Shown: positions 1 to 64,000 of the stretch, one piece after another
Layout of the letters: each line of letters begins with the position of its first letter
How positions within the stretch are numbered: position 1 is the first letter of the stretch
Virus record (IMG/VR): IMGVR_UViG_3300008255_000098
Source of the DNA: a virus
Taxonomy: Duplodnaviria > Caudoviricetes
DNA length: 64,000 nt
Strand: one strand, 5' to 3'
Program-made: the position numbers and the translations under genes
The notes under the pieces: generated by a model
Told to the model about the DNA's origin: nothing
The model's database searches: none
The model's input: the letters and a program-made list of their open reading frames with translations, nothing else

Positions 1-873
1 TCTTTTTGCTTTACTATGGTCACAGAAGGCAAATTTAACTTCTTTCCTTGGCTCCAAATGTTCAATTGAAATATTATGTTCATATTCTCTTGCTATTTTT
101 TGTACCAACAAAGCTAAATCAATAATTTTAGTTGGTTTGTCTGTCCCAATATTGTATGTCTCTTCTGAGCCTTGAAATAGCAATTTTTCTAAAGGGTCCA
201 TGCAATATTTGATATCTGAAAATGCTCTTGTTTGATTACCATCACCAAAAATAGATAAATTTTCATCATTCAAGGTTTTTACAATAAAAATTCCTATAAC
301 ATTCCTATAACGGTCCCAAATATTTTGATATATCCCATGGTAGTTGTGTGGTCGTATAATTGAATAGTCTAATCCATGAAACTTTTTTGCTGATTTTAAA
401 TCTAACTCAATAGCACGTTTCGCTATTCCATACGGAGTTTCTGGAACGGCAGCTTTGGAACTTTCCTCGGTAAAGGGCGGCTCTAAATTTCCATATATTT
501 CCATACTGCTAGTGAAAATTATTTTTTTAATATTTGTTGTGACACAAGCATTTATAAGTGTCGCAGGAGCCATAATATTATTTAGATAATTATGTTTTCT
601 AACAAACGGACTAAAACCAGCAGCTGCAAAGGCAGCAAAATGGTACACAAACTTGACATTGTTATGTTTAATAATTCTAACAAGCTCACTCTCATCTAAT
701 AAGCTAGTTTGAATAAATATGAAATGTTTATGTTCTGGAAGATGGTCAACACACCCGCCAGATAAATTATCTACACCAACAACATTATAGTTAGATTGTA
801 ATAGATGCCTAGAAAAATTGGCGCCAAATAATCCAGCAGCGCCAGTGACTAAAATTGTTGTTCTGTCTTTCAT
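1..873 (-). CDS. NAD-dependent epimerase/dehydratase (3' end runs off window)
   Basis: Not in ORF track. My translation from ATG at 873 gives MKDRTTILVTGAAGLFGANF (Rossmann GxxGxxG), TSSMEIYG and PYGIAK (YxxxK); the frame is open to base 1. ATGA overlap with the upstream methyltransferase stop. Confidence 0.9.
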   Translation of the reverse strand, partial: MKDRTTILVTGAAGLFGANFSRHLLQSNYNVVGVDNLSGGCVDHLPEHKHFIFIQTSLLDESELVRIIKHNNVKFVYHFAAFAAAGFSPFVRKHNYLNNIMAPATLINACVTTNIKKIIFTSSMEIYGNLEPPFTEESSKAAVPETPYGIAKRAIELDLKSAKKFHGLDYSIIRPHNYHGIYQNIWDRYRNVIGIFIVKTLNDENLSIFGDGNQTRAFSDIKYCMDPLEKLLFQGSEETYNIGTDKPTKIIDLALLVQKIAREYEHNISIEHLEPRKEVKFAFCDHSKAKR

Positions 874-1490
874 TTTTTAATATATAGGGCATCACCCCAA
901 GTTTGTTCTGGGGCCTCTGTTATAACTCTTTTAAAGCCAAATCCATCTAAATGTTTATCTATTTCTTCAACAAGACAACAATTTTTATACATTTCTACGA
1001 AATTAATTTCTGTATATACTGCACTAAAGTTTTCAAGCAGTCTGCCAAACCCACGTAATACTTTAAGTTCTGCGCCTTGAACATCTAAATTTAAAAAATC
1101 ATAATCAGAAATAACAATATCTTTAATACTGTCAAACCTTTTTGTTTTCATTGAAATGTGATCGGTATATTGTATGTGAGGATATTGTTGTGCGTGAACA
1201 CCCAACTCTAACATAGAACTAGATTGGCCATTATTTGCGATATTGAATGTTATTTCTTCATCGTCTACGTCTGATAAAGCGACATTTTTATAATAATTTT
1301 TAATAGGATAAAAGTTTGTTTTATCAAACAGGTGTTTCATTAATTTTTTGTTTGCTTCAAACCAAACAACATTTTTAATGTTTGCATTAACATAAGCTTC
1401 CGTCTCTTCACCTAAGTGTGCCCCTACATGGATCACTCCTTTAAATGGTGCTCCATTTACCATTACACATTTTTCCATTGGTATATACAT
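870..1490 (-). CDS. FkbM-family SAM-dependent methyltransferase
   Basis: VIHVGAHLGEE, VVWFEAN, FLNLDVQGAELKVLRG, VYTEINF, WGDALY motifs. Confidence 0.9.
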   Translation of the reverse strand: MYIPMEKCVMVNGAPFKGVIHVGAHLGEETEAYVNANIKNVVWFEANKKLMKHLFDKTNFYPIKNYYKNVALSDVDDEEITFNIANNGQSSSMLELGVHAQQYPHIQYTDHISMKTKRFDSIKDIVISDYDFLNLDVQGAELKVLRGFGRLLENFSAVYTEINFVEMYKNCCLVEEIDKHLDGFGFKRVITEAPEQTWGDALYIKK

Positions 1491-1780
1491 TATATTTCCT
1501 TACCTTTGTTGTTTTCACATGAACTACCCACCCACGACAGCTTAGCTGTCGTGGGGTAGATTTCGGAGGTCATAGACTTGCCTAATAATGGTAACGCCTT
1601 ATTCTGTTTTTGTTTAACACCCGACTCAGTTCCTGAGTCGGACAGCATTTTTAAATCTTGGTTTTTAATATTTATGTTTGTATCAAAATCTCTGTCATGT
1701 ACAGTATTACAACTTTTCCAGGTCCACGATGCGTTTCGTTTGGTGTAATTTAATAAAATATATTCTTTGAAGTTGCTCAC
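1490..1780 (-). pseudogene. Degenerate C-terminal remnant of an IS200/IS605 TnpB
   Basis: WTWKSCNTVHDRDFDTNINIKN resembles the TnpB zinc-ribbon/RuvC-III motif W.C..C...HDRD.NAA.NI; the following SGTESGVKQKQNKALPLLGKSMTSE resembles a TnpB tail; the ORF runs through an IS right-end hairpin. Confidence 0.65.
1519..1564 (-). mobile_element. IS200/IS605-type right end / omegaRNA 3' hairpin (copy A)
   Basis: Minus strand GAAATCTACCCCACGACAGC-TAA-GCTGTCGTGGGTGGGTAGTTCAT: perfect 11-bp stem followed by a GGGTAGTTCA terminus typical of tnpB element ends. Confidence 0.7.
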
Positions 1781-1786
1781 ACATAA

Positions 1787-1815
1787 AGTTTAGAATAAAA
1801 AAACAAATTTGTAAA
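1787..1815 (-). promoter_or_regulatory. sigma70-like promoter
   Basis: TTTACA-17 nt-TAAACT immediately upstream of the 1490-1780 ORF. Confidence 0.5.
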
Positions 1816-2002
1816 CACATATTAAAATTGATTTGATATGATGTAAGCCTTGCTGGTATTCGTTTAGGCCACAAACCTTTATAGGAAAAGGCTAGCAGCC
1901 TCTCAGTGCTCTTCTAAAAACATTCTTGGGGCTCTATGCATTTCATTATTACGTGGCGGGAGAATGTTTATATCATTTTTTTACTAATAGGTCGGGACCT
2001 AG

Positions 2003-5000
2003 TTAGCTACCGCCAGGATCATTTTGGTTATTACTATCGTTTTCTTCTTCTTGTCCAGCTTCAGCCAGAATTGTCAATGAACTTCCTATCGTACTAATCA
2101 ACGAACGATAGCTACCCCAGGCATCTATAGGAGTAAATTTAACACTAGTAGAAAAATCACCTTGAGTAAATTTATGCCCAACTCCAGTTATTGCGTACAT
2201 ATTATCAACCGTTGTTCCCGTTTGGAAATCTAGAAAATAACTTTGCATATAATTTAATAATGGATTTCCTACACATTCCATATTCATAACGGTAGGGATT
2301 ACATTCATTGGTAACCCACCAACATTTTCTCCGTTAGGAGTGGTACCTTCCTCACGACGGAAACTTCTAAGCAAATTTACTGTAGCTAAACTAGAATTTT
2401 GCATTGAATTCATTTGTGCGCTCTTTATAGTAGTTCCACCAGCACCAAATATAACATAAGGTGAATTGAGCATGATAAACTCTTTTAATTTTTTAGGTCC
2501 GCCTTTTATTCTATAAATTGTACTACTGCCCTCTGTTGCGACTCCTGTGCTTGCTAAATCTTCAGACACATTGGCTGACGGAATTTTTTCAATTAGTCCT
2601 ATACCCTCAGCTGACGCAATAGCTGAAGCGGCTATTTCTTCTCTGGCTCTAGTAACTGATGCATTTCCAGATTGAGCTGCTTGGTTAGTTGCAATTCCGC
2701 CTATAGATCTAACTTGGTCACGACGTGCTGCCAACAACATTCTTCCAATTGGTTCATAGGCTGTTGATGCTTTATCAAAAATGTGTAATCGCAAGATAGA
2801 CTGGGAACTAACACTGTCATCATCATCTGCTTCGTTTACACCAGTTTTTCCTGGTAAAGTTTCAATATAAATTCCTAATTGCGGCGGCCTGAAAGTTCCA
2901 TCTGGTGTATAATCACGTAATATTGCTTCCATTCTTTGTTGATATACAGCCGGGTCGTTTTTTGGCACGGTCGGGCCTCGAACACGACCTTCTGGGTCTG
3001 TATATTTAGTTCTAAACAACTCGCCAGACTCATCCCAAAGTCCGTAAGAGGAAGCAGCAGGGTCATCTAGCAATATATCTCCAATGAAATTCATGAATTG
3101 TTTTAGAGACATAACTGAGCTACGTGATATGTGTTCTAGCCTATAACGTGCTAGTTCATCAGCAAAGTATTGCATATCAACAACAAAATTTGCAATATTT
3201 AGTCTTGACGCCTTTCCGGCATACTCATTGAATGGATAAAAGAACATTTGTACTTCGTCATAATGTTTAGTATTTGCTAAAGGCTGACCAACAAACAATA
3301 ACAACAATCTTGCTAATGACGTAGGCCCGATATTTGCAACTGAACCCACAGAAAATGCGTGATTTCGAAATGCTTGTCGGGCTGTTTGTTCTTCTTGTCC
3401 TCTACTGTGGTCATCTATATGTCTATGCCCAGAATCAACAATATTATTTGGAAGAAAAGGGTCTATGTTGGTTTGCAACACTTCAATTTTACGTCTAATG
3501 CTTTCCTGAATTGACCGCCGCAAATTAGCAAAATTAGTTATTTGCCCATTGGAATCTGTTGTATTCCCCTGTCTTCTAGCTGCACTATTCGAAGATTCAT
3601 TACCAAATAAATCTGTTATTTTTCTAGCTAGTTCACGAGCACTTGGGTTAGAACTGGTACTGTATTGCCGCCTAAAATTTGCTAGTGCGGTTCTTAACTC
3701 AGATGTCAAAATTATATTATTTGTAGCATCTTGTGCTGCATTAAGAATTTGGTGCCCACGGACCTCTTGCATAGTTGTGGTAGAGGAGTTTGGAAAAACA
3801 CGCTGTCTAAGTTCAGCTATTTCTCTTTGTAGTTCTTCAATATCGTTTAGGCTTTGTGTAAAGCCAGCTCCCTCTGAAGACATGAGTTCTGTATCAAACT
3901 CTGTTACCCCTCTCATAGCAATCTCTAATTTAATATTAACTTCTCCAGATGGTTCAAAAGTAAATGAAGAGTTTGTAACCATGTATTTTTCTTTAACTCT
4001 CAACCCGTCAATTAAATCACCATATGGATTATCAGAATTATTTACAGCACCGTCGGGATGTGACCAGCCATATTCAATAGTAATTTCATTAGTTCCGTAA
4101 AGATCAGCTCTAATAAATTCTGATACTTCTGCTAATCTTGACCTATCATGCAGTTTGAAAGAAAGACTTCCATTTTTATAACTTAAGAAACCACGTGAGG
4201 GCTGAATGTTAATTTCTAAATCTTGTAATGTCAACAACGGTCTGAACTTATCAAGTACTTCATTTGATCTCGCTGATTCGGGCACATTTTCCATATTTAC
4301 TAAAGTTTGCGGACTAGTAAAAATTTCCATACCAGTTACCGAATATATTTCTGGTATTGGACTGTCTTCTGTTCCTGCTCTAGAAGAAATATTACTACCA
4401 GCAGTAGTATCAGCTTCAGCCATAAATTCAGTAACTGAGTGTTTCCCAGGTGATTCTGCGCCTAATAAAAATTTGTTGAGAGAAAGATTTTGAAGCTGAC
4501 GACCAATAGCAGAAACTGGCGGTCGAGGGAAAAATAATTCTACATTAACATATGGCACGGCTCGCATAAGCTCTACATTTGGAATGCCATTTAAAAATAT
4601 AGTAGAAGCTGCTGTATTCTGTGATTCTATGGTAACTCGTGGCGAGTTTGAAACGTATATAGATAACCCAGGAAACTCTTTTGTTGGCCTAGAAGGAATT
4701 TGATTTATTGAAAAATTTGTGTCAGCGCCTGGAGCACCATGCCCTAACATTTGTCTAACCCCAATATCTGTAATTGGGGTTTCGTCATCAGCGTTTCCAT
4801 ATTCAGCATTCAAAAAATCATTGACATTATATTGCCCTCTTTGATGAACTACAAAATTATTATCTTTTTCATAATGTAAATGCAATAACCTGCCAAAACT
4901 CGCCTTAGCAACTTCTAATTCTTGACTTGTTAAGTTTTCAAACACTGAAGAAAATCTTGTTAAAAACTCGTGAGTAGTGTATGCCCCATCAGCAGTGTCT

Positions 5001-5203
5001 ATCAACATATTGATCAATGTAGCTTCTGCTTCTGTTGGAGCAGATACCTCTATATTTTCATTTCTCCCACCGCTGCCGAGACTTGGATCTGTATTAATAT
5101 CTCTAAGCGCAGCCATTTCTGCTGATTCTTTAACGCTATGAATGCCAAAATATTTTGATAATATTCTAGTAGCTTGAACTAATTTTCTTTGTCTAACTGA
5201 CAT
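2003..5203 (-). CDS. Putative baseplate hub / large tail structural protein
   Basis: 1066 aa, positioned after TMP, tube-initiator-like and small wedge-like genes; C-terminal beta-rich motifs GNPLLNYMQSYFLDF and YAITGVGHKFTQGDFSTSVKF resemble hub (gp27/gpD-like) ends. Assigned mainly by synteny. Confidence 0.55.
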   Translation of the reverse strand: MSVRQRKLVQATRILSKYFGIHSVKESAEMAALRDINTDPSLGSGGRNENIEVSAPTEAEATLINMLIDTADGAYTTHEFLTRFSSVFENLTSQELEVAKASFGRLLHLHYEKDNNFVVHQRGQYNVNDFLNAEYGNADDETPITDIGVRQMLGHGAPGADTNFSINQIPSRPTKEFPGLSIYVSNSPRVTIESQNTAASTIFLNGIPNVELMRAVPYVNVELFFPRPPVSAIGRQLQNLSLNKFLLGAESPGKHSVTEFMAEADTTAGSNISSRAGTEDSPIPEIYSVTGMEIFTSPQTLVNMENVPESARSNEVLDKFRPLLTLQDLEINIQPSRGFLSYKNGSLSFKLHDRSRLAEVSEFIRADLYGTNEITIEYGWSHPDGAVNNSDNPYGDLIDGLRVKEKYMVTNSSFTFEPSGEVNIKLEIAMRGVTEFDTELMSSEGAGFTQSLNDIEELQREIAELRQRVFPNSSTTTMQEVRGHQILNAAQDATNNIILTSELRTALANFRRQYSTSSNPSARELARKITDLFGNESSNSAARRQGNTTDSNGQITNFANLRRSIQESIRRKIEVLQTNIDPFLPNNIVDSGHRHIDDHSRGQEEQTARQAFRNHAFSVGSVANIGPTSLARLLLLFVGQPLANTKHYDEVQMFFYPFNEYAGKASRLNIANFVVDMQYFADELARYRLEHISRSSVMSLKQFMNFIGDILLDDPAASSYGLWDESGELFRTKYTDPEGRVRGPTVPKNDPAVYQQRMEAILRDYTPDGTFRPPQLGIYIETLPGKTGVNEADDDDSVSSQSILRLHIFDKASTAYEPIGRMLLAARRDQVRSIGGIATNQAAQSGNASVTRAREEIAASAIASAEGIGLIEKIPSANVSEDLASTGVATEGSSTIYRIKGGPKKLKEFIMLNSPYVIFGAGGTTIKSAQMNSMQNSSLATVNLLRSFRREEGTTPNGENVGGLPMNVIPTVMNMECVGNPLLNYMQSYFLDFQTGTTVDNMYAITGVGHKFTQGDFSTSVKFTPIDAWGSYRSLISTIGSSLTILAEAGQEEENDSNNQNDPGGS

Positions 5204-5233
5204 ATTCTAAGGTAAATATTGTTATGCTTTATT

Positions 5234-5527
5234 TTAGCCGACAAATCGCAGAATGTCGTCAAGGTTGGGAATAAGAATTCTTGTTCCTGGAGGAACTTGC
5301 ATGGTCCAACCAATATTTGAGGCTCCGCTAATCACCCAAAATAAACGACCATCGCCATAAATTCTTCCAGCCAAAACGTCAATCCGCTCTCCTTCATCTA
5401 AAATCATTTCTTGGGTAGGAATATTACCGTTTTCAATATTTTGTCTTATTGCGGTTATAGCAAAAGATGTACCATATTGTTTTCCAAGTCTTAGCACTTT
5501 AGTTCTTGTGTATCTAGAAACTACCAT
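5234..5527 (-). CDS. Small baseplate protein (LysM/tail protein X/gp53-like)
   Basis: GERIDVLAGRIYGDGRLFWVI...PGTRILIP is the typical LysM-like tail X pattern. Confidence 0.75.
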   Translation of the reverse strand: MVVSRYTRTKVLRLGKQYGTSFAITAIRQNIENGNIPTQEMILDEGERIDVLAGRIYGDGRLFWVISGASNIGWTMQVPPGTRILIPNLDDILRFVG

Positions 5528-5537
5528 TTTTTACCAT

Positions 5538-8500
5538 TCAAATATTTCCAGCTTGACTATTATTACTCGTAGTAGAAGCATTTTCGTTTGAAGATTCTTC
5601 TGCACGCCTAATTTTCATTTCTTGTAGTATAGCACCAACATTATAAATTGGGGAAATCATATTTCCATTTACGTCGATTCCAGGATTCAAATCATGAACA
5701 GGAGCAAACTCTAATTCTACCGTACACCACTTTGGAGCCTTTGAATTTTGATCTTCAGTTTCCCAAATAGCCCCCTCCCAGTTAAATCTAATTGATTTAA
5801 TAAATCCTGCCAAGCCTTGTCCTTTTGTGGATTCAAAAGATTTAAATATTGGGTTACCGCCGCCGTCGCCTTGTGCGGAACTTGTTCGTGTACTAGCTCC
5901 TCCAATATCGTCAGGAGAGAAAAACTGTGATATTTTTCTCCACGGCTCGTCATCTGGCGTTCCAGAAGATTGTGTCGTCGGACTTACATTTGCAGCCGCC
6001 GCAGCTTCAACAACTGGTTTGTTAATATCAAATCTAATACTTTGATAATTTTGTGTGTTTTGTTGTGGACGAAAATCAATTTCATATATAGTTCCAGCTG
6101 CTTCGCCAGCTAGTCCAGGAGTAAAAGTAATTCTATAAGCACTATCTGATATCTTTGAGGTTACTGTTGCAATAGAATTTACTTGGATTTGTGGTGGAGT
6201 TGGTAAGTTACCATGAGCATGATTTCGCCTTTGGGCACGTATGGCAGCTGTTTCGGCATGTTGACGTTGTGTGCGTTGTTGCCGTGTTTCTCCCGCATGA
6301 GGGTCTGTTGTTCTCCTAATCGCCTTATTCTCACCAACATTACCAATTGTTTGTATTGCTTCTGTTATTTTAAATTGTTCTCCAATATTAAAAGAAGGAA
6401 GATTATTTTCAGTAGAAATACCAAGTTGTCTATCTCTGATATTTTTGTATTCATTCAGGAAGGCATCTTGTGTTTGTCTATCTGACAATGCTACTCCATC
6501 AGTGACATCAAAATCTCTGCTTCCTAAACCAAATAACCTTGCTAGGTCAAATTCATTGAAATTCGATTTAATTAAATCTCCAACTCTAAGTCTGATCATT
6601 GGAGAAGACGAAGGGAGTTGTGAAAATGGTTGTATAAACTTCTTTCCATTATGAGAAAGTGCTCTACCGAGGGTATATTGTGGATATAACATCATCAAAA
6701 TTTTATTAAGTTTATACCACATAACATCAAATCCTGCTTGATTTGTAGCTACTGTTTTAAAACTTAGGCTTATGGCTCTATTAGTATTTTTATATGTGTA
6801 TATTTTACCAATTCTTCCATAACCTTCACTCTCATTGTAATCAGCAGAATGCGAGTCAGATATATTGTCTATAAATGCGTGAAATGAAATAATTTCATTT
6901 GTCCTAAGATCATGAAAATAGAAAGGCATATAATATGAGTCTAATCGTTCTTCAGTTTTTTTAACAAAATCAGCAGATAGTCTTTTGTTGTCTGTTTTGA
7001 CAAAATTTCTTCTACTGCTTAAAATATTATATTTATTAGTATTTCCAAAGCCTGACTCTGCGCTCATAATACTGCTGTTTATCATATAAAGAGCAGGTAA
7101 AGTATTCGCATTCCATGCCATAGTATTTTTATAATCTGCGGCAAGAATATCAGATAGTCTATTTTTTTTAATTAGAGCTGATGGATTCGGAACTATAGAA
7201 GTTTGGTTTGTTTCACTCCCCAGTTTGTTTTCTGATATAAAATCTACTGTGTTATCTATCGTGCTGTCATAAGAACTATTGTATTCTGTGGATAAAACTA
7301 AATCTCCTATATTGGCCATAACATTCATAAATTTTAAGAATCTTGATTCTTTAATAAGTCTAATTGACGCAGAAATTGTTGTTGGGTCACTTGCTGGTCC
7401 TGTAATCGGTTGGTAATCAGCAGGACCATTAGATAGAACGGTTCCAATATCCCCATGTATTCTTGGACCAATGCTTAAAATAGAGGACAGCGGATCCGCA
7501 ATTGAACGTACCAGAAGCCGTAAAATCCCATTATAATAACCAGGGGATTCTACAATTTTTGTTGGTGCTGAGCCAAGTTTGACTCCGCTGGTAATATTTG
7601 AGCCGAAAAATACCTCAAGACCAGCCCGCACTGCATCATCGTATTTATTTTGAGTTGCTACTAATAGATTTTCATTTAGACCGAGTAAAGCTAAACCAAA
7701 ATTTGGATCAGATTCATCTTCCTTTGGAAGGTTACTACCCAACCTTTTTCTTCTTACTTCTAAATCTGTTGGGCCATCTGGCCAAGGACTAATATTGTTT
7801 CCTCTTGGGCTAAATTTACTTAAACTTTTTGCTAAATTTAGAAATATAACAGAAAATGTTTTTACTAATAAAGTTCCAACTATTATACTTGATGTAGCAC
7901 TAGAGATAGCTGAAAAAGGAACAAAAGGGTTGTTTACGCTTCCAAAAGAAGCTTTAGCGCCTGATTTGAGTCCAAATCTCTCCCCAGGGTTTGAGAAATC
8001 ATTACTTTTATTTAACATTTCCTCAGCACTAAAACGGTTTGCATTAACTCGAAAGCCTAAGCGAGCGGTACCAGGAGCTGTTTGGGTTATTGCTCTAGTC
8101 GCTAACTCCTGTCTAACATTGTCTAGGTCTTCTGGAATATAGTGTTCACCAGAGGCTTCTAATAAAATTTGATACCCTATGTTACGAAGTTTTTTAATTG
8201 AAATAGTAGGGTCCTTCTCAGCTATTCCAAAAAGTCTTTTGGGGGAATGTCCGCCAAGGCGGGATTGCAAGACATGTTCCCTAGTTCCAGCTTCATCTTC
8301 AGTAAGTTGCCCGTCAACACCTGGGACATAAAGGTCATCTGGACTTTGTAGAGAATTTTCTTTGATTGTGTCAGAAATTTGCCCAGAAAACAATTCAGGA
8401 TTCTCGTTAAGTCCTGCTAGGAGATTTGAAGCTTGAATTTGCGTCTCAATATCTATATCCCCTGCGTTTCCAGGAATAACATCTTTTTGAAAATATCCAG

Positions 8501-8792
8501 CTACTCCAACTTTTTCAAAACTTGCTTGTATTTCAGTGGTTTGTTTTTGTAAATGAGCATTACTACTAGGGTCGTTATTTACGAACACACCAAGGTTAGG
8601 ACCATCCTGTATGGCAGCGACGCTGCTATTGGTTTTATCAGGAATCATTTGTTGAAAATATTCACCAATTTTTACCTTGGTTCCAGTAGAAAAATCGTCT
8701 TCTCTAACATGAACAAGCGGGTCGTCACCACGACGTGCCCTGTCCCCGTTTTCTAGAATTATTTTCTCTGGTATGTCGTCTCTGTCGGTCAT
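5538..8792 (-). CDS. Putative tail-tube initiator/baseplate protein (gp48/gp54-like C-terminal domain) with long N-terminal region
   Basis: FHAFIDNISDSHSADYNESEGYGRIGKIYTYKNTNRAISLSF and SPMIRLRVGDL motifs typical of tube-initiator-like folds; lies directly downstream of the TMP. Confidence 0.6.
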   Translation of the reverse strand: MTDRDDIPEKIILENGDRARRGDDPLVHVREDDFSTGTKVKIGEYFQQMIPDKTNSSVAAIQDGPNLGVFVNNDPSSNAHLQKQTTEIQASFEKVGVAGYFQKDVIPGNAGDIDIETQIQASNLLAGLNENPELFSGQISDTIKENSLQSPDDLYVPGVDGQLTEDEAGTREHVLQSRLGGHSPKRLFGIAEKDPTISIKKLRNIGYQILLEASGEHYIPEDLDNVRQELATRAITQTAPGTARLGFRVNANRFSAEEMLNKSNDFSNPGERFGLKSGAKASFGSVNNPFVPFSAISSATSSIIVGTLLVKTFSVIFLNLAKSLSKFSPRGNNISPWPDGPTDLEVRRKRLGSNLPKEDESDPNFGLALLGLNENLLVATQNKYDDAVRAGLEVFFGSNITSGVKLGSAPTKIVESPGYYNGILRLLVRSIADPLSSILSIGPRIHGDIGTVLSNGPADYQPITGPASDPTTISASIRLIKESRFLKFMNVMANIGDLVLSTEYNSSYDSTIDNTVDFISENKLGSETNQTSIVPNPSALIKKNRLSDILAADYKNTMAWNANTLPALYMINSSIMSAESGFGNTNKYNILSSRRNFVKTDNKRLSADFVKKTEERLDSYYMPFYFHDLRTNEIISFHAFIDNISDSHSADYNESEGYGRIGKIYTYKNTNRAISLSFKTVATNQAGFDVMWYKLNKILMMLYPQYTLGRALSHNGKKFIQPFSQLPSSSPMIRLRVGDLIKSNFNEFDLARLFGLGSRDFDVTDGVALSDRQTQDAFLNEYKNIRDRQLGISTENNLPSFNIGEQFKITEAIQTIGNVGENKAIRRTTDPHAGETRQQRTQRQHAETAAIRAQRRNHAHGNLPTPPQIQVNSIATVTSKISDSAYRITFTPGLAGEAAGTIYEIDFRPQQNTQNYQSIRFDINKPVVEAAAAANVSPTTQSSGTPDDEPWRKISQFFSPDDIGGASTRTSSAQGDGGGNPIFKSFESTKGQGLAGFIKSIRFNWEGAIWETEDQNSKAPKWCTVELEFAPVHDLNPGIDVNGNMISPIYNVGAILQEMKIRRAEESSNENASTTSNNSQAGNI

Positions 8793-8803
8793 ATTATATC
8801 TAA

Positions 8804-8968
8804 TTATTCACTTGACAATTTTTGTATTGGCTCTAATAGATTCTTTTCAAATCGCTCAGTTATTTCCTGTAGTGCTTTTAAAATTACAACTCGTTCGTCT
8901 TCAGGAAGTTTTTCCAAAAGTTCTTTGTAATAAGGATCGTTAATACACTGCTCAAATATTTTTTCCAT
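8804..8968 (-). CDS. Small hypothetical protein (54 aa)
   Basis: Not in track. MEKIFEQCINDPYYKELLEKLPEDERVVILKALQEITERFEKNLLEPIQKLSSE* fills the gap between TMP and the next gene. Confidence 0.7.
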   Translation of the reverse strand: MEKIFEQCINDPYYKELLEKLPEDERVVILKALQEITERFEKNLLEPIQKLSSE

Positions 8969-8983
8969 CGTCTTTCAACCTAA

Positions 8984-11900
8984 CTATGGGGTATGTTTAG
9001 TTGCTATGTTGTTGCCATCTCTATTGATCAGCACATCTTCAAGCTCTTTAGCGTCAATATTTATTGTAAAGTTTACATTCAAGTTAACTGGTTCTTGTGC
9101 AATGTGTAGGTTTCCAGTAGAAGTTAAACCAAGTTTGTGATTTAGCTCGGTAAGTTTTGTAACAATATTAAATCCAGAGGCGCTAGAAAGAACTCTACTA
9201 ATTCCAGCCATTCTTTCTGTTAGAGCAGTAACGCCAGTAGAGACACGTTCAATCATAGCACTATCAAGATTACCAGCCGCAGATTGAATGTGCCCTCCTA
9301 TTTCTTCAGTAGCAGCCAATATATCTTTCAGTCTATTAGCGTTTGATAGTGCCCTAGGAGGAACTGCTGTCCTTCCTAGCTCGTCTATTGCATTTAACCA
9401 GTGAATCCCTTTTCCGGCACCAGAATTCCAGTTCCTCATAAACAAATGTGCAAAAAACGTATTAACGCCTTTCATGTCGTTTCCACCACCAGATAACCTA
9501 TTAATAATACCACTTTTCAATAGTTCTCCTAGAGAACCAACAGCCTCTAATACGCCCTTTATTCTTGTTGCATTTGTGGAAGCCTGTCTTGGAATTACTA
9601 CTGTACCCAAAGATTTAATTGAAGATATTATTGTGGCTCCACCAGAATCTGAAAATAATGCTTGTAATATAGCCTGGACGCCATCAAGACGGGCTTCAAA
9701 CAACTCTTTACCGCCGGATATATCAGAACCACCTGCGCCAAGGGTGTTTACAGCGTCGGTAAGAATGTTGATCAACCCAAAAGTATCTGAAACAACTGGT
9801 ATAATCGTCTTAAGCCTACTTATTTCTCCAGGTCTTAACCCTTTTGCCATGGCTAAAATACTGTTAATAACTCTAGGTATTTCTGTTTTTAGAGAAGAGA
9901 AAATTCCCAAAGAATAATTCTTAAGCATATCCCCAACGGCAGAAATAGCCGCAGGACCTGCTTTAGACATGTCTTTAATATTGTCAAATGACATAGACGA
10001 AGATAAACTTTTTACAACTTCTACGATTTGTTCGAAAAGAGAACTTGTTAGTTTGATTTGTTCTATTTTGTCTGTTGGAATACTATTTGCTATTCCTGCA
10101 AAACTAGACATAAACTCACTCATAACAGGCATAAAATCTTTAATTATGTTCAAAGTGCTAGTCATATATTGGCGTAAAAAGTTTAAAAAGTCAGCTGCCG
10201 GGTCATTTGCAACTTCATAATTTCGCCCGCCGCCGAACAACTCAGACATGTTATTTGCTCCATTTGCGAGTGCTTTTGAAAAAGATGAAGCACCAAGTGC
10301 AATGCCAGCCACACCGGCATTTGCCCCACTTGGGACTAAGGCTTGTAGCAAAGACCCAATCCCTGTTAAAAATGAGGAGAATGCTTGAACTTTTCCGGTA
10401 TCCACGTTTGGCATTCCTTCTAATAGTTTTAAGAACCCTAAAGTTTGTGGAACTAGGTAAGTTAAAGCGCCGGTCGTCAATTTTAAATAATTTCCTGCTG
10501 CCATAAGGATTTCTGGCGTAAGTCCAATTGTAGCTGCCATGTTATCAAATAATTCTGGCGGGGGAACCAAAGCTTTGGCTAAACCACCGATGGCGGCCAA
10601 TATCGCTGCTACTTTATCTGCTTTACTTAAATCCTCTACACTTACATCTTTGATTGCAGTAACCATTGTTTCTATCAATTGTCTTGATTGCCCTCCAATT
10701 GCTTCTACTAATCTAACTACCATTCCAATTGTTTTTGAAGTTTCTCCTTCTGGGTCTCTTCCGAAAGGATTCATTAGTAATCCCAAGAAAGACGGGGTAG
10801 ACATTTCAATTATGCTGCTTATGTTTCCGGCAAAGTCTCCAATTGCTTTAATGAGATTAACAAACACAGTAGATTTTTGTTCAAATCCTGCGTCAACATG
10901 TACATTATTAATAACTCTCATAATAGAAGTCGCATGGAGGGCAGCGGCTGTAGCAACCAACGCTATCATTCCCATGCCAGCAATCATAGCAAGGGCACCG
11001 AGCCCGGAGAAGGAAGATGCTAAAAGTCCAACTGCCGCAGCTACCAAGGTAAGCGCAGATGAGGCAAGATAGACAACTAGCATGGTTCCCATGCCGGTCT
11101 TAACGGTCTCTGCCATGCTAGGAGTAATACCTCCCATTATTTTAGAAATTAAAACAAGGTTTCCAGCCATTAAAAGGGTTAGAGCAGAAATTAGTGCTAC
11201 TCCTATTAAAGCTTTCCCAAAAACGCCTGGGCTGACACCGCTAAGCACTTTAGCTGCTAACGACACTCCAACCATGCCGACTATTGTTGCGGCGATTATT
11301 GTCAAAGGAAGAAGAGCATCTTGGATTTTGGTTATTCCACTACTAGTTAAAATTTTACTAATAGCAACAATAGAAAAAGCTACCGCAATACCACCTAGGG
11401 CTATTGCCCCAGCGATAGCTAATAGTTTTAATCCAAGTTTTACCGCAGCAGCAGCGCCAAAGCCCCTTGTCTCCGTTTCAACTGCTCTAGTTGCGCCCGC
11501 TGTAGCACCAACTTCCGCCATTGCCCCTGCGCCTGCTCCAGGTCTACTAACCCTTGAAAGATTATTACCAGCTTGCATGGTAGAGTTTACACCATGTTCT
11601 AATACCTTGGCGCCTTTACCTAGAATGCCAGATTTTACAAAACCAACCATGCCTTTTAGAAAGGCTACTCCGAGAGTCATTATAAGTGTTCTAGTAATCG
11701 CTCCAATAATTGCGGGCCCAAACAATATTCCAGCAATATAAGGTGCGGCTGCCCACAAGGCAGGTTTAATTTTTTCCCAAGCGATGGCAAACAAATCTAA
11801 TAAAGCATCTCTAAGTGCTGGCCAAGTATCTTTAATAGCCCTCCAAGCTGGCTCTATAAGTTCTACTATAAATGATAATAATCCACTACCTGCGGAGTTT

Positions 11901-13801
11901 GCAGCAGACATAACTGCTGATGGATCGCCTATAAAACCTATAATTCCACGTATCGCATCAGCAGCACCAGTCATTCCTACTCTAACCAGTTGTGCAAAAA
12001 CATTCATTATTGCTTTTGAAAATGTTTTAAAGCCTTCAATCGTTTTTTTCCCCGAGGGAGTTGTTGTGTTGAACCAATCGAAGAAAGTAGATTTAAGTTT
12101 TTTGAACAAACTTGACAACGCAATACTAGGGTTTGAAGTTAAATCTTTGAAAAAATCTTTGAAAGTGGTAACAACACCATGTAACATTTTTCTCCATCTT
12201 GCTCTGTCAAATAAATCTCCCATGCCTTTTAACATGTCTTTGACGCCAGGAAAATATTTTACAAACATTTGTCCTACACGACGGCCAGCCCTGTATGTCA
12301 TTCTCATAGCATATCGTAGCTTTATCATTAGGCCCCAAAATTCTTTTGTCCACTTAATACCCCGAAAAAACCCTTGAAGGAAAATATCAAAAAATCCGCC
12401 TTTGAGTTCTGGACCTTGTTTAACAAGCCTTTGGATGGAGTTAGAAAGTCGTTCCATAGCTTCAACCTGAGAAAGTTGTTGTTTCTCAGCATTTGCTCCT
12501 TGTTTTTGTATTTCTCCGTAAGATAACCCTGCGTTTTTTTGTGAGAACACTAGTGAAGCAGTTTTTTGATCAAGTCCAGTAGTTTGAGCCAACAACGCAC
12601 GCTCTTGTCGAGTCATGGTTTCAACAGTTCTTCCAGTCGCAAAAAATGCTTTTCTTAATCTATCTATATTAGCAGCAGGATCTTGTTCTTGAACCATTTG
12701 TAAAGTATCGAGTTGAACACCAAACGCCTGAGATAGTTGTGACACATTTTCAGCAGCTTTATCAAAATCAGCAAATGCATCTAGAGAACTAGTTAATTTA
12801 TCTATTTCAATTCCTAGTTTTCTAGCATATACAGAAACCTGTGATAATTGTTTAACGCCTAAATTACCAAAATGTTCGAAATCATTCATCATCGTACCGA
12901 CATCTTGGGAAATAATGGCTCCGTTCATTCTAAATGCATCACCGAGAGCAAATGCGGTAGAAGTTATATGCCTCCCGACTTCTTGAAATGATGTTCCTGC
13001 CCTTGAGGCTTGTTCCGTAACAGCCCGCAGTCCCTCATCTGTAAGATGTAAACCTTTTTGATATGCAAATACTCTTTCACCATTGTCATTCAATTCTCTA
13101 CTAAAATTATGAAATAACGGGCCCATTTTTTCTGCTATTTCACGCAACGCAGCCATCGTCTCGGCCATGTTTCCCATAGTGCGCCAAATTGAAAGACCAG
13201 TTTCAGCGAGTTGACCACCAAAGTGGTCAATCTTTCTCCAAGATTGAATTAAATCTCTACCCTCGTTTTGGGTTAGATCGCCAAAAGTACCTCTAATTTT
13301 TTCAAATTCTTCTCTTAGTGCTGTTCCTCCAACGCCAACATTATTCATTAATCCATATAATATCTTAAATGGTAAAGATATTATTGACGCACCAACATTT
13401 AAAAACGTACTAGCAAGTCCACCAGCAACACTTGCAAGAGAAGAAATAGCATTTGCAGTTAATTTAAACCCTCCGGCGGAGCCTTCAATTGCAGCAATAA
13501 TCGGAGCTGCCTTAAGCGCCTTTTTACCAAAACGCTCAATATTTTGACTCATTTTGTCTATATCTTTAGCACTTTGTTTTGCTGCTTTGTTCATTTCTTC
13601 AAGGGTTTGTTGTCCAGAATTGAAACTGTTCATATTTTCAGCTGAATTTTTAATAGCAGAATTTATTTTACTAAATCCATTTGACATTGCGCTGAAATCA
13701 ATTTGTTGAGCAGCTTTAGCAAGATCTCGCATAACATTGAGTTGTGCGCTAAGTCTAGCAGTCTGTTGAGCAATTAAGTCATTTTGTTCTTTTGATGCCA
13801 T
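8984..13801 (-). CDS. Tail tape measure protein
   Basis: 1605 aa, Ala/Gly-rich and helical, with central hydrophobic segments; heads the tail operon. Confidence 0.85.
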   Translation of the reverse strand: MASKEQNDLIAQQTARLSAQLNVMRDLAKAAQQIDFSAMSNGFSKINSAIKNSAENMNSFNSGQQTLEEMNKAAKQSAKDIDKMSQNIERFGKKALKAAPIIAAIEGSAGGFKLTANAISSLASVAGGLASTFLNVGASIISLPFKILYGLMNNVGVGGTALREEFEKIRGTFGDLTQNEGRDLIQSWRKIDHFGGQLAETGLSIWRTMGNMAETMAALREIAEKMGPLFHNFSRELNDNGERVFAYQKGLHLTDEGLRAVTEQASRAGTSFQEVGRHITSTAFALGDAFRMNGAIISQDVGTMMNDFEHFGNLGVKQLSQVSVYARKLGIEIDKLTSSLDAFADFDKAAENVSQLSQAFGVQLDTLQMVQEQDPAANIDRLRKAFFATGRTVETMTRQERALLAQTTGLDQKTASLVFSQKNAGLSYGEIQKQGANAEKQQLSQVEAMERLSNSIQRLVKQGPELKGGFFDIFLQGFFRGIKWTKEFWGLMIKLRYAMRMTYRAGRRVGQMFVKYFPGVKDMLKGMGDLFDRARWRKMLHGVVTTFKDFFKDLTSNPSIALSSLFKKLKSTFFDWFNTTTPSGKKTIEGFKTFSKAIMNVFAQLVRVGMTGAADAIRGIIGFIGDPSAVMSAANSAGSGLLSFIVELIEPAWRAIKDTWPALRDALLDLFAIAWEKIKPALWAAAPYIAGILFGPAIIGAITRTLIMTLGVAFLKGMVGFVKSGILGKGAKVLEHGVNSTMQAGNNLSRVSRPGAGAGAMAEVGATAGATRAVETETRGFGAAAAVKLGLKLLAIAGAIALGGIAVAFSIVAISKILTSSGITKIQDALLPLTIIAATIVGMVGVSLAAKVLSGVSPGVFGKALIGVALISALTLLMAGNLVLISKIMGGITPSMAETVKTGMGTMLVVYLASSALTLVAAAVGLLASSFSGLGALAMIAGMGMIALVATAAALHATSIMRVINNVHVDAGFEQKSTVFVNLIKAIGDFAGNISSIIEMSTPSFLGLLMNPFGRDPEGETSKTIGMVVRLVEAIGGQSRQLIETMVTAIKDVSVEDLSKADKVAAILAAIGGLAKALVPPPELFDNMAATIGLTPEILMAAGNYLKLTTGALTYLVPQTLGFLKLLEGMPNVDTGKVQAFSSFLTGIGSLLQALVPSGANAGVAGIALGASSFSKALANGANNMSELFGGGRNYEVANDPAADFLNFLRQYMTSTLNIIKDFMPVMSEFMSSFAGIANSIPTDKIEQIKLTSSLFEQIVEVVKSLSSSMSFDNIKDMSKAGPAAISAVGDMLKNYSLGIFSSLKTEIPRVINSILAMAKGLRPGEISRLKTIIPVVSDTFGLINILTDAVNTLGAGGSDISGGKELFEARLDGVQAILQALFSDSGGATIISSIKSLGTVVIPRQASTNATRIKGVLEAVGSLGELLKSGIINRLSGGGNDMKGVNTFFAHLFMRNWNSGAGKGIHWLNAIDELGRTAVPPRALSNANRLKDILAATEEIGGHIQSAAGNLDSAMIERVSTGVTALTERMAGISRVLSSASGFNIVTKLTELNHKLGLTSTGNLHIAQEPVNLNVNFTINIDAKELEDVLINRDGNNIATKHTP

Positions 13802-13962
13802 TGTGTGCTAGAATAATTACTAAGGTGGGAAATTTTCGCCGAATATTTTTATAACTATTAACAAATAGTATATGCGCTAATACGGATTATGTAAATTATT
13901 GTTAAAAATAACTATAACAAATCTATTTAATCCTACAGAAATAATATTAAGGACCTTTTAAA

Positions 13963-14322
13963 ATGTCAACAAACGATAATGATCTCTCTGAGAGGCTAAT
14001 AATGGAGGCCCCTATTAGAGTTTCTGGCGAAGAACAACTCAATGAAATTAAGTTATCTTGGGCTGGAAAGATATTTTTTGCAGGAGCAGCTGCTTATATA
14101 GCAGGTAAAGGGTTGCAACAAAAAATAAAACTTCCAGTTAAGGTCAGGGGCACGCCTAAACAAATGAAAGCGGTTATTGACGCTATTATGGGTTCAAAAG
14201 AGTTTCAACAAGAAATAGGTCGTCCGGGAGCAACTATTGACCAAGTAATTGAAAAACTTCAACTTAGAAATTTGACAAAAGCTCGTTTTAGACAGCTAAC
14301 TGGCCTGCCATTTCCATTATAA
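13963..14322 (+). CDS. Hypothetical protein
   Basis: 119-aa ORF with TATTTA upstream (13924-13929), convergent with the HAD gene. Confidence 0.7.
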   Translation: MSTNDNDLSERLIMEAPIRVSGEEQLNEIKLSWAGKIFFAGAAAYIAGKGLQQKIKLPVKVRGTPKQMKAVIDAIMGSKEFQQEIGRPGATIDQVIEKLQLRNLTKARFRQLTGLPFPL

Positions 14323-14943
14323 GCCTAGTTCTTGTAATTCTTTAATTGTGGTAGCCGCATCAACATGTTCAATAGCCATGCCGCCGAAATTTCTCCACGG
14401 AACTATATATTTTGGCATATCGTCTATTAAAAGAGGAATGTTTCCTCTTTTAAGGACATTTCTGATTTCTTCATGTTTTGTGTGGGTGATAATAATCTTA
14501 TTTTTTCCTAGATTCAGTTCACGTTTACACCAGTCTATTTTTCCAAGTTTTGAATTTGGTCCCATCGGTCCAGTACATGCAACTGGATTTTTTGGTTGAA
14601 TATATTCCCACAAATCTTTACCATCTGGTAACCATTCCAATTCGGACCACCAGCGGCGGTTGTTTGACACCAAACTATACATCAAATTACGCACGTGCTT
14701 CTTCTCAGTACCCCAGCAAACGTCCTCAAAAATAAATTTAGAGCCTAGATTGCTGGATAAAAGTTCACCCCCCTGTTGCGTTATAGCTTTTTTGGCGGCA
14801 GCATAAAGTTTTGGATATTTTGTTTTATAAAAATTTTTATTTTTATCAACTTTTTCGACGAATTCATTCATGGTCTGCAATGCGCCACCCATGTAGTCGC
14901 AAAGTGTTCCATCAAGATCACAAAATATTTCGTATTTTTCCAT
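14317..14943 (-). CDS. HAD-superfamily 5'(3')-deoxyribonucleotidase-like
   Basis: IFCDLDGTLCD (DxDxT), CTGP, GKIDWC, LLIDD motifs. Confidence 0.85.
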   Translation of the reverse strand: MEKYEIFCDLDGTLCDYMGGALQTMNEFVEKVDKNKNFYKTKYPKLYAAAKKAITQQGGELLSSNLGSKFIFEDVCWGTEKKHVRNLMYSLVSNNRRWWSELEWLPDGKDLWEYIQPKNPVACTGPMGPNSKLGKIDWCKRELNLGKNKIIITHTKHEEIRNVLKRGNIPLLIDDMPKYIVPWRNFGGMAIEHVDAATTIKELQELGL

Positions 14944-14982
14944 GTGTATAACATAACACAGATTTTTGGAAAATGAACTTGT

Positions 14983-15654
14983 TTATTTTGTGAGAGTTTG
15001 TACCAACTCGGTCCACTTTACTGTTGCTTCGCCCTCGATGGAAGTTTTCCCGCCAGGTCCGAGCCATAAATTTGGGTCTGTATGATCGCTGCTATAATCT
15101 CCAGTGGCAGCTTTATTTAGTACGTGTATGAGTTCGTGTACTGCTGGTTGCCCTTTTTCCGCAATAGTTGATAAATAATCTGTGCGGATGACTACCATAT
15201 CTACTCTTTTAGTTCCAAAAATACCAGAAAGCTCAACAGAATATGCGGCGACATGTTTTAGATTGTCATCCGACCACATCCCGACATCACCGCCAGCCTC
15301 GAAATTTTTGTTTGTTTTAAACAAAAAAATAACATGGGGTCTGCTCGCTTTTGTAATTTTTCTATTATGGAAAATTGTTTCAGTTGCTATCATCGCAACA
15401 GCACATTTTTCAGCCACGTCTTTTGCTTGCATTATTTTTCCGTCAACGATCCAAGCTTCTGTTTCGTTGGAAATTTTATTTTTGATTGAAGGTAAATCTT
15501 TATCGACTATTATGGTTGCAGTTTTTCCCCCAACAACCGCACTAAATTTATAGCCTTTTGGGAAATCAGGTCCACGCAAAATCTTAACTAAGGCCCATGC
15601 GCCAATTCCTAAGAATGTTACTACAGTTACTATTAAAATTATAATTCCAATCAT
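14983..15654 (-). CDS. Membrane-anchored zincin-like metallopeptidase (putative)
   Basis: N-terminal hydrophobic helix; AVHELIHVL (HExxH) followed by a downstream His (SDH). Confidence 0.55.
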   Translation of the reverse strand: MIGIIILIVTVVTFLGIGAWALVKILRGPDFPKGYKFSAVVGGKTATIIVDKDLPSIKNKISNETEAWIVDGKIMQAKDVAEKCAVAMIATETIFHNRKITKASRPHVIFLFKTNKNFEAGGDVGMWSDDNLKHVAAYSVELSGIFGTKRVDMVVIRTDYLSTIAEKGQPAVHELIHVLNKAATGDYSSDHTDPNLWLGPGGKTSIEGEATVKWTELVQTLTK

Positions 15655-15697
15655 TTCTTACCTCATGCGTGTTTGAAGTAAGTATTATTTCAGAATA

Positions 15698-16009
15698 TTA
15701 CTCGTCTAGTTTTTTATTTGGATTGTTTTTAATATCCATTTCAAGACCTAAAAGTCCATACCCAGCAATATCTGCAAAAGGACTTTCTCCTAAAGCATCT
15801 TTGTCAGTTGCAATCCGTTTAAGTTTATCAAAAATTCTTATTACACAAAGCATATCTTGATATTTCTCAGGAGGTATTCCGTCTGGATATAGCATCTTAA
15901 GAAACTCTCCTGCATCATTAAATGAGTTTCCGTAAGCCTTGTTTTTAATATCCACTATTTTTCCGATTTGCGTACCAAGTTTTTCGTATTTTGAATTTTC
16001 GTCTTGCAT
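15698..16009 (-). CDS. DUF1599 / nucleotide-modification-associated domain protein
   Basis: KNKAYGNSF...RIFDKLKRI...ESPFADIAGYGLL pattern. Confidence 0.75.
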   Translation of the reverse strand: MQDENSKYEKLGTQIGKIVDIKNKAYGNSFNDAGEFLKMLYPDGIPPEKYQDMLCVIRIFDKLKRIATDKDALGESPFADIAGYGLLGLEMDIKNNPNKKLDE

Positions 16010-16031
16010 GTTTTCTTTCGGGTGTTAAATC

Positions 16032-16060
16032 AGTATAGCAAGCTAACAAAAAGATTTGAA
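16032..16060 (-). promoter_or_regulatory. sigma70-like promoter
   Basis: TTCAAA-17 nt-TATACT upstream of 16009. Confidence 0.5.
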
Positions 16061-16092
16061 ATACTTTTTTAAACTTCTATTTACCAAGATAC

Positions 16093-16635
16093 ATGGTAAA
16101 ACAATACGAAAAGCTTGGGGAGAAAAAAATTATTCTAAAAGATAAAATGTCGGGGTACGATAAAAAACTTCTTTTAAAGACTTATAGATTACCAAATGGC
16201 GTAATAGAAAATTTTTTCATTGACGACGATAAAGATAGTGTCCAAATATTTCCGGTTACAACTGACAACATGGTGCTAACAGTTAGTCAATTCCGCCCTG
16301 GTATAGAAAAAACTATTATTGAGCTTCCAGGCGGCGGCCTAGAGAAGGGCGAAGACCCAAAAGAAGCCGCAAGCCGAGAGCTAAAAGAAGAGACAGGTTA
16401 TACTGGAACCTTGGTGTTTTTAGGAAAATTAAATTACAGCCCATATTCTTCTGGTTGTAAATACCTTTTTGCTGCTAAAGATTGTAAAAAAATTAGCGGA
16501 CTAGAACTAGACGAAAATGAATTTCTATCTGTTGTGAAATGGCCAATGAGTAAATTTAGAAAAACAATTTCCGGCGGAAAAATTAGAGGAACTGATTGCA
16601 TTTATATGGGATTAGATGCTTTGGACCTTTTATAA
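16093..16635 (+). CDS. Nudix hydrolase (ADP-ribose pyrophosphatase-like)
   Basis: Nudix box GGLEKGEDPKEAASRELKEETG; QFRP...IELPGG. Confidence 0.92.
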   Translation: MVKQYEKLGEKKIILKDKMSGYDKKLLLKTYRLPNGVIENFFIDDDKDSVQIFPVTTDNMVLTVSQFRPGIEKTIIELPGGGLEKGEDPKEAASRELKEETGYTGTLVFLGKLNYSPYSSGCKYLFAAKDCKKISGLELDENEFLSVVKWPMSKFRKTISGGKIRGTDCIYMGLDALDLL

Positions 16636-16636
16636 A

Positions 16637-16846
16637 CTATTCTTTTTCTTTCTTATTTTTATCTGTTCCATACGTGTAATCCAAATAAAATAATAAACCA
16701 GCAGGTTTTGACATAGGTTGCACGACAATTAGGTCCCTCACTAATTGCGAAGGGAAAATTCGTCTTTTCCGACCTGAACACATATAAAATATTGTTTTCC
16801 TTCGGCGATATATTTGAATTGAATCTCTAATGTTTTTAATATTCAT
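16637..16846 (-). CDS. 69-aa protein carrying a T4 gp23-type major capsid (Gol-region) segment
   Basis: Strong SD (AAAGGAG) just upstream of ATG; RRIFPSQLVRDLIVVQPMSKPAGLLFYLDYTYG matches the gp23-family VQPM..P.G motif without gaps. Confidence 0.8.
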   Translation of the reverse strand: MNIKNIRDSIQIYRRRKTIFYMCSGRKRRIFPSQLVRDLIVVQPMSKPAGLLFYLDYTYGTDKNKKEKE

Positions 16847-17033
16847 ATTTCTCCTTTATTTATCCTTTTTGGTTAGTTTTAACAAATATTTGTGTCGTTG
16901 GTAACAAAACTAAACTCAAAAAAAATTGGATATGCAGTAGTGTTTAACAAAGTTTTTTGACCCTAGAAAGAAACAACATAACTCTTCTAGATTTTTGTAT
17001 CTATCAGACCGTTTATATTTTTAATTGATATTA

Positions 17034-18080
17034 CTAAAACCTTCTTAATTTCGAGGGCACATGTGCTCTTGCCTTGCCAGCGATAGCCCTAGCTTCTGGT
17101 AAATTATGGTGGGCTCCTTTACTTGGAATATTTGATGCTCCTTCAGCATTTGCCTCTGATGCTTTTTTGATTTCTTTACCAACTCTTTCAATTAACCATT
17201 TTCTGTAACTCAATGGCATATTGTAATATGTTTTATAATCCATTCCAAAATAATATCCAAGTAAAAAAAATGGCTCTAAAAAAACCATTTCTCTATAATC
17301 AGAACTCAAAGAGAAAAATGAATGGTTTGTTGGAATGCTAACTGTCTCTGTGTGAGGACAACCTGCACAAGAAAAATCAGTTTTCATATCTAGTCCCGGT
17401 TTGTGTGTTTCAATGTATTTACGTAAAACATTACTATCTGTTGCTCTCATATTTAAAACAAATTTTCTAATTTGTTCTCTATCAGTAACGCCGTTTATTT
17501 TAACAATAGAGTTAAGCAAAACTGATGTAACAACTGTATATTCACCCTCATCAGAATTTTCTAATAATTGATTTATTATCTTTTCTTCTTTCACAGATAA
17601 GAATTTAAATAAGATTTCATGTCCAGACTTTGGCAAAACAAACTTAAATAAATTTTCTCCTGGTATCTCTGGAGTTAAATCAAGAAATTTAATTGGAACA
17701 CTTGCTAAATCAAAATGTAATGTATTTTGTGTCTCGCACTCTGGACATGTTAAAATCGGCTCAAATAGCCTTCCATACCCAGAGATACGAATAGCAACCA
17801 TTAAAGCATCTTTGTCCCCGATCAGCATATCAGATATATCAATTTCTGGCGCTAACAAACAAGAAGAAATCATTTTCTCAACGGAAATATTTTTCTTCTT
17901 GTAGGCAGAATTTAAAAGTATATCTTCCTGTCGTGGTGTCATTGCTTTATATTCAACAGTTTTTTTATTGAAAAAGAAACTATCTTTATTGTAAATTTTT
18001 CCACGAGAGGGCAATGGAACATAATCTACTGGTAAATCATTTCCAGTACTACTTGAGGTATGTTTCTTACCTTTCCTCAT
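17034..18080 (-). CDS. Baseplate/tail assembly chaperone (T4 gp26-like) with fused C-terminal domain
   Basis: VPLPSRGKIY, YKAMTPRQEDILL, GDKDALMVAIRISGYG, CPEC, CAGC; extra ~85-aa tail YREMVFLEPFFLLGYYFGMDYKTYYNMPLSYRKWLIER. Confidence 0.75.
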   Translation of the reverse strand: MRKGKKHTSSSTGNDLPVDYVPLPSRGKIYNKDSFFFNKKTVEYKAMTPRQEDILLNSAYKKKNISVEKMISSCLLAPEIDISDMLIGDKDALMVAIRISGYGRLFEPILTCPECETQNTLHFDLASVPIKFLDLTPEIPGENLFKFVLPKSGHEILFKFLSVKEEKIINQLLENSDEGEYTVVTSVLLNSIVKINGVTDREQIRKFVLNMRATDSNVLRKYIETHKPGLDMKTDFSCAGCPHTETVSIPTNHSFFSLSSDYREMVFLEPFFLLGYYFGMDYKTYYNMPLSYRKWLIERVGKEIKKASEANAEGASNIPSKGAHHNLPEARAIAGKARAHVPSKLRRF

Positions 18081-18088
18081 ATTAAATA

Positions 18089-18982
18089 TTATTTAAGAGT
18101 GTCTGGCCAGAAAAACTCAGGTCCCATTGGTAATGATATTTCTGCAACGTGGTCACAGCTGTAACACGAAAAATCCACCATCATATCCACACCGGGCTCA
18201 TGTTTATCTATGTAAGATCTGAGCGACAGACTATCTCTTGCTGGCATAAATTGCACAAATCTATTAATTTGTGAACGATCTTTTACTCCGTCTATTTCTA
18301 CAATAGAAGATAATAATCTAGTCGTAACAATGTTGTTGTTTTGAATACCCTTTTTGTTTTTAACTTCTAAAGTTTTGAGAATTTTTTCTTCCTCTTCACC
18401 AGTCAAAAATCTAAATCCGATATTTCTTTTAGAAACTGGAAGAGAGAAATAAAACAAATTTTCATAAGGGTTTGCAGGTTCTATATTTAAGGTTTTAATA
18501 CCTAAAGAACGTAAATCAATTTCGAGCTTACTTTGTACGCCGCAAGCTGGACATGTAAAACTTGGAAGATATTCACTTCCATATCCGGAGTCTCGGATTG
18601 CAATCATTAGTGCATTTCTGTCTCCGGAAATCATTTGGTTAACATCAACGCTTTTATCAGTCAGGCAGGACTTGATCAACTCTGTGATGACAGTTCCTTT
18701 TTTGATATATGCCTTGCTCATCAAAATATCTTCTTCACGTGCGGTCATTGACCTGAACTCAACCCTGTCTTTATTGTGCAAAGCGTGACCAGATGGGTAA
18801 ATTTTTCCAGCAGATGGCAAAGGAACAGCCTGAATAGGAATATCAAGCCCAAGTTCCTGTTTAGCATATTCTTGAGTGCTAATGGGCATTACTTCGCCAT
18901 TTTCAGCTGCTTGTTTTGCTGCAAATACAGAATTTCTATATTCTCTTTGCTCTTCTTCAGTCATTTGATTTTGTTCACTCAT
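18089..18982 (-). CDS. Baseplate/tail assembly chaperone (T4 gp26-like)
   Basis: VPLPSAGKIY, FRSMTAREEDILM, GDRNALMIAIRDSGYG, CPAC, CYSC, ends FFWPDTLK; paralog of 17034-18080. Confidence 0.8.
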   Translation of the reverse strand: MSEQNQMTEEEQREYRNSVFAAKQAAENGEVMPISTQEYAKQELGLDIPIQAVPLPSAGKIYPSGHALHNKDRVEFRSMTAREEDILMSKAYIKKGTVITELIKSCLTDKSVDVNQMISGDRNALMIAIRDSGYGSEYLPSFTCPACGVQSKLEIDLRSLGIKTLNIEPANPYENLFYFSLPVSKRNIGFRFLTGEEEEKILKTLEVKNKKGIQNNNIVTTRLLSSIVEIDGVKDRSQINRFVQFMPARDSLSLRSYIDKHEPGVDMMVDFSCYSCDHVAEISLPMGPEFFWPDTLK

Positions 18983-19047
18983 ATTTTACCTTTGCTGTAT
19001 CTTGTATGTAAAAAATATATATGTCTTACTAAAAATTTTAAACCACT

Positions 19048-19581
19048 TTATTTGCGCACATACAGAGATTCACCTTCAGGTCCTCCGTTGTCTATGGTAA
19101 GTTTTCTTTCGAATCCAACACTTGACAAAAAATTATCTAGGTCTTCAAGAGTATTGGGATGTTGTTGTGTCTTAAATCTGACATTTGTATAAATTGCTTT
19201 AAAAGGAAATCTTCCAAGTAGCGGCCCAAATCCTTCTAATACAGATTTTTCTTCGCCATGTAAATCTAAAACGATTAAATCATAAAAATCTAAATTAATA
19301 TCAACAATATTCTCACGAACGAGTTGATCAAAAGTTATATTATTTTGGGTAGTAACATTTGATAAATTTGCACAAAAATATTTTGAAAATACTGTTGTTT
19401 CTCTTGTATTTTTGTATAAATTAGCAATATTTTCTTGCTTTTGTTCTATCCACAAAGCGTGTGAAAAATTGTTTTTTTCATAAGCTTTGGCATATTTTTC
19501 TCCGTTGGTACCAATGTGAATTACTCCAACAAAATTTTCTGTCGAACAAGTCTCAGCGCAATCTTTAAATGGTATAAACAT
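19048..19581 (-). CDS. Degenerate FkbM-like methyltransferase paralog
   Basis: GVIHIGT, YDLIVLDLHGEEKSVLEGFG and FKAIYTNVRF align with 870-1490, but with an internal deletion. Confidence 0.65.
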   Translation of the reverse strand: MFIPFKDCAETCSTENFVGVIHIGTNGEKYAKAYEKNNFSHALWIEQKQENIANLYKNTRETTVFSKYFCANLSNVTTQNNITFDQLVRENIVDINLDFYDLIVLDLHGEEKSVLEGFGPLLGRFPFKAIYTNVRFKTQQHPNTLEDLDNFLSSVGFERKLTIDNGGPEGESLYVRK

Positions 19582-20423
19582 TACTTTTCCTCAATAAATT
19601 TAAGTTCCACTGGAACATGAACGGAGGTTGCTTGTATTCCAGAATAGCTTTTATAATCTATTGTTTGTCCAGAAAGATATTTTGTATTTATTTGTTCTGT
19701 TGAAAGTTCCCCCGTAAATCTATTATTGTATTGTGTTTGAACAATATTAACAGGAATATTAATTAATCTTGGACCTTCGGTATAACAACACAAATATTGA
19801 GGAAAACCATTTTGCTTACTTACAGCGTCTAACATGGATTCAAAAGTATTTGGATTTTTATATCTAATCACAGAAGCAATATTTTTCATAATGTCTGTTT
19901 TATATACGTTCCCGTCAACTGACATTGGGTATCCCCAATCACCTTCTTTTCCCGCCCATGCCCAAACTATATTTTTAACAAAATTTGGTACGGAGCTATT
20001 TTTGTTGGTGGCATAACAATGTGTTACCCCCTTGTGTAGTCGAAGACTTACAGCAATCATTGACTGATTTTTGTCAAGGAATTCAAATTGTTTATCATCT
20101 ATGGAAACAGTATTAACGAAAATATCGTCATCAACTAAAAACATAATAAAATTTGCTGTGCTATTTTGTATCGTGTTTGTTAGTTGAGAATAAAAATCTT
20201 CTTCTTCCTGCCAAATAAGATTCTTTTTTCCTAAAAAGATTTTTTGTGTTTTTAGGTATCCCTTTTTAAATTCATCGGTAGTTGCCTTCCATAATACTGT
20301 TACTTTTGGATCAAGACAAATAAATTTATCATAAAACGAGGCAAGGCACGTATGTGCTTGTGAGGCTCTATTGCAAGAAAACAATATTACTTCTATTTGT
20401 TTTTCATTGGTAATAATATCCAT
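19581..20423 (-). CDS. Glycosyltransferase-like protein (GT-A fold)
   Basis: ILFSCNRASQ, FIMFLVDDDIF (DxD), DWGYPMSVDG, PNTFES. Confidence 0.65.
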   Translation of the reverse strand: MDIITNEKQIEVILFSCNRASQAHTCLASFYDKFICLDPKVTVLWKATTDEFKKGYLKTQKIFLGKKNLIWQEEEDFYSQLTNTIQNSTANFIMFLVDDDIFVNTVSIDDKQFEFLDKNQSMIAVSLRLHKGVTHCYATNKNSSVPNFVKNIVWAWAGKEGDWGYPMSVDGNVYKTDIMKNIASVIRYKNPNTFESMLDAVSKQNGFPQYLCCYTEGPRLINIPVNIVQTQYNNRFTGELSTEQINTKYLSGQTIDYKSYSGIQATSVHVPVELKFIEEK

Positions 20424-20671
20424 ATATTTTCCTGTAAGAATTTCAACAACTTGATTTGTTTTTTATTTATTAATATTTTTTTTTCTAAAGTAGTTATAAT
20501 TCTTTTTTCTAAAACTGATTTTGTTGCTAACTTATACTTTTGTATGGCAGCTATGTAATATTCTGTGTCTTTTATAAGAAGTCTGCATTCTGCTTCTAAT
20601 AACGCCGCTATTGTTTTGGTTTTTCCAGTACGTATTATATTCAAGTAGATGGTTTTCTTAAAAGAGTTCAC
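20393..20671 (-). CDS. Hypothetical protein
   Basis: 92-aa ORF with GTG start filling the gap; no motif. Confidence 0.45.
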   Translation of the reverse strand: MNSFKKTIYLNIIRTGKTKTIAALLEAECRLLIKDTEYYIAAIQKYKLATKSVLEKRIITTLEKKILINKKQIKLLKFLQENIWILLPMKNK

Positions 20672-20711
20672 GAAGATAACTATCTCAAGATTGTTTTATA
20701 TGACAAGGCGT

Positions 20712-20750
20712 AAAACCCATCCATCGTTTTTACGTGGGCGGCCAGCTCAC
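20712..20750 (+). mobile_element. IS200/IS605-type right-end-like hairpin (copy B)
   Basis: AAAACCCATCCATCGTTTTTACGTGGGCGGCCAGCTCAC: same 17-nt terminus pattern GTGGGYGRNYAGYTCAY as copy A. Confidence 0.55.
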
Positions 20751-20753
20751 CTC

Positions 20754-21470
20754 TTAAACAAATGGTTCAATCAAGCTCCCGTTGTCACCCACAAATCCAA
20801 ATGCACGTAACGTTAAATCAAATTCTTTAGTATTTTGTACTGCTTTTAGCATTAATTTAGCAAGCTCACAAACTTCTCGCTGTGCGTGTGTGCTATACCG
20901 CAGGCCAATAAAGTGTGAAAAACTTCTAAAATTAAACTGCATGTCACATAAAATTTGATTGCCATATGGCAAATAAAATCTTGAACTTTCTTTAGCCCTC
21001 TTTCGAGCTTCAGACTTTTTCATACCTTTTACTCTAATATAATGTTCGGTAAGCCTTATAAGTGAATTATGATATTTTTCATATGTTTTTTCCATATGTT
21101 CTAAATAAATCTGTATTTCATCATCTGGCCAATCATCTGGGATGAATAGCTTATCTTCTTTTAGTTCTTTGTATCTAGCTGATTCAGCATTAATTGAAAC
21201 GCCAATTCTGTGTTTTAGAAGATGTATATGTGTTGCTATATCGCTCTTAACTAAGAAATGTAATGCGCTCTTTTCGAATGGAGTGTGATGATTATTTTCA
21301 GCCAACATTTTTAAAAGAGCAGGAATTCGTGCTTCCTTCTCTGGTGTTAGCTCTCGTGAGGTACTGGTCCAAGCAGAACAAGCGTGCTCTCTATCTCCAC
21401 CATAAAAACCAATAAGTTCAACTGTATTTTGATGTTCTGATTCATCGTTAAATATTCTTTGAGTGTCCAT
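20754..21470 (-). CDS. thyX: FAD-dependent thymidylate synthase ThyX
   Basis: HHTPFE; KHRIGVSINAESARY (ThyX motif RHRx7SxR variant); SRFYLP; NFRSFSHFIGLR; AQREV. Confidence 0.95.
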   Translation of the reverse strand: MDTQRIFNDESEHQNTVELIGFYGGDREHACSAWTSTSRELTPEKEARIPALLKMLAENNHHTPFEKSALHFLVKSDIATHIHLLKHRIGVSINAESARYKELKEDKLFIPDDWPDDEIQIYLEHMEKTYEKYHNSLIRLTEHYIRVKGMKKSEARKRAKESSRFYLPYGNQILCDMQFNFRSFSHFIGLRYSTHAQREVCELAKLMLKAVQNTKEFDLTLRAFGFVGDNGSLIEPFV

Positions 21471-21599
21471 GTGAACTATGGTAGCACTACAAAAATAAAA
21501 TGTGTATCAGTATTATTCGTCAAAATGTGGGCCTTTTCATAAGTTTCTAGGTCGCATACACCTAGGCTTTTCGAAAAAAGTTTATCTTTAGTGTTATCA

Positions 21600-21640
21600 G
21601 TGACGCCCCAACAGGTTTGTTCTGTGGGTGAGCAGTTCAC
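21600..21640 (+). mobile_element. IS200/IS605-type right-end-like hairpin (copy C)
   Basis: GTGACGCCCCAACAGGTTTGTTCTGTGGGTGAGCAGTTCAC: hairpin plus the same 17-nt terminus. Confidence 0.55.
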
Positions 21641-21981
21641 TCATCTAATTTCTTAATTCTGTTTATTTCATCTTCTAAAAATGTAATTTTTCTTTGTATT
21701 CCTGGCATATCTGGGCTACTGTAGGTTGAAATTTCGACTAACATTATTTTTAAATTTGGGTCTTTCCAAATTCTAGTAACACTTCCTTTAATCTTTCGCA
21801 CAGAAGCTTCTTTTGGGTTGAGTCTTGATACAGATAAACCATATTCTGCTGCAATTCCAATCTCCTCTGGCGTTTTAAAATCAATTGATACTAAACTGCC
21901 AACAGAAATTTCTGTAAGACATTCTTTAATAGATCTTTCCTGTACTTGGTGCCAGGGAAAAAACTTACTCCAAAATGCCAT
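21637..21981 (-). CDS. Hypothetical protein (possible SH3/Sm-like beta fold)
   Basis: 114-aa ORF; ISVGSLVSIDF...KIKGSVTRIW...TFLEDEINRIK. Confidence 0.7.
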   Translation of the reverse strand: MAFWSKFFPWHQVQERSIKECLTEISVGSLVSIDFKTPEEIGIAAEYGLSVSRLNPKEASVRKIKGSVTRIWKDPNLKIMLVEISTYSSPDMPGIQRKITFLEDEINRIKKLDE

Positions 21982-22020
21982 TTCACCTAGTATAATACCA
22001 ACAAAATTAATTTGATAACA

Positions 22021-23697
22021 TCAAATTTCTTGACTCTCATCTATAACTTTAAGCATAGGAGCTGTTAGTAATGAAGCATTGTCATTTTTTTCAATCCAAT
22101 TAATGTCTCCGATTGGTTCTACCCGATATACCCTAACGCTTTCTACTGATTCACTATTATTTCTAGCTGTATTGCTATTCATAGCAATTATAAGTTGTTT
22201 GCCAGAGTTGGATTTGATATAATCTCCAGAGCCGTATTCTTCAGCAGTAGCGTAATAAAATGGTTGGTTGATGGCTTCTAAATCTACCTCTACCCCTTTC
22301 GAATAATCTTTACGATATCTATTCACACCCATTATTGGACCCTCATAAAAAATATCTGATAATCGTGTATTGCGGAAAATTATATTTTCTCTTTCAAAAT
22401 TTTCTTTAACTAAGCTCGGGTCTATATGTAGTTTATTGAGTTTTTGTAACATTGAAAAGTTATTTTTAGCAGTTGCATAATAAACAAAGTTTAACCATGG
22501 GCGTTTAACTTCTTCTTCTTCGCCATCTCCGCTAGACATAAAACTTATAGACCCCCCTGCACGGGAAGAATCAAAGCTACAATCATCATCTTTTGTTTGT
22601 GTTTTTGGATTTTCTATATCGTCTAATGGTTTTTTAGAAATATCACTTCTATTTTTGTAATAATATTCCCAAACATTTGAAGCATCTGGAGAAACAGAAT
22701 CTCTATCTGCTGTCACTCCGTGATTTCCAGCTACTTCAATAGCAACGTCATATAATAATGGTCCATAACCTTTTGTAGCCTCAGATTGAAAAATAATATA
22801 TGCGCCAAGACACCCAGTCTTTGCTAGTTTCATTTCCACATAACCTTCAACTCCAGAAGAGTTTTCTGTATATTTTACAACAACATTACCCATATACGGT
22901 TCTATGGAAACACCAACATCTTCTGGAAGAGAACTTGGATTTCTAGCTGCTTCTACAAAAAACATTTCTCTTAAAGAATGTTTTTTCTTCCTGCGTTTCT
23001 TATGTTTTTTAATAAATCCTGGGACTCCGGGATCTCTAGTTGGCTTTCCTTTGGAATCTCTATTGTATAAATTGTCTGGTAGAGAACCGCCTAATTGAAA
23101 ATATGAAAGTCCACCATTTGAACCAATATATTCTTCTTCAAGCTCTTTACCTTCGGATAGATTACAAGGTAGAAATACAGCAATGTTGTTTTTGACATTT
23201 GTTATTGCCTTTATTCTATTAGAATCAACTCCTCGTTTCTCAAGGTGTTTTATAATATCTTTTGGTGTTTCTGTTTCTTCAAAAAATAATTTTTCCAAAG
23301 AATGTTTTTTACTTTCAAAGTTATATTCGTAGTCATCTGGTTTGTCAATTACATAAGCTTTAGCATATTTTTTACCAGAAATTTTCTGTTGTGAAAGTCT
23401 GTGGTGTCCATCTTGTATATACATGTTCCCGTTTGCAGTTCTAACAATAATCGGGAATTTTGTTTTCGGGACCCATTCACCGCTGTTGTGCTTTTTGATT
23501 GTACCTGTAGAAACAAATTTTTGTGTTGCTAATAGTTTTGGGTCATTTAGATTTATAGTTATAACTTTACCAGTTTTGTATAATGGGTCCATTTTTGTTA
23601 CGGAAACTCCCCACATATCTTCATCCTCAGGCGGGGGATTATAAATATTAAATGGAACTTCTATTTCGTCTTTAGTTTTTTTAGTTCTATAACCCAT
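22021..23697 (-). CDS. Multi-domain protein: ParB/Srx-like, GNAT-like and ART-like modules
   Basis: PIIVR...IQDGHHRL (ParB-like); GYGPLLYDVAIE...DRDSVSPDASNVW (GNAT-like); FYYAT...VRVYRVEPIGD (Arr-like). Modules are separated by repeated KKHSL.E.FF.E. Confidence 0.6.
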   Translation of the reverse strand: MGYRTKKTKDEIEVPFNIYNPPPEDEDMWGVSVTKMDPLYKTGKVITINLNDPKLLATQKFVSTGTIKKHNSGEWVPKTKFPIIVRTANGNMYIQDGHHRLSQQKISGKKYAKAYVIDKPDDYEYNFESKKHSLEKLFFEETETPKDIIKHLEKRGVDSNRIKAITNVKNNIAVFLPCNLSEGKELEEEYIGSNGGLSYFQLGGSLPDNLYNRDSKGKPTRDPGVPGFIKKHKKRRKKKHSLREMFFVEAARNPSSLPEDVGVSIEPYMGNVVVKYTENSSGVEGYVEMKLAKTGCLGAYIIFQSEATKGYGPLLYDVAIEVAGNHGVTADRDSVSPDASNVWEYYYKNRSDISKKPLDDIENPKTQTKDDDCSFDSSRAGGSISFMSSGDGEEEEVKRPWLNFVYYATAKNNFSMLQKLNKLHIDPSLVKENFERENIIFRNTRLSDIFYEGPIMGVNRYRKDYSKGVEVDLEAINQPFYYATAEEYGSGDYIKSNSGKQLIIAMNSNTARNNSESVESVRVYRVEPIGDINWIEKNDNASLLTAPMLKVIDESQEI

Positions 23698-23714
23698 TTA
23701 TTCCTACCAGATGT

Positions 23715-24527
23715 TTATTTTTCTTCGTCATTGCCTGACCATAAAATATCATATTGACCAGACATATCTCCACCAAGAGGGTTACCTCCCGTGCCAGAAA
23801 TTTTGCCAGAAGACTGCACCGCCCCTGTACCTACACCAATAGCACTAATTTCGTTTATCTTACTAAAATCAGAAATTATTTCTTCCAACTCTTTAATAGA
23901 TTTTTCTGGCGATGTATGTAAAATAGTTGTACCCCCATTTGCAATAAATTTATTCACAAATTTTAGTCTATCATCAATTAGAATATCATACCTGCTATTA
24001 GCAAATTTCTCTTTGTTTTGCGTGCAATAAAAGTTATTGTACATCCCTTTAAAGTTTTTATCAGCCCACTCATGTTTTTCCTTTTCGCAGGTTGGATTAG
24101 AGTCTATTGGGGCAGTTAAAATATTAGGTAGCTTTCCAGTAAAATTTTTAGCAGCATTGAGCATATTTTTAGCTCCTGGTAAAACCTCTAACCCTATAAA
24201 AAATCCTGGCTGCGAAGCAAAAGAATAAGTAAGCCCTCTGTATTTATTCCAAGCTTTTTTAAGCTTTGCCATTACTGGATCTTTTTGTTGACCTCTAAAT
24301 TTTTCTCTTAGTTCATCTGTCGGCAAACCCTGTAAATCAGGAACTTGTGAAAACAATTCATCAAGTTCTTTTTTAGAATTTTCTACTATCTTATTATGTA
24401 CAAGTCCACCATGAAAATCTGCTAATACTCCATCCATATCAAAATAAACTGTTATTTCTGGTTTTTCTAAAGAACTAAGTTCGTTTTCTACTAATAGTTT
24501 AATTAAGTTTTTAATTTTGTGTGTCAT
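23715..24527 (-). CDS. HAD-superfamily 5'(3')-deoxyribonucleotidase-like with leader and Gly-rich tail
   Basis: VYFDMDGVLADF, ILTAP, EKHEW, ILIDDR. Confidence 0.85.
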   Translation of the reverse strand: MTHKIKNLIKLLVENELSSLEKPEITVYFDMDGVLADFHGGLVHNKIVENSKKELDELFSQVPDLQGLPTDELREKFRGQQKDPVMAKLKKAWNKYRGLTYSFASQPGFFIGLEVLPGAKNMLNAAKNFTGKLPNILTAPIDSNPTCEKEKHEWADKNFKGMYNNFYCTQNKEKFANSRYDILIDDRLKFVNKFIANGGTTILHTSPEKSIKELEEIISDFSKINEISAIGVGTGAVQSSGKISGTGGNPLGGDMSGQYDILWSGNDEEK

Positions 24528-25507
24528 CCGTACTCGTGCTTTGTTTGAAGTTTTATTTGTATTTCTTTAAACTTATTTATATCTATGAACCTAATATCGT
24601 ATCGGCTATCTAATTTATAATCAAATACTGATTTAATTATTGGTATAGAGGAATGCATTCCAGCGGTAAGTAAGTTTGTAGGAATTTCTTTTCCAGTTTT
24701 TGGTGTGCCGCCGTTTTTAAGTATTATTTGTGCTTCCCTGGGAAAACTTTCAAGTGGCGTCTCTACGGCCACTAGAAGCCTAGATTTAGTAGGAATTACT
24801 AAACGGGAGGAACTTATAACCCACTCACCTTCAGACTTATAAGTATGTATTCCTTTTAGAACCGAGTATTTTATCAAATTTTGAAATGTTCTTGGATTAA
24901 TAGAGGAGATGTCTTCTGCCGTTGTGTTTTTTAAAATTTCTTCCCAAAAATACTTCGTTAAATCTTCTAGAGAGTTTATTTCGACTTCTCCATTTTCATA
25001 TCTTTTATTTATATCATAAGATGACACATAACCATCACGCATAAGTGACCCAAGATGTCTAACGCCATCATCATTTGAAGTAAGAGCACTCCTATATATT
25101 TCTCTAAAAATATTGTCTATTATTTTTCTATTTCCTTTGACGCCTTGGTCAGCGTTGAAAATTCTACGCAGCATAGCCATATTTTTATTAGTTAGCTGCT
25201 CGATATTATCATATTCAACACGTCTAAGATTTCCTTCATTCACCGATAAAGTATTTTTAGCGTTCATTACTACAACTGCGTTTCTAAATCCAATACCGAG
25301 CCAGTGCATCAAAATTCTATTATTATCTGAGATACCAGATATCCCTTCAAGCACACCTGCGGACAAATCTTTAAGATTCTTATCTGCGGTTGGGGAAACA
25401 GAGGTAATCAGCCAAAATACATTAGGATTTCCAGAAGTAGAACGTACCTCGTGTAAAACATCTTTTGTATAAATGTCAATTATAAATTTTAATTGTCTGG
25501 AAATCAT
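24524..25507 (-). CDS. Hypothetical protein (paralog of 25504-26496)
   Basis: Shares VFW.TS, WLGI.RNAV.V, YDN, YKSEGEW.I and SRY...FI with the neighbour. Confidence 0.8.
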   Translation of the reverse strand: MISRQLKFIIDIYTKDVLHEVRSTSGNPNVFWLITSVSPTADKNLKDLSAGVLEGISGISDNNRILMHWLGIGFRNAVVVMNAKNTLSVNEGNLRRVEYDNIEQLTNKNMAMLRRIFNADQGVKGNRKIIDNIFREIYRSALTSNDDGVRHLGSLMRDGYVSSYDINKRYENGEVEINSLEDLTKYFWEEILKNTTAEDISSINPRTFQNLIKYSVLKGIHTYKSEGEWVISSSRLVIPTKSRLLVAVETPLESFPREAQIILKNGGTPKTGKEIPTNLLTAGMHSSIPIIKSVFDYKLDSRYDIRFIDINKFKEIQIKLQTKHEYG

Positions 25508-26496
25508 AAAAGTTTTTCATGATACTTTTCACGATACTTTTCAAATTTTTCCATTGAGATAAAGTTAACTTGATATCGACTGGATAAATTATACTTATTA
25601 GTAAGCTCTATTAGCCTGAGCGCACGTTTTTCGGTTTGTAATTTTGGTGGATCTGGCCAGGCACCTTGTTTAGGAACTTGTGTGTATTCTTGTCGTGCTT
25701 GGTTAGAAATGGACTTTGGGTCAACGTCAAGAGCGATAAATATAGTACTTCCATTTGGGATTTCCATAGTATCCCCCTTTATCATCCACTCACCTTCAGA
25801 TTTATAAATTTCTCCTATGCGCTTTAGTGCCATGACAATTAAGTTTTCCCACACACTAGTTGGGAAATCCTTAGCTTCTTCTACAAGCCATTTTCCTTTA
25901 TTCTCGGCAATTTTAATAGTTGTTTTTTGTACCCAAGCTGCTAATTCTTTTATAGAATTTATATTTGGTTTTTCGTCTTTGTAGGCAGACCCGTATAAAG
26001 TGGCTGCCAACGTTCCATACTCAATATAATACAAAATAGTGGCAACAGATTTACTAGGTGGTTTTGATTGTTTGCCAGCCCACTGGACATAACCCATTAC
26101 AGTTTGCATTAAACCAAACCAATCATAATCTCGTTCTGGCGAGCGATCAAACAATCTAAAAAGTGTTGTCATGTTTTTTGAAACAAGATAATGTGGGTTA
26201 TCGTACATTATTCTGCTAACATTATTCAGTTTTAAGAATTTCTTAGCCGGGATGACTATAACAGCATTTCTAGCGATACCTAGCCACTGAGTTACAATTT
26301 CTTTCGTTCCAGATATACCTTTAACTCCTTTTAGTTTTCCAGTAGAGATCTGTTCTAAGAATTTTTCTGAGTGTTCATCTATAGAAGTCACCATCCAAAA
26401 AACAGTTGGAATGTCTTTTTGTGTGTAGGATACCTCAATTAGAACTTTTTCTAATTCAGAATTTATTAATTTTTGTAAAACTTTCATTTTACTCAA
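25504..26496 (-). CDS. Hypothetical protein (paralog of 24524-25507)
   Basis: Same shared motifs as 24524-25507; coupled by overlap. Confidence 0.8.
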   Translation of the reverse strand: MSKMKVLQKLINSELEKVLIEVSYTQKDIPTVFWMVTSIDEHSEKFLEQISTGKLKGVKGISGTKEIVTQWLGIARNAVIVIPAKKFLKLNNVSRIMYDNPHYLVSKNMTTLFRLFDRSPERDYDWFGLMQTVMGYVQWAGKQSKPPSKSVATILYYIEYGTLAATLYGSAYKDEKPNINSIKELAAWVQKTTIKIAENKGKWLVEEAKDFPTSVWENLIVMALKRIGEIYKSEGEWMIKGDTMEIPNGSTIFIALDVDPKSISNQARQEYTQVPKQGAWPDPPKLQTEKRALRLIELTNKYNLSSRYQVNFISMEKFEKYREKYHEKLL

Positions 26497-26514
26497 TCAT
26501 TGTCCATTTGTTGT

Positions 26515-27174
26515 TTAAAAATATCCATAATCTACCAATACTACATTTCCGTTTGAGGTTATTCCCCAGTGGTCGAGCCTGTCAATGTCGGCGACACCTA
26601 ATTTTGTTAAGTCGTATATCCCTTTTAAAAGTTGCATGTCAAACTTATTTAAATCTTCAACTTCTATTTTTTTATTCGTTCCAACATAAATCTCATCTTC
26701 GAACCATAAATTCCTATGGTTGATTGTTTCTTTGATGGCATCGCTAAGATTATTAGTATGTTCTATTTTAGGAATAAAATCATCTATAATTTGTGTGTCG
26801 ATAGTTAGTTTTGAATATGCTTGTTTGTTGTCTATAAACACCTGAACCGCCTCAGAAATTATCCAAAAGTAATTGTCTGCAAAATCATATATTTTTGCTA
26901 AATATTTCTTGGGAATAGTGCTGTTTGTATATACAGATACTTCTTGTTTATTTTGTAACCAACGACTCGGAATCTGCACTTTCAGTACTTTACCTGAACC
27001 GAGAGCGAAGACTCTTCTTGTACTGCCAGAGCCTAATTCAATTAAATGTTTTTCAGCGTATTCATTTATCTCTTTTATAGTTTTAAGACTTTTCAGAACT
27101 TTAAAACTAAAGCCTCTATAACTCTCTAAAAGTATATTGTTGACCTCTTCATTTATTATATCAAGTATATTCAT
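26515..27174 (-). CDS. Protein kinase-like (phage Ser/Thr kinase fold)
   Basis: LGSGSTRRVF (Gly loop), VLKV, NKQEV, D..DHWG, VLVDYG. Start placed at MNILD (27174), 1 nt after the upstream stop, rather than the track's 27213. Confidence 0.75.
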   Translation of the reverse strand: MNILDIINEEVNNILLESYRGFSFKVLKSLKTIKEINEYAEKHLIELGSGSTRRVFALGSGKVLKVQIPSRWLQNKQEVSVYTNSTIPKKYLAKIYDFADNYFWIISEAVQVFIDNKQAYSKLTIDTQIIDDFIPKIEHTNNLSDAIKETINHRNLWFEDEIYVGTNKKIEVEDLNKFDMQLLKGIYDLTKLGVADIDRLDHWGITSNGNVVLVDYGYF

Positions 27175-27175
27175 T

Positions 27176-27399
27176 TTATAAATCCCAATAATCTCCACTT
27201 GATTCAAAATCATTTATTTCGTAGACTGCCAATATAGTCCTATCAGAAGAGGTAAACTCATTATGACCATATCTTAAAAGATCACCAAAACCAGCTTTTG
27301 TTGTTTCAAGTACTTTGGTAAATAATTCTAAATCAAGAGACGTAAATTCATTAGTTTTGATATAATCTCTTTTTTTTCCTTTTGTTTAAGAAGTTTCAT
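27176..27399 (-). CDS. Small protein requiring a -1 shift at an A8 run (or frameshifted pseudogene)
   Basis: ATG 27399 gives MKLLKQKEKK then a stop after 23 aa; the -1 frame continues RDYIKTNEFTSLDLELF...GDYWDL* to 27176 (74 aa total). Confidence 0.5.
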
Positions 27400-27485
27400 A
27401 CTAAACCCTAAAACTTTCGGACAGATTTTTTAACTATATTTTCAATATATGTTATTAGCGAATAATTCACGCTTATAACTATTCT

Positions 27486-28319
27486 TTACGAACGTAATAA
27501 ACACTGGTTTGTAGTACAAATCTTATGTGTTGGATTTCTGTATTTGTGTAACAACCCCAATAAATCTACACTGGACGCAGCATACCCAATATAAGTGGCA
27601 TTCTGTATAAACGACGTGGTAACGCCAACGATTTCCCCACGGTCATTGAATAATGGTCCTCCAGATGCACCATGAGTTACGTTTGCTTGGTGAACCACCT
27701 CAGAGTGTCCGTTTGCAAGTCTTCTAATTGAGGAAACTATTCCTTGTGTAAATAACCAGAGTTCTCCTGCTGGCATCCCAATCTCATATACACGAGAACC
27801 AACTGTCGGTAGCGTGTCTGAAACTCTAAAAAAATGTTCTGAAGAACGTTCAGTACTAATAAGTTCAATTAGAGCAATATCTCTACCTGTGTCAAACTGA
27901 ACAACTTTTGTTTGGTGAATTGTAACTGCCAGAGTTTCAGCGCCACTTTCTATAGAATCATTATATTCCTGATGATTTACAATAAGAATTTCTCTTCCTA
28001 ATTCTGAAACACTTTCTACTGGCACGCTTTCTGCTGGCATTTCTATGCTTATGCCTGGAGCAACTTGCACTATATGTGTAGTAGGCGGAACTACACAATG
28101 ATTTGCAGTAGCTAAAATTCTCGGACTAATATAAAATGCAGTGCAAATCGGACTAAATAAACCAGAAGGCCCTTGCATTACAATTGCAGCAGTTGAATTT
28201 AGTGTGTCATTAATCATTACTGAAGAGTCAGTAAGGTGTCCACTATAAGCTGGACCTTGTACTTGACAACCAAACAAAGCAAAAACAACAAGTGCTATAA
28301 TTTTATTGTTGCTGCGCAT
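27486..28319 (-). CDS. Trypsin-like serine protease, predicted lipoprotein
   Basis: Lipobox-like LFGC; catalytic TANHC, DIALI, GASGGP. Confidence 0.9.
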   Translation of the reverse strand: MRSNNKIIALVVFALFGCQVQGPAYSGHLTDSSVMINDTLNSTAAIVMQGPSGLFSPICTAFYISPRILATANHCVVPPTTHIVQVAPGISIEMPAESVPVESVSELGREILIVNHQEYNDSIESGAETLAVTIHQTKVVQFDTGRDIALIELISTERSSEHFFRVSDTLPTVGSRVYEIGMPAGELWLFTQGIVSSIRRLANGHSEVVHQANVTHGASGGPLFNDRGEIVGVTTSFIQNATYIGYAASSVDLLGLLHKYRNPTHKICTTNQCLLRS

Positions 28320-28322
28320 TTG

Positions 28323-29207
28323 CTATCCCAGAGTTCCAATTTGTGCTAAGTTATCTAAACTTCTACTAGTTTCTAGTATCCTTATCAGAGTTTGAATATA
28401 ACTAATCGGCTTCGCTTCACCCACTACTGTTCCAGATCTATTGCTACTCCACCCAGCAGAATGAATTCCAACAATACGTCCTCTAAAATCCATAATAGGT
28501 GAACCAGAAGACCCTGGGCCAGTTCTCACCTGGTGTAAAATATCTATACTGTTGTTTCCTCTAATTTGAATTCTTGAGATAATACCATTTGTCAAAACCC
28601 AAATTTGTCCCACAGGCATTCCTATTGAATATGCTTCTTCGCCTGGCCTAAGAGGTTCTCTCTCAAGATTCCTCATGACCAGCCAATTCGGAGAAGGAGT
28701 TTGTCTATCTTTCAACTCTAATAAAGCAACATCGTGGTTATTTTCAGTATCTATTTCTACGACTGTAGCTGTCATATATTCAGGGTTGTTATGCTCTGTT
28801 GCGTTTGCAACCCTAGACCAATCATCATATTGATGGAAAGTCACAAATTGAATTTCATCCCCAACCGGGGAAGTTGTTCCAGGGAGACTAAGAGAAACCC
28901 CAGGTGCAACCTCAACAGTTTCTTCATGTACAACACAATGTGCGGCTGTGACTAATAGTTTTGGGCTAACAAAAGAAGCGGTACAATACGGTCCACGCAT
29001 TCCACCATTACCCACCTCAACCATGGCCACTACTGAATTATAGATGTCATCTAAGTGATCCGTGTTGCCTGGGATGTGCAGAGGTGGCATCGCCCCTCCG
29101 CAACTTACTATCAACGACGCAGTTATAGCAATTACAAATATCCAAATATTTTTAAAATTCATCCCAAATAACCTTCTATTTTCAATATGCGCACAAGTCG
29201 TACACAT
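28323..29207 (-). CDS. Trypsin-like serine protease, predicted lipoprotein
   Basis: Lipobox-like IVSC; catalytic TAAHC, DVALL, GSSGSP. Confidence 0.9.
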   Translation of the reverse strand: MCTTCAHIENRRLFGMNFKNIWIFVIAITASLIVSCGGAMPPLHIPGNTDHLDDIYNSVVAMVEVGNGGMRGPYCTASFVSPKLLVTAAHCVVHEETVEVAPGVSLSLPGTTSPVGDEIQFVTFHQYDDWSRVANATEHNNPEYMTATVVEIDTENNHDVALLELKDRQTPSPNWLVMRNLEREPLRPGEEAYSIGMPVGQIWVLTNGIISRIQIRGNNSIDILHQVRTGPGSSGSPIMDFRGRIVGIHSAGWSSNRSGTVVGEAKPISYIQTLIRILETSRSLDNLAQIGTLG

Positions 29208-29283
29208 ATTTTAACTATAGAGGCAATTTGTTAAAAGAGTATAAAATTTTATACAATTGATAAAATAAATTATTTTGTCTTAT

Positions 29284-31860
29284 TTATCCACATTTACTAT
29301 ATCCGCAGGACAGGCAAGTCGTACAACCTTCTTGATACACTAAAGACGTTTGTCCACATTCAGAACATATTTTTTTATTTATTTTTGTTCCATCTTTGAT
29401 ATAGCGTTTCAAAACTCTTTGTAGCCCTTTAGACAATGAAAACATGTCATTGTCTTTGCTCGCACCTTTTTCTAATTGTTCACAAACGTATTGCACCGGA
29501 ACACCGTGACGCAAAGCCAAAGAAATAGTTCTAGTAAAGGCGCTTTCAGTTGTGTTCTCAAAAACAGTTGCAAGATCTTTAATCACCAACTCATTTTCTC
29601 CGGTTCCAGTATATAGGTTGTAGGTTCCATTTTTTTTGATTATACCAGTTTTTCTATTTTTAGGCAAGGAAACATGCTCTGAACGTCCTGCGAAAACTTC
29701 ATATGGTCGGTCATCCAACAATCCAATGAAAAACTCCCATTTTTCGCCCTTTACTTGCATATGAAATATTTCACAATCAAGAATTTCTGGCCTCTTTATT
29801 GCATTATTATCGGTGAAAACATTTTCTTTTTTGGTAGAATCTGATTTTGTTTCCAACACTGCCGTTCTTGTTCCTTCACGATATGTTGTAATTCCTTTAA
29901 TGTTGTTTTTCCAAGCAGTGAGATATATGTCTTTAAACTCTTCATAAGGGTAATCATTTGGAACATTTACCGTTTTACTCACAGACATATTTGTATATTC
30001 TGCTGCGATTTTTAAAACATTTATATGTTCTTCAACTGATAAATTTTGTGCAGTTGCATATACTTCTTGATTTTCAAGTTCTTGTTCTGTCTTTCCTAGA
30101 ACATTTTTCAAAAACTTAAAACCGTAGTCTTCTAAAAATGTTTCTACAACCAATCCTCTATTTTTGTCAATCTCATAGTTTTTATCTTTATATGTTCCTT
30201 TAAGGATTTGTTCTTGTCCACGAGATGAAAAGCTCATATGTTCTGTTTCAAACCATTCGGACTTTGAAATATCTGGAAATTTGAATCCGCCTTCAATTAA
30301 ATCTCTTCTTCTGCCTTCGGGTACAATAGACCATCGAAAAAATCCTTTTCCGAAAACGGGCTCAATCCCACCAGAAACATTCCTAGCAAAAATTCCTGTG
30401 TTTCCTGTTGGGGCATTCATAGATTGATGAGAATTTCTCATTTCCCCTATAGCTTCGATTTCTTTTTTAATATTTTCAGAAATATCAAGATTTTCCCACC
30501 AATATGACGAAAAATATTTCTCTTTATCAAATAACTTATATGAGCCTTTTTCTTTTCCTAATAGTGCCGAGGCCATAAGTTCCGTTTCGGCTTTTAATTT
30601 GAAAATTTCACGTGTAAGCTCCATAGATTTTTTAGAACCATATTTGGTTCCCAACATGATATGAATGGAACCAAGCCCCATTACACCAACGCCAATTCGT
30701 CTCTTTTCAAGAACAGCTTTTTTATATTCAGGTAGTGGCATTTCAGAAATATCATTTATATTATCTAAAAATCTAATAGCCGTAGCTACAGTTTCAGAAA
30801 AATCTGCAAAATCAAAATATGGGACATTTTTCTCATCAAGTTTGATAAACATTGCTAGATTAACTGAACCAAGATTACATGCTCCAGTAGACATGACGAC
30901 TTCACCACAAGGGTTTGTCGTCATAATTTTTTCATACCAATATCCAGGATTGAGTTTGTTTGCTAAGTCTAAAAATAGTACCCCAGGCTCAGCCCTCTCA
31001 TAGGTAGACTTCATTATCAAATCCCAGATTGATCTGGCTTTTACTGTATCATAAACTATTACTGGATTCCCTTTTTGTTCCCAGTCATAGATATCTCCAA
31101 ACCACTCAGTGTTATATTCTGGGACCTCAGTATTAGGATATTTCAATTCCCAATTTTTGTCTTCTATAACAGCAGACATAAACCCTTCGGTAATTCCAAC
31201 CGACATATTAAATTTTTCGAGTCTGCCTTCAGTATGTTTTGCAACTATAAAATCTAAAATTTCTGGATGCCAAACATTTAGAACGAGCATTTGGGCGCCC
31301 TTCCTAATTTTGTTTTTTTCGTCTGGCCTTCTGCTTCCCAGAATTTTTGTTGAGCCCTGTGTTATTACCTCAGAGGATTTGTCCCACAACTCCATGAATT
31401 TAAGTACCCCTGGGGTACGTGAGCCAATCCCTTTTACATATGAACCAGCGGGTCTAATCCAAGATGCATTTATACCATACCCACCTTCAGATTTGAGGGT
31501 TTTGGCTTGTGCCTTAAGCATGTCATAAATGCCGTCAATACTGTCGCAATCTTTCAAATTAATATCAGCAGGGTTATGGACAAAACAATTAAACAAGGTG
31601 GTTGCGTTTCTAGAGTCTATTCCTAAGTTGGCTAATATTCTTCCAGCGGGAACAAACCTATCGTTATAAACCGCTTTTTTAAATTCTGTTTTTATTACAT
31701 CTCTAATTCCTTCTTTTTCAATCTCCGCACAGTTTTGTGCTATCCTGTCCCAAGTATCTTTTCTTATAAGGTCTTTTGGACCTTTGTAATTGTCCTCCCA
31801 AACTTCTATTGAAAGTGCGTCATATTCAAAATTATTTATTATTTCCATGTCTTTTCCCAA
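29284..31860 (-). CDS. nrdJ: Ribonucleoside-diphosphate reductase, class II (adenosylcobalamin-dependent)
   Basis: RFVPAGRILAN, TLFNC, TNPCGE, CNLGSVNL, APTG; C-terminal TSCPD-like region plus Cys ribbon (CSEC...CLSCGYSKC). Confidence 0.88.
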   Translation of the reverse strand: MGKDMEIINNFEYDALSIEVWEDNYKGPKDLIRKDTWDRIAQNCAEIEKEGIRDVIKTEFKKAVYNDRFVPAGRILANLGIDSRNATTLFNCFVHNPADINLKDCDSIDGIYDMLKAQAKTLKSEGGYGINASWIRPAGSYVKGIGSRTPGVLKFMELWDKSSEVITQGSTKILGSRRPDEKNKIRKGAQMLVLNVWHPEILDFIVAKHTEGRLEKFNMSVGITEGFMSAVIEDKNWELKYPNTEVPEYNTEWFGDIYDWEQKGNPVIVYDTVKARSIWDLIMKSTYERAEPGVLFLDLANKLNPGYWYEKIMTTNPCGEVVMSTGACNLGSVNLAMFIKLDEKNVPYFDFADFSETVATAIRFLDNINDISEMPLPEYKKAVLEKRRIGVGVMGLGSIHIMLGTKYGSKKSMELTREIFKLKAETELMASALLGKEKGSYKLFDKEKYFSSYWWENLDISENIKKEIEAIGEMRNSHQSMNAPTGNTGIFARNVSGGIEPVFGKGFFRWSIVPEGRRRDLIEGGFKFPDISKSEWFETEHMSFSSRGQEQILKGTYKDKNYEIDKNRGLVVETFLEDYGFKFLKNVLGKTEQELENQEVYATAQNLSVEEHINVLKIAAEYTNMSVSKTVNVPNDYPYEEFKDIYLTAWKNNIKGITTYREGTRTAVLETKSDSTKKENVFTDNNAIKRPEILDCEIFHMQVKGEKWEFFIGLLDDRPYEVFAGRSEHVSLPKNRKTGIIKKNGTYNLYTGTGENELVIKDLATVFENTTESAFTRTISLALRHGVPVQYVCEQLEKGASKDNDMFSLSKGLQRVLKRYIKDGTKINKKICSECGQTSLVYQEGCTTCLSCGYSKCG

Positions 31861-31874
31861 GTATTTTTCAAAAT

Positions 31875-34319
31875 TTATATGTTATTCTGCATTTCTCGCA
31901 ATTTCTTTCTAACAAAAGAATGTTCATCTTCGCTTATAGTACTTGTGTACTCACTTACTTCTTGGTCAGTAAGAATCCTAAGTTTAGATTTTGCAGTATC
32001 TAAATGAATCTGATATTTGATTCCATCAATACCTGCTCTGTTTTTAGCTATAAAAATGTTGCCAAATCCTGTTGCCTTGTTTGCAGATTTACGTAAAAGG
32101 CCTACAACAAAATCAGCCACGTGCGCTTGTCCGTACCCTTCAGCCATGTTTGTTAAATCAACAACGTCACTGTTAGCACCTTCTTTATTAGACTGAATCG
32201 CAGTCCAAATTGGAACATCAAGTTCGGTAGCTAATGCTCGCAACTCTTCCATAACCTTCTTCAATTCCAGTCTTAAAAGTTCATAACGGTCAGATGAACG
32301 CATAATACCAGCATAATCTACTAGAATTATATTTGGTACAAAGCCTTGTGTCGAAAGTTTGTCAATGTGGCCTCTAAGAGTCATAGCTGAGGCACTCGCA
32401 GTTGGGTAGTACTTGATCCTGAGTCTTCCAAGATTTTCTTTGTTTTCTTGGTAATATGTTTTGATTTCTTCTTTACAATCAAAACATTCGAGACTAGGAA
32501 TATCCATAATATGTGAGTCATATCTAATACCCATTGCTCTTTCGTTGAGTTCAAATGTGTAATGTAAAACATTACGTTTATGCAATAATGCCTGAGCACC
32601 CACATGAACTAAAAAGTGTGATTTTCCACAATTATGATGAACTATGAAATCTCCCGTTAGATATAAATGATCGCCTGTTAAAGTAAACCCGTAAAAATCA
32701 TCTTGTTCAAGAGCTTCAATTTCAAACCCGATGCGAGAAACATCTTTAATTTGACATCGTGGTTTTGCTTGTTTTCTTGCAAGACGTGTTGGTACAATTG
32801 ACGTTTCACCAAAAATTGTTACAGCATAGCACGTTCCAGAATAATTATTTTGACAACTTTTACTTGTCTTTTCGCTATAAGAAGCTAAACCTAAGCTTTT
32901 ACTTAAAAAGACAATATCATCAGCTAGTTGTTTGGATTTTGTTATATGACAAAAACACTTATTATTCAAATAACCACATGCGTCCAATAAGCCAGCAAGC
33001 ATTTCCAATCTATTTTTTCTGGAAGCAACTTTGTATTGTTGTGGAATAAATTTGTTCCCACCCTTCTTGCCCGCCAACCCAAGTTCGGACAAAATCTTTA
33101 CTATAGAATTGTTGTGTTTATAACCATTTGTAATGTAGTAGCCAGCTGTTTTATTCCCTTCTTTAGGGAGGCTTGAAATTCTAAACCCTGCGTTTGGAGC
33201 GAATTGCTGCCATTCATTTAAAATTTCCTCATCAGCTGTCGTTAGTTCAACTCTGTTTTTGTTGATAAAATCGCCGCCCAATAATGTTCCCAAAAGGTAC
33301 GGAGGAATTGGCAATTTTGTCTGGTATGTTTCTTCAAAAGACACACCTTTTGTGTATAACTTATATTGGTGTTTGAACGTTTTGCTCTTGTCTAAATAGT
33401 CTTTAACAGAAATGTTAATAACTTCGCCGTTCTTTTTTGGGTTTCTACTTTTGCACCCAAGATTTGTTCTCTGCAAAGAAAGAATATGATTTTCGTTGAC
33501 AACAAACGAGTCTCCCTTATTGGGAGTAATTTTGTACATGTTTTCTTTTCCACGTACTAATTTTAATACCCTTCTTGGTTTACTGTCCGACCCCATTATT
33601 AGGTCGCCGACTTGAATATCTTCAATTTTTTCCAAAGTCCCGTTATAGGTGAGAATTTCTGTACCTTTTGCATGACACCCAGTTGGAGCAATACACACTC
33701 CAAGTTCTCCAGCGCCAAGTCCACCGTTCAAGATTTTTCTTTGGTCTAATTCAGGAATACCAGTTGGTACTGTTTTTCGTGCTGTCTCAGAATATCTACT
33801 TTCAACATCTTCAAAAAGATCTAATCCCGGAGAATGATGATTCCCCGCATTAATTGCGGTTTTAACAACATCAATTACTTTGTCATATTTTTCTGATTCA
33901 ATTAGACCGACACTATCCATAAGCGCCTGGTGCAATCTTCTTCTTTTACAGAAGTCTAATGCTTTTTCTTTAACATGCGGTAAATCACCTAGGTCTTGGT
34001 TTGTGGCAACCTTTTTAAGAAAGGTTTTAATTTGGTCTAAAAGAAGCTTATCGTTCTGATTTTTCAATTCAGTTTTAAGCATTGTGATCAGCAACTCTGT
34101 TGATGGAAACTCCTTATATTTCCTATAATAGGACAAATAGGTTGAGGTTACCAACTTCAAATAACTAAATTGAAAAAAATCAATGTCGATAACTTCATTT
34201 AATTGTGAAGCCCACTGTCTGTCCATTATTAGGGCTTGGACTATTTTCTCTTGGAAAGATTTATCAAATGAAAAATGTGTAGGTTGTTGTTGTTGTTGTT
34301 CTGTCATTTCTTCTTGCAT
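31875..34319 (-). CDS. dnaB: Replicative DNA helicase (DnaB/gp41-like) with intein
   Basis: GLGAGELGV.IAPTG|intein|CGKS Walker A, ILVDYAGIM, WTAIQSNK, KNRAG. Confidence 0.92.
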   Translation of the reverse strand: MQEEMTEQQQQQPTHFSFDKSFQEKIVQALIMDRQWASQLNEVIDIDFFQFSYLKLVTSTYLSYYRKYKEFPSTELLITMLKTELKNQNDKLLLDQIKTFLKKVATNQDLGDLPHVKEKALDFCKRRRLHQALMDSVGLIESEKYDKVIDVVKTAINAGNHHSPGLDLFEDVESRYSETARKTVPTGIPELDQRKILNGGLGAGELGVCIAPTGCHAKGTEILTYNGTLEKIEDIQVGDLIMGSDSKPRRVLKLVRGKENMYKITPNKGDSFVVNENHILSLQRTNLGCKSRNPKKNGEVINISVKDYLDKSKTFKHQYKLYTKGVSFEETYQTKLPIPPYLLGTLLGGDFINKNRVELTTADEEILNEWQQFAPNAGFRISSLPKEGNKTAGYYITNGYKHNNSIVKILSELGLAGKKGGNKFIPQQYKVASRKNRLEMLAGLLDACGYLNNKCFCHITKSKQLADDIVFLSKSLGLASYSEKTSKSCQNNYSGTCYAVTIFGETSIVPTRLARKQAKPRCQIKDVSRIGFEIEALEQDDFYGFTLTGDHLYLTGDFIVHHNCGKSHFLVHVGAQALLHKRNVLHYTFELNERAMGIRYDSHIMDIPSLECFDCKEEIKTYYQENKENLGRLRIKYYPTASASAMTLRGHIDKLSTQGFVPNIILVDYAGIMRSSDRYELLRLELKKVMEELRALATELDVPIWTAIQSNKEGANSDVVDLTNMAEGYGQAHVADFVVGLLRKSANKATGFGNIFIAKNRAGIDGIKYQIHLDTAKSKLRILTDQEVSEYTSTISEDEHSFVRKKLREMQNNI
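32631..33677 (-). mobile_element. Intein (349 aa) with LAGLIDADG-type endonuclease domain in the helicase P-loop
   Basis: N-terminal CHAKGT, block B HILSL, C-terminal FYGFTL...VHHN followed by Cys+1; LAGLIDADG-like YLLGTLLGGD and LAGLLDACG. Confidence 0.92.
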
Positions 34320-34571
34320 TTACGTGCTCCGATTATTTTTGGATATAGTAGTTTTATCATCCACACAAACATTTTTAAACGCCGATAGAAAGAAAGTTTA
34401 TTCTATAAAAAAATTGTTTCAGAGCTGGTGGTCTCCATAAAGAGATCTCTGACTCATAAAATTCCATTTAGTTATAATGTTTGTAAAATAAAATTTTTTA
34501 CAAAAACTTACCTGCAAAATATTTACTTATTGTATGAAATTGCCCATGTTTAAAACACAATAACAAAATTA

Positions 34572-35081
34572 GTGTATAAAGAAAATAAAGAATTTAGTGG
34601 CAATTATACTGCTGACGAAGACTCTGGTTATGATAGAGAAGACACCTACGTAAATCCAGAAGACAACAAAAAATTTTGGGGTACCCGAGCAGGCGGGATT
34701 TTGTTAGTGGCCAAAGATACAAAACATGTTTTGTTATTATTAAGAAGTCAAGACGTCTATGAACCCGGAACATGGGGTATGCCTGGCGGAAAAGTAGATG
34801 GAGACGAAAGCACAGAAACTGCTGTGCGTCGTGAGGTCAGAGAAGAAATGAACTATACCAAGAAATTTTCCATGATTCCTTCGTACACCTTCTCTTCAGG
34901 AGAGTTTAAATATTATAATTTTCTTGGGGTTGTCTCAAAAGAGTTCGCTCCAAGACTTGATTGGGAAAATGATGATTTTGGGTGGTTTAATTTAGAAAAT
35001 TTACCAAGCCCACTTCATTTTGGAGTTGTAGCTCTCTTAAAAAACTCATTCAGTGAAATCAAAGATTTAGTAACAGTTTAA
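34572..35081 (+). CDS. Nudix hydrolase
   Basis: PGTWGMPGGKVDGDESTETAVRREVREE; LHFGV. Confidence 0.9.
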   Translation: MYKENKEFSGNYTADEDSGYDREDTYVNPEDNKKFWGTRAGGILLVAKDTKHVLLLLRSQDVYEPGTWGMPGGKVDGDESTETAVRREVREEMNYTKKFSMIPSYTFSSGEFKYYNFLGVVSKEFAPRLDWENDDFGWFNLENLPSPLHFGVVALLKNSFSEIKDLVTV

Positions 35082-36094
35082 AATGTCATTAAAGAACGCA
35101 TCTGACTTGCTAAATTTTCAAAATCAAATGAAACTGTCAACCCGGAAGAAATTACTTCTTTAATTAAAGAAACTTTATTCATTTTTGGTTCATGATTTTC
35201 AATAATATAATTTATTTTTGCAATTTCTTTTGCGGATAACATCCCTGGAGAAAGAGTCATAAGTCTCCAATTTCTTCGAATGATGTCTTCTGATTCCTTG
35301 ACTTGTTTAAAGGTTTTTTGTTTTGCCTTGTTGTTAATTTGTTTAACACATTCTTGTAAAATCATTCCAGTATCTATGTCTCTTGTCCTATCAGACACTT
35401 CTGGAAAGCGTTTGAGTACTGTTTTCAATCCAACCCCAATAACTCCGTCGATGTTATCGCTTGGATCTCCAACCATTGATCTGGCCATACAAAAATTCCT
35501 TGGTGCAATACCAAATTTTTTATATACTGCATTTCCGTCAACTATTTCACGCTTAGAGTGATCATAAATGGTGATTGTTTCATCTTCTAATAATTGATAG
35601 AAATCTTTATCGTTAGAAACGATAATTTTATCTGTTTTGTCAGTTCTAAAATATTGAGTTGCTATATAAGAAACAACATCGTCACATTCAGTTCCACTAA
35701 CAAACACTTGACACGCAGGAGTAAAACTCAAAAGTCTGTATAGTTGCGTTAGTTGTTTAACTCGTGTTTCGTGGTCATATTTTAAAGAATCTTTCATAGA
35801 GGCAGACCCAGATTTGAGCTTCTTAAATTCTTTGATTTTACCACGATTTGCTTTATAATCCTTGTAAATGGACTTTCTTTTAGCCGAACCACCACCAGAC
35901 TCCCAAACAACGAAAACTTTAGATGGCGAAAATATATCTATAGCATGATTCATAAACCTAAGAAATCCTACCACACCTCCGACTAATTCGCTTTTACTAT
36001 TTACAGTACCGTTAACAAGAAAATGTCTAATAAAAACATTCATCCCATCGATAATCAAATATGGTCTATTCTTTTTTGTATTTTCTATATTCAT
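35078..36094 (-). CDS. 5'-3' exonuclease / T4 RNase H-like flap nuclease
   Basis: LIIDGMN, YKANR, ECDD, SNDKDFYQL, GDPSDNIDGV.GVG.KT. Confidence 0.92.
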   Translation of the reverse strand: MNIENTKKNRPYLIIDGMNVFIRHFLVNGTVNSKSELVGGVVGFLRFMNHAIDIFSPSKVFVVWESGGGSAKRKSIYKDYKANRGKIKEFKKLKSGSASMKDSLKYDHETRVKQLTQLYRLLSFTPACQVFVSGTECDDVVSYIATQYFRTDKTDKIIVSNDKDFYQLLEDETITIYDHSKREIVDGNAVYKKFGIAPRNFCMARSMVGDPSDNIDGVIGVGLKTVLKRFPEVSDRTRDIDTGMILQECVKQINNKAKQKTFKQVKESEDIIRRNWRLMTLSPGMLSAKEIAKINYIIENHEPKMNKVSLIKEVISSGLTVSFDFENLASQMRSLMTF

Positions 36095-36149
36095 TTGTGT
36101 TTCTCGTTTAAAGTATCTATTATAGATTTTATTACAAAAACAAATTTAT

Positions 36150-36704
36150 TTAAACTAGTTTCATTTCAATTTCTAATAGTAAATCATCTGGGTTATGAAG
36201 AACTAAATTTTTACCAATAGAATTTGACTGTAAAACTACCCATTTAATAGAGTCTTTATGTAAGACTTTGTGAAATAGATAAATATCATAAAATCCTGGC
36301 CTGTAAGTTGCGGTGTGAAACGGTCTAATAAAAATTATATTGTCACCTAGCGACATGCCAACACAATCTTCTGACATAACTACTTCTTGCATTGTTTGTT
36401 TTGTTAGATCGGGGAAAATTGCGATTCCATTTTGGCTAAATTTAATAAAATCCATTTCAGAGTTATCACAGATAGAGATTTTCTTGTTTCTTAATAAATT
36501 AGAAATGAAAGAATCTGGTACATATTCAAAACTAACTGTATCTCTATCTGTTGTTGACCATAATCCTTTGACATGTTTTTTTTGTTCGTAGTACCATTGT
36601 TTTGTAGATAAAAACACATTTCCGTTATTCGAAATATATAAACCTCTAAAAAGAGTTCCAGCCTGTACACTAAATAAATTTCTAAGTGTTTTTATAGTTT
36701 CCAC
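36150..36704 (-). CDS. Hypothetical protein
   Basis: 184-aa ORF in operon context. Confidence 0.7.
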   Translation of the reverse strand: METIKTLRNLFSVQAGTLFRGLYISNNGNVFLSTKQWYYEQKKHVKGLWSTTDRDTVSFEYVPDSFISNLLRNKKISICDNSEMDFIKFSQNGIAIFPDLTKQTMQEVVMSEDCVGMSLGDNIIFIRPFHTATYRPGFYDIYLFHKVLHKDSIKWVVLQSNSIGKNLVLHNPDDLLLEIEMKLV

Positions 36705-36737
36705 TTCAAATATAAATATCTGAGTATGACCAAATTA

Positions 36738-37283
36738 TTATTTAATACCAGTGGAACCAAATCCTCCGTCGCCTCTTTCGGTTTCACTTAGCATTTTAAT
36801 CTCAACAACTTTTGGTTGTTCGACGGCGGCGATTACTAGTTGTGCTATTCTGTCGCCTTCATTTATGAAAAATATTTCTTTTCCATGATTAATCAAAATT
36901 ACTTTGATCTCACCACGATAGCCAGCATCTATGGTTCCTGGACTATTGAGAACCACCACATGATGCTTAGCGGCAAGGCCCGACCGTGAGCGTACCTGAG
37001 CCTCTGTTCCACTTTTAAGTTGTATGGCTAATCCAGTTTGTACTATTTGTACTTCCCCAGGAGGAATATTGTAAAATGATGTAGAGCGCAAATCCATCCC
37101 GGCATCATCTTTATTCTCATATCTTGGCAAAACTGCTTTGGGTGATAGTTTCAAAAATTCTACTATCATTTCTTTTCCATCTAAAACGGGGTTATGTGGT
37201 TTATTCCAGTCAACGTTATTTATTTCTTGTCCTATTTTTGCTGTTTGTTTATAAAATTCTACTTTTCTTTTTGTATTTTGCAT
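36738..37283 (-). CDS. dut: dUTPase (trimeric)
   Basis: AGMDL, RSRSGLA, GTIDAGYRGEI, RIAQLV, RGDGGFGSTG; start at ATG 37283 with AGGA SD. Confidence 0.96.
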   Translation of the reverse strand: MQNTKRKVEFYKQTAKIGQEINNVDWNKPHNPVLDGKEMIVEFLKLSPKAVLPRYENKDDAGMDLRSTSFYNIPPGEVQIVQTGLAIQLKSGTEAQVRSRSGLAAKHHVVVLNSPGTIDAGYRGEIKVILINHGKEIFFINEGDRIAQLVIAAVEQPKVVEIKMLSETERGDGGFGSTGIK

Positions 37284-37290
37284 GTTATCC

Positions 37291-38532
37291 TTACCTTGCT
37301 GCTCTAACAGCTTCAACTTCTTCTAACGAAGAAGAGTCTAAATCTTCAAAAGTCGGATGAGCCTGCGTATCAGACTTCATCACCAGCGCACTCTCAAATA
37401 ATGCATCCATATATTTAGCATATTCTGGCGCATATAAAATTTTGTCAAAATCTGATTTATGAAATTTCTTGTCCAAAATAACTTCTCCAGTTCCAGCATC
37501 TGAGACAGTAAAGTTTCTCCACGCAGATGTTCCATAAACGTTTACATATTCATTCCCAATTTTCACGCCAGCGGGGCTTACTTTGATAACCTCCGCACAA
37601 TGTGCCCTAAATAAATCAAACACTTCTTCAAACTCTATAACCCCTACTCCAAATATAATTTGGAATTCGCAAGATCTAAACGGCCGGGCTACTCTGTTTT
37701 TAATAGTCTTTGCTTTTACTTTGATTCCTACTACATTCCCATCCTTATCTTTAATTTGTGTTTGTCCCGTGGATGAGATTCTAACTCTAACACTAGAGGC
37801 ATATGGTATTGCCATTCCGCCTGGTGTAGTAATGTTATCTCCGAACATTACACCTATCTTTTGCCTCTGTTGATTTACCAACAAAAATAAAACATTCTGG
37901 TTTCCAATAATATTGACAATTTTACGCATTCCCTTTCCAAGCACCCTCGCCTGTAGCCCAATAGTGTTTTGGTCATAATCTCCTTCTAATTCAGCCTTCG
38001 GGGAAGAAGCGGCAATTGAATCCCAAATTATTGTTACTGGCACGTCTTTAGCCATGGCACGAGCTTTTAAAATAGTACTTTCGGCAATTGCAAAAATCTC
38101 TTCTGTGCAAGCTGTCTGACAGAATACAAATCGTTTATTTACATTAATACCAATAGACTCTAAGTTAGTTAGGCTTGTGGCATTTTCTGTGTCAATATAT
38201 ACAACAATTCCGCCCATCTTTTGTGTCGCTTTAGCAGCTTCAAAACATATATGAGACTTTCCGCTTGAAGTGGGACCTTGGACCTCCACAATTCTTCCTT
38301 CAGGAAAGCCCCCATATTTTTGATTTGAAATCAAACAATCAAGTTGTCGGGACCCTGTTGAAATCCAACGCTTAATATTTGTTGGTGCGTCATCTGTAGA
38401 TAAGTTAAATGCAATTTTCTCTCCATTTTCTTTATTCAGTTGTTTGATGAGATCGGATGTAAAATCATCACATATGTCTTTTTTGGAATCATCATTTACC
38501 TTGTCTGTTTTTTTATTTTTCTGTTTTATCAT
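37291..38532 (-). CDS. recA: RecA/UvsX recombinase
   Basis: ISTGS..LD, GRIVEVQGPTSSGKS, YIDTENA, IIWDSIAA, NQQR.KIGVMFG, TPGG.A; start at ATG 38532 with GAGG SD. Confidence 0.95.
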   Translation of the reverse strand: MIKQKNKKTDKVNDDSKKDICDDFTSDLIKQLNKENGEKIAFNLSTDDAPTNIKRWISTGSRQLDCLISNQKYGGFPEGRIVEVQGPTSSGKSHICFEAAKATQKMGGIVVYIDTENATSLTNLESIGINVNKRFVFCQTACTEEIFAIAESTILKARAMAKDVPVTIIWDSIAASSPKAELEGDYDQNTIGLQARVLGKGMRKIVNIIGNQNVLFLLVNQQRQKIGVMFGDNITTPGGMAIPYASSVRVRISSTGQTQIKDKDGNVVGIKVKAKTIKNRVARPFRSCEFQIIFGVGVIEFEEVFDLFRAHCAEVIKVSPAGVKIGNEYVNVYGTSAWRNFTVSDAGTGEVILDKKFHKSDFDKILYAPEYAKYMDALFESALVMKSDTQAHPTFEDLDSSSLEEVEAVRAAR

Positions 38533-38587
38533 ATTTCCTCTAAGTAATATTTTACCATTCAATGTTTGTTCTGTAAACTACAAAGAC

Positions 38588-38617
38588 AAAAAAACCCAAA
38601 TAAAAATATTTGGGTTT
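38588..38617 (-). terminator. Rho-independent terminator after ssb
   Basis: AAACCCAAATA-AAAA-TATTTGGGTTT perfect hairpin with a U-tract on the minus strand. Confidence 0.7.
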
Positions 38618-38656
38618 CTTTATTCATTTGTTTTTGCTAGATATCATTTATTTATT

Positions 38657-39541
38657 TTAAAATAATTCGCTAACATCATCATCTAAGTCCGAAAAGGCAT
38701 CTTCAATGTTCTTTGTGGCAGCTGCTGCATCGTCTTTAGCAGAAAGTCCTTTTGAAGACGTATGATTTTTACCAGCTGAGTTAACTTCTTTTCCGACGTT
38801 CGTAGAAGTCTCTTCGCCATCATCACCAGCTGTCTTCGCTAGGAAGTTTTCCACAGCTTGTTTGATCCACTCTGCGTTTTTGACTTGTGCTTTGAAGTAC
38901 GCTCCGAGGTCTGGCATAGAAGCTATCAACTCATCTATTTCCTTTTTGGTCTTTGCGACCTTACTTGCCTTACGTCGTGGCTGGAGATCATAGTTTTTAA
39001 TGGTCCAAGTATTAAACTTTTTACCAGAATCGGTGACGGTAAGGGTAAAATCAAATCCATCATTGACTTCCATCATGTTTTCTTCCGCATAATCTGGGTG
39101 GGCAAGAATTCCATAAATATCTTTTAAGATATTAGGGCTGAGTTCCCAAATTTGTATTCCCTTTTCTTCTTCTCCACGGACAAGAATCGGGGCGTAAAAA
39201 CGATCTCGTGGACGTAAGTTGTTCATCAACCTCCAAGTTTCACGTGTATTTTCCTTTTTCAATTCGTTGATTAAGTCAAAGACCGGATCTTCCATTTGAT
39301 ATTGTGAAGGAACAACAAACCTAGTTTCGGATAAGCTTTTATTGTCGTAATAAGATACCTCCTCAAATGGTTGACCATTTCTATCAACATATGGCAAGAA
39401 TCTAATTTCATAAGAACTCTTACCCCCGTCAGATGTCAATACTGGTTTAAACCAAGTAAGTTTTACCCTGTCCTTCCCAGAGTTTCTTCCGCCAGATAAA
39501 TCGGCGAGTTTTTGTTTTATAGCTTCTAAATCGTATGCCAT
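38657..39541 (-). CDS. Single-stranded DNA-binding protein (T4 gp32-like)
   Basis: EIRFLPY, PRDRFYAPILVRGEEEKG..IWE, GFDFTL; acidic C-tail DLDDDVSELF. Confidence 0.85.
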   Translation of the reverse strand: MAYDLEAIKQKLADLSGGRNSGKDRVKLTWFKPVLTSDGGKSSYEIRFLPYVDRNGQPFEEVSYYDNKSLSETRFVVPSQYQMEDPVFDLINELKKENTRETWRLMNNLRPRDRFYAPILVRGEEEKGIQIWELSPNILKDIYGILAHPDYAEENMMEVNDGFDFTLTVTDSGKKFNTWTIKNYDLQPRRKASKVAKTKKEIDELIASMPDLGAYFKAQVKNAEWIKQAVENFLAKTAGDDGEETSTNVGKEVNSAGKNHTSSKGLSAKDDAAAATKNIEDAFSDLDDDVSELF

Positions 39542-39937
39542 TGTTTTTCCTTTGTTTTTCTAATGTTTTTCTAATGTTTGTTTCATTTCGCAAAATAATA
39601 TTTGCTCTAAAACACTTACCAACTATTGGTAAGCATAAACTGTGTTTGAATAAACATAACAACTTTGTTTTAAATTTTAAACCTTGTTATGTAACTTGAT
39701 TTGATTTTTAATCAGAGAAATCAAAATCTCTATATGTCTTTTTGTTTATATCTTTCATGAAAATTGTTTTAAAATGTTTAATTTGGTTGTTGTTAAGTTG
39801 TTTTATATTTATTGTTTAGATGTTTTCGCTTCTTGTAATAAGTAGGTTTGTTGAACCTAAAAGTCTATTTTTCTTATTATAAGATATTAAATTTTATTCA
39901 ATAAAATCAACTACTTACAAAGTTTTTTAAACAAAAT

Positions 39938-40546
39938 TTATTCTAAAACAGATTGTTTGTTTTTGCCTTTTATACAGGCTACTCTTACGGCAGTTTGTAA
40001 AATTACCGACAACGGAGAAACATCATATAAATCTGTGCTGTACATTTGTCCGAGTTTTGACAAACTCAAAATTGCGTACATCTCATCTTCACTTACAGGA
40101 CATTTTGCTTTATTGGTTAGCCACCAGAGTGAACGTTGGCTCGGATGAATTTTATCTATCTTCTTGTTTAGTTCGTACATCATTCCACGTTCTCTATGCC
40201 AGTTTGATTCTTGTTCTAAATAGTAGTCTTCATTTTCATTACCAATTTTACCGAAATCATGAAACAAAGAAGTAACAAGTAAACTATCTCCGTTTTCGGT
40301 AAAATTAAGAGAGTTATTCAGATTTTTTGCAAGCGCAAAAACAGTTAGGCTGTGTCTAACAAGCCCGCCAGGATAGGCGCCGTTAAACTCTGTTCTAGAA
40401 GATGCAGGCGCAGCAGCCAAACGATCTTTTTCAGAATCACACAAAGACAGCAAACTATCTCTTACAGTTTTATTCTCCACTCTTTTTACTAAACCGTAAA
40501 ACAAATCCCAGTTTTTTTCTATTTTAGCTATTAATTCTTGATTCAT
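39938..40546 (-). CDS. HD-domain phosphohydrolase
   Basis: GGLVRHSL...LFHDFGKIG. Confidence 0.85.
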   Translation of the reverse strand: MNQELIAKIEKNWDLFYGLVKRVENKTVRDSLLSLCDSEKDRLAAAPASSRTEFNGAYPGGLVRHSLTVFALAKNLNNSLNFTENGDSLLVTSLFHDFGKIGNENEDYYLEQESNWHRERGMMYELNKKIDKIHPSQRSLWWLTNKAKCPVSEDEMYAILSLSKLGQMYSTDLYDVSPLSVILQTAVRVACIKGKNKQSVLE

Positions 40547-40621
40547 ATTTCCTCATTATTGTAGAGATAACAATAATAAAAAAATTTGTAAACACATTAG
40601 TGTTTTTTAAATAACTTTTTA

Positions 40622-41248
40622 TTATGGGTGAGCGATATATCCAACGACGGCGCCGACCGCTGCGGCTCCAATTACAACTAAACCCCATTTAATAGCCAAA
40701 CCAAATTTGGTTCTAAAAAACCCACTAGTCAAACTATCAACATAGTCTTTATGTAAGGTGTGACAATTAATAATTTCTCTTTGTTGTCCCGCAATTACAA
40801 TATTAGCCTCAGCCCGATCACTTCTTAAACGTAGACGAAGTTGCCCTACCTCCAAAGTTATTCTGTTTGTATCCGTTTCCCTTTGAAGTCGCAGAGCGAG
40901 TCGAGCACGGTCATAACTTGCTTGAGTTTCTGAAATAATAAAAGCAACAGCAGAAGGATTTAATAAAACTCCTGCCCACGGAGCTACTTGTCCAGATTGT
41001 AAGAAAACTTGTCTTTCTCCATGGCTTCCATCTGTTAAATAGGGTTCTGGTAATTGAATTTCTTCTAATGGGGATATAGTTGTTTCTATTTCAGCCCAAT
41101 CGATTGTTATATCTTCTGGAGAATTGGCAGTGGGCTGCCCCGACTCAAGCATTGTATCTGGGTTATTCTGTGCGGTTGCTCGTGGGGCAAAAGAAATTCC
41201 CATTAGGGAAGCTGCAAGAACAATTAATAATGTTTTTCTCATATTCAC
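40622..41248 (-). CDS. Exported/membrane protein with signal peptide, coiled coil and C-terminal TM
   Basis: N-terminal signal peptide (ATA|Q), WAGVLL motif, C-terminal hydrophobic helix. Confidence 0.7.
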   Translation of the reverse strand: MNMRKTLLIVLAASLMGISFAPRATAQNNPDTMLESGQPTANSPEDITIDWAEIETTISPLEEIQLPEPYLTDGSHGERQVFLQSGQVAPWAGVLLNPSAVAFIISETQASYDRARLALRLQRETDTNRITLEVGQLRLRLRSDRAEANIVIAGQQREIINCHTLHKDYVDSLTSGFFRTKFGLAIKWGLVVIGAAAVGAVVGYIAHP

Positions 41249-41649
41249 TCCGTTGGAATCCCAAAAGTATTAGTTACTGCACTTGTTAAAGTCGTTGGAT
41301 TGGAATTATAATTTGATATTATATTATCTTGGGTTGTGGCTCTTTGAGTTTCAATTTTGGTTAATTCCGTTTTATATTCTTGTTCAATCCTATGAAGCTC
41401 ATCAAGATAATTTCGCATAATACGTTCTTGGTCAGCACGTTCTTGTTCTTGCACCGCACGTAAGTCTTCTATCTGTTGACGATTATCTGCACTTTGTTGT
41501 GTATAACTTTTAAATAGATTTTTATACGCCTGGTCGTTTGATCTAAAGCTCCACGCCAAGAATCCTACTCCAAATAACAAAACTATGACAAGCCAATTAT
41601 TTTTAATCCATTTCCAAAATGATGATAATAATTTTTTAAATTTTTCCAT
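41245..41649 (-). CDS. Membrane-anchored coiled-coil protein (i-spanin-like topology)
   Basis: Single N-terminal TM followed by a long helical Q/E/R-rich region. Confidence 0.6.
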   Translation of the reverse strand: MEKFKKLLSSFWKWIKNNWLVIVLLFGVGFLAWSFRSNDQAYKNLFKSYTQQSADNRQQIEDLRAVQEQERADQERIMRNYLDELHRIEQEYKTELTKIETQRATTQDNIISNYNSNPTTLTSAVTNTFGIPTE

Positions 41650-41654
41650 TAATC

Positions 41655-41975
41655 CTAATTAATTCCAAACTTTTTCTCTTCAGTTTGTATTAACTTTGGA
41701 TGGTTTTCTTCTGTTTGTTCATTTTGTTCAAAAGAATATAATATTTCTTCTTGTAAGATTGTCATAGCAGACAACTTTTCATTAATTTGTATTATCTTGT
41801 CAGACAAAATTGTAACTTTATTATTAAGATTATGGGCCATAATCTTTACCTCTTCAAAATTTGTATCTTCTATATCTTCTGTAGACACATCATGTAAAAA
41901 GTTGTTCTCCTCTTTTTCTTTTAAAGCCTTCAGAAGGTTTTCTAAGAAAGAAACAAATTTCAATTTTATTGACAT
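41655..41975 (-). CDS. Hypothetical coiled-coil protein
   Basis: 106-aa ORF in operon. Confidence 0.7.
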   Translation of the reverse strand: MSIKLKFVSFLENLLKALKEKEENNFLHDVSTEDIEDTNFEEVKIMAHNLNNKVTILSDKIIQINEKLSAMTILQEEILYSFEQNEQTEENHPKLIQTEEKKFGIN

Positions 41976-41977
41976 AC

Positions 41978-42259
41978 CTAAACTCCATTTTTATTTTTTT
42001 CTTTGAGATTTTTTTCAATGAGTTTATAAACTAATTCAGCATCTATATCACTTTTACGTTTATTGCCAAAATTATGTTGTTTGTAGGTAACAGTTTCATC
42101 CATTATTTCTAATAATCTATGATCATAAAGTGTTACTTTTTCTATAACATATGTAAAAAATTGTTGTGGAGATAAGCCTTTTTTGAATAAGATCTTCCTT
42201 AGTTCTTTAAGAGACCCTTCATCAAATTCAAAAACAATTTTTGTTTTTTTTATAACCAA
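41978..42259 (-). CDS. Hypothetical protein (possible ribbon-helix-helix DNA binder)
   Basis: KTKIVFEFDEGSLKELRKIL...SPQQFFTYVI pattern. Confidence 0.55.
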   Translation of the reverse strand: MVIKKTKIVFEFDEGSLKELRKILFKKGLSPQQFFTYVIEKVTLYDHRLLEIMDETVTYKQHNFGNKRKSDIDAELVYKLIEKNLKEKNKNGV

Positions 42260-42261
42260 AG

Positions 42262-42885
42262 TTATCCACCAACGGGACCAGTAACTGCCGTAGTTGGGTC
42301 TGGAAAATCAGGTTGTGTCGCAGAATGTTCTTCTGTTGACACAGGGCGTAGGTCATACGTCGTATCTAAAATTTCCATCATCTCTTTGGCAGTTCTTTCG
42401 TTATAATTACTTTGGATATATTTTTCTGATCTGTTTAGAATTAAAGTGTTTAGATCGATTAAAGAACCAAGATTATTAACAAGTCTAGCAACACTCCTAG
42501 TAAAATCTTGTAAATTAATTTTTGGAGTATTCATAACGGGTGGGGGTTTTTCTTTGTTTGAGGAATCACTATCGTCGTCATCAGCTGCTCCGCCGCCGCC
42601 ACCAAGGTCTAAATCTGGTAAATCAGTCTCGCCCGTGCCATCTTCTTTATCTTGTTGCTCGAACAAAAAGGAAACTAAATTAGTAATTTTAGCAGATTCA
42701 AACATTTCCGATGTAGGAATTGACTCCCGTTCATATTGAATTAAATACCGATCAATAGCCTGATCTAAAGAAAATGGTTTTTCTGCGACTGACGCAAAAT
42801 CAGCCATAGATTGTGGACGTTCGATTGGCTGCGTCTCTTTGAGTAAAGATTCTAACAAAACTTCTAAATTTCTATTTTTTTTCAT
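42262..42885 (-). CDS. Hypothetical protein
   Basis: 207-aa ORF with acidic/Gly linker. Confidence 0.75.
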   Translation of the reverse strand: MKKNRNLEVLLESLLKETQPIERPQSMADFASVAEKPFSLDQAIDRYLIQYERESIPTSEMFESAKITNLVSFLFEQQDKEDGTGETDLPDLDLGGGGGAADDDDSDSSNKEKPPPVMNTPKINLQDFTRSVARLVNNLGSLIDLNTLILNRSEKYIQSNYNERTAKEMMEILDTTYDLRPVSTEEHSATQPDFPDPTTAVTGPVGG

Positions 42886-43820
42886 TATAAAGTACCTGGG
42901 TAATGAGAGGTAACAATATCATCAGAAGCACCAGGAGGCGTCGTTGAAGGAACTTCAAGTCCATTCGCATCTTTGACTTGCCCGATAGGAGCTTCGCCAG
43001 CGGCTGCAAGCATGTCTTTAGGAGCAGAGTTGTATATTGGTCTAATCATATATAGCGCATTTAACTCAGATCTTTCTGCAATAACCATGCGTGCTTCAAT
43101 TACGTTCCAATTAATTTCTCTCATCATTGCAACTATGTAATCATTGATTTCTGTTTCATAATCAAATATATATGCGTGTTCTGACATGTCCATAACCAAG
43201 ATTGGAACAGTGCCAAATGGTATTCCAATGTTATTAGAATCAACCACAACATTCATATAAACGTTTTTATATGGTTCATATACAAGAACACCCCAACCAC
43301 TTCTTGAAGATTTGCAAGTCGCCATAAAATCAAATTGCCAATTTTCAAATGTGCCAAAGTCTCTAGAAAGTTTCATATATGGAATAGCATCAACACTTAT
43401 ATCACTTGCTTGGTCTGCTATATTGTAGAAATACAATTCATGTAGCTTGATACTGTTAAGGTTAAAATTTTCTTCTACTTTTAGTGAACGATATGAACTG
43501 TAGTTTTTATTCGCTTCAAACTTATTTGCACCATCAAGAGCTGCGCTTGTTTTATTGAATGCATCAATACACACTTTATATAATTTTTCTTGTGTTTTTT
43601 TGGTGGTCTCAGAAAGTTTTTCTGTATTGAGAATAAAAGACTGTGGCAAAGCCACGAGTGCTTCTTTCAAAAAAGATTTTGTGGAGGTAACAACTTTAGT
43701 AACTGTATTTTCTAAAATACTTGTTTTGTCATTACCAACAGGGCTTTTGACCTTTTTTTCTGGACGAGATTTTTGAAACGACTCTCGCACAGCACCATTT
43801 ATTATTTGTTTTAGATCCAT
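42885..43820 (-). CDS. Fe/Mn superoxide dismutase-like protein with N-terminal extension
   Basis: LHELYF, FGTFENW..DF, SGWGVL, PILVMDMSEHAY..DY; first His ligand appears absent. Confidence 0.8.
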   Translation of the reverse strand: MDLKQIINGAVRESFQKSRPEKKVKSPVGNDKTSILENTVTKVVTSTKSFLKEALVALPQSFILNTEKLSETTKKTQEKLYKVCIDAFNKTSAALDGANKFEANKNYSSYRSLKVEENFNLNSIKLHELYFYNIADQASDISVDAIPYMKLSRDFGTFENWQFDFMATCKSSRSGWGVLVYEPYKNVYMNVVVDSNNIGIPFGTVPILVMDMSEHAYIFDYETEINDYIVAMMREINWNVIEARMVIAERSELNALYMIRPIYNSAPKDMLAAAGEAPIGQVKDANGLEVPSTTPPGASDDIVTSHYPGTL

Positions 43821-43893
43821 AGTTTTTTGTTACTTTCATTTTGTAACAATATTAAATATGCATTAGAATGCAAAAGAAAGTTTCTTTTATCTT

Positions 43894-44958
43894 CTAAGAA
43901 ATATTTTCATATCTATTGTACACATCATACAACTTAGACCTATTAAACTCAGTCCCAAATAATGACATATTACACAATCTGGAATATGCTTCGTAATATG
44001 AGATTCCGTGTGGAGTAAACTTTTCATAATTGCTCGCCACTAAATTTTTTTCTGCCGCACGGCGAACTTGGAATACTATATCTTCTGGTAGTGTTACAAT
44101 AAAATTATTAATCGGCTCTATAAAACTATAAGTGTCTTTACACGAAAAAAGGTACAGGGCGTCACGATTTCTATTTAGTCTTTCAAAGATTTGTTCTTTA
44201 ATCTCTTCGGGTGTGAAATTTTTATTAGATAGCCAATCTTTTATATCAAATTTAAACCATAAAGTAGATAACTTCTTTTTTTTATATTTTACTTCTAAAA
44301 TAGTTGTAATATTTGTGTAGCGTTTAGTTTTTGATTTCATAACCTCGGTATTCACAAATCCTAAAAATATTGCTGTATTTCCGCCAAATGTACTATATGC
44401 TTGTCCTACAAATAAATCAACTGGTTTTATTTTTACCTTTTTCCTTTTATTTTCTTTGGCTATTGCAGCCTTATGTATACCAGACCCTACTTGGATTGGC
44501 AATAAAACATTATTAATAATAGCAAACACAAATTCTCCTGGTAAGGTTCTATCATCTCTAACCTTGCCAAATAAAATTGCGTTTACTAAAACTTCATTTG
44601 ACATTTTTACTAGATACCCGCTAGGTGTCACCACATATATTGTATCTTTGTTTTTATAAGAATCGTTATTTATATCACTTCCAATTCCGAATAAACGAAG
44701 GTTACAAGGAACATTGTCGTGTACGTGCCAAATATTTTCAGTGCTAGATTCAATTCTATCAATTTGTTTTTGTGAATCTATAGCCCAGTATATTCCATAA
44801 TGTACTGGGCCACTAATTTTAGCTATTTTATCTTCAAATTCGTTTCCAAGCATAGACCAATTTTTATACAATAATTTTTTATCTTCTACGGTTTCTTTTT
44901 TGGAGAATATAATTTTTTTTGGTATTCTTGCTGTAAGTTTCATATTATCCTCGATCAA
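43894..44958 (-). CDS. Hypothetical protein
   Basis: 354-aa ORF overlapping the dnaE stop. Confidence 0.8.
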   Translation of the reverse strand: MIEDNMKLTARIPKKIIFSKKETVEDKKLLYKNWSMLGNEFEDKIAKISGPVHYGIYWAIDSQKQIDRIESSTENIWHVHDNVPCNLRLFGIGSDINNDSYKNKDTIYVVTPSGYLVKMSNEVLVNAILFGKVRDDRTLPGEFVFAIINNVLLPIQVGSGIHKAAIAKENKRKKVKIKPVDLFVGQAYSTFGGNTAIFLGFVNTEVMKSKTKRYTNITTILEVKYKKKKLSTLWFKFDIKDWLSNKNFTPEEIKEQIFERLNRNRDALYLFSCKDTYSFIEPINNFIVTLPEDIVFQVRRAAEKNLVASNYEKFTPHGISYYEAYSRLCNMSLFGTEFNRSKLYDVYNRYENIS

Positions 44959-47900
44959 TAACTTCTATTTTACTATAGAACGTTGATAATCCAAAATCAC
45001 TCTTTTCAAACTTAGCTAAAACTAAAGTGTTGCTTGGAATTGGAAAATCTTTAACAGGGTTATACCCCCAAATAAAACAATCTCGTTCTCGACCACTTTC
45101 CCCGAAAATTTTCATTCGCAAATATGGTTTGTTGTTTCTGGTTTTATATTGGGCACTACGTTTTACAACACACCAATACCATTCATGTTTGCTTTTATGT
45201 TCATCTACCGAACCTAACCCTGAAGAATCAAGATATTCACGAACATTTTTAGGAATGATAAGATTAATATCTACAGAACCAGCTAAAGTTTGACTATTGT
45301 TTATTTTTTCTTCAAGCGTCCAATCGTCTAACTCCTGAGCCTCTGCAATTAAAGTTTGTAAAACTTCCTTTGGTTGTGGATCTTTTTTCCGGGCACATGC
45401 ACGTTTGATCTTATCACCATTATCTACTAAAACATAATGCATTTGTCGATAATTTTTGAATGTTTTACCTTTCCCTACTAAATCCATACTAGAAAAAGCT
45501 TCAAGTTTTATAAGAGTAGATAAAGCTTTTTTGTTGAATTTGCTATGCCTCCATGTTTCATCTGGGTTCCAAACTAAATCCTCAATTTTAGTATAAGGTC
45601 TATATTCACGGATTTCTTGTAACGTTGGGACTCCAACATGTTTAAGTGCCTGGAAACTGGGGATCAAAACTTTATTAATTATTTGATAGTCTACATCAGA
45701 AGTATTTATATCCGGCTTTCCTACCTTATAGCCAATTCCTTTTGCGTCTCCTAGAGCCACAGATACTGGGCTTTCTCTTCCAGCCGCCTGCCCTTTATCT
45801 ACTGCACAATAGTCAATATAACTTGCTGTCCATTCGTCTGGATAATAAGTAAGTAACCAAGCACACTGATATGAAGTTATTGTATAAGAGACAGCGTGAC
45901 TTTTGTTAAAGCTGTACGCAATGAATTTTTCAATGTCTTCAAATATTGAATAACTAATACTTTTAGGAATGTCATTAACTTCTAAACACTTGTCAGCAAA
46001 AAATTCTCTAAGTTTTAATCTTTCTTTTGCAGCTTCAACTTTATTAGACATATCTTTCTTCATGAAAGCTTTTCGAATTCCGTCAGTTTCTTCTAGCGGT
46101 ACACCGGCAAGTTTATTGTAAATAAGTTGCAACTGTTCTTGGAAAACAATTAAACCATATGTGTCGCCTAATACCTCCTTTAACAAAGGGTGCTTATAAG
46201 CAATTTCTTCTGGCTTAGCCCTATTCTTAAGATAAAGTTTATCTGCTGATATGCCGAGAGGTCCGGGTCTAAATATTGACGTCGCAGTCGCTAGATCAAT
46301 AATATTCTTTGGTTTCATCTTCATTACAAATTTTTGTACTGGAGATTGAACAAATTGGAATATTCCTGCCCACTTACCTTCTTCATACACCTCTTTATAA
46401 ACCTTTGGGTCATCCATGGTGTTATTATCTGGATGTACATTTTCGTAAAACCATTTACTAACTTGTTCAAAAGTTGGGTGTTTTATCCCTTGGTTTTTTA
46501 AAATCCTTTTGACAGTATTCTCAAAAATTCTAAGAGTTCCCAAACCTAGAATATCAAACTTAAGAAATCCTAAATTTTCTAAGTGTCTGAAATTTAAACC
46601 TTCTTGCCACGGCGTCTGTAGGACACCACCGCTCTTAATAATTGGCATATGTTTTTCTGGTTTTTCTGTTATAATAACTCCACCAGCATGACGACTTACA
46701 TTTCTCATTTGTTTGAACAGAATTTTAATGTTTGTTTCCAGTTCTGGAAACTTATTCATTAGTTCTCTAAATGTTTGAGAATCCTTGGATGCAACATCGT
46801 ATGTTAAAACCCAGCCTTGTCTATCAAAACCGGCATTCTTTTTTGCTTCTGCTAGTGCTTCGGCTTCTATCTTCTTCGTATAGTTATTCACTTCCTCAAA
46901 TGGAACTCCATCAAGCTTGCATAAATCTTTTACTAAAGATCTAAGTTGTAGCTGATTGAAGTTGGATACCGGAATAACATTCTCTTCTCCGAAATGTTCT
47001 GCAATAATCTTTACGGCTTTGTCTCGATCAGCAAAGTCACTATCTATATCCGGAAAGCCCTTTTTAAATCTTGTCAAAAATCTCTCAAACAATAATCCAT
47101 ATTTTATGGGGTCCAATTGAGTTATATTCAAGACATAAGACAACAATGACCCGGCCGCTGAACCACGTGCGAGTCCGCAGAGCATTTGACTAGAAATATT
47201 CTCCATTATTTTTGAATAAGTTAAGAAATATTTTGAGAACTTTAGATGTTTTACTACTTTAAGTTCTTCTTTTAGCCTATCAATATGTTCTTGACTATCA
47301 AGCAACCGTCGATATTTCATTCCAGCAATTGCTTGTCGTTTTAATTCTTGGAATGCCGCTGATTCTTCGCTTATATCTTCACCAAATTTTGCCTCTATTG
47401 CTTTTAAATTTGAATCAGTTGCTAGATAAGAAATTGACGGGAGTTTAACTTTTGTATCTGGCGAAATATCATCAATTTGGTCATGAGCAATATCATATGT
47501 TCTTTCAATTGCTTCACGGACAATATCATCGTCATAAAAATCCCAACCTTTATCTTTTGTAGTTGAAAGATATGTATCCCAAATTTGAGATGCATTTTTA
47601 GGATATAATTCACACTTTAATTCATCTACAGACTTAGGAAGATTTTCTTTGTTCATGTCCATCCCCTTAGAAGCCCACGCCATCATTTTGTAAATTTCTC
47701 TTTGCTTCCAATGTTTTGGATTAGAATAGTGAGCATCTGTAGTCACAACTAACGGAGTTCCTGTACGCTTACTACATTCTATCAAGTGTTGATTTACAAG
47801 ATGTTGCGGTTCCAATCTGTTGAATTGTAGCTCTAAATAATAGTTTTCTTCTCCGAGCGCCCATTTAAACTTGTCTACCATTTCTTTTAATTCATTTTGA

Positions 47901-48637
47901 ATTTCTTCAAAATCATTCATATTTGGCGACCATAAATCCCACTCTGGCTCTGTTTGGTGTCCAAAAACTATTCTACCAGGCTGTCCACCAATACATGCAC
48001 TAGTTGCTATAATATTTCCATTGGAAAATTTCTTTAGCATGTCAAAATCCATACGGGGAAAACGATAAAATCCGTCTATATATGATCTTGATACCATCTG
48101 AAATAAAGATTCAAGACCTTCAATATTTTTTGGCAATAAAACCAAATGGTTCCTTTGTTTCAACGGGTCATTATGTTTATTTTTCTTTGAAGCATCTTCA
48201 TCTTCAACAACAGTTCCACCCTCCATATCTTCTTCAATTTTTTTTGATTTATCAGTTTCAAATGGATTGTTATCTAGTTTTTTTTGAATTCGCAAAGCTT
48301 CTGTAGCATCAGCGTCACCGCCTGCGGAAAGCTTTTTCAAGCTTTTAGTTTCTTTGTCCTTTAAATATAGGTTTTTCCAATCTGCCAATGAATCAATAAA
48401 ATATGCTTCTATTCCAGGAATTGCTTTGAATTTTTGTCCATTTTTATGTAATTTTTGGTTATGCAAAAATTGGTGCGTATAACCATTCATGTTTCCATGA
48501 TCTGTAAGCGCAAGTGCGTCCATTTCATTTTCTATTGCAAAATCTATATGGTCTTGCGGCATACCTATGGCATCTCCTATTGAAAATGTTGAATGGCTAT
48601 GCAGTCCTACAAACTTTTTTGGGTATCTATTTTTCAT
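44945..48637 (-). CDS. dnaE: DNA polymerase III alpha subunit (C-family)
   Basis: PHP domain HSHSTFS/TDHG/TDAHY; ARGSAAGSL; FERFL; PDIDSD; RHAGG; KFDILGL; FNKSHA. Confidence 0.97.
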   Translation of the reverse strand: MKNRYPKKFVGLHSHSTFSIGDAIGMPQDHIDFAIENEMDALALTDHGNMNGYTHQFLHNQKLHKNGQKFKAIPGIEAYFIDSLADWKNLYLKDKETKSLKKLSAGGDADATEALRIQKKLDNNPFETDKSKKIEEDMEGGTVVEDEDASKKNKHNDPLKQRNHLVLLPKNIEGLESLFQMVSRSYIDGFYRFPRMDFDMLKKFSNGNIIATSACIGGQPGRIVFGHQTEPEWDLWSPNMNDFEEIQNELKEMVDKFKWALGEENYYLELQFNRLEPQHLVNQHLIECSKRTGTPLVVTTDAHYSNPKHWKQREIYKMMAWASKGMDMNKENLPKSVDELKCELYPKNASQIWDTYLSTTKDKGWDFYDDDIVREAIERTYDIAHDQIDDISPDTKVKLPSISYLATDSNLKAIEAKFGEDISEESAAFQELKRQAIAGMKYRRLLDSQEHIDRLKEELKVVKHLKFSKYFLTYSKIMENISSQMLCGLARGSAAGSLLSYVLNITQLDPIKYGLLFERFLTRFKKGFPDIDSDFADRDKAVKIIAEHFGEENVIPVSNFNQLQLRSLVKDLCKLDGVPFEEVNNYTKKIEAEALAEAKKNAGFDRQGWVLTYDVASKDSQTFRELMNKFPELETNIKILFKQMRNVSRHAGGVIITEKPEKHMPIIKSGGVLQTPWQEGLNFRHLENLGFLKFDILGLGTLRIFENTVKRILKNQGIKHPTFEQVSKWFYENVHPDNNTMDDPKVYKEVYEEGKWAGIFQFVQSPVQKFVMKMKPKNIIDLATATSIFRPGPLGISADKLYLKNRAKPEEIAYKHPLLKEVLGDTYGLIVFQEQLQLIYNKLAGVPLEETDGIRKAFMKKDMSNKVEAAKERLKLREFFADKCLEVNDIPKSISYSIFEDIEKFIAYSFNKSHAVSYTITSYQCAWLLTYYPDEWTASYIDYCAVDKGQAAGRESPVSVALGDAKGIGYKVGKPDINTSDVDYQIINKVLIPSFQALKHVGVPTLQEIREYRPYTKIEDLVWNPDETWRHSKFNKKALSTLIKLEAFSSMDLVGKGKTFKNYRQMHYVLVDNGDKIKRACARKKDPQPKEVLQTLIAEAQELDDWTLEEKINNSQTLAGSVDINLIIPKNVREYLDSSGLGSVDEHKSKHEWYWCVVKRSAQYKTRNNKPYLRMKIFGESGRERDCFIWGYNPVKDFPIPSNTLVLAKFEKSDFGLSTFYSKIEVIDRG

Positions 48638-50088
48638 TTATCATTTATTTCTCTACTAAAAAGGGTTTGTCCGCAATCCCAAATTTTATATAAACCTTGG
48701 GAATAACCGGAATTTCCACGAAATTTTAATCTATGGTAGGTTCTCTTACCGTCTGTCCACCTAAAACTAACACTTGTTTTTTTCTTTATAAAGCCTAATT
48801 TTAAAAGGTAATTTCCATTTCCATATCGTTCGTCTACAAACGTAATAATTTGTGACGGTTTTTCCGTCTTGATAACTTTGCTAATTAGCCTTGAATATCC
48901 TCCAACAACACTTGTATTGGCTAGCGTGCAAAATCTTGAGATTTCTAAGACTTTAGTTTTTTTGTTTTTCCATTTAACCTGTATGGCTGCAACAAGCTTA
49001 TCATTATTATATAAACCATAAACTCGGCCTGCGCCTGGACCCATTAGGTGATTATCCTGATAAAAGTCTTTTATTGTACTTTTTTTTGTTTCTTCTTTTA
49101 CAATTAACTTTCTTGCAAATAATTTGCAAGTGTTTGCAAGAAGGGCGTTTCCTATAATTGACTTAACAATTATTTCTTTATTTACAATTTCATCACTTCT
49201 AAAGAAAAAAGTTTTATACCCATTTTCCTTGTAGAATTCTTTCTTTTTAAAATGATATTTTTTGTCCTTATTAACTCTATCACAATGCCATGCCAAACCG
49301 TCACATTCAATTATAATATTTTTATGCGGCAAAATAAAATCTGGTCTATAAGTTTTGAATTTTGTAACATCATATAAAATTTCTCCATCATATATTTCAC
49401 TAATAAGTTTATTCACCGTACTCTCAATTCCTGTTTTATTTAGTGAGAGTTTTTTGGCCGTTTCAATTCCTTGTTCATTTGTAACTTGCTTAAAATAAGA
49501 GTATGAAATTTCCAATTCATCTGCCCATTCCAGCATGGTCTTGTTGCCAAATTGGTATGTCAATCCCCTTTCAATTCGTGTATTTCTTGTTTTTTCTTTA
49601 ACAATAGAACTTTTTGTTGCCCAATCTATCCCATATTTTTTTGTAAATGAATTTCTTAAATTTTGTTTTACTATTTCTGCTTGCATTGGGTGTTCAACAC
49701 CATATTTTTCAATACTAGTTTTTCTAACCGCTTCTTTCATTTCACCATTTTCCCAACGATCTTTAAGCAATTTTGATAGTTTATTTCGTTTTTCTTTTGA
49801 AATTACGGCTTTGCCTTCGAGCCGTAATTTTTTGAAGGTATCTATCATCTTCTTATTTTGCTCTTTTGTCCTTTTATAAGAACCGCATTGTTTTCTGGTA
49901 CTTACTCCTAAAGCTAGAGCACAGGACCTACTACAAGTTTTTTGGCTAAGCCGAAAAGAAGTATCCTGAAATGTGTTTTTGCACCATAAACATTCTTTTT
50001 GTCTACGAGCAACACGTTTTGCTCGTTGATTTTTATTATGTTGTTTGAGATTTTTGATTTGTTTTTTAGACTGTTGTTTTTTAGGCAT
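48634..50088 (-). CDS. Free-standing putative homing endonuclease (PD-(D/E)XK/DUF559-like with Hef-type C-terminal domain)
   Basis: CLWC..CSRSC, KYGVEH/KYGIDW repeats, RPDFILP..IIIECDGLAWH, EISRFC, DERYG, IWDCG. Confidence 0.75.
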   Translation of the reverse strand: MPKKQQSKKQIKNLKQHNKNQRAKRVARRQKECLWCKNTFQDTSFRLSQKTCSRSCALALGVSTRKQCGSYKRTKEQNKKMIDTFKKLRLEGKAVISKEKRNKLSKLLKDRWENGEMKEAVRKTSIEKYGVEHPMQAEIVKQNLRNSFTKKYGIDWATKSSIVKEKTRNTRIERGLTYQFGNKTMLEWADELEISYSYFKQVTNEQGIETAKKLSLNKTGIESTVNKLISEIYDGEILYDVTKFKTYRPDFILPHKNIIIECDGLAWHCDRVNKDKKYHFKKKEFYKENGYKTFFFRSDEIVNKEIIVKSIIGNALLANTCKLFARKLIVKEETKKSTIKDFYQDNHLMGPGAGRVYGLYNNDKLVAAIQVKWKNKKTKVLEISRFCTLANTSVVGGYSRLISKVIKTEKPSQIITFVDERYGNGNYLLKLGFIKKKTSVSFRWTDGKRTYHRLKFRGNSGYSQGLYKIWDCGQTLFSREINDK

Positions 50089-50193
50089 AAAAGTAAATAT
50101 GTATCAATCTATTGAAAAGGTTGAATGGGAGTGAAGGCTAACGAATTTAGGGGTTTTCTTGCATAGTATTTCCTACCCTAGCTCCTAAAAATT

Positions 50194-50464
50194 TTATTTA
50201 AGTCCAGATAAGATATTTTTAGTACGTTCAACCCGACTCTTTGAGCAAGAACTTTTTTCTACTTCAGTGAAAAACTTTTCTTTATATTGAAGTGTTATTG
50301 TCGAATAACATACTATATGCAATGAACTATTTCTCTCAAAAATATTTGATGACAATCCATTATTGACTTTATCAAATTTCCCTGCCGTTAGTGAGTCACT
50401 AAATGTGATTTAAAAATCTATCAAGTTCTATATTTTGCTTATGCAAATTTTTATTATTGTTCAT
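50194..50464 (-). pseudogene. Small gene split by a 1-nt frame offset
   Basis: MNNNKNLHKQNIELDRFLNHI* (50464-50399); the +1 frame continues ITFSDSLTAGKFDKV...RTKNILSGLK* to 50194. Confidence 0.4.
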
Positions 50465-50556
50465 AATGTGATAGTAACACCAGTACTTTAAAAACAAAAC
50501 CCATTTTGTATTTCTACAATCCACGGCTATTTACCTTCAGAATACAAAGGATTAAA

Positions 50557-51465
50557 ATGATAACTACAAAATGGGTAAAATATAAAATTTGGTCTGGTTG
50601 TGCAATTAGCGAAGGAACTAAATGGATTCTAACAAACGAACAAAAAGAACAGCATATGTACCGTGCCATGTATCTTACCTCCCAGCTAGAAACATTTGGT
50701 AAATTTGGACCAATAAACTCATATGATGGTGCTGGAATTTCCGCAGGTTTAGAACATAATATAGCTGTTTTTCCAAAAACTATGACACAAGGCCCATTAT
50801 GGAAAAGTCTTAGAGAACTAGAGCTATATGCGCCGTGCGGAGATTTACGCAAACTTTGGGGAGAACTAAAAAACAATAACAAATATATTGATCAAGATGG
50901 TGTTTTGAGAAATTATTCAAATGGTGCAATAATAACAGCTGCCGAAATCAGAGACATGGTAGCCCCACCTGGCGGAAAAGTTCCTAAAACAGGACCAAAT
51001 TGGGATTCTGCCGTCAAGTGGGCTTTATTATTTCACAAATTATTTACTAACCCAATCACCTTTACCGTTCAAATTAATAGCGCAATTCGATCACTAGTTT
51101 CTGGAAACGGAGTAGCTGAATCTGACGCTTATAAAATTACTGTAGGGGTTGATCATCCAACTGCGTTGCAACGTATTGGCCAAATTTCTCCAGAATATGA
51201 CCTGGCATGGTGTGTGTATCATAGTTTCTCTGTAAACGCTCCAGGGATGGCTCGAAAAGTTTTATCGAACTCACACCCAGACAAAACATCAAGTTGGCCT
51301 CACAGGCTAATCAGGGCTCTAGGAACTACTAACTACGGGCGATGGCATGATACAACAGATAGGGGTAACCGATACGATAGAACTAGACTAACAGCTATGC
51401 ATAGTGGACTTTGGCCAAATGAATTATTTGTTGGCCCAAAAGCTATTATGCCAGAAAATCTATAA
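50557..51465 (+). CDS. Putative lysozyme-like peptidoglycan hydrolase
   Basis: SQLETFGKFGPINSYDGAGISAG resembles an E...D catalytic arrangement of lysozyme-fold enzymes; TATTTA upstream; start at ATG 50557. Confidence 0.45.
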   Translation: MITTKWVKYKIWSGCAISEGTKWILTNEQKEQHMYRAMYLTSQLETFGKFGPINSYDGAGISAGLEHNIAVFPKTMTQGPLWKSLRELELYAPCGDLRKLWGELKNNNKYIDQDGVLRNYSNGAIITAAEIRDMVAPPGGKVPKTGPNWDSAVKWALLFHKLFTNPITFTVQINSAIRSLVSGNGVAESDAYKITVGVDHPTALQRIGQISPEYDLAWCVYHSFSVNAPGMARKVLSNSHPDKTSSWPHRLIRALGTTNYGRWHDTTDRGNRYDRTRLTAMHSGLWPNELFVGPKAIMPENL

Positions 51466-51978
51466 ATTATTTTTTTCTACTTCTGGGTTAATATAAGTAA
51501 ATTGTTTCATAATTTGTTGTTTGTTAAGCATGCTTATGTTAACCCAACCAAAAGTATCTTTATACGCTACTCTAATTCTTCCTTTGTATACAGGAACATC
51601 AGATGTGAAATAAATATAATACATATTTGGCCAAGGAGACTGAACAACTCGGTATAACTTTAGTTTTTTACGTGCTAAAATCATTTCTTCTCTTTTAATA
51701 AGTTGTTTTTCTTGGACATATGATAATACAGAATAACTCATAGGCCATATTGCTTCTGTAAGTTCACCGCCCAAATATAAAAGGCGGTCGCCCTTTATAA
51801 TTTTATATCGGTCTTTCGGCTTAGAGGGACAATTCTTTTTTTCTGGATATAACAATCTGAATTTGCCATTAAAACTATATAACTTTCCGGGTTCTAAACC
51901 AAAATCCAAACAATCAACTTCTTTTTTTTCTTTAGTAGGTTTGTTTTTTCGTGAACTTGCAACTTTATTTTTTTTCAT
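51460..51978 (-). CDS. Hypothetical protein
   Basis: 172-aa ORF. Confidence 0.7.
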   Translation of the reverse strand: MKKNKVASSRKNKPTKEKKEVDCLDFGLEPGKLYSFNGKFRLLYPEKKNCPSKPKDRYKIIKGDRLLYLGGELTEAIWPMSYSVLSYVQEKQLIKREEMILARKKLKLYRVVQSPWPNMYYIYFTSDVPVYKGRIRVAYKDTFGWVNISMLNKQQIMKQFTYINPEVEKNNL

Positions 51979-52031
51979 AGTTTATCATTGAATAAGATTC
52001 AATTCTTGTTTAAGATGTAAAAGTGCAATAA

Positions 52032-52787
52032 TCACAAAAACTCGGAAAACGCAGGATTTGTTGTAGTCCCTCTTCTATAATTGTAGAAAGGCATTTTAAG
52101 TACACTAGTTTTTTGTAATAATAAAGTTAATTTTGTATTCATGTCGCTGTCTTCTGCTAACTGACAACGTAATCCTAAATTACCGGGCATAAATTTCATA
52201 CCATGATCCCACAATTGTTTATAAAATAAAGTTGATGCCCCGTGCGTCTCAAAATTTGGTCCCATATAATAATGGTTAATTCCATTTGTATGGAACCCTG
52301 TGAACACATTTTGTGTTACTGCATCGTGTGGTATAATATCAGATATACTTGGGGCGGGGGCATTTACAACAAATTTTGTGGCATTATCAATTTCTTCTTG
52401 GCTGGAACAATTATGAAACCCGCAAAGAGTGTGATAACTTTTCATTTGTTGTAAAGTTTTAACTTGAAATTCCAGTCTTTGCTTACAAGAACTATCATCA
52501 GCATCTTGACATGTTAATAACTGTCCAGTTGCTCTTTGTCCAATACCTCTATTTAAAGCAAACCATTTTCCTCTATTTTCTGGTAGAAAAATAGGCTCTA
52601 CAACTCTTTTATCTAATTTAGATATTTCGTTGATAACTTCTTTACTGTTGTCATTTGAACAGTCGTCAACTATAATTATTTCCAAGTTTTCATACGTTTG
52701 GTCCAAAACAGATTGCACAGCTTGTTTGATATATTGTGCATGATTAAAGTTAGCTACAATAACAGAAATTTTGGGTTCATTACTCAT
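52032..52787 (-). CDS. Glycosyltransferase family 2
   Basis: ISVIVANFNH..YI..AV.SVL.QTYENLEIIIVDDCS, LTCQDADD, AEDSD; start at MSNEPK (52787). Confidence 0.92.
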   Translation of the reverse strand: MSNEPKISVIVANFNHAQYIKQAVQSVLDQTYENLEIIIVDDCSNDNSKEVINEISKLDKRVVEPIFLPENRGKWFALNRGIGQRATGQLLTCQDADDSSCKQRLEFQVKTLQQMKSYHTLCGFHNCSSQEEIDNATKFVVNAPAPSISDIIPHDAVTQNVFTGFHTNGINHYYMGPNFETHGASTLFYKQLWDHGMKFMPGNLGLRCQLAEDSDMNTKLTLLLQKTSVLKMPFYNYRRGTTTNPAFSEFL

Positions 52788-52788
52788 C

Positions 52789-53799
52789 TCATTTTCCACT
52801 GTGCTCTGCACACCATTTTTTAATAATCGGGTGAATTGGCGTTTCAATTTCAACATGATTTATTTTTGAACCATCCCAAGGAGAGTGAAAAATCCAACCA
52901 CCAGTTTCTGTTTTAAGTTTGTGAGCTAGTTTTTTAATTTCCTTTTCTGAGACGTCAGATAAGCTTTTATCAGCAAAAAACGGGTTCCACCCTTCTGGTC
53001 TTTCCTCGTTATATAGCGATAGCCATGAGGCATTCCAAAATTTCTTGAACTTGATAATTTTTTCTTCTATTGAGAACCAAGAAAAATGATAAACCGTGGG
53101 CAAATGTCCCACAACCATATTAAACCAAGTTTGATATTTGTATGCTGCCTCTTTGTTGAAAATTGCTTCTCTTCTAAGATTATCTACCTCTTGTGTAATA
53201 AAGTTACTAGAAACAACTACACTGCCATCGTTCTTGTTTATTAAATCACAACCATCTGTGCCCTGTTTAGCATACAACAAACCGTTTTCTTCTTTTCTTA
53301 GATGCTTAGGAATGCCATGTGTAATTTCTGGTAAATTTTTACTTATTCTCCATTTCCATGGGTTTACATCAATTCTAACTTTATCTTTAGAACCCCAATA
53401 TTCTACCACTGGTAAACAAATAATTGGAGCCTTGTCCATATGTGGGGCAGCATTATTTATTAAATTTTCTACTTTTGGTCGTATCCCTACCTCTGCAATT
53501 TCATCAGCATCTTGTTGCCACAAATAGTCTCCAGTACATTTTGCCCTGGCGATGGCTTTCATCTTACCGTCATAAATTCCATGATTTGGGGCATCCCAAG
53601 GTACTTTTATATGAAAAACTTTTAATTTCTCATTTTGTTCCATTAAATTTTGAAGCACTTCTATAGTGGAATCTGTTCCATCGGAACTATCTGCCACTAC
53701 TACTTCGTCACAAAAAGCTAACATGCTTTTAATTGACTCCTCGAATGGATAATCCATTTCTACCGCATTGCGTGTTGTTGTATAACCACTAATTTTCAT
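52789..53799 (-). CDS. Glycosyltransferase family 2-like
   Basis: ESIKSMLAFCDEVVVADS.DGTDST, YLWQQDADE, VYHFSW. Confidence 0.88.
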   Translation of the reverse strand: MKISGYTTTRNAVEMDYPFEESIKSMLAFCDEVVVADSSDGTDSTIEVLQNLMEQNEKLKVFHIKVPWDAPNHGIYDGKMKAIARAKCTGDYLWQQDADEIAEVGIRPKVENLINNAAPHMDKAPIICLPVVEYWGSKDKVRIDVNPWKWRISKNLPEITHGIPKHLRKEENGLLYAKQGTDGCDLINKNDGSVVVSSNFITQEVDNLRREAIFNKEAAYKYQTWFNMVVGHLPTVYHFSWFSIEEKIIKFKKFWNASWLSLYNEERPEGWNPFFADKSLSDVSEKEIKKLAHKLKTETGGWIFHSPWDGSKINHVEIETPIHPIIKKWCAEHSGK

Positions 53800-53809
53800 T
53801 ATATTTCTT

Positions 53810-54700
53810 TCATGGACAATGAGTTGTGCCTTTGAAACTACACCACATACAAGACATTTTATTTTTACTCACTCTTCCAGACATAATTTGATTTAAAGCA
53901 GATTGTAATTGTATGCTTGCTTTTTCTAATGCTTTTGGACCAACAGATACTAAAAGCATTTCTATTCTTGAGCCGTCTTTATTTGGTCTGCGTTTGAGAA
54001 ACACCCACCCGGTTTTAACATTTTCGACTGGAATACCAGTCTTTTGACACCAGAATTTTTTATAAAGTATCAATTGTAGTTGTTTATTGAACGAACGTTT
54101 TTGTTTTGCTTGCCAACCCCAAGAAGTAGTCTTCCAATCTAACATATAATAGACATATTCTCCGGGTATAATTTCTCCTTTAAGACCACTTAAAGTAGTT
54201 TTTCTTCTTGGCTTTCTTTTAGGAACTTTGATTACTAAGTCAATAAAGCCCTTAAACCATTTATTAGTTTGCCCTGGGATATACTCAAATAAATCTTCTT
54301 CTGCTGACACGAGCTGCCAACCAGGAAATTGCTCATCTAAAAATAAAGGAACTTGCCTAAGAATTTCTGGAATAACATCAATAAACTCTTTTGCGTCTTT
54401 TGACGTTACTTCTTCTTTTGTAAAAAGAAATTTTTCTAATCGTTCTTTGAAATCAGCTTCACAAGTTTCAACAGATGGTTGATTCCCAGTCAATACATAT
54501 TGTTCTAAAGCAGTATGTACGGCATTACCGAATGCCGTATGTATAGACCCTGCAAATGGATCTAATTTTTTGATATGTTTTAACTTATGTCTAAAAGAAC
54601 ATTCTAAAAATTCAAACAACTCTGAGTAACTAATATGAAATTTACCTGTTGGTAATAAGTAAGGATCTTCAAAGAGCTTTAACTGATTATTTTCGTTCAT
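53810..54700 (-). CDS. PD-(D/E)XK exonuclease, Cas4/AddB-like (4-Cys)
   Basis: ISYS...EC, FGNAVH..LE, GFIDL, LDWKT, QL.LY, C-terminal CMWC.F...HC. Confidence 0.88.
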   Translation of the reverse strand: MNENNQLKLFEDPYLLPTGKFHISYSELFEFLECSFRHKLKHIKKLDPFAGSIHTAFGNAVHTALEQYVLTGNQPSVETCEADFKERLEKFLFTKEEVTSKDAKEFIDVIPEILRQVPLFLDEQFPGWQLVSAEEDLFEYIPGQTNKWFKGFIDLVIKVPKRKPRRKTTLSGLKGEIIPGEYVYYMLDWKTTSWGWQAKQKRSFNKQLQLILYKKFWCQKTGIPVENVKTGWVFLKRRPNKDGSRIEMLLVSVGPKALEKASIQLQSALNQIMSGRVSKNKMSCMWCSFKGTTHCP

Positions 54701-54735
54701 ATTTTATTTCCTAGAACTGTTGTAAGACATTTCAG

Positions 54736-55686
54736 TTATCTTCTAAACCCGAATTCGCAGCTGGCCTGGAACTCCCCTAAATTAATTGCATTTGAATACG
54801 AAAACGCACTTTGCAGTCCACCTTTAATTTCTTGTACCAACTGTTTAACTGAAACCTTCTGTTCAACTTCCATTGTTTTTCCCTCTGGGGTTGGCAAAAA
54901 ATCTACGTCTCGAATCATCTTCATTGCATCTTTAGAAGCCATTCCTCTATATACTCCAGGCAATGGTGACTCAACGCAAGACGCAAACATTCTTCCAGAC
55001 ATAACAAAATCAGCGCCTGCCCCTAAAGCTTTGGCAATATCACCAATTTCTCTAACACCGCCGTCTGCGATTACTGTTATTGGGGTATTAACTGAATCTG
55101 CGGCACGAACACAATTTTTAATTGCAGTAAATTGCGGGACAGTAACGCCAGTAACATTTTTTGTTAGGCAAGCTGCTCCGGGTCCAATCCCGCATTTTAT
55201 TGCCTGAACTCCCCAAGAAATAAGATCCACAGCGCCTTGGTGCGTGGCAACATTTCCCCCAATAATAAAAATATCTTTGAATTCATGGTTAAGCCACTTT
55301 ACCATATTTTCCATTAACTCAGAATGTCCATGAGCAATATCTACAATAAAATATCTAGCTCCAACGTCATACAAAGCTTTCGCTCGTTCTTTTGAATCGC
55401 TATTTACTCCAATAGAAACAAGTGTTATTCTGCCACTAGCGGCTTTATATTCTTTAATATTTTGTTCTATACTCATAAATCTGTGAATAGCTCCGAGCCC
55501 GCCAGCATCTGCTACCGCCATAGCCATTTTACCGTCAGTAACAGAATCCATATTCGCAGAAATTATAGGCACATCAATTCTATTTTGTTTTAATAATGGG
55601 TCTAAAACAGATGACGTATCAACCATAGAACGAGTTGTTACAGTTGAATATTTTGGAACAATATAAACATCACTAAATTCGAACAT
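54736..55686 (-). CDS. IMP dehydrogenase / GMP reductase family (no CBS subdomain)
   Basis: PIISANMDSVT, VDIAHGHS, GGNVAT, GIGPGAACLT, IADGG, GDIAKAL.AGAD.VM.G, YRGMAS. Confidence 0.92.
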   Translation of the reverse strand: MFEFSDVYIVPKYSTVTTRSMVDTSSVLDPLLKQNRIDVPIISANMDSVTDGKMAMAVADAGGLGAIHRFMSIEQNIKEYKAASGRITLVSIGVNSDSKERAKALYDVGARYFIVDIAHGHSELMENMVKWLNHEFKDIFIIGGNVATHQGAVDLISWGVQAIKCGIGPGAACLTKNVTGVTVPQFTAIKNCVRAADSVNTPITVIADGGVREIGDIAKALGAGADFVMSGRMFASCVESPLPGVYRGMASKDAMKMIRDVDFLPTPEGKTMEVEQKVSVKQLVQEIKGGLQSAFSYSNAINLGEFQASCEFGFRR

Positions 55687-55700
55687 GTTTTTCCTTTTTT

Positions 55701-56039
55701 TTAAAAATCATATAAAATATGGCAGTTTAAACAACGATATTTTGTTTTTGTCCATACAGGAGACGTACTACCTAAAATTAGGCTAGTGTGAAATAACTCA
55801 AAAATACTCTCAATTTCATCTTTACATACGAGACATTTTTTATCAATTTTTGATCCACGAGTTTTTTCATCTATTTGATAATCACCAGGCAAATATTTTA
55901 TATTTTCAATTGTAGATTCTGATTTTTCCAGTGAAAAATTGGCTTCTTTTATTAAAGACTGACTATCTCGAAGCTCTAGTTCCTGTGCAGAGTCAAAAAC
56001 ATCAACAAATCTATTTTCAATTTCTTTTTTCTTTTTCAT
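55701..56039 (-). CDS. Hypothetical protein with Zn-ribbon
   Basis: CLVC...CLNC. Confidence 0.7.
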   Translation of the reverse strand: MKKKKEIENRFVDVFDSAQELELRDSQSLIKEANFSLEKSESTIENIKYLPGDYQIDEKTRGSKIDKKCLVCKDEIESIFELFHTSLILGSTSPVWTKTKYRCLNCHILYDF

Positions 56040-56937
56040 TTAGAATTATTTCCCAAAAATATTTAGGTCTAGTTTTTAGATAGTTTTCACAGTCTTCAAT
56101 GGAACCCGTAAACCAATCTTCCTCCCGCATTTGTACATTCTCGTTTAGTATACTTTCTAGACCTAAAAGTTTGGACTCTATTACGTACCTTGGTGCAGTA
56201 TCATATCCGGCTGGTAAAAATACTATTCCCTTATATTCTGAGAGCTTCTCTAAAAACTTTTCATGTTCAAGCCCACCAAGACGTTCATATTTTATTTTAT
56301 GGCCCTCACAGTATTTTATCGTTTGCGCCTCGGCTTTAATCCATGAACCACCAGCAAGAACTACCCAAGTGTCAGAAGAAGTGTTTTTGTTTTGCAATCG
56401 CAGATTTCTAATTTTTTCTAATGTGGAATTTTTGAATGTAGAAGATTGCACAGAAAAATTTGAACATTCAAATTGTGGAAATTTGTTAATATAAATTTCC
56501 ATTTGATTTTTTGACATAAAGAATACATGTTGCGCTTTTTGGAAAATTTTCCTAATAAAAAATCCATATTTTTGCGTGTGACAGTTGCATTCAATTTTTT
56601 CTTGTATTTTATGTAAATGGCTAGAACGAAATTTACAGTATTTATAGTCACATTCAATAATAGAAAATTTCACTTCATTAGTCACTAAAGTGATTAAACT
56701 TTCGTGTGACATATTAGAAAAATTCCCCAATATCCAATATTTGTCCTTATTTTTTTCTATTAACTGTTCAGTGACAGAGCTTGAATGTAACTTGAATATT
56801 TTTCCTGGGCATTCCTCAAGAATTGCTTCTAAAGTAAGTTCAGCGCCGCCAATATAATTTTCTGCGAATAAATCAGAAACAATTATATAATCAACGTTTT
56901 TTGGAATATAAAACACATTAGGAAATTGGTTAAACAT
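56017..56937 (-). CDS. Glycosyltransferase-like protein (GT-B type C-terminal half)
   Basis: GGAEL, ECDYKYC, IVFLP.GYDTAPR.VIESKLLG. Confidence 0.7.
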   Translation of the reverse strand: MFNQFPNVFYIPKNVDYIIVSDLFAENYIGGAELTLEAILEECPGKIFKLHSSSVTEQLIEKNKDKYWILGNFSNMSHESLITLVTNEVKFSIIECDYKYCKFRSSHLHKIQEKIECNCHTQKYGFFIRKIFQKAQHVFFMSKNQMEIYINKFPQFECSNFSVQSSTFKNSTLEKIRNLRLQNKNTSSDTWVVLAGGSWIKAEAQTIKYCEGHKIKYERLGGLEHEKFLEKLSEYKGIVFLPAGYDTAPRYVIESKLLGLESILNENVQMREEDWFTGSIEDCENYLKTRPKYFWEIILNEKEKRN

Positions 56938-56971
56938 AAAGAAATTTTATGCATATTATGATTATGTGTTT

Positions 56972-56999
56972 AAAAAAAAATAGAGGAACAAGTCCTCTA
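56972..56999 (-). terminator. Rho-independent terminator
   Basis: TAGAGGA-5 nt-TCCTCTA hairpin followed by T9 on the minus strand. Confidence 0.75.
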
Positions 57000-57024
57000 C
57001 TTTGAAAATAATAATTTATGAAAC

Positions 57025-57876
57025 TTATTCTAGTATAGAATTCATTTCTGTATTTTCCTCACAAGCAAATGATGTGAATAGTGCTTTTAGTTGAGTTGTT
57101 GAGTATTTGTGATCATACTCGAATGTATTTTCATAGCCTTCTATTGGAATAAAATTCAACTTAGTTGCTAAATGTTTAACACTTACAAGTTCCTTTTTAT
57201 CGCCATCCCAATATTCTTTAGAATTTAAAATTACACAATAGGTGTCATTTACATAACCAAAAGAGTGATAACACTCTGGAAATTCCACTGTTTTCTCAAT
57301 ATTAGTTTCAATATCTTTTTCTGAATTAGATTCTTCTTCGGAATCTTGGGCTTGTAGATTTGCAACAATTTTTTCGGCTGTTGTCGTTTCTTCCTCATCA
57401 TCCGAGTGAATTTTAATTGTCCACTCTTGCTCAGTTGGTGCTCCAAATGGCTTATCGTCTCTATATAGAATTTCTGCCATATTTAGAGAAAGACCAATAG
57501 AAATGTCTTGAAAAGAAATCTCTTCTATTTCTTTGGTATAGAAATTCTTACATTCCATATAGTCAGAGTCTTTTACAATTTTTTCTACTAAATACATATT
57601 CGAAGAAAATCCTGGAATAGGACCATCGGTTCCTCTAAATATTCCTAACCCAATTACATCCTTGACCATAATCGCATCATATAATTCTACAGTTTCCTCT
57701 TCATTTAAGATTAGCTTTCCTTCAAGCATGTCATTCCTTTCACTAGGAGATAAGATCGTAATTAACTTTCTTCCAGCGTCAATGACCTCATGTGTTGCTC
57801 TACACGGATACCTAACATCATTAGGGTGATTTTTAATCGCTGTTTTAATTGTATGCTCGGTAACTTTCATAGTCAT
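57025..57876 (-). CDS. Hypothetical acidic protein
   Basis: 283-aa ORF. Confidence 0.8.
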   Translation of the reverse strand: MTMKVTEHTIKTAIKNHPNDVRYPCRATHEVIDAGRKLITILSPSERNDMLEGKLILNEEETVELYDAIMVKDVIGLGIFRGTDGPIPGFSSNMYLVEKIVKDSDYMECKNFYTKEIEEISFQDISIGLSLNMAEILYRDDKPFGAPTEQEWTIKIHSDDEEETTTAEKIVANLQAQDSEEESNSEKDIETNIEKTVEFPECYHSFGYVNDTYCVILNSKEYWDGDKKELVSVKHLATKLNFIPIEGYENTFEYDHKYSTTQLKALFTSFACEENTEMNSILE

Positions 57877-58168
57877 ATAATACCTATATTTCTTAATTGT
57901 TAATTTAAGTGTCTTAATTAGAATAACACATTAGAATATAATGTAAATCATATATTAAATACTAATATATTTGTGTAGTAACATGTTGTTTTACTACAGT
58001 TTGAGTTTAAAATATAAACTTAAAGATGTCTACCCCAGAGAATATCTAAATATCTGAAACCAGATCACTTTTAATTTACTGAATAAAATTCCCAAACAAA
58101 TTCAACATTTTTAATATAAAATACACTGAAATTAATTTTGCTTTAACTTTGTTATTGTTATTATGCAG

Positions 58169-59869
58169 TTAATTCTTGAACATCCAAGAAAATTGAGACC
58201 AAAACGGGGAATTGTAATCATGTGTTCCTGAATTTGCGTGACTTGCCATAGACCTATTTTTTTCTAAGAAATCTGATAAGCTTCCATCCGTCATAATTGG
58301 AGACCCGGCATTTTGTTCGCCCTGTGGGTTATCCGTAGCACTGAATATTTTAGTAGATACAGACATTCCGGCAAGCATTGCCTTAGCAATCTCGTCACTG
58401 TCGTATACCACAGCTCCTCCAGCATCAAACAAAGAGTTACCAATTGCTAAAGCCATAATAAGATCATCATTATAACCTTTTTGTGCAGATAATTTGTTAT
58501 TTTTTTTCCAGATATAAGTTTGTAATTCAGCATATAAACGTTCTGAATATACTGCAATTCTTTTATTTCTCAATACGTCTTCTAATTTTGCCAGAATCTC
58601 AGTTTTGCTTTTTTGTGTAGTTTCAAAACCAGGAATTTCATTTTTCATTTCCATGGTGGAATATACCATATATACGTTTTTATGCATTTTATGATAATAT
58701 AAATTCGGGTAATTCATTTCTTTTAATTTTAGGCAAGCTGGTAATCCTACGGAATTTCTTTCTGGGCAAATCATGGCTACATTATATCTAAGACCGACTA
58801 CAGCTAGCATTTCTCCAAATTTGTCTGGAGGGATTTTTCCTTTATATTCTGCAACGACTTCATCAGAGTCGGTATCAATAACGTGGAATGCGGAAAAGTC
58901 CTCAGCGTCGCCACGTGAAATATCAGCAGAAATTATATATTTATGTTCAGAAACTGGGTGTACCCAAATCCACATATCTTTTTTAACAGTCCACTCGGGA
59001 CCCCAAAAAGCAATTGGCTTTTTGATTCTTTTAAAGATATTATCCATTACCTCAGCACGTAGAAAGGTATCTCCAGAAGAAGCAAAGGAGCACAATAATT
59101 CCATTGCGACGCCCCGTTCGCCTTTTGCTTCGACAATAGCCTTTTTTTGTTCTTCAAACCAAGTCTGATCTCTTTCAGGATGGACAGTCCACATTAATTC
59201 TAACGGTACAAAATCACTTTCTCCGTCTTTTGCTTTTTTCCATACCCTGTGGAAAAAGTTTCCAACACCAGCTGGTGTTGAAATTAGTATAGCGGAACCA
59301 CCTGTGGACAAGGTTGGATAAAGTGCCAACCATAGTTCTTCAATGCCTTCAACGTGTGCGGCCTCATCTACGATTAACATAGATAATGCGCTACCTCGAA
59401 ATGCGTTTTGAGAAGTTGCACTAGCTTCGATACGTGAACCATTTGAAAATTCTAAATGTGATTTAGAATCTCCAACAATTTCTGGCATAATCATCCACTT
59501 TGGCAAGCTTCCTAACATGTCTTTGACTTTTCTAATAAAAAGCTGAGCGGTTTTAAGTTGTGTAGCAATTACACCAATATTTTTTTGTTTTTGAAAAATA
59601 GCCATCCAAAGACAAAATGCTGCGGAAATTGTTGAAAGTCCCAACTGTCTTGATTTATTTACGATTACAAATCGGTTGTCTTGAAAAACATCAAGACAAT
59701 TATCCTGGAATGGGAAAGTATCAAATTTCACCATTCCTTTCATTGGATGTGAAATTTGAACATAGTTGTTTATAAAATATTTCGCATCCGACCCACAGGA
59801 CATAATTTCTTGGAGTTGAATCTTTTTTGAAGGCGCTGTACTTCTTTTAGTTTTCTTTATTCTAGCCAT
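58169..59869 (-). CDS. terL: Terminase large subunit (T4 gp17-like)
   Basis: FPFQ, KSRQLGLST (Walker A), LIVDEAAH (Walker B), ISTPAG, ADISRG, DDLIMALAI. Confidence 0.95.
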   Translation of the reverse strand: MARIKKTKRSTAPSKKIQLQEIMSCGSDAKYFINNYVQISHPMKGMVKFDTFPFQDNCLDVFQDNRFVIVNKSRQLGLSTISAAFCLWMAIFQKQKNIGVIATQLKTAQLFIRKVKDMLGSLPKWMIMPEIVGDSKSHLEFSNGSRIEASATSQNAFRGSALSMLIVDEAAHVEGIEELWLALYPTLSTGGSAILISTPAGVGNFFHRVWKKAKDGESDFVPLELMWTVHPERDQTWFEEQKKAIVEAKGERGVAMELLCSFASSGDTFLRAEVMDNIFKRIKKPIAFWGPEWTVKKDMWIWVHPVSEHKYIISADISRGDAEDFSAFHVIDTDSDEVVAEYKGKIPPDKFGEMLAVVGLRYNVAMICPERNSVGLPACLKLKEMNYPNLYYHKMHKNVYMVYSTMEMKNEIPGFETTQKSKTEILAKLEDVLRNKRIAVYSERLYAELQTYIWKKNNKLSAQKGYNDDLIMALAIGNSLFDAGGAVVYDSDEIAKAMLAGMSVSTKIFSATDNPQGEQNAGSPIMTDGSLSDFLEKNRSMASHANSGTHDYNSPFWSQFSWMFKN

Positions 59870-59875
59870 TGATAG

Positions 59876-60274
59876 TTATTTTACTTGGATTAATGCAGTA
59901 ACACGATAAAATCCTCTTGTGAGTGCAGAATATTGTGACACATGAATTATTTCTGTACTCTCGCTAAAAGAGTCGTCGTCCATGACTAAACTTATTTTTT
60001 CATCATATTGAGCCTTGTAATCTTCAGCGGCTCTTTCTAGTGCGCCTTTTATCATAGCTAGTGCTTCTTCTCTGTGTTTTCTTTGTAGTTCCATCCTCAT
60101 CTTATCTGAGCGATAGGTAACTGTCATAATGCACATAGCTTTTATTAGTTCACTGTCAATAGCTTTAAGTGTTACGTTCATTCCGTTGATGTGTTGGTGA
60201 CCAGGACCATCAGATCCAAAAGTAGAGTTTAAAACCTGTGATAGTCTTATTAATTTTTTATAGTCTTTTTCCAT
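59876..60274 (-). CDS. Hypothetical protein upstream of terminase
   Basis: 132-aa ORF, TAATTA upstream. Confidence 0.75.
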   Translation of the reverse strand: MEKDYKKLIRLSQVLNSTFGSDGPGHQHINGMNVTLKAIDSELIKAMCIMTVTYRSDKMRMELQRKHREEALAMIKGALERAAEDYKAQYDEKISLVMDDDSFSESTEIIHVSQYSALTRGFYRVTALIQVK

Positions 60275-60317
60275 AGTACCTTCTTATTACTAATTAGCAA
60301 CAAAATATAAAAATAAT

Positions 60318-60629
60318 TTATTTGAGTTCAAGTATTGGTTTTTCTAGGATATTTCGAGTGTTAATATAGTCTTCCCATTCCTTGGAAAGTTTATCTGGGC
60401 CTGTAGGCCAAACAATATTTGGTTTATTGGTCCACCTTTCATCACATTTATTACATATTTTATTCTTGCGATATGCAAGACTATCGTCGATTGTTTTCAT
60501 TGGTCTTAAACAACACTGACAAAACAAAGGAACAATATTTTCTACATCTGTTGTAGTTATTACTATAACTTTTCCTTTATTCATAAGTTTAATTTTTTTA
60601 CCGTTTGCGGTTTCTACCCATTTGTTCAT
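60318..60629 (-). CDS. Hypothetical Zn-binding protein
   Basis: PLFCQCC...ICNKC. Confidence 0.75.
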   Translation of the reverse strand: MNKWVETANGKKIKLMNKGKVIVITTTDVENIVPLFCQCCLRPMKTIDDSLAYRKNKICNKCDERWTNKPNIVWPTGPDKLSKEWEDYINTRNILEKPILELK

Positions 60630-60658
60630 ATACTTGATTTTAGAGGTACTATTTATAT

Positions 60659-62260
60659 ATGTTTATGGAAAAAAATAAAATCGAAATTTTAGTAGAAGAA
60701 GTCGTTGACGACCTATTAGCGAAAAAACTCGTAAAGAAGAAATCTAAACGTAAAAAAATCGATAAATTATCATATGAATACGTATATTATCTTAAAAGGA
60801 AAGACCCGGCTCTTTTTGAATTATTAGCGGCACAAGCGAGATTCATAATTGCTGCTGTTGAGAATGGCTACTCTCCAAAGGATAAAATTATATCACTTAA
60901 TAAATTCCTAAAAATGGATAAAAAGTTAGATCCAAGAGACAGTGCTGATACCCATGGGGTAAAGTTAGTTTTAGATTATCTTGTTAGACAGCAAAAGATT
61001 AAAGATCCTGGAGAATTTGCAGGTAAGACAAAACGTTGGTATCAGGCAGCACTCGATGCTGTTTTGAGAGCTACATATGAAAAAAAACCAATCAAGGTTT
61101 CCAAGGAACAAGTTACATATAATAAAAAAAAGTTAAATGAATCGAGTGCAGTTCATAAATCATTTTATTTGGATTTGCCAGACGATCTACTAAGGGTGTC
61201 AGACATTTTTAAAAGCCATGGATACCAACTGTTTGTTGTTGGTGGCGCTGTTAGAGATGCTCTTATAGGAAAAGCACCAAAAGACTATGACCTTGCTACA
61301 AATGCAAAACCAGATGAAATTTTACAAATGTTCAATGGGGCTCCTGGCTTCCGCACATTAGAAGTTGGAAAAGCTTTTGGAGTTATTAATGTTTATACAA
61401 AAGAAAATAATGAATATGAAATTGCCACTTTTAGACGAGATTTAAGTGCCGGTCGTCGCCCCGATGCCGTTGAATTTACGACAATTGAAAATGATGTACA
61501 GCGCAGAGACCTAAGTATAAATGCACTGTTTTATGATATTCAGAAACAAGAAATTGTAGATTTTGTTGGTGGAATTGAAGATCTTAAAAACGGAATTGTT
61601 AAATCTGTTGGAGACCCAAAAGAACGGTTTGCGGAAGACCGACTGAGAATATTACGTGCCCTTCGTTTTGCTGCTCGCATGGGAACAGAGTTAGACACAA
61701 ATACTAGAAATGCAATTCTTGAAGATAACTCTTTATCTGGAGTTTCTCCAGAGAGGATTAGAGATGAGTTTTTGAAAAGTATTAAAAGTGCCAAATCGGT
61801 TGTTTCCTTGATGAAACTTTATGATACATTTGATTTATGGCCACAGGTTTTTCCTAATTTAAGAATAAATAAAGATTATCCAGAAACAAAAAATATACCT
61901 GTGCTTTTAGCTTTATTGTTACGAGAAAACAATCCTAAAAATTTAGGTAAAAACTTAAATAAGTTAGTGTATAGTGTTGTTGAAACAAAACAAGTGGTAT
62001 TTTTAGTTATGTTTCAAGAAATATCGCTCACTAATGCTTATCAACTTAAAAAGTTATTTTCTTCTACAAGACTTACAAACTCAGACCTTCTGGAATTTGG
62101 GGAAGAAAATAAAAATATTGATATGAAATTAGTAAGTGCTTTTACAAAATATGATCTATCTGTCAGTGGACAAGATTTATTAGATTTAGGACTTAAAGGT
62201 AGAGAACTAGGCCAAGAACTAGAACGTCGTGAAAACTCTTTATTTATGGATTTGGTATGA
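60659..62260 (+). CDS. cca: tRNA nucleotidyltransferase (class II CCA-adding/poly(A) polymerase family) with ~160-aa N-terminal extension
   Basis: VGGAVRD.L.G..PKDYDLAT, EIATFR, RRDLSINAL, EDRLRILRALRFAAR, SPERIRDEF. Confidence 0.92.
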   Translation: MFMEKNKIEILVEEVVDDLLAKKLVKKKSKRKKIDKLSYEYVYYLKRKDPALFELLAAQARFIIAAVENGYSPKDKIISLNKFLKMDKKLDPRDSADTHGVKLVLDYLVRQQKIKDPGEFAGKTKRWYQAALDAVLRATYEKKPIKVSKEQVTYNKKKLNESSAVHKSFYLDLPDDLLRVSDIFKSHGYQLFVVGGAVRDALIGKAPKDYDLATNAKPDEILQMFNGAPGFRTLEVGKAFGVINVYTKENNEYEIATFRRDLSAGRRPDAVEFTTIENDVQRRDLSINALFYDIQKQEIVDFVGGIEDLKNGIVKSVGDPKERFAEDRLRILRALRFAARMGTELDTNTRNAILEDNSLSGVSPERIRDEFLKSIKSAKSVVSLMKLYDTFDLWPQVFPNLRINKDYPETKNIPVLLALLLRENNPKNLGKNLNKLVYSVVETKQVVFLVMFQEISLTNAYQLKKLFSSTRLTNSDLLEFGEENKNIDMKLVSAFTKYDLSVSGQDLLDLGLKGRELGQELERRENSLFMDLV

Positions 62261-62457
62261 ACTCCGAAAATGATTTTAAGCAAAAAGCTAGAGCTAGAGA
62301 AGCCTTGTTAAAGTCTGCACATTTTGCCCACCGTCAAGGAGTTGCTCAAGACTTTTGGATGAAGCACCCTGACATCCAAAAGATCAAGTTTGATTTTAGA
62401 CTTAGAGATGACATTCTCCTGCATATTGCAGCTTTTGTTTGGACATTTTCAAAGTAA
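62257..62457 (+). CDS. Hypothetical protein
   Basis: ATGAACTCCGAA at 62257 reads MNSEN on the plus strand (track label '-' is wrong); ATGA overlap with cca. Confidence 0.6.
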   Translation: MNSENDFKQKARAREALLKSAHFAHRQGVAQDFWMKHPDIQKIKFDFRLRDDILLHIAAFVWTFSK

Positions 62458-62483
62458 AAAAATATTTATTTGCGAAATTTAGG

Positions 62484-62511
62484 TTTACAATAATGTTTTA
62501 TGTGTTATTTT
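62484..62511 (+). promoter_or_regulatory. sigma70-like extended -10 promoter
   Basis: TTTACA-16 nt-TATTTT with TGn extension, upstream of ATG 62519. Confidence 0.5.
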
Positions 62512-62518
62512 AATAATC

Positions 62519-62746
62519 ATGAAATTAACAAAAAAATTTAAAAATATTTTCCACCCAAAAAGAATGTTTAAAGTTAACTTATTTGGAGTTCTATTAAATG
62601 TGGTTTTAGCTATTATCTCTGTGCTACTTGGACTTCACAAAGAATTTATGGAAATATTTGTTCTTTCTGGATTTTGTTTTTTCATTGGGCTAACTGCCAA
62701 TATGTGGCTATTTCTTAAAGAAGAGAGAGAAAATAAAATAAAATGA
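62519..62746 (+). CDS. Small membrane protein (2 TM)
   Basis: Plus-strand MKLTKKFK (track label '-' is wrong); two hydrophobic helices. Confidence 0.7.
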   Translation: MKLTKKFKNIFHPKRMFKVNLFGVLLNVVLAIISVLLGLHKEFMEIFVLSGFCFFIGLTANMWLFLKEERENKIK

Positions 62747-63009
62747 AAATTCGGACGTACAAATCACATATGAAAATGGCATTAGCTTGGTATACAAATG
62801 AACTGTATAGAAATCACGTAAACACATTTTTGACTGCTGCTAGAATTGAAGTAATTAGAAGAAATTTGTTTGAACTTCAAAAACTACAACAAACAAGAGA
62901 AACAAACCCAGTTTGGGGTGTTCCAGTAGAAATATCAGTTAATTTAGATGCAGGGCAATTTGAAGTAGTTGTTTCTGACGAAAATAGTGTTTTATATCTA
63001 GATTTTTAA
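62743..63009 (+). CDS. Hypothetical protein
   Basis: Plus-strand MKIRTYKS (track label '-' is wrong); ATGA overlap. Confidence 0.7.
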   Translation: MKIRTYKSHMKMALAWYTNELYRNHVNTFLTAARIEVIRRNLFELQKLQQTRETNPVWGVPVEISVNLDAGQFEVVVSDENSVLYLDF

Positions 63010-63050
63010 TTTATAATTTATACACTTAAATCACATGAAAAGGTTGGTAG

Positions 63051-63806
63051 ATGAAGATTCAATATAAATTGATGGTCGGAATGTTTTTGTCTATATTGGC
63101 ATTTGTTATATTTTCGACAAATCAACAAAAACAAGTTATTGAAGATGTTGACAATGCACAAATTGTTCAATATAGACAACAGACAAATAGTGTTTTAGCT
63201 GATTATTCAACTAATCCTACGTCAGTCTTGCACAACAAACGTATTTTGTTAATTGGTGATTCACAAGTCGCAGGCGCACCTGGGAGAGCTTTACAAAATT
63301 ATCTTATAACAGTCGGCGCATCCTATTTTTACCGGAGTGGACATTCAGGATGGGGAGTGAGACAGTGGTATGATATTCGCTCTCAAATTGAGTTAATGGT
63401 ATTGCAATATCACGTAGACGTATTATTAATTATATTAGGTGGAAATGATTGGAGTAGAGTTAGTAGTCAAGATTATATACAACTGGTAAATCAATTTTGG
63501 AGTTATATTGTTTTGAATCTTATTGCTGAAAATAACGATATGCGTGTATGTTGGATTGGACCTCCAAGAGTAGTTGGGCCAAGAGCGGCAATTATGCAGC
63601 CAAAAAGAGACTTTGTGTCAGAAACTATAAGACAGATAGTTGGTCAGGAACATTTTATTCTGTCAAGTGATATCACCGGAAATTTTGGAAGAACTGCTGA
63701 TGGAGTTCATTTTACTTATTCTGGGGCTAACCAATGGGTATATTCAATGAATTCAAGAATTGAAACTTGCGTATCAAATCAACAAAATATGTTAGGGAAT
63801 AGATGA
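63051..63806 (+). CDS. SGNH/GDSL hydrolase, membrane-anchored
   Basis: LLIGDSQ, SGWG, LGGND, DGVHF; N-terminal TM. Confidence 0.9.
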   Translation: MKIQYKLMVGMFLSILAFVIFSTNQQKQVIEDVDNAQIVQYRQQTNSVLADYSTNPTSVLHNKRILLIGDSQVAGAPGRALQNYLITVGASYFYRSGHSGWGVRQWYDIRSQIELMVLQYHVDVLLIILGGNDWSRVSSQDYIQLVNQFWSYIVLNLIAENNDMRVCWIGPPRVVGPRAAIMQPKRDFVSETIRQIVGQEHFILSSDITGNFGRTADGVHFTYSGANQWVYSMNSRIETCVSNQQNMLGNR

Positions 63807-64000
63807 ATTATAAGAAAATATTGGTACCATTAAGTTTGTTGGTTTTACCGTTATTTGAGGCAATACCAGCGAGAGCAAATGTTAATTCAGATGTTAATAA
63901 TGGAAGAAATATTGTTTCTTTTCCAATTGAGGAGCCTAACGATAGAGAAATTATGAAGGAAATAATTCTTAGGCGGCTAACTGTCTGGGTCAGACGTGAG
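63803..64000 (+). CDS. Secreted protein (partial, runs off window)
   Basis: Not in track. MNYKKILVPLSLLVLPLFEAIPARA|NV signal peptide; open to the end of the window. Confidence 0.7.
   Translation, partial: MNYKKILVPLSLLVLPLFEAIPARANVNSDVNNGRNIVSFPIEEPNDREIMKEIILRRLTVWVRRE

What the first reader, a model, noticed from the sequence alone, without database searches (positions are those of the whole stretch)
16637..16846. Stand-alone mini-gene encoding the Gol-peptide segment of a major capsid protein
Seen: a 69-aa ORF with a strong SD (AAAGGAG). Residues 28-60 (16765-16667) read RRIFPSQLVRDLIVVQPMSKPAGLLFYLDYTYG, flanked by unrelated basic residues, and there is no other capsid sequence around it. 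Known (recalled, should be verified): T4 gp23 contains RRAIPNLIAFDICGVQPMNSPTGQVFAL; the ungapped alignment shares R,R,P,D,V,Q,P,M,P,G,F,L (12 of 28). This stretch is the Gol peptide, which binds EF-Tu and activates the Lit anti-phage protease. Inference: retaining just this epitope as a separately expressed peptide suggests an EF-Tu-binding translation modulator, a decoy for capsid-sensing immunity (Lit- or CapRel-like), or a capsid assembly modulator, rather than random debris.
Basis: partly seen in the sequence, partly recalled or inferred. Interest (0 to 1): 0.85.

Follow-up and report, generated by a model that had tools for sequence, protein, structure and literature searches.

The report
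Conserved mini-gene copying a capsid-protein segment
A groundwater phage carries, far from its intact capsid gene, a small well-conserved gene whose product is little more than a copy of the most conserved stretch of the capsid protein (the stretch that in phage T4 binds host EF-Tu and triggers the Lit defence), and dozens of related phages have similar mini-genes, so it is a real but functionally untested "capsid-segment mimic".

Summary
Window 16637-16846(-) is a 69-aa ORF with a strong ribosome-binding site. Residues 28-64 score above Pfam's cut-off for Gp23, covering profile positions 13-49 of 376. No other capsid sequence lies in the 64 kb.

- It is not debris. The phage's own 640-aa major capsid protein (MCP) gene lies about 57 kb away, is intact and keeps its own copy of the segment (56% identical to the mini-gene).
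- Syntenic mini-ORFs follow the gp26-like baseplate-hub gene in three other lineages whose hub proteins are only 45-78% identical.
- A profile search found dozens of 63-100-aa proteins with the same 38-residue core and unrelated flanks. Nine lie inside contigs.
- Synonymous sites are saturated while the core stays conserved (dN/dS about 0.07-0.29 where it can be estimated).
- Xanthomonas phage XacN1 has the segment fused to the C-terminus of a 261-aa protein. One metagenomic relative has several small ORFs that each join a shared leader helix to a different MCP piece.

The core aligns to T4 gp23 R100-G132, which I recall as covering most of the Gol region. The function is untested. My best reading is a trans-acting mimic that competes for whatever reads this motif: EF-Tu or a motif-sensing defence, or else MCP or scaffold. 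I found no prior description.

The parts
16637..16846 (-). Mini-gene CDS. It encodes a 69-aa protein with net charge about +10 by my own count.
   Evidence: ORF list. The identical protein is called as a gene on 12 metagenome contigs. Pfam Gp23 hit.
16667..16765 (-). MCP-derived core, residues 28-60 (RRIFPSQLVRDLIVVQPMSKPAGLLFYLDYTYG). It aligns to own-MCP residues 89-122 and to T4 gp23 R100-G132.
   Evidence: BLASTP against the phage's own MCP: 19/34 identical, E=2e-13. T4 numbering comes from the PDB alignment and the L106 landmark in PMC9546572. Across a 32-member family alignment P44, M45 and F53 are invariant, and Q43, P48, G50, D56 and Y59 are at least 90% conserved.
16778..16846 (-). 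N-terminal amphipathic leader helix, residues 1-23 (MNIKNIRDSIQIYRRRK...). Its motif h-K/R-x-h-h-x-x-Y-K/R is shared with the hub-linked subfamily.
   Evidence: AF2 predicts a helix at residues 3-23 with pLDDT about 88. A leader profile finds only the mini-genes and MCP-piece ORFs, and no other ORF of this phage, among the regions fetched.
16637..16666 (-). Short lysine-rich tail (TDKNKKEKE) plus the stop codon. It is not homologous between family members.
   Evidence: Family alignment.
16851..16857 (-). Shine-Dalgarno AAAGGAG, four bases upstream of the ATG.
   Evidence: Sequence. It is among the strongest SD matches of the window's gene starts.
16847..17033 (-). 187-nt spacer between the hub gene and the mini-gene, specific to this lineage. 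Relatives have spacers of 1-60 nt.
   Evidence: DNA alignment. No sigma-70-like promoter lies in the spacer and no terminator or Rfam match was found in 15600-17400.
17034..18080 (-). gp26-like baseplate hub protein (348 aa) directly upstream. It is the conserved synteny anchor of the mini-gene.
   Evidence: phrog_150 E=2e-22. PF12322 T4_baseplate. Relatives found.
18089..18982 (-). Second gp26-like hub paralogue (297 aa).
   Evidence: phrog_150 E=2.8e-20.
16093..16635 (+). Convergent NUDIX hydrolase gene. Its stop codon ends one base before the last base of the mini-gene's stop codon.
   Evidence: phrog_1185 and PF00293.

Best explanation
Shown: this is a genuine accessory gene of a roughly 201-kb groundwater myophage with a gp23-type capsid. 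Its 69-aa, very basic product has three parts:
- an N-terminal amphipathic helix;
- a 33-38-residue copy of the most conserved segment of the major capsid protein, equivalent to T4 gp23 100-132;
- a short charged tail.

By my recollection the T4 Gol region is residues 93-122, so the core would contain most of it, followed by the first strand of the E-loop/I-domain linker. The gene arose by partial duplication of an MCP gene. It belongs to a widespread family of 63-100-aa proteins kept under purifying selection.

Inferred: the fragment lacks the rest of the HK97 fold, yet it conserves the same residues as the MCP. I read this as evidence that an intermolecular contact keeps those residues in place. 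The protein would then act in trans as a mimic ('microprotein') of that MCP segment, competing with MCP for whatever binds it.

My preferred partner is host-side. In T4 this segment binds EF-Tu domains II/III, and motif-reading defences such as Lit key on it. The mini-protein would pre-occupy or titrate EF-Tu or such a sensor. That would make it a host-takeover or counter-defence accessory protein, not a building block of the virion.
For: A real, selected gene:
- The Pfam and PHROG hits are significant.
- The identical ORF occurs on 12 contigs from several aquifer and groundwater samples.
- Syntenic homologues sit right after the hub gene in L010, L013/L014, L018/L035 and L043, where hub identity is only 45-78%.
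- The profile search's top hits include about 40 proteins of 100 aa or less. The 32 I inspected mostly have their own Met and unrelated tails.
- Nine members were checked and lie inside contigs, each with its own stop codon.
- In the core, pS is 0.58-1.06 (saturated) while pN is 0.14-0.39. Where dS can be estimated, dN/dS is 0.07-0.29. Conservation falls on codon positions 1 and 2.

An extra copy, not a split gene:
- The phage's own MCP (P0153, 640 aa) is intact and keeps residues 85-122.

Accessory and host-facing:
- Distribution is patchy. The mini-gene is absent within 5 kb of the hub gene in most of the 28 related loci.
- It was never found in a head-morphogenesis module. The contexts are a hub operon, RNR/DnaB/exonuclease (L059), and thymidylate synthase/DHFR/DnaJ (L044).
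- The flanks vary strongly around an invariant core.
- The segment is also fused to an unrelated 220-aa domain in XacN1 ORF261, and that fusion is conserved in its homologues.

Literature:
[quoted passage not shown] It binds EF-Tu domains II/III and inhibits the EF-Tu GTPase. It has been proposed to bind EF-Tu in all hosts of T4-related phages (PMC3014915).
- Lit and CapRel read MCP through short motifs (bioRxiv 10.64898/2026.01.04.697583). Avs7 recruits EF-Tu as a structural component (same preprint).
Against: - No binding, expression or phenotype data exist. No RNA runs hold this phage.
- In the hub-linked clade the gene sits in what looks like a late structural operon. That fits an assembly role at least as well.
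- A free Gol peptide activates Lit in T4, so a simple decoy against Lit-type systems is not the natural expectation.
- EF-Tu is extremely abundant, so stoichiometric titration would be costly.
- The best-conserved stretch, GLLFYLDYxYG, lies just beyond the Gol region as I recall its limits.
- In L043 other MCP pieces (spine helix and C-terminal P-domain strands) are encoded the same way. EF-Tu binding does not explain that.
- The window's copy is the most diverged member, 47-69% identical to other cores.
Confidence: 0.35

Rival explanations
1. Capsid-assembly modulator. The mini-protein binds MCP, or the scaffold, in place of the MCP's own N-proximal strand. It would act as a dominant-negative regulator or a chaperone-like strand donor that tunes the timing, size or fidelity of head assembly. 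In phages with several leader-tagged pieces, the pieces might reassemble into a split P-domain/E-loop module.
For: - In T4 the residues up to L106 face the scaffolding core in the unexpanded head and later form the N-arm/N-fist. The length mutants A94V and G97S map just upstream of the segment (PMC9546572).
- In four lineages the gene directly follows hub genes on the same strand, separated by 1-60 nt.
- L043 encodes the N segment, the spine-helix piece and the C-terminal P-domain strands. Each is behind the same leader helix. In my reading of the HK97 fold, these are the elements that pack together in the P-domain.
- The residues conserved in the mini-proteins are the ones conserved in MCPs.
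Against: - The gene was never found in a head module.
- It is absent from most close relatives, so it is not needed for assembly.
- The native strand is covalently attached to MCP and would out-compete a free peptide.
- The window phage has only one of the pieces.
Confidence: 0.28
2. Tail or baseplate-hub accessory factor. The MCP-derived strand was co-opted as a binding module for the gp26-like hub proteins it is encoded beside.
For: The gene lies immediately downstream of the hub gene in the window, L010, L013/L014, L018/L035 and L043.
Against: - This synteny is confined to one clade and so is not independent evidence.
- Other family members sit next to RNR/DnaB or thymidylate synthase/DHFR genes with no hub gene nearby.
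- The XacN1 fusion gene is annotated far from its hub gene: ORF261 against ORF317.
- Most hub-bearing relatives lack the mini-gene.
Confidence: 0.08
3. Head-targeting tag or minor internal protein. The MCP segment, with or without the leader helix, directs the peptide into the prohead. In XacN1 it would direct a fused 220-aa cargo domain.
For: - XacN1 ORF261 carries the segment as a C-terminal appendage on an unrelated domain.
- The window's product is very basic, as some internal head proteins are.
- The leader in L010 resembles the T4 capsid-targeting sequence and ends I-N-E. This is from the sequence and my recollection of the T4 sequence.
- First-stage notes propose cargo tags in this genome (e1-5341266). 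Those notes are unverified.
Against: - The hydrophobic-x-Glu cleavage motif is not conserved in the family and is absent from the window's copy.
- The XacN1 paper's main text, as searched, does not mention ORF261 among the proteins identified in virions.
- The conserved part lies mostly downstream of the scaffold-facing region.
Confidence: 0.1
4. Non-functional remnant of an MCP duplication or of a mobile-element insertion, retained by chance or hitch-hiking.
For: - Fragments of MCP do occur as apparent debris. One example is a degenerate 69-aa stretch 4 kb from the MCP in L075.
- The window's copy is the most diverged of the family.
Against: - The frame stays open, with a start codon, in every lineage checked.
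- The core is conserved across lineages whose synonymous sites are saturated.
- The homology begins and ends at the same MCP positions in 32 members.
- The window's copy has a strong SD.
- No flanking decayed MCP sequence exists.
Confidence: 0.05

Closest known systems
Gol peptide of phage T4 gp23 (the 29-residue activator of the e14 Lit protease, which binds EF-Tu)
   Same: Homologous sequence. The mini-protein's residues 28-55 align without gaps to T4 R100-L127 with 12/28 identities. The family consensus FPSLIAxEIVSVQPMSLPSG matches T4 IPNLIAFDICGVQPMNSPTG at about 12/20 positions.
   Different: In T4 the Gol peptide is only a region inside the 521-aa capsid protein. Free Gol exists only as a laboratory construct. 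Here the segment is a natural, separately encoded and conserved small protein with its own leader and tail. EF-Tu binding and Lit activation were not tested.
gp24 vertex protein and other MCP paralogues of T4-like phages
   Same: All derive from duplication of the gp23-type capsid gene within a phage genome.
   Different: gp24 keeps the whole HK97 fold and builds pentons. The mini-protein keeps only profile positions 13-49 of 376 and cannot form a capsomer.
MicroProteins of eukaryotes (Id and LITTLE ZIPPER type): small proteins that copy one interaction motif of a larger protein and regulate it by competition. This comparison is from my own knowledge.
   Same: The architecture and the inferred logic match: a short protein made of one conserved interaction segment of a larger protein encoded in the same genome.
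   Different: It occurs in a different domain of life. No interaction has been shown here, and the parent is a structural protein, not a transcription factor.
DSAD1 inhibitor of DSR2 (a phage protein that counteracts a sensor triggered by a phage structural protein)
   Same: It is a precedent for a phage accessory protein that counters a defence system triggered by one of the phage's own structural proteins (abstract of PMC11087589).
   Different: As far as I know DSAD1 is not derived from the trigger protein, the tail tube. The mini-protein is a literal copy of part of a known T4 trigger.
XacN1 ORF261 (BBA65409.1, hypothetical protein)
   Same: It carries the same MCP segment (RRIIPGLIAQDLVGVQPMAPNTGQIFQLRNTY) in a phage that also has a complete MCP.
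   Different: The segment is the C-terminal 40 residues of a 261-aa protein with an unrelated N-terminal domain. It is not a stand-alone mini-gene.

Membership tests
Pfam PF07068 Gp23 (T4-type major capsid protein) | Sequence score above the curated gathering cut-off | tested here: met
   29.6 bits against a cut-off of 24.4, E=6.3e-7.
Pfam PF07068 Gp23 (T4-type major capsid protein) | Complete HK97-type fold (A-domain, P-domain, spine helix) able to form capsomers | tested here: not met
   Only profile positions 13-49 of 376 are present. The protein is 69 aa, and no further MCP sequence lies in adjacent frames. It is a derivative of the family, not a capsid protein.
Gol-type EF-Tu-binding peptide / Lit activator | Homology to the Gol region of T4 gp23 | tested here: met
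   Ungapped alignment to T4 R100-L127 gives 12/28 identities, using the T4 sequence from the PDB alignment. The 29-residue Gol region and its 20-residue core are described in PMC3014915. The coordinates 93-122 are from my own recollection.
Gol-type EF-Tu-binding peptide / Lit activator | Binds EF-Tu domains II/III and enables Lit cleavage of EF-Tu at Gly59-Ile60 | not testable with these tools
   This needs biochemistry. The host is unknown.
Split or intron-interrupted capsid gene (the mini-ORF as a detached exon) | The genome's MCP gene lacks this segment, or the rest of the gene lies nearby | tested here: not met
   The phage's own MCP (640 aa) is intact and contains the segment at residues 85-122. 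It lies about 57 kb away on the other strand.
Pseudogene fragment | Neutral evolution, loss of the reading frame in relatives, decayed flanking homology | tested here: not met
   The frame is kept in all lineages checked. dN/dS is 0.07-0.29 with saturated dS. No flanking MCP remnants were found.
MicroProtein-like competitive mimic | A small protein consisting of one interaction segment of a larger protein encoded in the same genome | tested here: met
   69 aa, with a core 56% identical to own-MCP residues 89-122.
MicroProtein-like competitive mimic | Physically competes with the parent protein for a partner | not testable with these tools
   No usable computational result was obtained. It needs pull-downs or genetics.
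T4-type capsid-targeting-sequence cargo | N-terminal amphipathic leader ending in a hydrophobic-x-Glu prohead-protease site | tested here: not met
   The window's leader MNIKNIRDSIQIYRRRK has no such site. Only L010's copy has I-N-E, and the motif is not conserved in the family.

The most novel reading that the evidence does not exclude
Phages with gp23-type capsids carry a previously unrecognised class of 'capsid-fragment' microproteins. Each is a short gene joining a common leader helix to one of the three most conserved MCP segments: the N-proximal Gol-equivalent segment, the spine-helix start, or the C-terminal P-domain strands. They would serve as epitope decoys or antagonists for host sensors that read conserved MCP motifs, including EF-Tu-linked ones. 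That would be a general counter-defence strategy based on self-mimicry.
Probability: 0.2. Interest if true: 0.9.

Novelty: new variant of a known kind. Interest (0 to 1): 0.72.

Why it matters

This family is a natural experiment on that question. Evolution has excised that segment, kept it under selection without the rest of the fold, and spread it over many phages. That argues the segment has a function as an isolated binding element.

It also gives small, easily expressed test objects. XacN1 offers a cultured carrier.

- If the partner is EF-Tu or an immune sensor, this would be a new type of counter-defence or host-takeover factor based on self-mimicry.
- If the partner is MCP or scaffold, it would be a new kind of capsid-assembly regulator.

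For annotation, short ORFs that hit Gp23 should not be dismissed as pseudogene fragments.

Tried and rejected
- Complex prediction of the mini-protein with its own full-length MCP, using family alignments, gave no verdict: score 0.00 and partner pLDDT below 50. It is not evidence either way.
- AF2 of the mini-protein alone gave a confident N-terminal helix only. The core was modelled as low-confidence helices with pTM 0.29, so it probably folds only on binding.
- AF2 of the own MCP from a 10-sequence alignment was unusable, with mean pLDDT 42. The structural mapping therefore rests on the T4 alignment and the literature.
- I tested whether the leader helix derives from the MCP's extreme N-terminus. 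Shuffle tests were inconsistent, p = 0.01-0.58 across members, so I make no such claim.
- Word-indexed searches for short homologues found only the query itself. The exhaustive profile search was needed.
- An IMG/VR scan with the family alignment returned almost only full MCPs: 78 of 80.
- Population-level selection could not be measured. All contigs of this phage are 99.7-100% identical.
- No RNA-seq run holds the phage.
- No sigma-70-type promoter lies in the upstream spacer, and no terminator or Rfam element was found around the gene. I recognised no shared late-promoter motif.
- No whole genome is held. I located the MCP by walking the 201-kb contig with exact-protein look-ups.
- Rejected explanations: detached exon or split MCP, pseudogene, and recombination cassette. 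Against the last, synonymous sites in the core are saturated among family members and amino-acid identity to the own MCP is only 56%.

Full report
**1. The observation**

The minus strand of window 16637-16846 holds a 69-aa ORF. AAAGGAG lies four bases before its ATG. Residues 28-64 hit Pfam Gp23 above the curated cut-off: 29.6 against 24.4 bits, E=6.3e-7, profile positions 13-49 of 376. They also hit PHROG 138, major head protein. tblastn matches the same region of the MCP genes of 1,961 phage records.

The 12/28 identities are exact.

Nothing else in the 64-kb window resembles an MCP. I tested this with the peptide itself, with two full MCPs and with a clade-specific MCP profile in all six frames.

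**2. What genome this is**

The window carries these genes:
- a large terminase
- a DNA polymerase
- UvsX
- a DnaB-type helicase
- ribonucleotide reductase
- ThyX
- two gp26-like baseplate hub paralogues
- a 1,605-aa tape-measure-like protein

No whole genome is held. The identical mini-protein is called on 12 metagenome contigs, the longest 201,145 bp. All are 99.7-100% identical in DNA and come from aquifer and groundwater metagenomes.

I walked that contig with exact-protein look-ups. The window corresponds to contig positions 63,992-127,991. A first-stage note (e1-5341259) placed a scaffold gene about 42.6 kb before the window start. That agrees with what I found: a 766-aa gene followed by a 640-aa Gp23-family gene (P0153) at roughly contig 21.4-23.4 kb.

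This MCP is intact and contains FPIVRRVFAGLIANEIVSVQPMSLPTGLLFYLDYSYGS at residues 85-122. The mini-protein is 19/34 identical to residues 89-122. So the mini-gene is an extra, diverged copy about 57 kb from the MCP gene and on the other strand. It is not a detached exon. No further MCP fragments occur in the roughly 110 kb of this phage that I could read.

**3. Relatives**

- An IMG/VR contig whose hub protein is 76-78% identical (L010) has a 66-aa ORF starting two bases after the hub gene. The N-terminus has diverged, but the core FPS..I..VQPMS.P.G.LFYLDY.Y is conserved.
- Among 28 metagenomic loci with hub proteins 25-59% identical, two more lineages have the mini-ORF in the same place: L013/L014 and L018/L035. 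The rest lack it within 5 kb.
- A profile of the two closest sequences, run against 1.84 billion cluster representatives, gave 1,408 hits. Most are MCPs, but the top of the list is dominated by proteins of 63-100 aa.
- The 32 short hits I retrieved mostly have their own Met and very different N-terminal and C-terminal flanks. A few look like truncated MCP N-termini and were left out of the alignment. One subfamily ends W..LRKAGLKRK. All share a 38-residue core, FP.VRRVFP.LIA.EIVSVQPMS.PSGLLFYLDY.YG.
- The homology to MCP starts and stops at the same MCP positions in all of them.
- Five further members were looked up. All lie inside contigs with flanking genes:

| Protein | Locus | Neighbouring genes |
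|---|---|---|
| P0005 | L043 | hub gene |
| P0077 | L044 | thymidylate synthase, DHFR, DnaJ |
| P0014 | L059 | RNR, DnaB, exonuclease |
| P0003 | L042 | small unknown ORFs |
| P0134 | L058 | small unknown ORFs |

None is in a head module.

**4. Selection**

Over the 32-codon core, pairwise synonymous differences are saturated (pS 0.58-1.06). Non-synonymous differences stay at pN 0.14-0.39. Where dS can be estimated, dN/dS is 0.07-0.29. The DNA alignment shows conservation at codon positions 1 and 2.

This refutes neutral debris, as do the maintained frames and the common boundaries. The window's own copy is the most diverged member.

**5. Related architectures**

- The cultured jumbo phage XacN1 has a complete MCP (ORF274). 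It also has the same segment as the last 40 residues of ORF261, a 261-aa hypothetical protein. That fusion is conserved in 13 homologues at 48-97% identity.
- XacN1 also has an 86-aa ORF carrying the spine-helix piece of the MCP.
- In L043, three or four small ORFs around the hub gene each consist of the same leader plus a different MCP piece. The leader is ML(T/A)E.DI..FI..Y(K/R). The pieces are the spine-helix start, the C-terminal P-domain strands and the N segment.
- L013 has a weak C-terminal piece upstream of its hub gene.
- The leader motif is shared by the window's mini-protein. AF2 predicts it as a confident helix. It occurs in no other ORF of the regions I searched.

**6. Position in the capsid protein**

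Numbering comes from the PDB alignment. It is checked by the statement that L106 is the first ordered residue of gp23* in the unexpanded T4 head (PMC9546572). On that numbering, mini residues R28-G60 equal T4 R100-G132.

According to that paper, the part up to L106 points into the prohead and probably contacts the scaffolding core. It later becomes the external N-arm/N-fist. The length mutants A94V and G97S lie just upstream.

By my reading of the T4 sequence, not shown in a structure here, the C-terminal half (T4 QVFALRAVYG) leads into the linker that carries the insertion domain. The mini-proteins stop about where that insertion begins.

The review PMC3014915 states the following:
- A 29-residue region of gp23 defines Gol, with a 20-residue core.
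- It binds EF-Tu domains II/III and inhibits the EF-Tu GTPase.
- Binding makes EF-Tu cleavable by Lit.
- It is the most conserved part of gp23, which led to the suggestion that gp23 binds EF-Tu in all hosts of T4-related phages.

The coordinates 93-122 for Gol are from my own recollection.

**7. Mechanism**

What is shown: a conserved, independently encoded copy of this one MCP segment.

What is inferred: the fragment lacks the rest of the fold but conserves the same residues as the MCP. The constraint is therefore probably an intermolecular contact, and the protein would work as a trans-acting mimic. I rank the candidate partners as follows.

| Candidate role | Estimate | Main arguments |
|---|---|---|
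| Host-side: EF-Tu or a motif-reading sensor | about 0.35 | Patchy accessory distribution, fast-changing flanks, non-head contexts, known EF-Tu binding of the segment |
| MCP or scaffold: assembly control | about 0.28 | Hub-operon position; complementary P-domain pieces in L043 |
| Head-targeting tag | about 0.1 | XacN1 fusion |
| Hub-associated factor | about 0.08 | Synteny within one clade |
| Remnant | about 0.05 | Most diverged copy; debris exists elsewhere (L075) |

A plain Lit decoy is unlikely, because free Gol activates Lit.

**8. Novelty**

Literature searches for Gol, capsid decoys, truncated MCPs and jumbo-phage comparative genomics found no description of stand-alone MCP-segment genes. 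Apart from the same stretch noted again in an overlapping window, the earlier notes of this scan hold none either.

Conceptually it resembles microproteins and competitive sensor inhibitors, so I class it as a new variant of a known kind. If the decoy or split-module reading proves right, it would be a new category.

Noticed in passing
window 17034-18080(-); L013, L015-L017, L019, L021, L022, L024, L026, L028, L030, L031, L033, L043: The 348-aa gp26-like hub protein is one ORF in the window and in L010. In 14 related contigs (L013, L015-L017, L019, L021, L022, L024, L026, L028, L030, L031, L033, L043), residues about 5-256 and about 250-348 lie in two overlapping frames, with a +1 shift at the same place. 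This is either a conserved programmed frameshift or two overlapping genes that became fused in this lineage.
   Followed up: partly
L043:747-2897 (Logan ERR10503158 contig): Three or four small ORFs share a leader, ML(T/A)E.DI..FI..Y(K/R). Each carries a different conserved MCP piece: spine-helix start, C-terminal P-domain strands, or the N segment. They flank the hub gene.
   Followed up: partly
XacN1 AP018399.1 151297-152082 (ORF261) and 316358-316468: A cultured jumbo phage carries the MCP N segment as the C-terminal 40 residues of a 261-aa hypothetical protein. The fusion is conserved in 13 homologues. The phage also has an 86-aa ORF with the MCP spine-helix piece, beside a complete MCP.
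   Followed up: partly
window 31875-34319(-): An 814-aa protein has a DnaB-type helicase match only at residues 563-795. Residues about 210-565 match terminase- or primase-like P-loop families. This may be a fusion or an insertion in the replicative helicase.
   Followed up: no
window 48634-50088(-): A 484-aa HNH/homing-endonuclease-like gene lies directly upstream of the 1,230-aa DNA polymerase gene and overlaps it.
   Followed up: no
L075:5422-5628: A degenerate 69-aa stretch, KFPIVRRVEFPLFQLSAVSAQTMSLPSYLDYSYSS, lies about 4 kb downstream of the MCP match in an IMG/VR contig. It looks like a truly decayed copy of the same segment and is a useful contrast to the conserved mini-genes.
   Followed up: no
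L044:6001-6237 and neighbours: In a 195-kb contig the mini-gene sits among thymidylate synthase, adenylosuccinate synthase, DHFR and a DnaJ-like gene. It is preceded by two paralogous 286- and 311-aa proteins with weak GATase_6 similarity.
   Followed up: no
L057:17817-20117(-) and 15838-17760(-): The head module of this phage has a 766-aa gene directly upstream of the 640-aa MCP. The first-stage note e1-5341259 calls the upstream gene the scaffold. The pair lies about 40.6-45 kb before the window start.
   Followed up: partly

Follow-up and report, generated by a model that had tools for sequence, protein, structure and literature searches.

IS200/IS605 elements require one left end and one right end, and the TnpA proteins of IS608 and ISDra2 carry out transposition with two hairpins, one at each end. 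IS608 and ISDra2 are also the systems in which a target motif (or TAM) lies at the left end of the element. Short intergenic single hairpins akin to IS200/IS605 ends are found as REP/BIME-type repeats, which are handled by RAYT, a TnpA-like protein. In Haloquadratum, the 1500-bp IS1341-type element ISHwa23 and the PATE HqIRS46 have given rise to 52-bp terminal-only PATEs by repeat-mediated deletion between the two near-terminal palindromes (PMC3119063), and the 52-bp form was considered possibly mobile by its authors (Dyall-Smith et al. 2011, PMC3119063). The TnpB elements of Geobacillus (ISGst) also have PATE-like derivatives (Meers et al., PMC10055086). Here we report that three intergenic sites of an environmental phage are very probably non-autonomous remains of a single TnpB-only IS200/IS605 (IS1341-like) family, with the phage thyX gene lying between independent insertions.

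The window (the whole 64-kb stretch of DNA analyzed) is part of the larger genome of a T4-like phage having a GC content of about 34-35% and nearly every gene on the minus strand. T4 baseplate proteins, a ribonucleotide reductase, a UvsX/RecA-like protein and a T4-type terminase are all encoded there, and DNA identical to the window is present in aquifer and groundwater metagenomes. The first-pass annotation had reported three sites with a common terminus, which was borne out. The degenerate 17-mer GTGGGYGRSYAGYTCAY matches the window exactly three times, at 1519-1535 on the minus strand (copy A) and at 20734-20750 (copy B) and 21624-21640 (copy C) on the plus strand, and no further match was found in the window when up to two mismatches were allowed. 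The 0.07 matches expected for GTGGGYGRSYAGYTCAY is a circular figure, as the pattern was derived from the same three sites. The non-circular yardstick is the 18-mer right-end consensus CGTGGGTGGGTAGTTCAC obtained from intact IMG/VR elements, which at three or fewer mismatches is found in the window only at copy A (one mismatch) and copy C (three mismatches), with 0.01 matches expected.

When the three copies were aligned together with 200-nt flanks, similarity was limited to the last 20-40 nt or so. Of the hairpins described at all three sites, only that of copy A is stable, well beyond shuffled sequence (z -4.9); those of copies B (z -0.35) and C (z -0.84) fold no better than shuffles. A search of the whole window against Rfam, which had been proposed as a check, gave nothing at the gathering threshold, and lax thresholds gave only chance-level matches near copy A. 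Copies B and C are intergenic and antisense to the adjoining genes; copy B ends 3 nt past the thyX stop codon and copy C runs over the stop codon of the 21637-21981 gene. The sequences downstream of these two copies, their would-be guides, are indeed antisense to the 3' end of each neighboring gene (thyX and the 21637-21981 gene), as had been annotated.

As an outside yardstick, 160 phage TnpB loci were taken from IMG/VR. At most of these loci the RuvC DRD codon is followed by the element end at a distance of 146-176 nt, and this end is made up of GAAGCC, a hairpin that covaries and GTAGTTCAC. One family (L165-L194) has a TnpB of 422 residues and elements that end in ...GGAGTGTTGACTTCTGAAGCCCATCCCATCGCCTTTGGCGTGGGTGGGTAGTTCAC, the last 18 nt of which (CGTGGGTGGGTAGTTCAC) are those of copy A with one base changed. 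An intact copy of about 1.3 kb consists of TTTAT, a left leader GGAGCGTAAAA plus hairpin, tnpB (about 420 codons), an omegaRNA region that overlaps the tnpB 3' end, and a terminus of GAAGCC, hairpin and GGGTAGTTCAC. The left end reads TTTAT, about 5 nt, GGAGCGTAAAACCCATTCATC, a hairpin and ATGTAAGCGACTCC, with tnpB starting about 55 nt further on. All six full-length members, which sit in six different contexts, have TTTAT immediately ahead of the left end as the last conserved part of the flank; by analogy with IS608 and ISDra2, TTTAT is the putative target motif or TAM of the family. Upstream of the terminal hairpin the intact members carry a structured region of about 150 nt with many compensatory changes (45 predicted pairs, 18 of which show double changes). 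Next to the intact members that were inspected, no tnpA was seen. The family is of the TnpB-only (IS200/IS605, IS1341-like) type, and it is common in environmental phage contigs.

From these collections, models were built that contain no window sequence: covariance models R1 (from 31 diverse right ends of phage TnpB elements), R2 (from 15 right ends of intact L165-family elements) and R3 (21 IMG/VR mini-elements described below), plus nhmmer profiles, the full-element profile being made from six intact IMG/VR elements. Over the window, R2 placed copy A at rank 1 (25.3 bits, E 5.8e-5), copy B at rank 3 (10.2 bits, E 0.58, ending at 20750) and copy C at rank 5 (8.0 bits, E 2.3, with its end at 21640), each match ending at the exact predicted base. 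R1 gave copy A as its best match in the window (20.2 bits, E 0.028) and recovered neither B nor C there. R3 matched copy B over all 59 model positions (20693-20750; 47.1 bits, E 8e-8) and did not recover copy C in the window. Comparison with IS200/IS605 end models was positive for A through R2 and R1 and for B through R3, with C, the weakest case, supported by the 18-mer and by its place at rank 5 in R2. With R3 and the 18-mer, the matches to external transposon-end models are far beyond chance, and the earlier reading of the sites as right ends or PATE-like relics gains support from elements that lie intact elsewhere.

Copy A (1519-1745, minus strand) has the makeup of the 3'-terminal 200-225 nt or so of a TnpB-only IS200/IS605 element: it runs from the 3' end of tnpB through the omegaRNA region to the right end. 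Positions 1123-1312 of the full-element profile, which represent the end of the element, align to 1726-1520 (envelope 1747-1519; E 5.4e-15). The element lacks its left part; no left end belonging to copy A was found with the left-end profile in the window. The ORF at 1780-1490 on the minus strand contains ...SWTWKSCNTVHDRDFDTNINIKNQ..., and within it a TnpB pseudogene fragment (1613-1729, minus strand) spans the second half of the zinc ribbon and the RuvC-III motif (...SCNTVHDRDFDTNINIKNQ...), with one Cys of a CxxC pair gone. The fragment aligned to positions 340-384 of 403 in the PHROG 506 transposase family (E 1e-4), to 335-358 of 360 in NCBIfam IS200_TnpB (E 0.009) and to 38-60 of 60 in Pfam PF07282 (E 0.12), and by these three independent libraries the ORF segment is the predicted extreme C-terminus of TnpB. 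In tblastn searches of phage genomes the fragment matched, in many phages, almost solely under annotated transposase or TnpB genes; residues 357-395 of the Microcystis phage Mic1 TnpB align to it with 41% identity (E 3e-6).

The right end of copy A (1519-1583, minus strand) consists of a GAAAUC leader, a hairpin of 11 bp or more and the tail GGGTAGTTCAT. The DRD codon lies about 178 nt before the end of the element versus 146-176 nt in intact elements. The region between has partly decayed: of the 45 consensus omegaRNA pairs, intact copies have 36-45 and copy A keeps 28, with breaks in the central stems, although the MAFFT alignment used may understate the number of scaffold pairs that are kept.

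Copy B differs from copy A in that it carries both ends. It is a 51-nt unit (20700-20750, plus strand), located 3 nt downstream of the thyX stop codon, that is composed of the left-end leader ATGACAAGGCGTAAAA, a single hairpin and a right-end tail ending in TCAC. TTTAT, the motif found left of family members and minis, lies immediately to its left (20695-20699) and is the inferred TAM of the copy. The best match of the left-end nhmmer profile in the window is the 5' half of copy B including TTTAT (20694-20726, E 0.003), and upstream of the hairpin the place of the scaffold in a right end is taken by 16 nt of left-end leader. Four of the 18 positions in the tail of copy B depart from the right-end consensus. 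The left-end identity of the 5' half, the right-end identity of the 3' half and the full-length R3 match together argue that copy B is, by its sequence, a complete terminal-only miniature element. The first-pass annotation had taken copy B for a right end, which holds for its tail but describes only part of what is a whole mini-element with left-end leader and TAM.

Units of this build are not confined to the window. IMG/VR was scanned for the left leader followed after 10-40 nt by the right tail, a pattern for which we estimate about one match by chance, and 28 mini-elements (L249-L276) having the left-leader, one-hairpin, right-tail architecture were found. They lie in about 21 distinct flanks, with TTTAT directly before the unit in about 20 of the 21. 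The left leader of these minis, as of the L165-L194 elements, is GGAGCGTAAAACCCAT..., their right tail is CGTGGGTGGGTAGTTCAC, and both kinds of unit follow TTTAT; one mini-element (L274) shares an exact run of 30 nt with copy B. Copy B thus has the properties of a terminal-only PATE: a length of about 50 bp, no ORF, one palindrome, and repetition in unrelated contexts.

Copy C (21586-21640, plus strand) is the weakest of the three and may be a more degenerate right-end relic. It is a 55-nt right-end-like unit with a leader, a weak hairpin and the tail GTGGGTGAGCAGTTCAC, which has 3 mismatches in 18 to the external right-end 18-mer. Its tail sequence GAGCAGTTCAC matches the right end of L135, an intact element of another subfamily, at 15 of 15 positions. 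The leader, ..AGTGTT-ATCAGTGACGCCCC, is similar to that of right ends (AGTGTTGACTTCTGAAGCCC); compared with the L165-L194/L249-L276 family it is a good fit to neither end, and the tail is nearest to the L135 subfamily. A putative TAM, TTTAT at 21581-21585, assigned from its position and an ORF check, lies 55 nt upstream of the end of copy C, which could be chance given that the motif occurs 8.25 times per kb.

The last bases of copy C bear on the neighboring gene. The gene at 21637-21981 (minus strand) has a TGA stop codon whose complement is the terminal TCA of the copy. When 21586-21640 was removed in silico, the gene end ...GAT GAG TGA became ...GAT GAA TAA and the encoded 114-residue protein was identical, as expected if the element had inserted beside a TTTAT whose complement held the original TAA stop. 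Such an end is not peculiar to copy C: at 10 of 75 IMG/VR insertions a convergent ORF of 60 codons or more stops at the TGA inside the right end.

The three sites thus differ in what they retain. A right-end hairpin with a terminal oligonucleotide matching those of intact elements is present at A and B, and is weakest at C. A left end together with a TAM is present at B; A has no left end and C has only TTTAT at the expected place. A tnpB sequence lies just upstream at the usual distance at A only and is absent at B and C, near which no TnpB fragments were detected by tblastn with four phage TnpBs. The earlier statement that no tnpA or tnpB adjoins the sites stood for B and C and failed for A, which is directly preceded by the TnpB C-terminal remnant; apart from that remnant, neither a tnpB or TnpB-like ORF nor tnpA was found in the 64-kb window. 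Searches for an empty-site or full-length allele were negative, for B among metagenome contigs and for C and one IMG/VR mini-element among viral contigs. Contigs from four other groundwater samples had B and C unchanged, with no variant lacking either. The insertion boundaries and TAMs assigned to B and C would follow from analogy with the intact family.

The position of thyX raised the question of gene capture. The gene (20754-21470, minus strand; Pfam Thy1, E 9e-30) encodes a flavin-dependent thymidylate synthase and lies between copies B and C while being part of no element. It had been proposed that thyX was captured or mobilized between the two ends, which could have happened through a composite or one-ended transposition unit, or by co-conversion during TnpB-guided homing. 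Two ends on the same strand do flank a single accessory gene, and the gene context is not conserved: 80 phage thyX homologues from IMG/VR (64% identity or less) have no common neighbors or synteny. A search of IMG/VR with the neighboring 558-residue protein found no relative. However, none of the 80 thyX loci has such a motif. Moreover, copy B is self-contained with its own left leader and TAM, copy C has its own limits from TTTAT to TCAC, and the left-end profile finds only B, leaving no left end that faces thyX. The GC content of the gene is that of the window (0.347 versus 0.348), and two of three elements would flank one gene by chance with p = 0.106 (56 boundaries). Given the separate boundaries of B and C, the lack of a facing left end, the equal GC content and this p value, the bracketing looks like coincidence in an insertion-tolerant region. 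IS200/IS605 elements are not known to form composites, and we regard capture of thyX as highly improbable; for thyX itself, a tempting story is removed as unsupported.

Three other readings of the sites were weighed against that of decayed family members. If the hairpins were ordinary phage terminators or regulatory structures, or resembled transposon ends by chance, their location directly after stop codons at B and C would be natural. However, no stem plus U-tract is present on the gene (minus) strand at B or C, the clear terminators of this phage look different from both, and the R2, R3, nhmmer and external 18-mer matches contradict this explanation, which we consider barely credible. The first-pass annotation had also raised trans-acting guide scaffolds, in which B and C would be working orphan guide-RNA genes, of the omegaRNA or TldR type, that direct a TnpB-like protein from elsewhere to the 3' ends of thyX and the 114-residue gene. 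Right ends do set the scaffold-guide junction in TnpB systems, and there are descriptions of PATEs with retained omegaRNAs that depend on TnpB in trans (PMC10055086). Against this, intact members have a covarying scaffold of about 150 nt in place of which B has only its short leader and C about 20 nt, and with nothing but the terminal hairpin the two copies are not expected to act as guide RNAs. Their hairpins are also no more stable than shuffled sequence, the window offers the guides no second target at two or fewer mismatches, and it lacks a TnpB-like ORF. Note that a guide consisting of the element's own flank, with no adjacent TAM, is what any insertion would yield. We think that a guide function is very unlikely.

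The remaining possibility is that B, and perhaps C, arrived as a ready-made single-hairpin element of 50-55 nt moved in trans by a Y1 TnpA of the host, the phage or a co-infecting phage, and thus belongs to an active mini-PATE family. The 28 IMG/VR copies have a uniform architecture in many flanks, nearly all beside TTTAT, and for most of them the flanks retrieved contain no tnpB. The six strain-specific ISHwa23 insertions in Haloquadratum are all of the 52-bp form, for which mobilization was put forward as possible (PMC3119063). On the other side, the stem and loop heterogeneity of the minis parallels the diversity of the full-length elements, which fits repeated independent deletions, and IS200/IS605 transposition as known uses a hairpin at each end. 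The tail and stem of copy B are mutated, its fold is weak, and the metagenome and viral contigs searched gave no empty site. We consider an active mini-PATE family possible but somewhat unlikely. It is more doubtful still that single-hairpin units continue to move with their one hairpin or serve as 'immunity scars'; as such scars they would keep TTTAT at 51-55 nt from the former target, which would make the site uncuttable by a TnpB-omegaRNA that a co-infecting relative carries at the same locus. On this view insertion at gene ends would also cost nothing, the end sequence GTTCAC giving convergent genes a stop codon again.

Under the reading that we prefer, in which the sites are remnants of one TnpB-only family, copy A would be an insertion truncated on its 5' side, with the tail of tnpB, an omegaRNA region in partial decay and the right end still present. 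In copy B everything between two similar subterminal hairpins would have been lost, leaving the 51-nt unit still beside TTTAT. We lean slightly toward formation of B in place by a core deletion mediated by repeats or microhomology, and give rather less weight to its arrival already in miniature form through TnpA supplied in trans. Copy C would be an older and more mutated unit of the same general kind as B. Insertions would survive at gene boundaries because elsewhere in so gene-dense a genome they would be lethal. As the element end ...GTTCAC reads G-TGA-AC on the opposite strand, insertion beside a TTTAT that overlaps the TAA of a convergent gene would restore a stop codon in frame, as at C. 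It is likely that none of the three sites does anything today. How B formed, in what order events took place and that the sites are now inactive are what we infer, and three stages of decay, a truncated 3' end, a terminal-only 51-nt mini-element and a degenerate end, best describe A, B and C.

These assignments tie GC-rich intergenic hairpins of a large environmental phage to a specific TnpB transposon family that is widespread in phages, and they provide models of both element ends and of the 51-nt mini form that are ready for use in annotation. They also suggest that the core-deletion route to PATEs of about 50 bp recurs in viruses, the route for copy B being deduced from its structure. A family with a putative TTTAT motif and a TnpB of 422 residues could interest those mining for compact RNA-guided nucleases.

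Among described systems, ISDra2 and the Geobacillus ISGst elements have the same order of parts as the intact family: a left end with TAM, tnpB, an omegaRNA that runs over the tnpB 3' end to the right end, and a flank that serves as guide. In this IS1341-group layout most copies lack tnpA, and relic A preserves its 3' module. Unlike those elements, copy A has lost all but about 40 tnpB codons and 17 of the 45 scaffold pairs, B and C have no scaffold, and the counterpart of their TAMs, TTTAT, is assigned here by analogy. Relative to the L165-L194 elements and L249-L276 minis, the window copies are more mutated, with the tail differences given above (4 of 18 in B and 3 of 18 in C). REP/BIME repeats differ from the present sites in that here no RAYT gene and no conserved tetranucleotide of the REP type were seen, and the copy number in the window is low. 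The 52-bp PATEs of Haloquadratum walsbyi are built as copy B is, with a 5' leader, one palindrome, a 3' terminal oligonucleotide and a target motif of 4-5 nt, and they differ from it in that copy B resides in a T4-like groundwater phage and belongs to an unrelated sequence family. No pair of complete and deleted alleles was seen here, and the deletion route of B is accordingly proposed from its architecture. PATEs of about 50 bp that arise by core deletion are already known in haloarchaea (PMC3119063), and what is added here is the phage setting, an element end compatible with stop codons and a widespread family of mini-elements.

In 10 of 75 distinct insertions among the IMG/VR loci examined (L085-L276, right ends), the complement of the terminal TCAC of the element supplies the TGA stop codon of a convergent ORF. 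These comprise 4 of 20 mini-elements (the 50-55-nt single-hairpin units) and 6 of 55 right ends, and the ORFs closed in this manner are 60-811 codons long. The same arrangement is seen at window positions 21637-21639, where relic C, a degenerate right end, overlaps the stop codon of the 114-aa gene on the minus strand (21637-21981). An element end seems able to substitute for a TAA stop that overlapped the TTTAT target.

Metagenome contig L245 (ENA; 2152 nt, low coverage of 2.6) is identical to the window across 20326-21682. Past window position 21682 the contig (positions 1-795) carries unrelated sequence, a gene resembling pyruvate:ferredoxin oxidoreductase (Pfam POR_N) that is in frame with the final 14 codons of the 114-aa gene. 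The joint could be either a chimeric assembly or a genuine recombinant.

A separate 143-nt groundwater contig (run X4 record 11) matches mini-element B, the single-hairpin derivative downstream of thyX, at window positions 20708-20752 with 6 differences in 45 nt. This contig probably represents a further member of the mini-element family, residing in a different genome of the same community. Phage contig L255 (IMG/VR, 13.4 kb) carries three elements of differing completeness: a mini-element at 1288-1329, a tnpB element of full length on the minus strand at about 7730-8899, and a truncated right end terminating at 11139. Like the window, L255 holds several stages of decay together in a single genome. 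The window also contains a second type of selfish element, an intein that bears a LAGLIDADG homing endonuclease and splits a DnaB-like helicase gene (31875-34319, minus strand; Pfam Hom_end_hint, Hom_end and LAGLIDADG_3).

Directly upstream of relic A, the truncated tnpB element 3' end, lies a sigma-70-like site, TTTACA-17-TAAACT (1787-1815, minus strand). Transcription from this putative promoter would cross relic A into the FkbM-type methyltransferase gene (870-1490). The motif TGTGTTTACAAATTT, a close match to this site, is also found in a second intergenic spacer (40547-40621), and its recurrence near 40.6 kb suggests a common phage promoter type. Elsewhere, a gene located on the strand opposite most window genes (60659-62260, plus strand) encodes a 533-aa protein having a poly(A) polymerase/CCA-adding enzyme head plus RNA-binding domains.

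Within an intact tnpB of the family (L147 1135-2403, plus strand) there is an antisense ORF of 365 aa (1146-2243, minus strand), which is reminiscent of the 347-aa TnpB_rev reported from cyanophage A-1(L) (bioRxiv 10.64898/2026.02.14.705889).

What the first reader, a model, noticed from the sequence alone, without database searches (positions are those of the whole stretch)
22021..23697. 558-aa 'polyprotein' with repeated linker motifs between unrelated effector-like domains
Seen: the motif KKHSLEKLFFEE (about 23275-23310) recurs as KKHSLREMFFVE (about 22948-22987), sharing the DNA repeat AAGAATGTTTTTT, and a third similar RLSDIFYE precedes the last domain. The segments between them resemble ParB/Srx (DGHHR), a low-complexity unit, a GNAT-like domain (GYGPLLYD...VW) and an Arr-type ADP-ribosyltransferase-like domain (FYYAT...VYRVEPIGD, with the catalytic His apparently replaced). 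Known: T4-type prohead proteases cut after Glu in hydrophobic-x-E contexts. Inference: a capsid-packaged precursor cut into several ejected host-takeover proteins.
Basis: partly seen in the sequence, partly recalled or inferred. Interest (0 to 1): 0.7.

Follow-up and report, generated by a model that had tools for sequence, protein, structure and literature searches.

The report
Fused phage cargo proteins with cleavage-type leaders
This gene of an uncultured T4-like jumbo phage fuses several small enzyme-like proteins, each still preceded by the short leader that relatives put at the start of separate proteins. The leader looks like the T4 signal for loading a protein into the capsid and cutting it after a glutamate, so the product is probably a capsid-loaded protein that is cut into pieces, which remains untested.

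Summary
ORF 22021-23697 (minus strand, 558 aa) has three confidently folded domains: ParB/Srx-like, GNAT-fold, and a degenerate Arr-like ADP-ribosyltransferase with its catalytic His lost. Between them lie a Toprim stub and a conserved about 55-aa linker. The repeated motifs fall in the low-confidence gaps between domains.

- **The ORF is a fusion.** In relatives, gene boundaries fall exactly at these motifs.
- **The leader is a generic N-terminal tag.** A 14-18 aa amphipathic leader ending in (L/I)-x-Glu starts 111 of 118 non-redundant tagged proteins in related phage loci. These fall into 50 unrelated clusters, with no hits in shuffled controls.
- **It resembles known T4 propeptides.** These are gp24, gp23 and IPII/III, and it also resembles the predicted maturation junction of this phage's own capsid protein.
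- **A gp21-type protease is common in relatives.** It is present in 11 of 14 near-complete related genomes.

The capsid-packaged, protease-processed reading is therefore plausible (about 0.5) but unproven:
- I found no protease gene in the 62% of this genome I could read.
- P0001 has Phe, not Leu/Ile, at P3.
- P0001 has no leader at its own N-terminus.

Earlier notes of this scan had already proposed the same leader system elsewhere on this genome. I class this as a new variant of a known kind.

The parts
22021..23697 (-). Whole ORF, 558 aa (P0001): fused multi-cassette protein
   Evidence: The identical protein is called on 9 contigs from JGI, Logan and ENA samples, so it is not an assembly artefact.
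23311..23697 (-). aa 1-129: ParB/Srx-like domain with the invariant IQDGHHRL motif
   Evidence: pLDDT is 92-98 for aa 10-128. Foldseek hits sulfiredoxin, ParB, Noc and KorB at probability 0.96-1.0. ParBc_2 is below threshold in 4 of 7 homologs.
23275..23310 (-). aa 130-141, KKHSLEKLFFEE: leader-type motif 1. In relatives this is the N-terminus of the Toprim cassette.
   Evidence: It lies in the pLDDT<50 segment 129-142. P0002 starts M-SYSLKEIFF... aligned to q132. The L090 gene 9218-10138 starts at this point.
23155..23274 (-). aa 142-181: remnant of the first about 40 residues of a Toprim_2 cassette. The catalytic domain is deleted.
   Evidence: It matches P0002 aa 3-53 at 47% identity, after which about 310 residues of P0002 are missing. 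P0002 carries PF13155.
22987..23154 (-). aa 182-237: conserved linker module (..EEYIG..GG..YFQ.GGSLPD.LYN....GKPTRDPG..G) followed by a Lys-rich run
   Evidence: It is found in 16 proteins next to different domains and is often the C-terminal end of a separate gene. It is 60-77% identical where the enzyme domains are not. The model shows a small beta-hairpin at pLDDT 45-68.
22951..22986 (-). aa 238-249, KKHSLREMFFVE: leader-type motif 2. It ends in the family-invariant Glu249.
   Evidence: Glu is invariant in alignment A1. P0004 and P0016 start M-[RK]YSL[KR][EK]IFL.E-AA here. In L089 a gene boundary (GTGA overlap) falls exactly here.
22402..22950 (-). aa 250-432: GNAT-fold domain of a large phage-only family without a Pfam model
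   Evidence: 1670 representative clusters match, with no Pfam or PDB sequence hit. The AF2 model has pLDDT 85.9. The top 50 VIA hits are all GNAT, Z 5.6-7.7.
22342..22365 (-). aa 445-452, RLSDIFYE: leader-type motif 3, before the last domain
   Evidence: It lies in the pLDDT<50 segment 437-475. It is conserved in P0002, P0018, P0030 and P0032 ahead of the Arr-like module. The stand-alone protein P0015 begins 4 residues after this Glu.
22024..22341 (-). aa 453-558: degenerate Arr-type ADP-ribosyltransferase-like domain (core aa 476-558)
   Evidence: PF12120 hits 8 of 11 homologous modules but not this one. Arr structures match by profile and by fold. FYHGT reads FYYAT and 13 residues are deleted.
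23715..24527 (-). Context: upstream NT5C-type nucleotidase gene with an added N-terminal leader (MTHKIKNLIKLLVENE) and a C-terminal tail related to the capsid-protein junction motif. In relatives it is fused to the same modules.
   Evidence: Pfam NT5C. N-terminus. P0011 and P0018 are NT5C fusions. Tail motif family.
24524..27213 (-). Context: three more genes of the same operon-like run with leader-like N-termini (327 aa, 330 aa, 232 aa)
   Evidence: N-termini. The L089 homolog starts VGNQLADLVSLLVEQTIVE. The syntenic variable locus between the trypsin-like genes and ThyX appears in L001, L089 and L090.

Best explanation
P0001 is a fusion of at least three 'cargo cassettes' that relatives encode as separate genes: (1) a ParB/Srx-like domain, (2) a Toprim cassette, now only a stub, plus the conserved linker, and (3) a GNAT-fold domain plus an Arr-like domain. 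Each cassette keeps its short amphipathic leader ending in hydrophobic-x-Glu.

In this clade of large T4-like phages that leader is a generic N-terminal tag. It most likely works like the T4 capsid targeting sequence: it docks the protein to the scaffolding core of the prohead, and the gp21-type prohead protease removes it by cutting after the Glu. On this reading P0001 is loaded into the prohead and cut after Glu141, near Glu188/189, after Glu249 and after Glu452. That would release a ParB/Srx-like protein, a basic linker peptide, a GNAT-fold acyltransferase-like protein and a probably inactive Arr-like domain, which leave the capsid with the DNA.

Shown here: the architecture, fusion at the motifs, the generic nature and consensus of the leader, its likeness to T4 propeptides, and the protease in related genomes. 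Inferred: packaging, cleavage at the internal copies, ejection, and the enzymatic roles.
For: 1. Structure. The full-length AF2 model has three confident cores (aa 10-128, 250-436, 476-558) and a pTM of 0.44. The pLDDT<50 gaps at 129-142, 228-239 and 437-475 hold or directly adjoin the motifs.
2. Fusion at the motifs. Homology breakpoints against 40 or more homologs cluster at q130-132, q181-186, q238-239 and q445-456. In L089 one gene ends with the linker module plus KKKKKK-stop, and the next starts V-RYSLKEIFLQE-AAKGP. In L090 the next gene starts at the Toprim leader.
3. A generic leader. A leader HMM gives 139 hits of 10 bits or more in 1277 ORFs of IMG/VR loci, against 0 in shuffles. Of 118 non-redundant hits, 111 have Met at the motif start. 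Up to 13 tagged genes sit in one locus, and the post-leader parts fall into 50 clusters unrelated by BLAST.
4. Consensus. P3 is Leu (97) or Ile (14) and P1 is Glu in all 111. This matches T4 gp24 MAKINELLRE|S, gp23 ..GSFLTE|AEIGG and IPII/III MKTYQEFIAE|A, read from AF158101. The CTS and cleavage after Glu are described in PMC9026906 and PMC5694885.
5. The capsid protein. This phage's own capsid protein reads ..VVELLRE|TNALSTGGAG.., aligning within 2 residues of T4's E65|A66. A junction-like motif recurs 11 times in cargo proteins of this locus family, against 0.04 expected (post hoc pattern).
6. Retention. The leader is kept in many independent internal fusions.
7. Protease. Peptidase_S77 (gp21 type) is present in 4 of 4 and then 20 of 44 related records, which is 11 of 14 records that are at least 80% complete.
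8. Precedent. T4 Alt is a capsid-packaged, gp21-processed ADP-ribosyltransferase.
Against: - There are no proteomic or biochemical data, and the phage is uncultured.
- I found no S77 homolog in contig positions 3350-127991 of the 201 kb contig; the remaining 38% could not be read.
- P0001's three motifs have Phe at P3, whereas the generic leader has Leu or Ile in 111 of 111 cases.
- P0001 has no leader at its own N-terminus, and T4's CTS has only been shown to work N-terminally.
- In phages studied by mass spectrometry, prohead-protease cuts produce N-terminal (or C-terminal) propeptides, not several mature products (PMC10052503).
- For the GNAT-fold family the leader could simply be the domain's first helix; it is modelled as a helix at pLDDT 61-70.
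- The Phi-x-Glu site on its own is too short to be specific.
Confidence: 0.5

Rival explanations
1. P0001 is an uncleaved multidomain 'polyvalent protein' in the sense of Iyer et al. 2017. The cassettes were fused by loss of gene boundaries. The internal leaders are relics or flexible helical spacers, and the protein acts, packaged or not, as a single polypeptide.
For: The fusion origin is shown. Homolog P0008 carries the precomputed Pfam families PF18760 (which I recall as the ART-PolyVal domain) and PF12120. The polyvalent-protein paper notes that some such proteins, such as N4 vRNAP and ArdC, are transferred unprocessed. P3 is Phe rather than Leu/Ile. There is no leader at the N-terminus. 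A Toprim stub and an Arr-like domain without its His point to decay after fusion.
Against: The internal leader and its Glu are kept in many independent fusions at 30-45% identity. The linker elements are more conserved than the enzyme domains, which is not expected of relics.
Confidence: 0.3
2. The leader is a real shared N-terminal module with a role other than capsid loading. Candidates are docking to another phage assembly or chaperone, or a conserved 5' gene segment that promotes cassette recombination. P0001's motifs would then mark recombination joints only.
For: The exact 13-14 nt DNA repeat at both motifs and the cassette insertion at the motif fit recombination at leaders. Tandem arrays of leader-bearing genes would favour shuffling. 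No direct evidence links the leader to the capsid.
Against: Conservation is at the protein level across very different codons and leader flavours. The strict L/I-x-E ending, the likeness to T4 gp24 and gp23 sites, and the copy of the capsid-protein junction are specific to prohead-protease substrates.
Confidence: 0.15
3. The long ORF is an assembly or sequencing artefact that joins neighbouring genes.
For: Relatives have gene boundaries in A-rich Lys-codon runs, where single-base errors could fuse frames.
Against: The identical 558-aa product is called on 9 contigs from independent samples and assemblers. Fused arrangements of the same junction also occur in P0002, P0003, P0005 and P0011.
Confidence: 0.02

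Closest known systems
T4 capsid targeting sequence (CTS) on internal proteins IPI-III, and the gp21-processed propeptides of gp24, gp23 and Alt
   Same: A short N-terminal amphipathic peptide sits on unrelated, rapidly shuffled proteins and ends in (L/I)-x-Glu. The leader's end (..IRELLTE|A) is close to T4 gp24 (..INELLRE|S). The phage is T4-like (gp23-type capsid protein, gp17-type terminase), and relatives encode a gp21-type protease. T4 Alt is a packaged ADP-ribosyltransferase.
   Different: The leader is longer (14-18 aa against 10). It is used on far more families (50 or more clusters near the sampled genes). In P0001 it occurs three times inside one polypeptide, with Phe at P3 and none at the N-terminus. 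Nothing has been tested experimentally.
Polyvalent proteins of phages and conjugative elements (Iyer, Burroughs, Anand, de Souza, Aravind 2017, PMC5512222)
   Same: Several conflict-type domains (ParB-like, ART, acyltransferase, primase-type) sit in one phage polypeptide with extensive domain shuffling, and delivery with the DNA is proposed.
   Different: I saw no MuF, zincin or other autopeptidase domain. Here the units are joined by a repeated leader and linker pattern that also heads stand-alone genes, which points to processing in trans by the prohead protease.
Inner-body and ejection proteins of phiKZ-like phages (phiKZ, 201phi2-1, SPN3US) cut by gp21-like proteases
   Same: Many head-internal proteins are cut after Glu at a three-residue motif by a distant gp21 homolog, sometimes at several sites.
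   Different: Their motif is A/S/G-x-E, their propeptides are often longer than 100 aa, and the reported cuts remove propeptides and do not separate several mature enzymes (PMC5694885, PMC10052503).
Arr rifampin ADP-ribosyltransferase (PF12120; PDB 2hw2, 9iaf, 9iba)
   Same: The C-terminal domain shares the fold and profile similarity. Full versions in homologs keep FYHGT and the downstream ..VFFT.. segment of the Arr-like module.
   Different: P0001's copy has FYYAT and a 13-residue deletion, so it is probably not an active transferase.

Membership tests
T4-type CTS / gp21-processed head cargo | A short (10-20 aa) N-terminal propeptide shared by otherwise unrelated proteins | tested here: met
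   Of 118 non-redundant leader hits, 111 start at Met, and they head 50 unrelated clusters; shuffled controls give 0 hits. Neighbouring window genes carry it too. In P0001 itself the copies are internal.
T4-type CTS / gp21-processed head cargo | The propeptide ends in (L/I)-x-Glu, the gp21 cleavage motif | tested here: inconclusive
   The generic leader has L or I at P3 and E at P1 in 111 of 111 cases. P0001's three motifs read F-E-E, F-V-E and F-Y-E, so P3 is Phe. Close relatives have L at P3 in motif 2.
T4-type CTS / gp21-processed head cargo | The phage encodes a gp21-type (Peptidase_S77) prohead protease | tested here: inconclusive
   It is present in 11 of 14 related records that are at least 80% complete. 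I did not find it in the 124.6 kb of this genome's 201 kb contig that I could read; the rest is unread.
T4-type CTS / gp21-processed head cargo | The protein is present in virions with the propeptide removed | not testable with these tools
   The phage is uncultured and no proteome is available.
Polyvalent proteins (Iyer et al. 2017) | Two or more conflict-type effector domains in one polypeptide of a phage or conjugative element, with mosaic architectures among homologs | tested here: met
   ParB/Srx, GNAT-fold and Arr-like domains are present. Architectures are shuffled in P0002-P0032.
Polyvalent proteins (Iyer et al. 2017) | Association with MuF, zincin or other in-cis peptidase or signature LPD domains | tested here: not met
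   P0001 has no such Pfam hit. One A1 member has a weak LPD16 hit at E 0.062.
ParB/Srx superfamily | ParB/Srx fold with the conserved Gly-x-x-Arg type pocket (here DGHHR) | tested here: met
   Foldseek hits sulfiredoxin and ParB at probability 0.96-1.0. DGHHR is invariant in 7 homologs. Pfam ParBc_2 reaches only 14.6-17.4 bits, below its 23.6 cut-off.
GNAT acyl-CoA N-acyltransferases | GNAT fold | tested here: met
   All 50 best VIA-align hits are GNAT-type, Z 5.6-7.7, 82-134 residues aligned. Foldseek is weak, at probability 0.5-0.75.
GNAT acyl-CoA N-acyltransferases | Sequence membership (Pfam Acetyltransf models) and acyl-CoA binding | tested here: inconclusive
   None of the 58 family members has a Pfam GNAT hit. 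A G-x-G-P motif (GYGPLLYD) lies where motif A is expected. Cofactor binding was not tested.
Arr-ms (PF12120) ADP-ribosyltransferase | Conserved H-G-T motif with the catalytic His | tested here: not met
   FYHGT in 7 homologs reads FYYAT in P0001, P0002 and P0015, with a 13-residue deletion. P0001's module gets no PF12120 hit. That this His is catalytic in Arr is from my own knowledge.
Toprim_2 (PF13155) primase-type domain | Toprim catalytic domain present | tested here: not met
   Only residues matching P0002 aa 3-53 remain; about 310 residues are missing.

The most novel reading that the evidence does not exclude
A dsDNA phage uses a true polyprotein strategy inside its capsid. One gene product carrying three to four internal capsid-targeting and cleavage leaders would be loaded into the prohead and cut by the head-maturation protease into several distinct mature proteins for injection. 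The strongly conserved linker elements (the GGSLPD..GKPTRDPG module, the Lys-rich run, the RWY motif) would be additional packaging or ejection signals. More broadly, this leader would mark a very large, unrecognised repertoire of injected proteins (dozens of families per genome) in abundant uncultured T4-like jumbo phages.
Probability: 0.35. Interest if true: 0.78.

Novelty: new variant of a known kind. Interest (0 to 1): 0.62.

Why it matters
If the leader is a capsid-loading and cleavage tag, a 14-residue sequence signature would identify the injected-protein arsenal of a very large group of uncultured marine and groundwater T4-like phages. The GNAT-fold family alone has 1670 clusters at 50% identity and no member in 50,697 GenBank phage records. 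It would also show that such cargo can be delivered as a polyprotein. The tag could be tested directly, and possibly reused for loading foreign proteins into capsids as the T4 CTS already is. The work also gives a fold (GNAT) to a large phage-only family that has no Pfam model.

Tried and rejected
- **GenBank phages.** tblastn and megablast of P0001, the locus, and a stand-alone GNAT-fold member (P0092) against the collection found no match. IMG/VR does not hold P0001 itself.
- **Pfam, PHROGs and PDB sequence searches.** These gave nothing above threshold for P0001 or the GNAT-fold family.
- **The prohead protease of this genome.** No whole genome is held. I walked the 201 kb contig with exact-protein look-ups and reached positions 3350-127991. 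This showed the sheath, small leader-bearing head proteins, the scaffold (766 aa, ending RWQLLAGIKK) and the capsid protein, but no S77 hit. The walk to the right ended at a contig end.
- **Co-variation test.** I looked for co-variation between leader flavour and the end of the capsid-protein delta domain across genomes. The delta-domain end (LLENQ...LLRE) is conserved whatever the leader flavour, so the test was uninformative.
- **T4 late promoter.** TATAAATA is not enriched: 8 found against 9 expected.
- **Trypsin-like neighbours.** I rejected the two genes at 27486-29207 as the processing enzymes because both have lipoprotein-type signal sequences.
- **First leader PSSM.** An ungapped PSSM failed on P0001's motifs because they are one helical turn shorter than the common leader.
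- **Literature search.** Searching for the leader strings found no paper.
Full report
**What the window is.** The window is part of a large phage genome. It carries a DnaE-type polymerase, ribonucleotide reductase, an intein-bearing DnaB, ThyX, a UvsX-like recombinase and a T4-type large terminase. The terminase's nearest cultured relatives are Flavobacterium phage immuto and Microcystis phage Mel-JY01, at 37-38% identity, followed by T4-like cyanophages. By exact-protein look-ups I placed the window at about positions 63992-127991 of a 201,145 bp ENA metagenome contig. Upstream I read a tail sheath gene, a 766-aa acidic scaffold-like protein and a Gp23-family major capsid protein. The phage is therefore an uncultured, distant T4-like jumbo phage.

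**Check of the observation.** ORF 22021-23697 (minus strand) encodes 558 aa, named P0001. The two 12-mers KKHSLEKLFFEE (aa 130-141) and KKHSLREMFFVE (aa 238-249) are the best internal self-match, at 8 of 12 residues. Only 4 of 500 shuffles reach that score. RLSDIFYE is aa 445-452. The identical protein is called on 9 contigs from independent samples, so the ORF is real.

**Domains.**
- *Overall model.* A full-length AlphaFold2 model built on a 60-row alignment has mean pLDDT 79.7 and pTM 0.44. It shows three confident cores (aa 10-128, 250-436, 476-558) and low-confidence gaps at 129-142, 169-187, 228-239 and 437-475. Motif 1 and motif 3 lie inside gaps. Motif 2 follows directly after the 228-239 gap as a helix of modest confidence. 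The refutation criterion 'domain boundaries do not coincide with the motifs' is therefore not met.
- *ParB/Srx and Arr.* Foldseek with this model returns only sulfiredoxin/ParB-family chains and Arr among its 50 best rows, at probability 0.80-1.0.
- *N-terminal domain.* It has an invariant IQDGHHRL motif and sub-threshold ParBc_2 hits.
- *Central domain.* Modelled alone (pLDDT 85.9, pTM 0.81), its 50 best VIA-align matches are all GNAT-type acyltransferases, Z 5.6-7.7. It belongs to a phage-only family of 1670 representative clusters with no Pfam or PDB sequence match.
- *C-terminal module.* Its homologs hit Pfam Arr-ms in 8 of 11 cases and Arr structures by profile. In P0001, P0002 and P0015 the conserved FYHGT reads FYYAT and 13 residues are missing, so this copy is probably catalytically dead.
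- *The stretch between motifs 1 and 2.* It is not simply low complexity. It comprises the first about 40 residues of a Toprim cassette (P0002 aa 3-53, with about 310 residues deleted), then a conserved module of about 55 aa, then a Lys-rich run.

**The protein is a fusion, joined at the motifs.**
- BLAST breakpoints against more than 40 homologs cluster at q130-132, q181-186, q238-239, q432 and q445-456.
- P0002 and the 306-aa gene of L090 begin with the motif-1 leader of the Toprim cassette. P0004 and P0016 begin M-[RK]YSL[KR][EK]IFL.E-AA, which is motif 2.
- In the syntenic locus of a relative (L089), a 440-aa gene ends with the linker module plus KKKKKK-stop. The next gene starts, with a 4-nt overlap, at V-RYSLKEIFLQE-AAKGP, exactly where P0001 runs on in frame.
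- ParB-first relatives (P0012, P0019) go straight from a motif-1-like sequence into the linker module. The Toprim stub of P0001 therefore looks like a cassette inserted at the motif and then largely deleted.
- The whole locus, between two trypsin-like genes/NT5C and ThyX, is variable among relatives.

**The motif is a generic N-terminal leader.**
- Stand-alone members of the GNAT-fold family start with M-x-L-L-[RF]-E-[YN]-[IW]-R-x-x-L-x-E, with the Glu invariant.
- An HMM of this leader, run on 1277 ORFs (298 k residues) of 78 IMG/VR loci, gave 139 hits of 10 bits or more and none in shuffled sequences.
- Of 118 non-redundant hits, 111 have Met at the motif start. Up to 13 tagged genes lie in one locus. 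The sequences after the leader fall into 50 clusters unrelated by BLAST.
- In all 111 scored leaders, P3 is Leu (97) or Ile (14) and P1 is Glu.
- In the window, the four genes upstream of P0001 also begin with leader-like helices: an NT5C nucleotidase, two paralogs of 327 and 330 aa, and a 232-aa protein. Several small proteins next to the scaffold gene do the same.
- P0001's motifs are a version of the leader one helical turn shorter.
- Internal copies are rare (7 of 118), but they are retained in many independent fusions.

**Why a prohead-protease and capsid-targeting role is the best reading.**
- From the T4 record I read IPII/III MKTYQEFIAE|A, gp24 MAKINELLRE|S, gp23 ..GSFLTE|AEIGG and Alt MELITELFDE...
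- The leader's end (..IRELLTE|A) is nearly the gp24 propeptide.
- This phage's own capsid protein reads ..LLENQVVELLRE|TNALSTGGAGLSSSGKVAG.., and that junction aligns within two residues of T4's E65|A66.
- A pattern describing this junction occurs 12 times in 145 k residues against 0.04 expected. One occurrence is the capsid protein. The other 11 are all in cargo proteins of this locus family. For example, P0030 has ..RELEE|VMAISTGGAGLTSSGQISG. I wrote the pattern after seeing examples, so the statistic is post hoc. A related sequence also forms the C-terminal tail of the window's NT5C protein.
- Peptidase_S77 is present in 4 of 4 and then 20 of 44 related IMG/VR records, which is 11 of 14 records that are at least 80% complete.
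- T4 Alt gives a precedent for a packaged, gp21-processed ADP-ribosyltransferase.

**What remains open or argues against.**
- Nothing shows packaging or cleavage.
- I found no S77 homolog in positions 3350-127991 of this genome's contig, and 38% is unread.
- P0001's three sites have Phe at P3, and P0001 itself starts without a leader.
- In phages studied by mass spectrometry, cuts yield propeptides and not several mature enzymes (PMC10052503).
- For the GNAT-fold family alone, the leader could be read as the domain's first helix.

I therefore put about 0.95 on 'fusion of leader-plus-domain cassettes', about 0.6 on 'the leader is a capsid-targeting and cleavage tag', and about 0.5 on the full statement including cleavage at the internal copies. 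The main rival, at 0.3, is an uncleaved polyvalent protein in the sense of Iyer et al. 2017 (PMC5512222).

**Relation to earlier notes of this scan.** After forming the reading above, I found that earlier AI notes on this same genome propose a capsid-loading leader system and another tagged polyprotein. They agree with my reading but are not independent evidence. I re-derived the leader evidence here from other genomes, and I confirmed the scaffold C-terminus they mention.

**Verdict.** This is a new variant of the T4 CTS/internal-protein theme combined with the polyvalent-protein theme: a multi-leader fused cargo protein, embedded in a very widespread, undescribed leader-tag system of uncultured T4-like jumbo phages.

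Noticed in passing
window 23715-24527 (minus strand): The NT5C-type deoxyribonucleotidase has an added leader of about 16 aa before the DMDG motif. Its C-terminal tail (..INE|ISAIGVGTGAVQSSGKISGTGGNPLG..) is related to the predicted maturation junction of the capsid protein. In relatives (P0011, P0018, P0007) NT5C is fused to the same linker and effector modules.
   Followed up: partly
L098 10001-11923 (same genome, about 44 kb before the window) and P0030, P0003, P0016, L089 6682-8004: Cargo proteins carry near copies of the capsid protein's predicted cleavage junction and mature N-terminal arm (..LxE|xNA[LI]S[TA]GG.G..S.G..G). There are 12 occurrences against 0.04 expected, with a pattern defined post hoc.
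   Followed up: partly
   Followed up: partly
L089 7985-8004; L090 9200-9221: In relatives, the gene boundary at the Lys-rich run lies in an A-rich stretch (AAAAAGAAGAAAAAGAAG-TGA), and the next cassette is in the -1 frame with a 4-nt overlap. A -1 ribosomal slip there would yield a fused product like P0001. This is pure speculation and was not tested.
   Followed up: no
P0002, P0004, P0009, P0018, P0019, P0029, P0030, P0032: A further short motif, a Lys-rich run followed by RWY[DEQ], recurs between the linker module and the next leader. Its role is unknown.
   Followed up: no
L083-L086 (S77 proteases of related phages): The gp21-type proteases themselves begin with a leader-like sequence (for example MSDRKLLTEWLAFNYTPEQIKE|S). 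This recalls the possible N-terminal autocleavage site noted for T4 gp21 in PMC9026906.
   Followed up: no
window 27486-28319 and 28323-29207 (minus strand): Two tandem trypsin-like serine protease genes have lipoprotein-type signal sequences (..LFGC.., ..IVSC..). They are conserved next to the variable cargo locus in relatives (L089, L090). They are probably envelope-directed and not the processing protease.
   Followed up: partly
window 16637-16846 (minus strand): A 69-aa mini-gene matches only the conserved ..VQPM..LLFYLDY.. stretch of the major capsid protein (phrog_138, E 1.5e-7). Similar mini-genes are present in L089 and L090. The scan had already noted this.
   Followed up: partly
window 31875-34319 (minus strand): The DnaB-like helicase is interrupted by an intein (Hint plus LAGLIDADG homing endonuclease domains). 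Relatives L089 and L090 have intein-free genes of 469-477 aa.
   Followed up: no
window 60659-62260 (plus strand): The CCA-adding/poly(A) polymerase-family enzyme has an N-terminal extension of about 185 aa that starts with a leader-like helix (..KNKIEILVEEVVDDLL..).
   Followed up: no
L041 152-1444 (IMG/VR): Another clear internal leader without a Met (..STLREYVRELLSE.. at aa 286-298 of a 431-aa ORF). Fused two-cassette proteins therefore occur in other members of the clade too.
   Followed up: no
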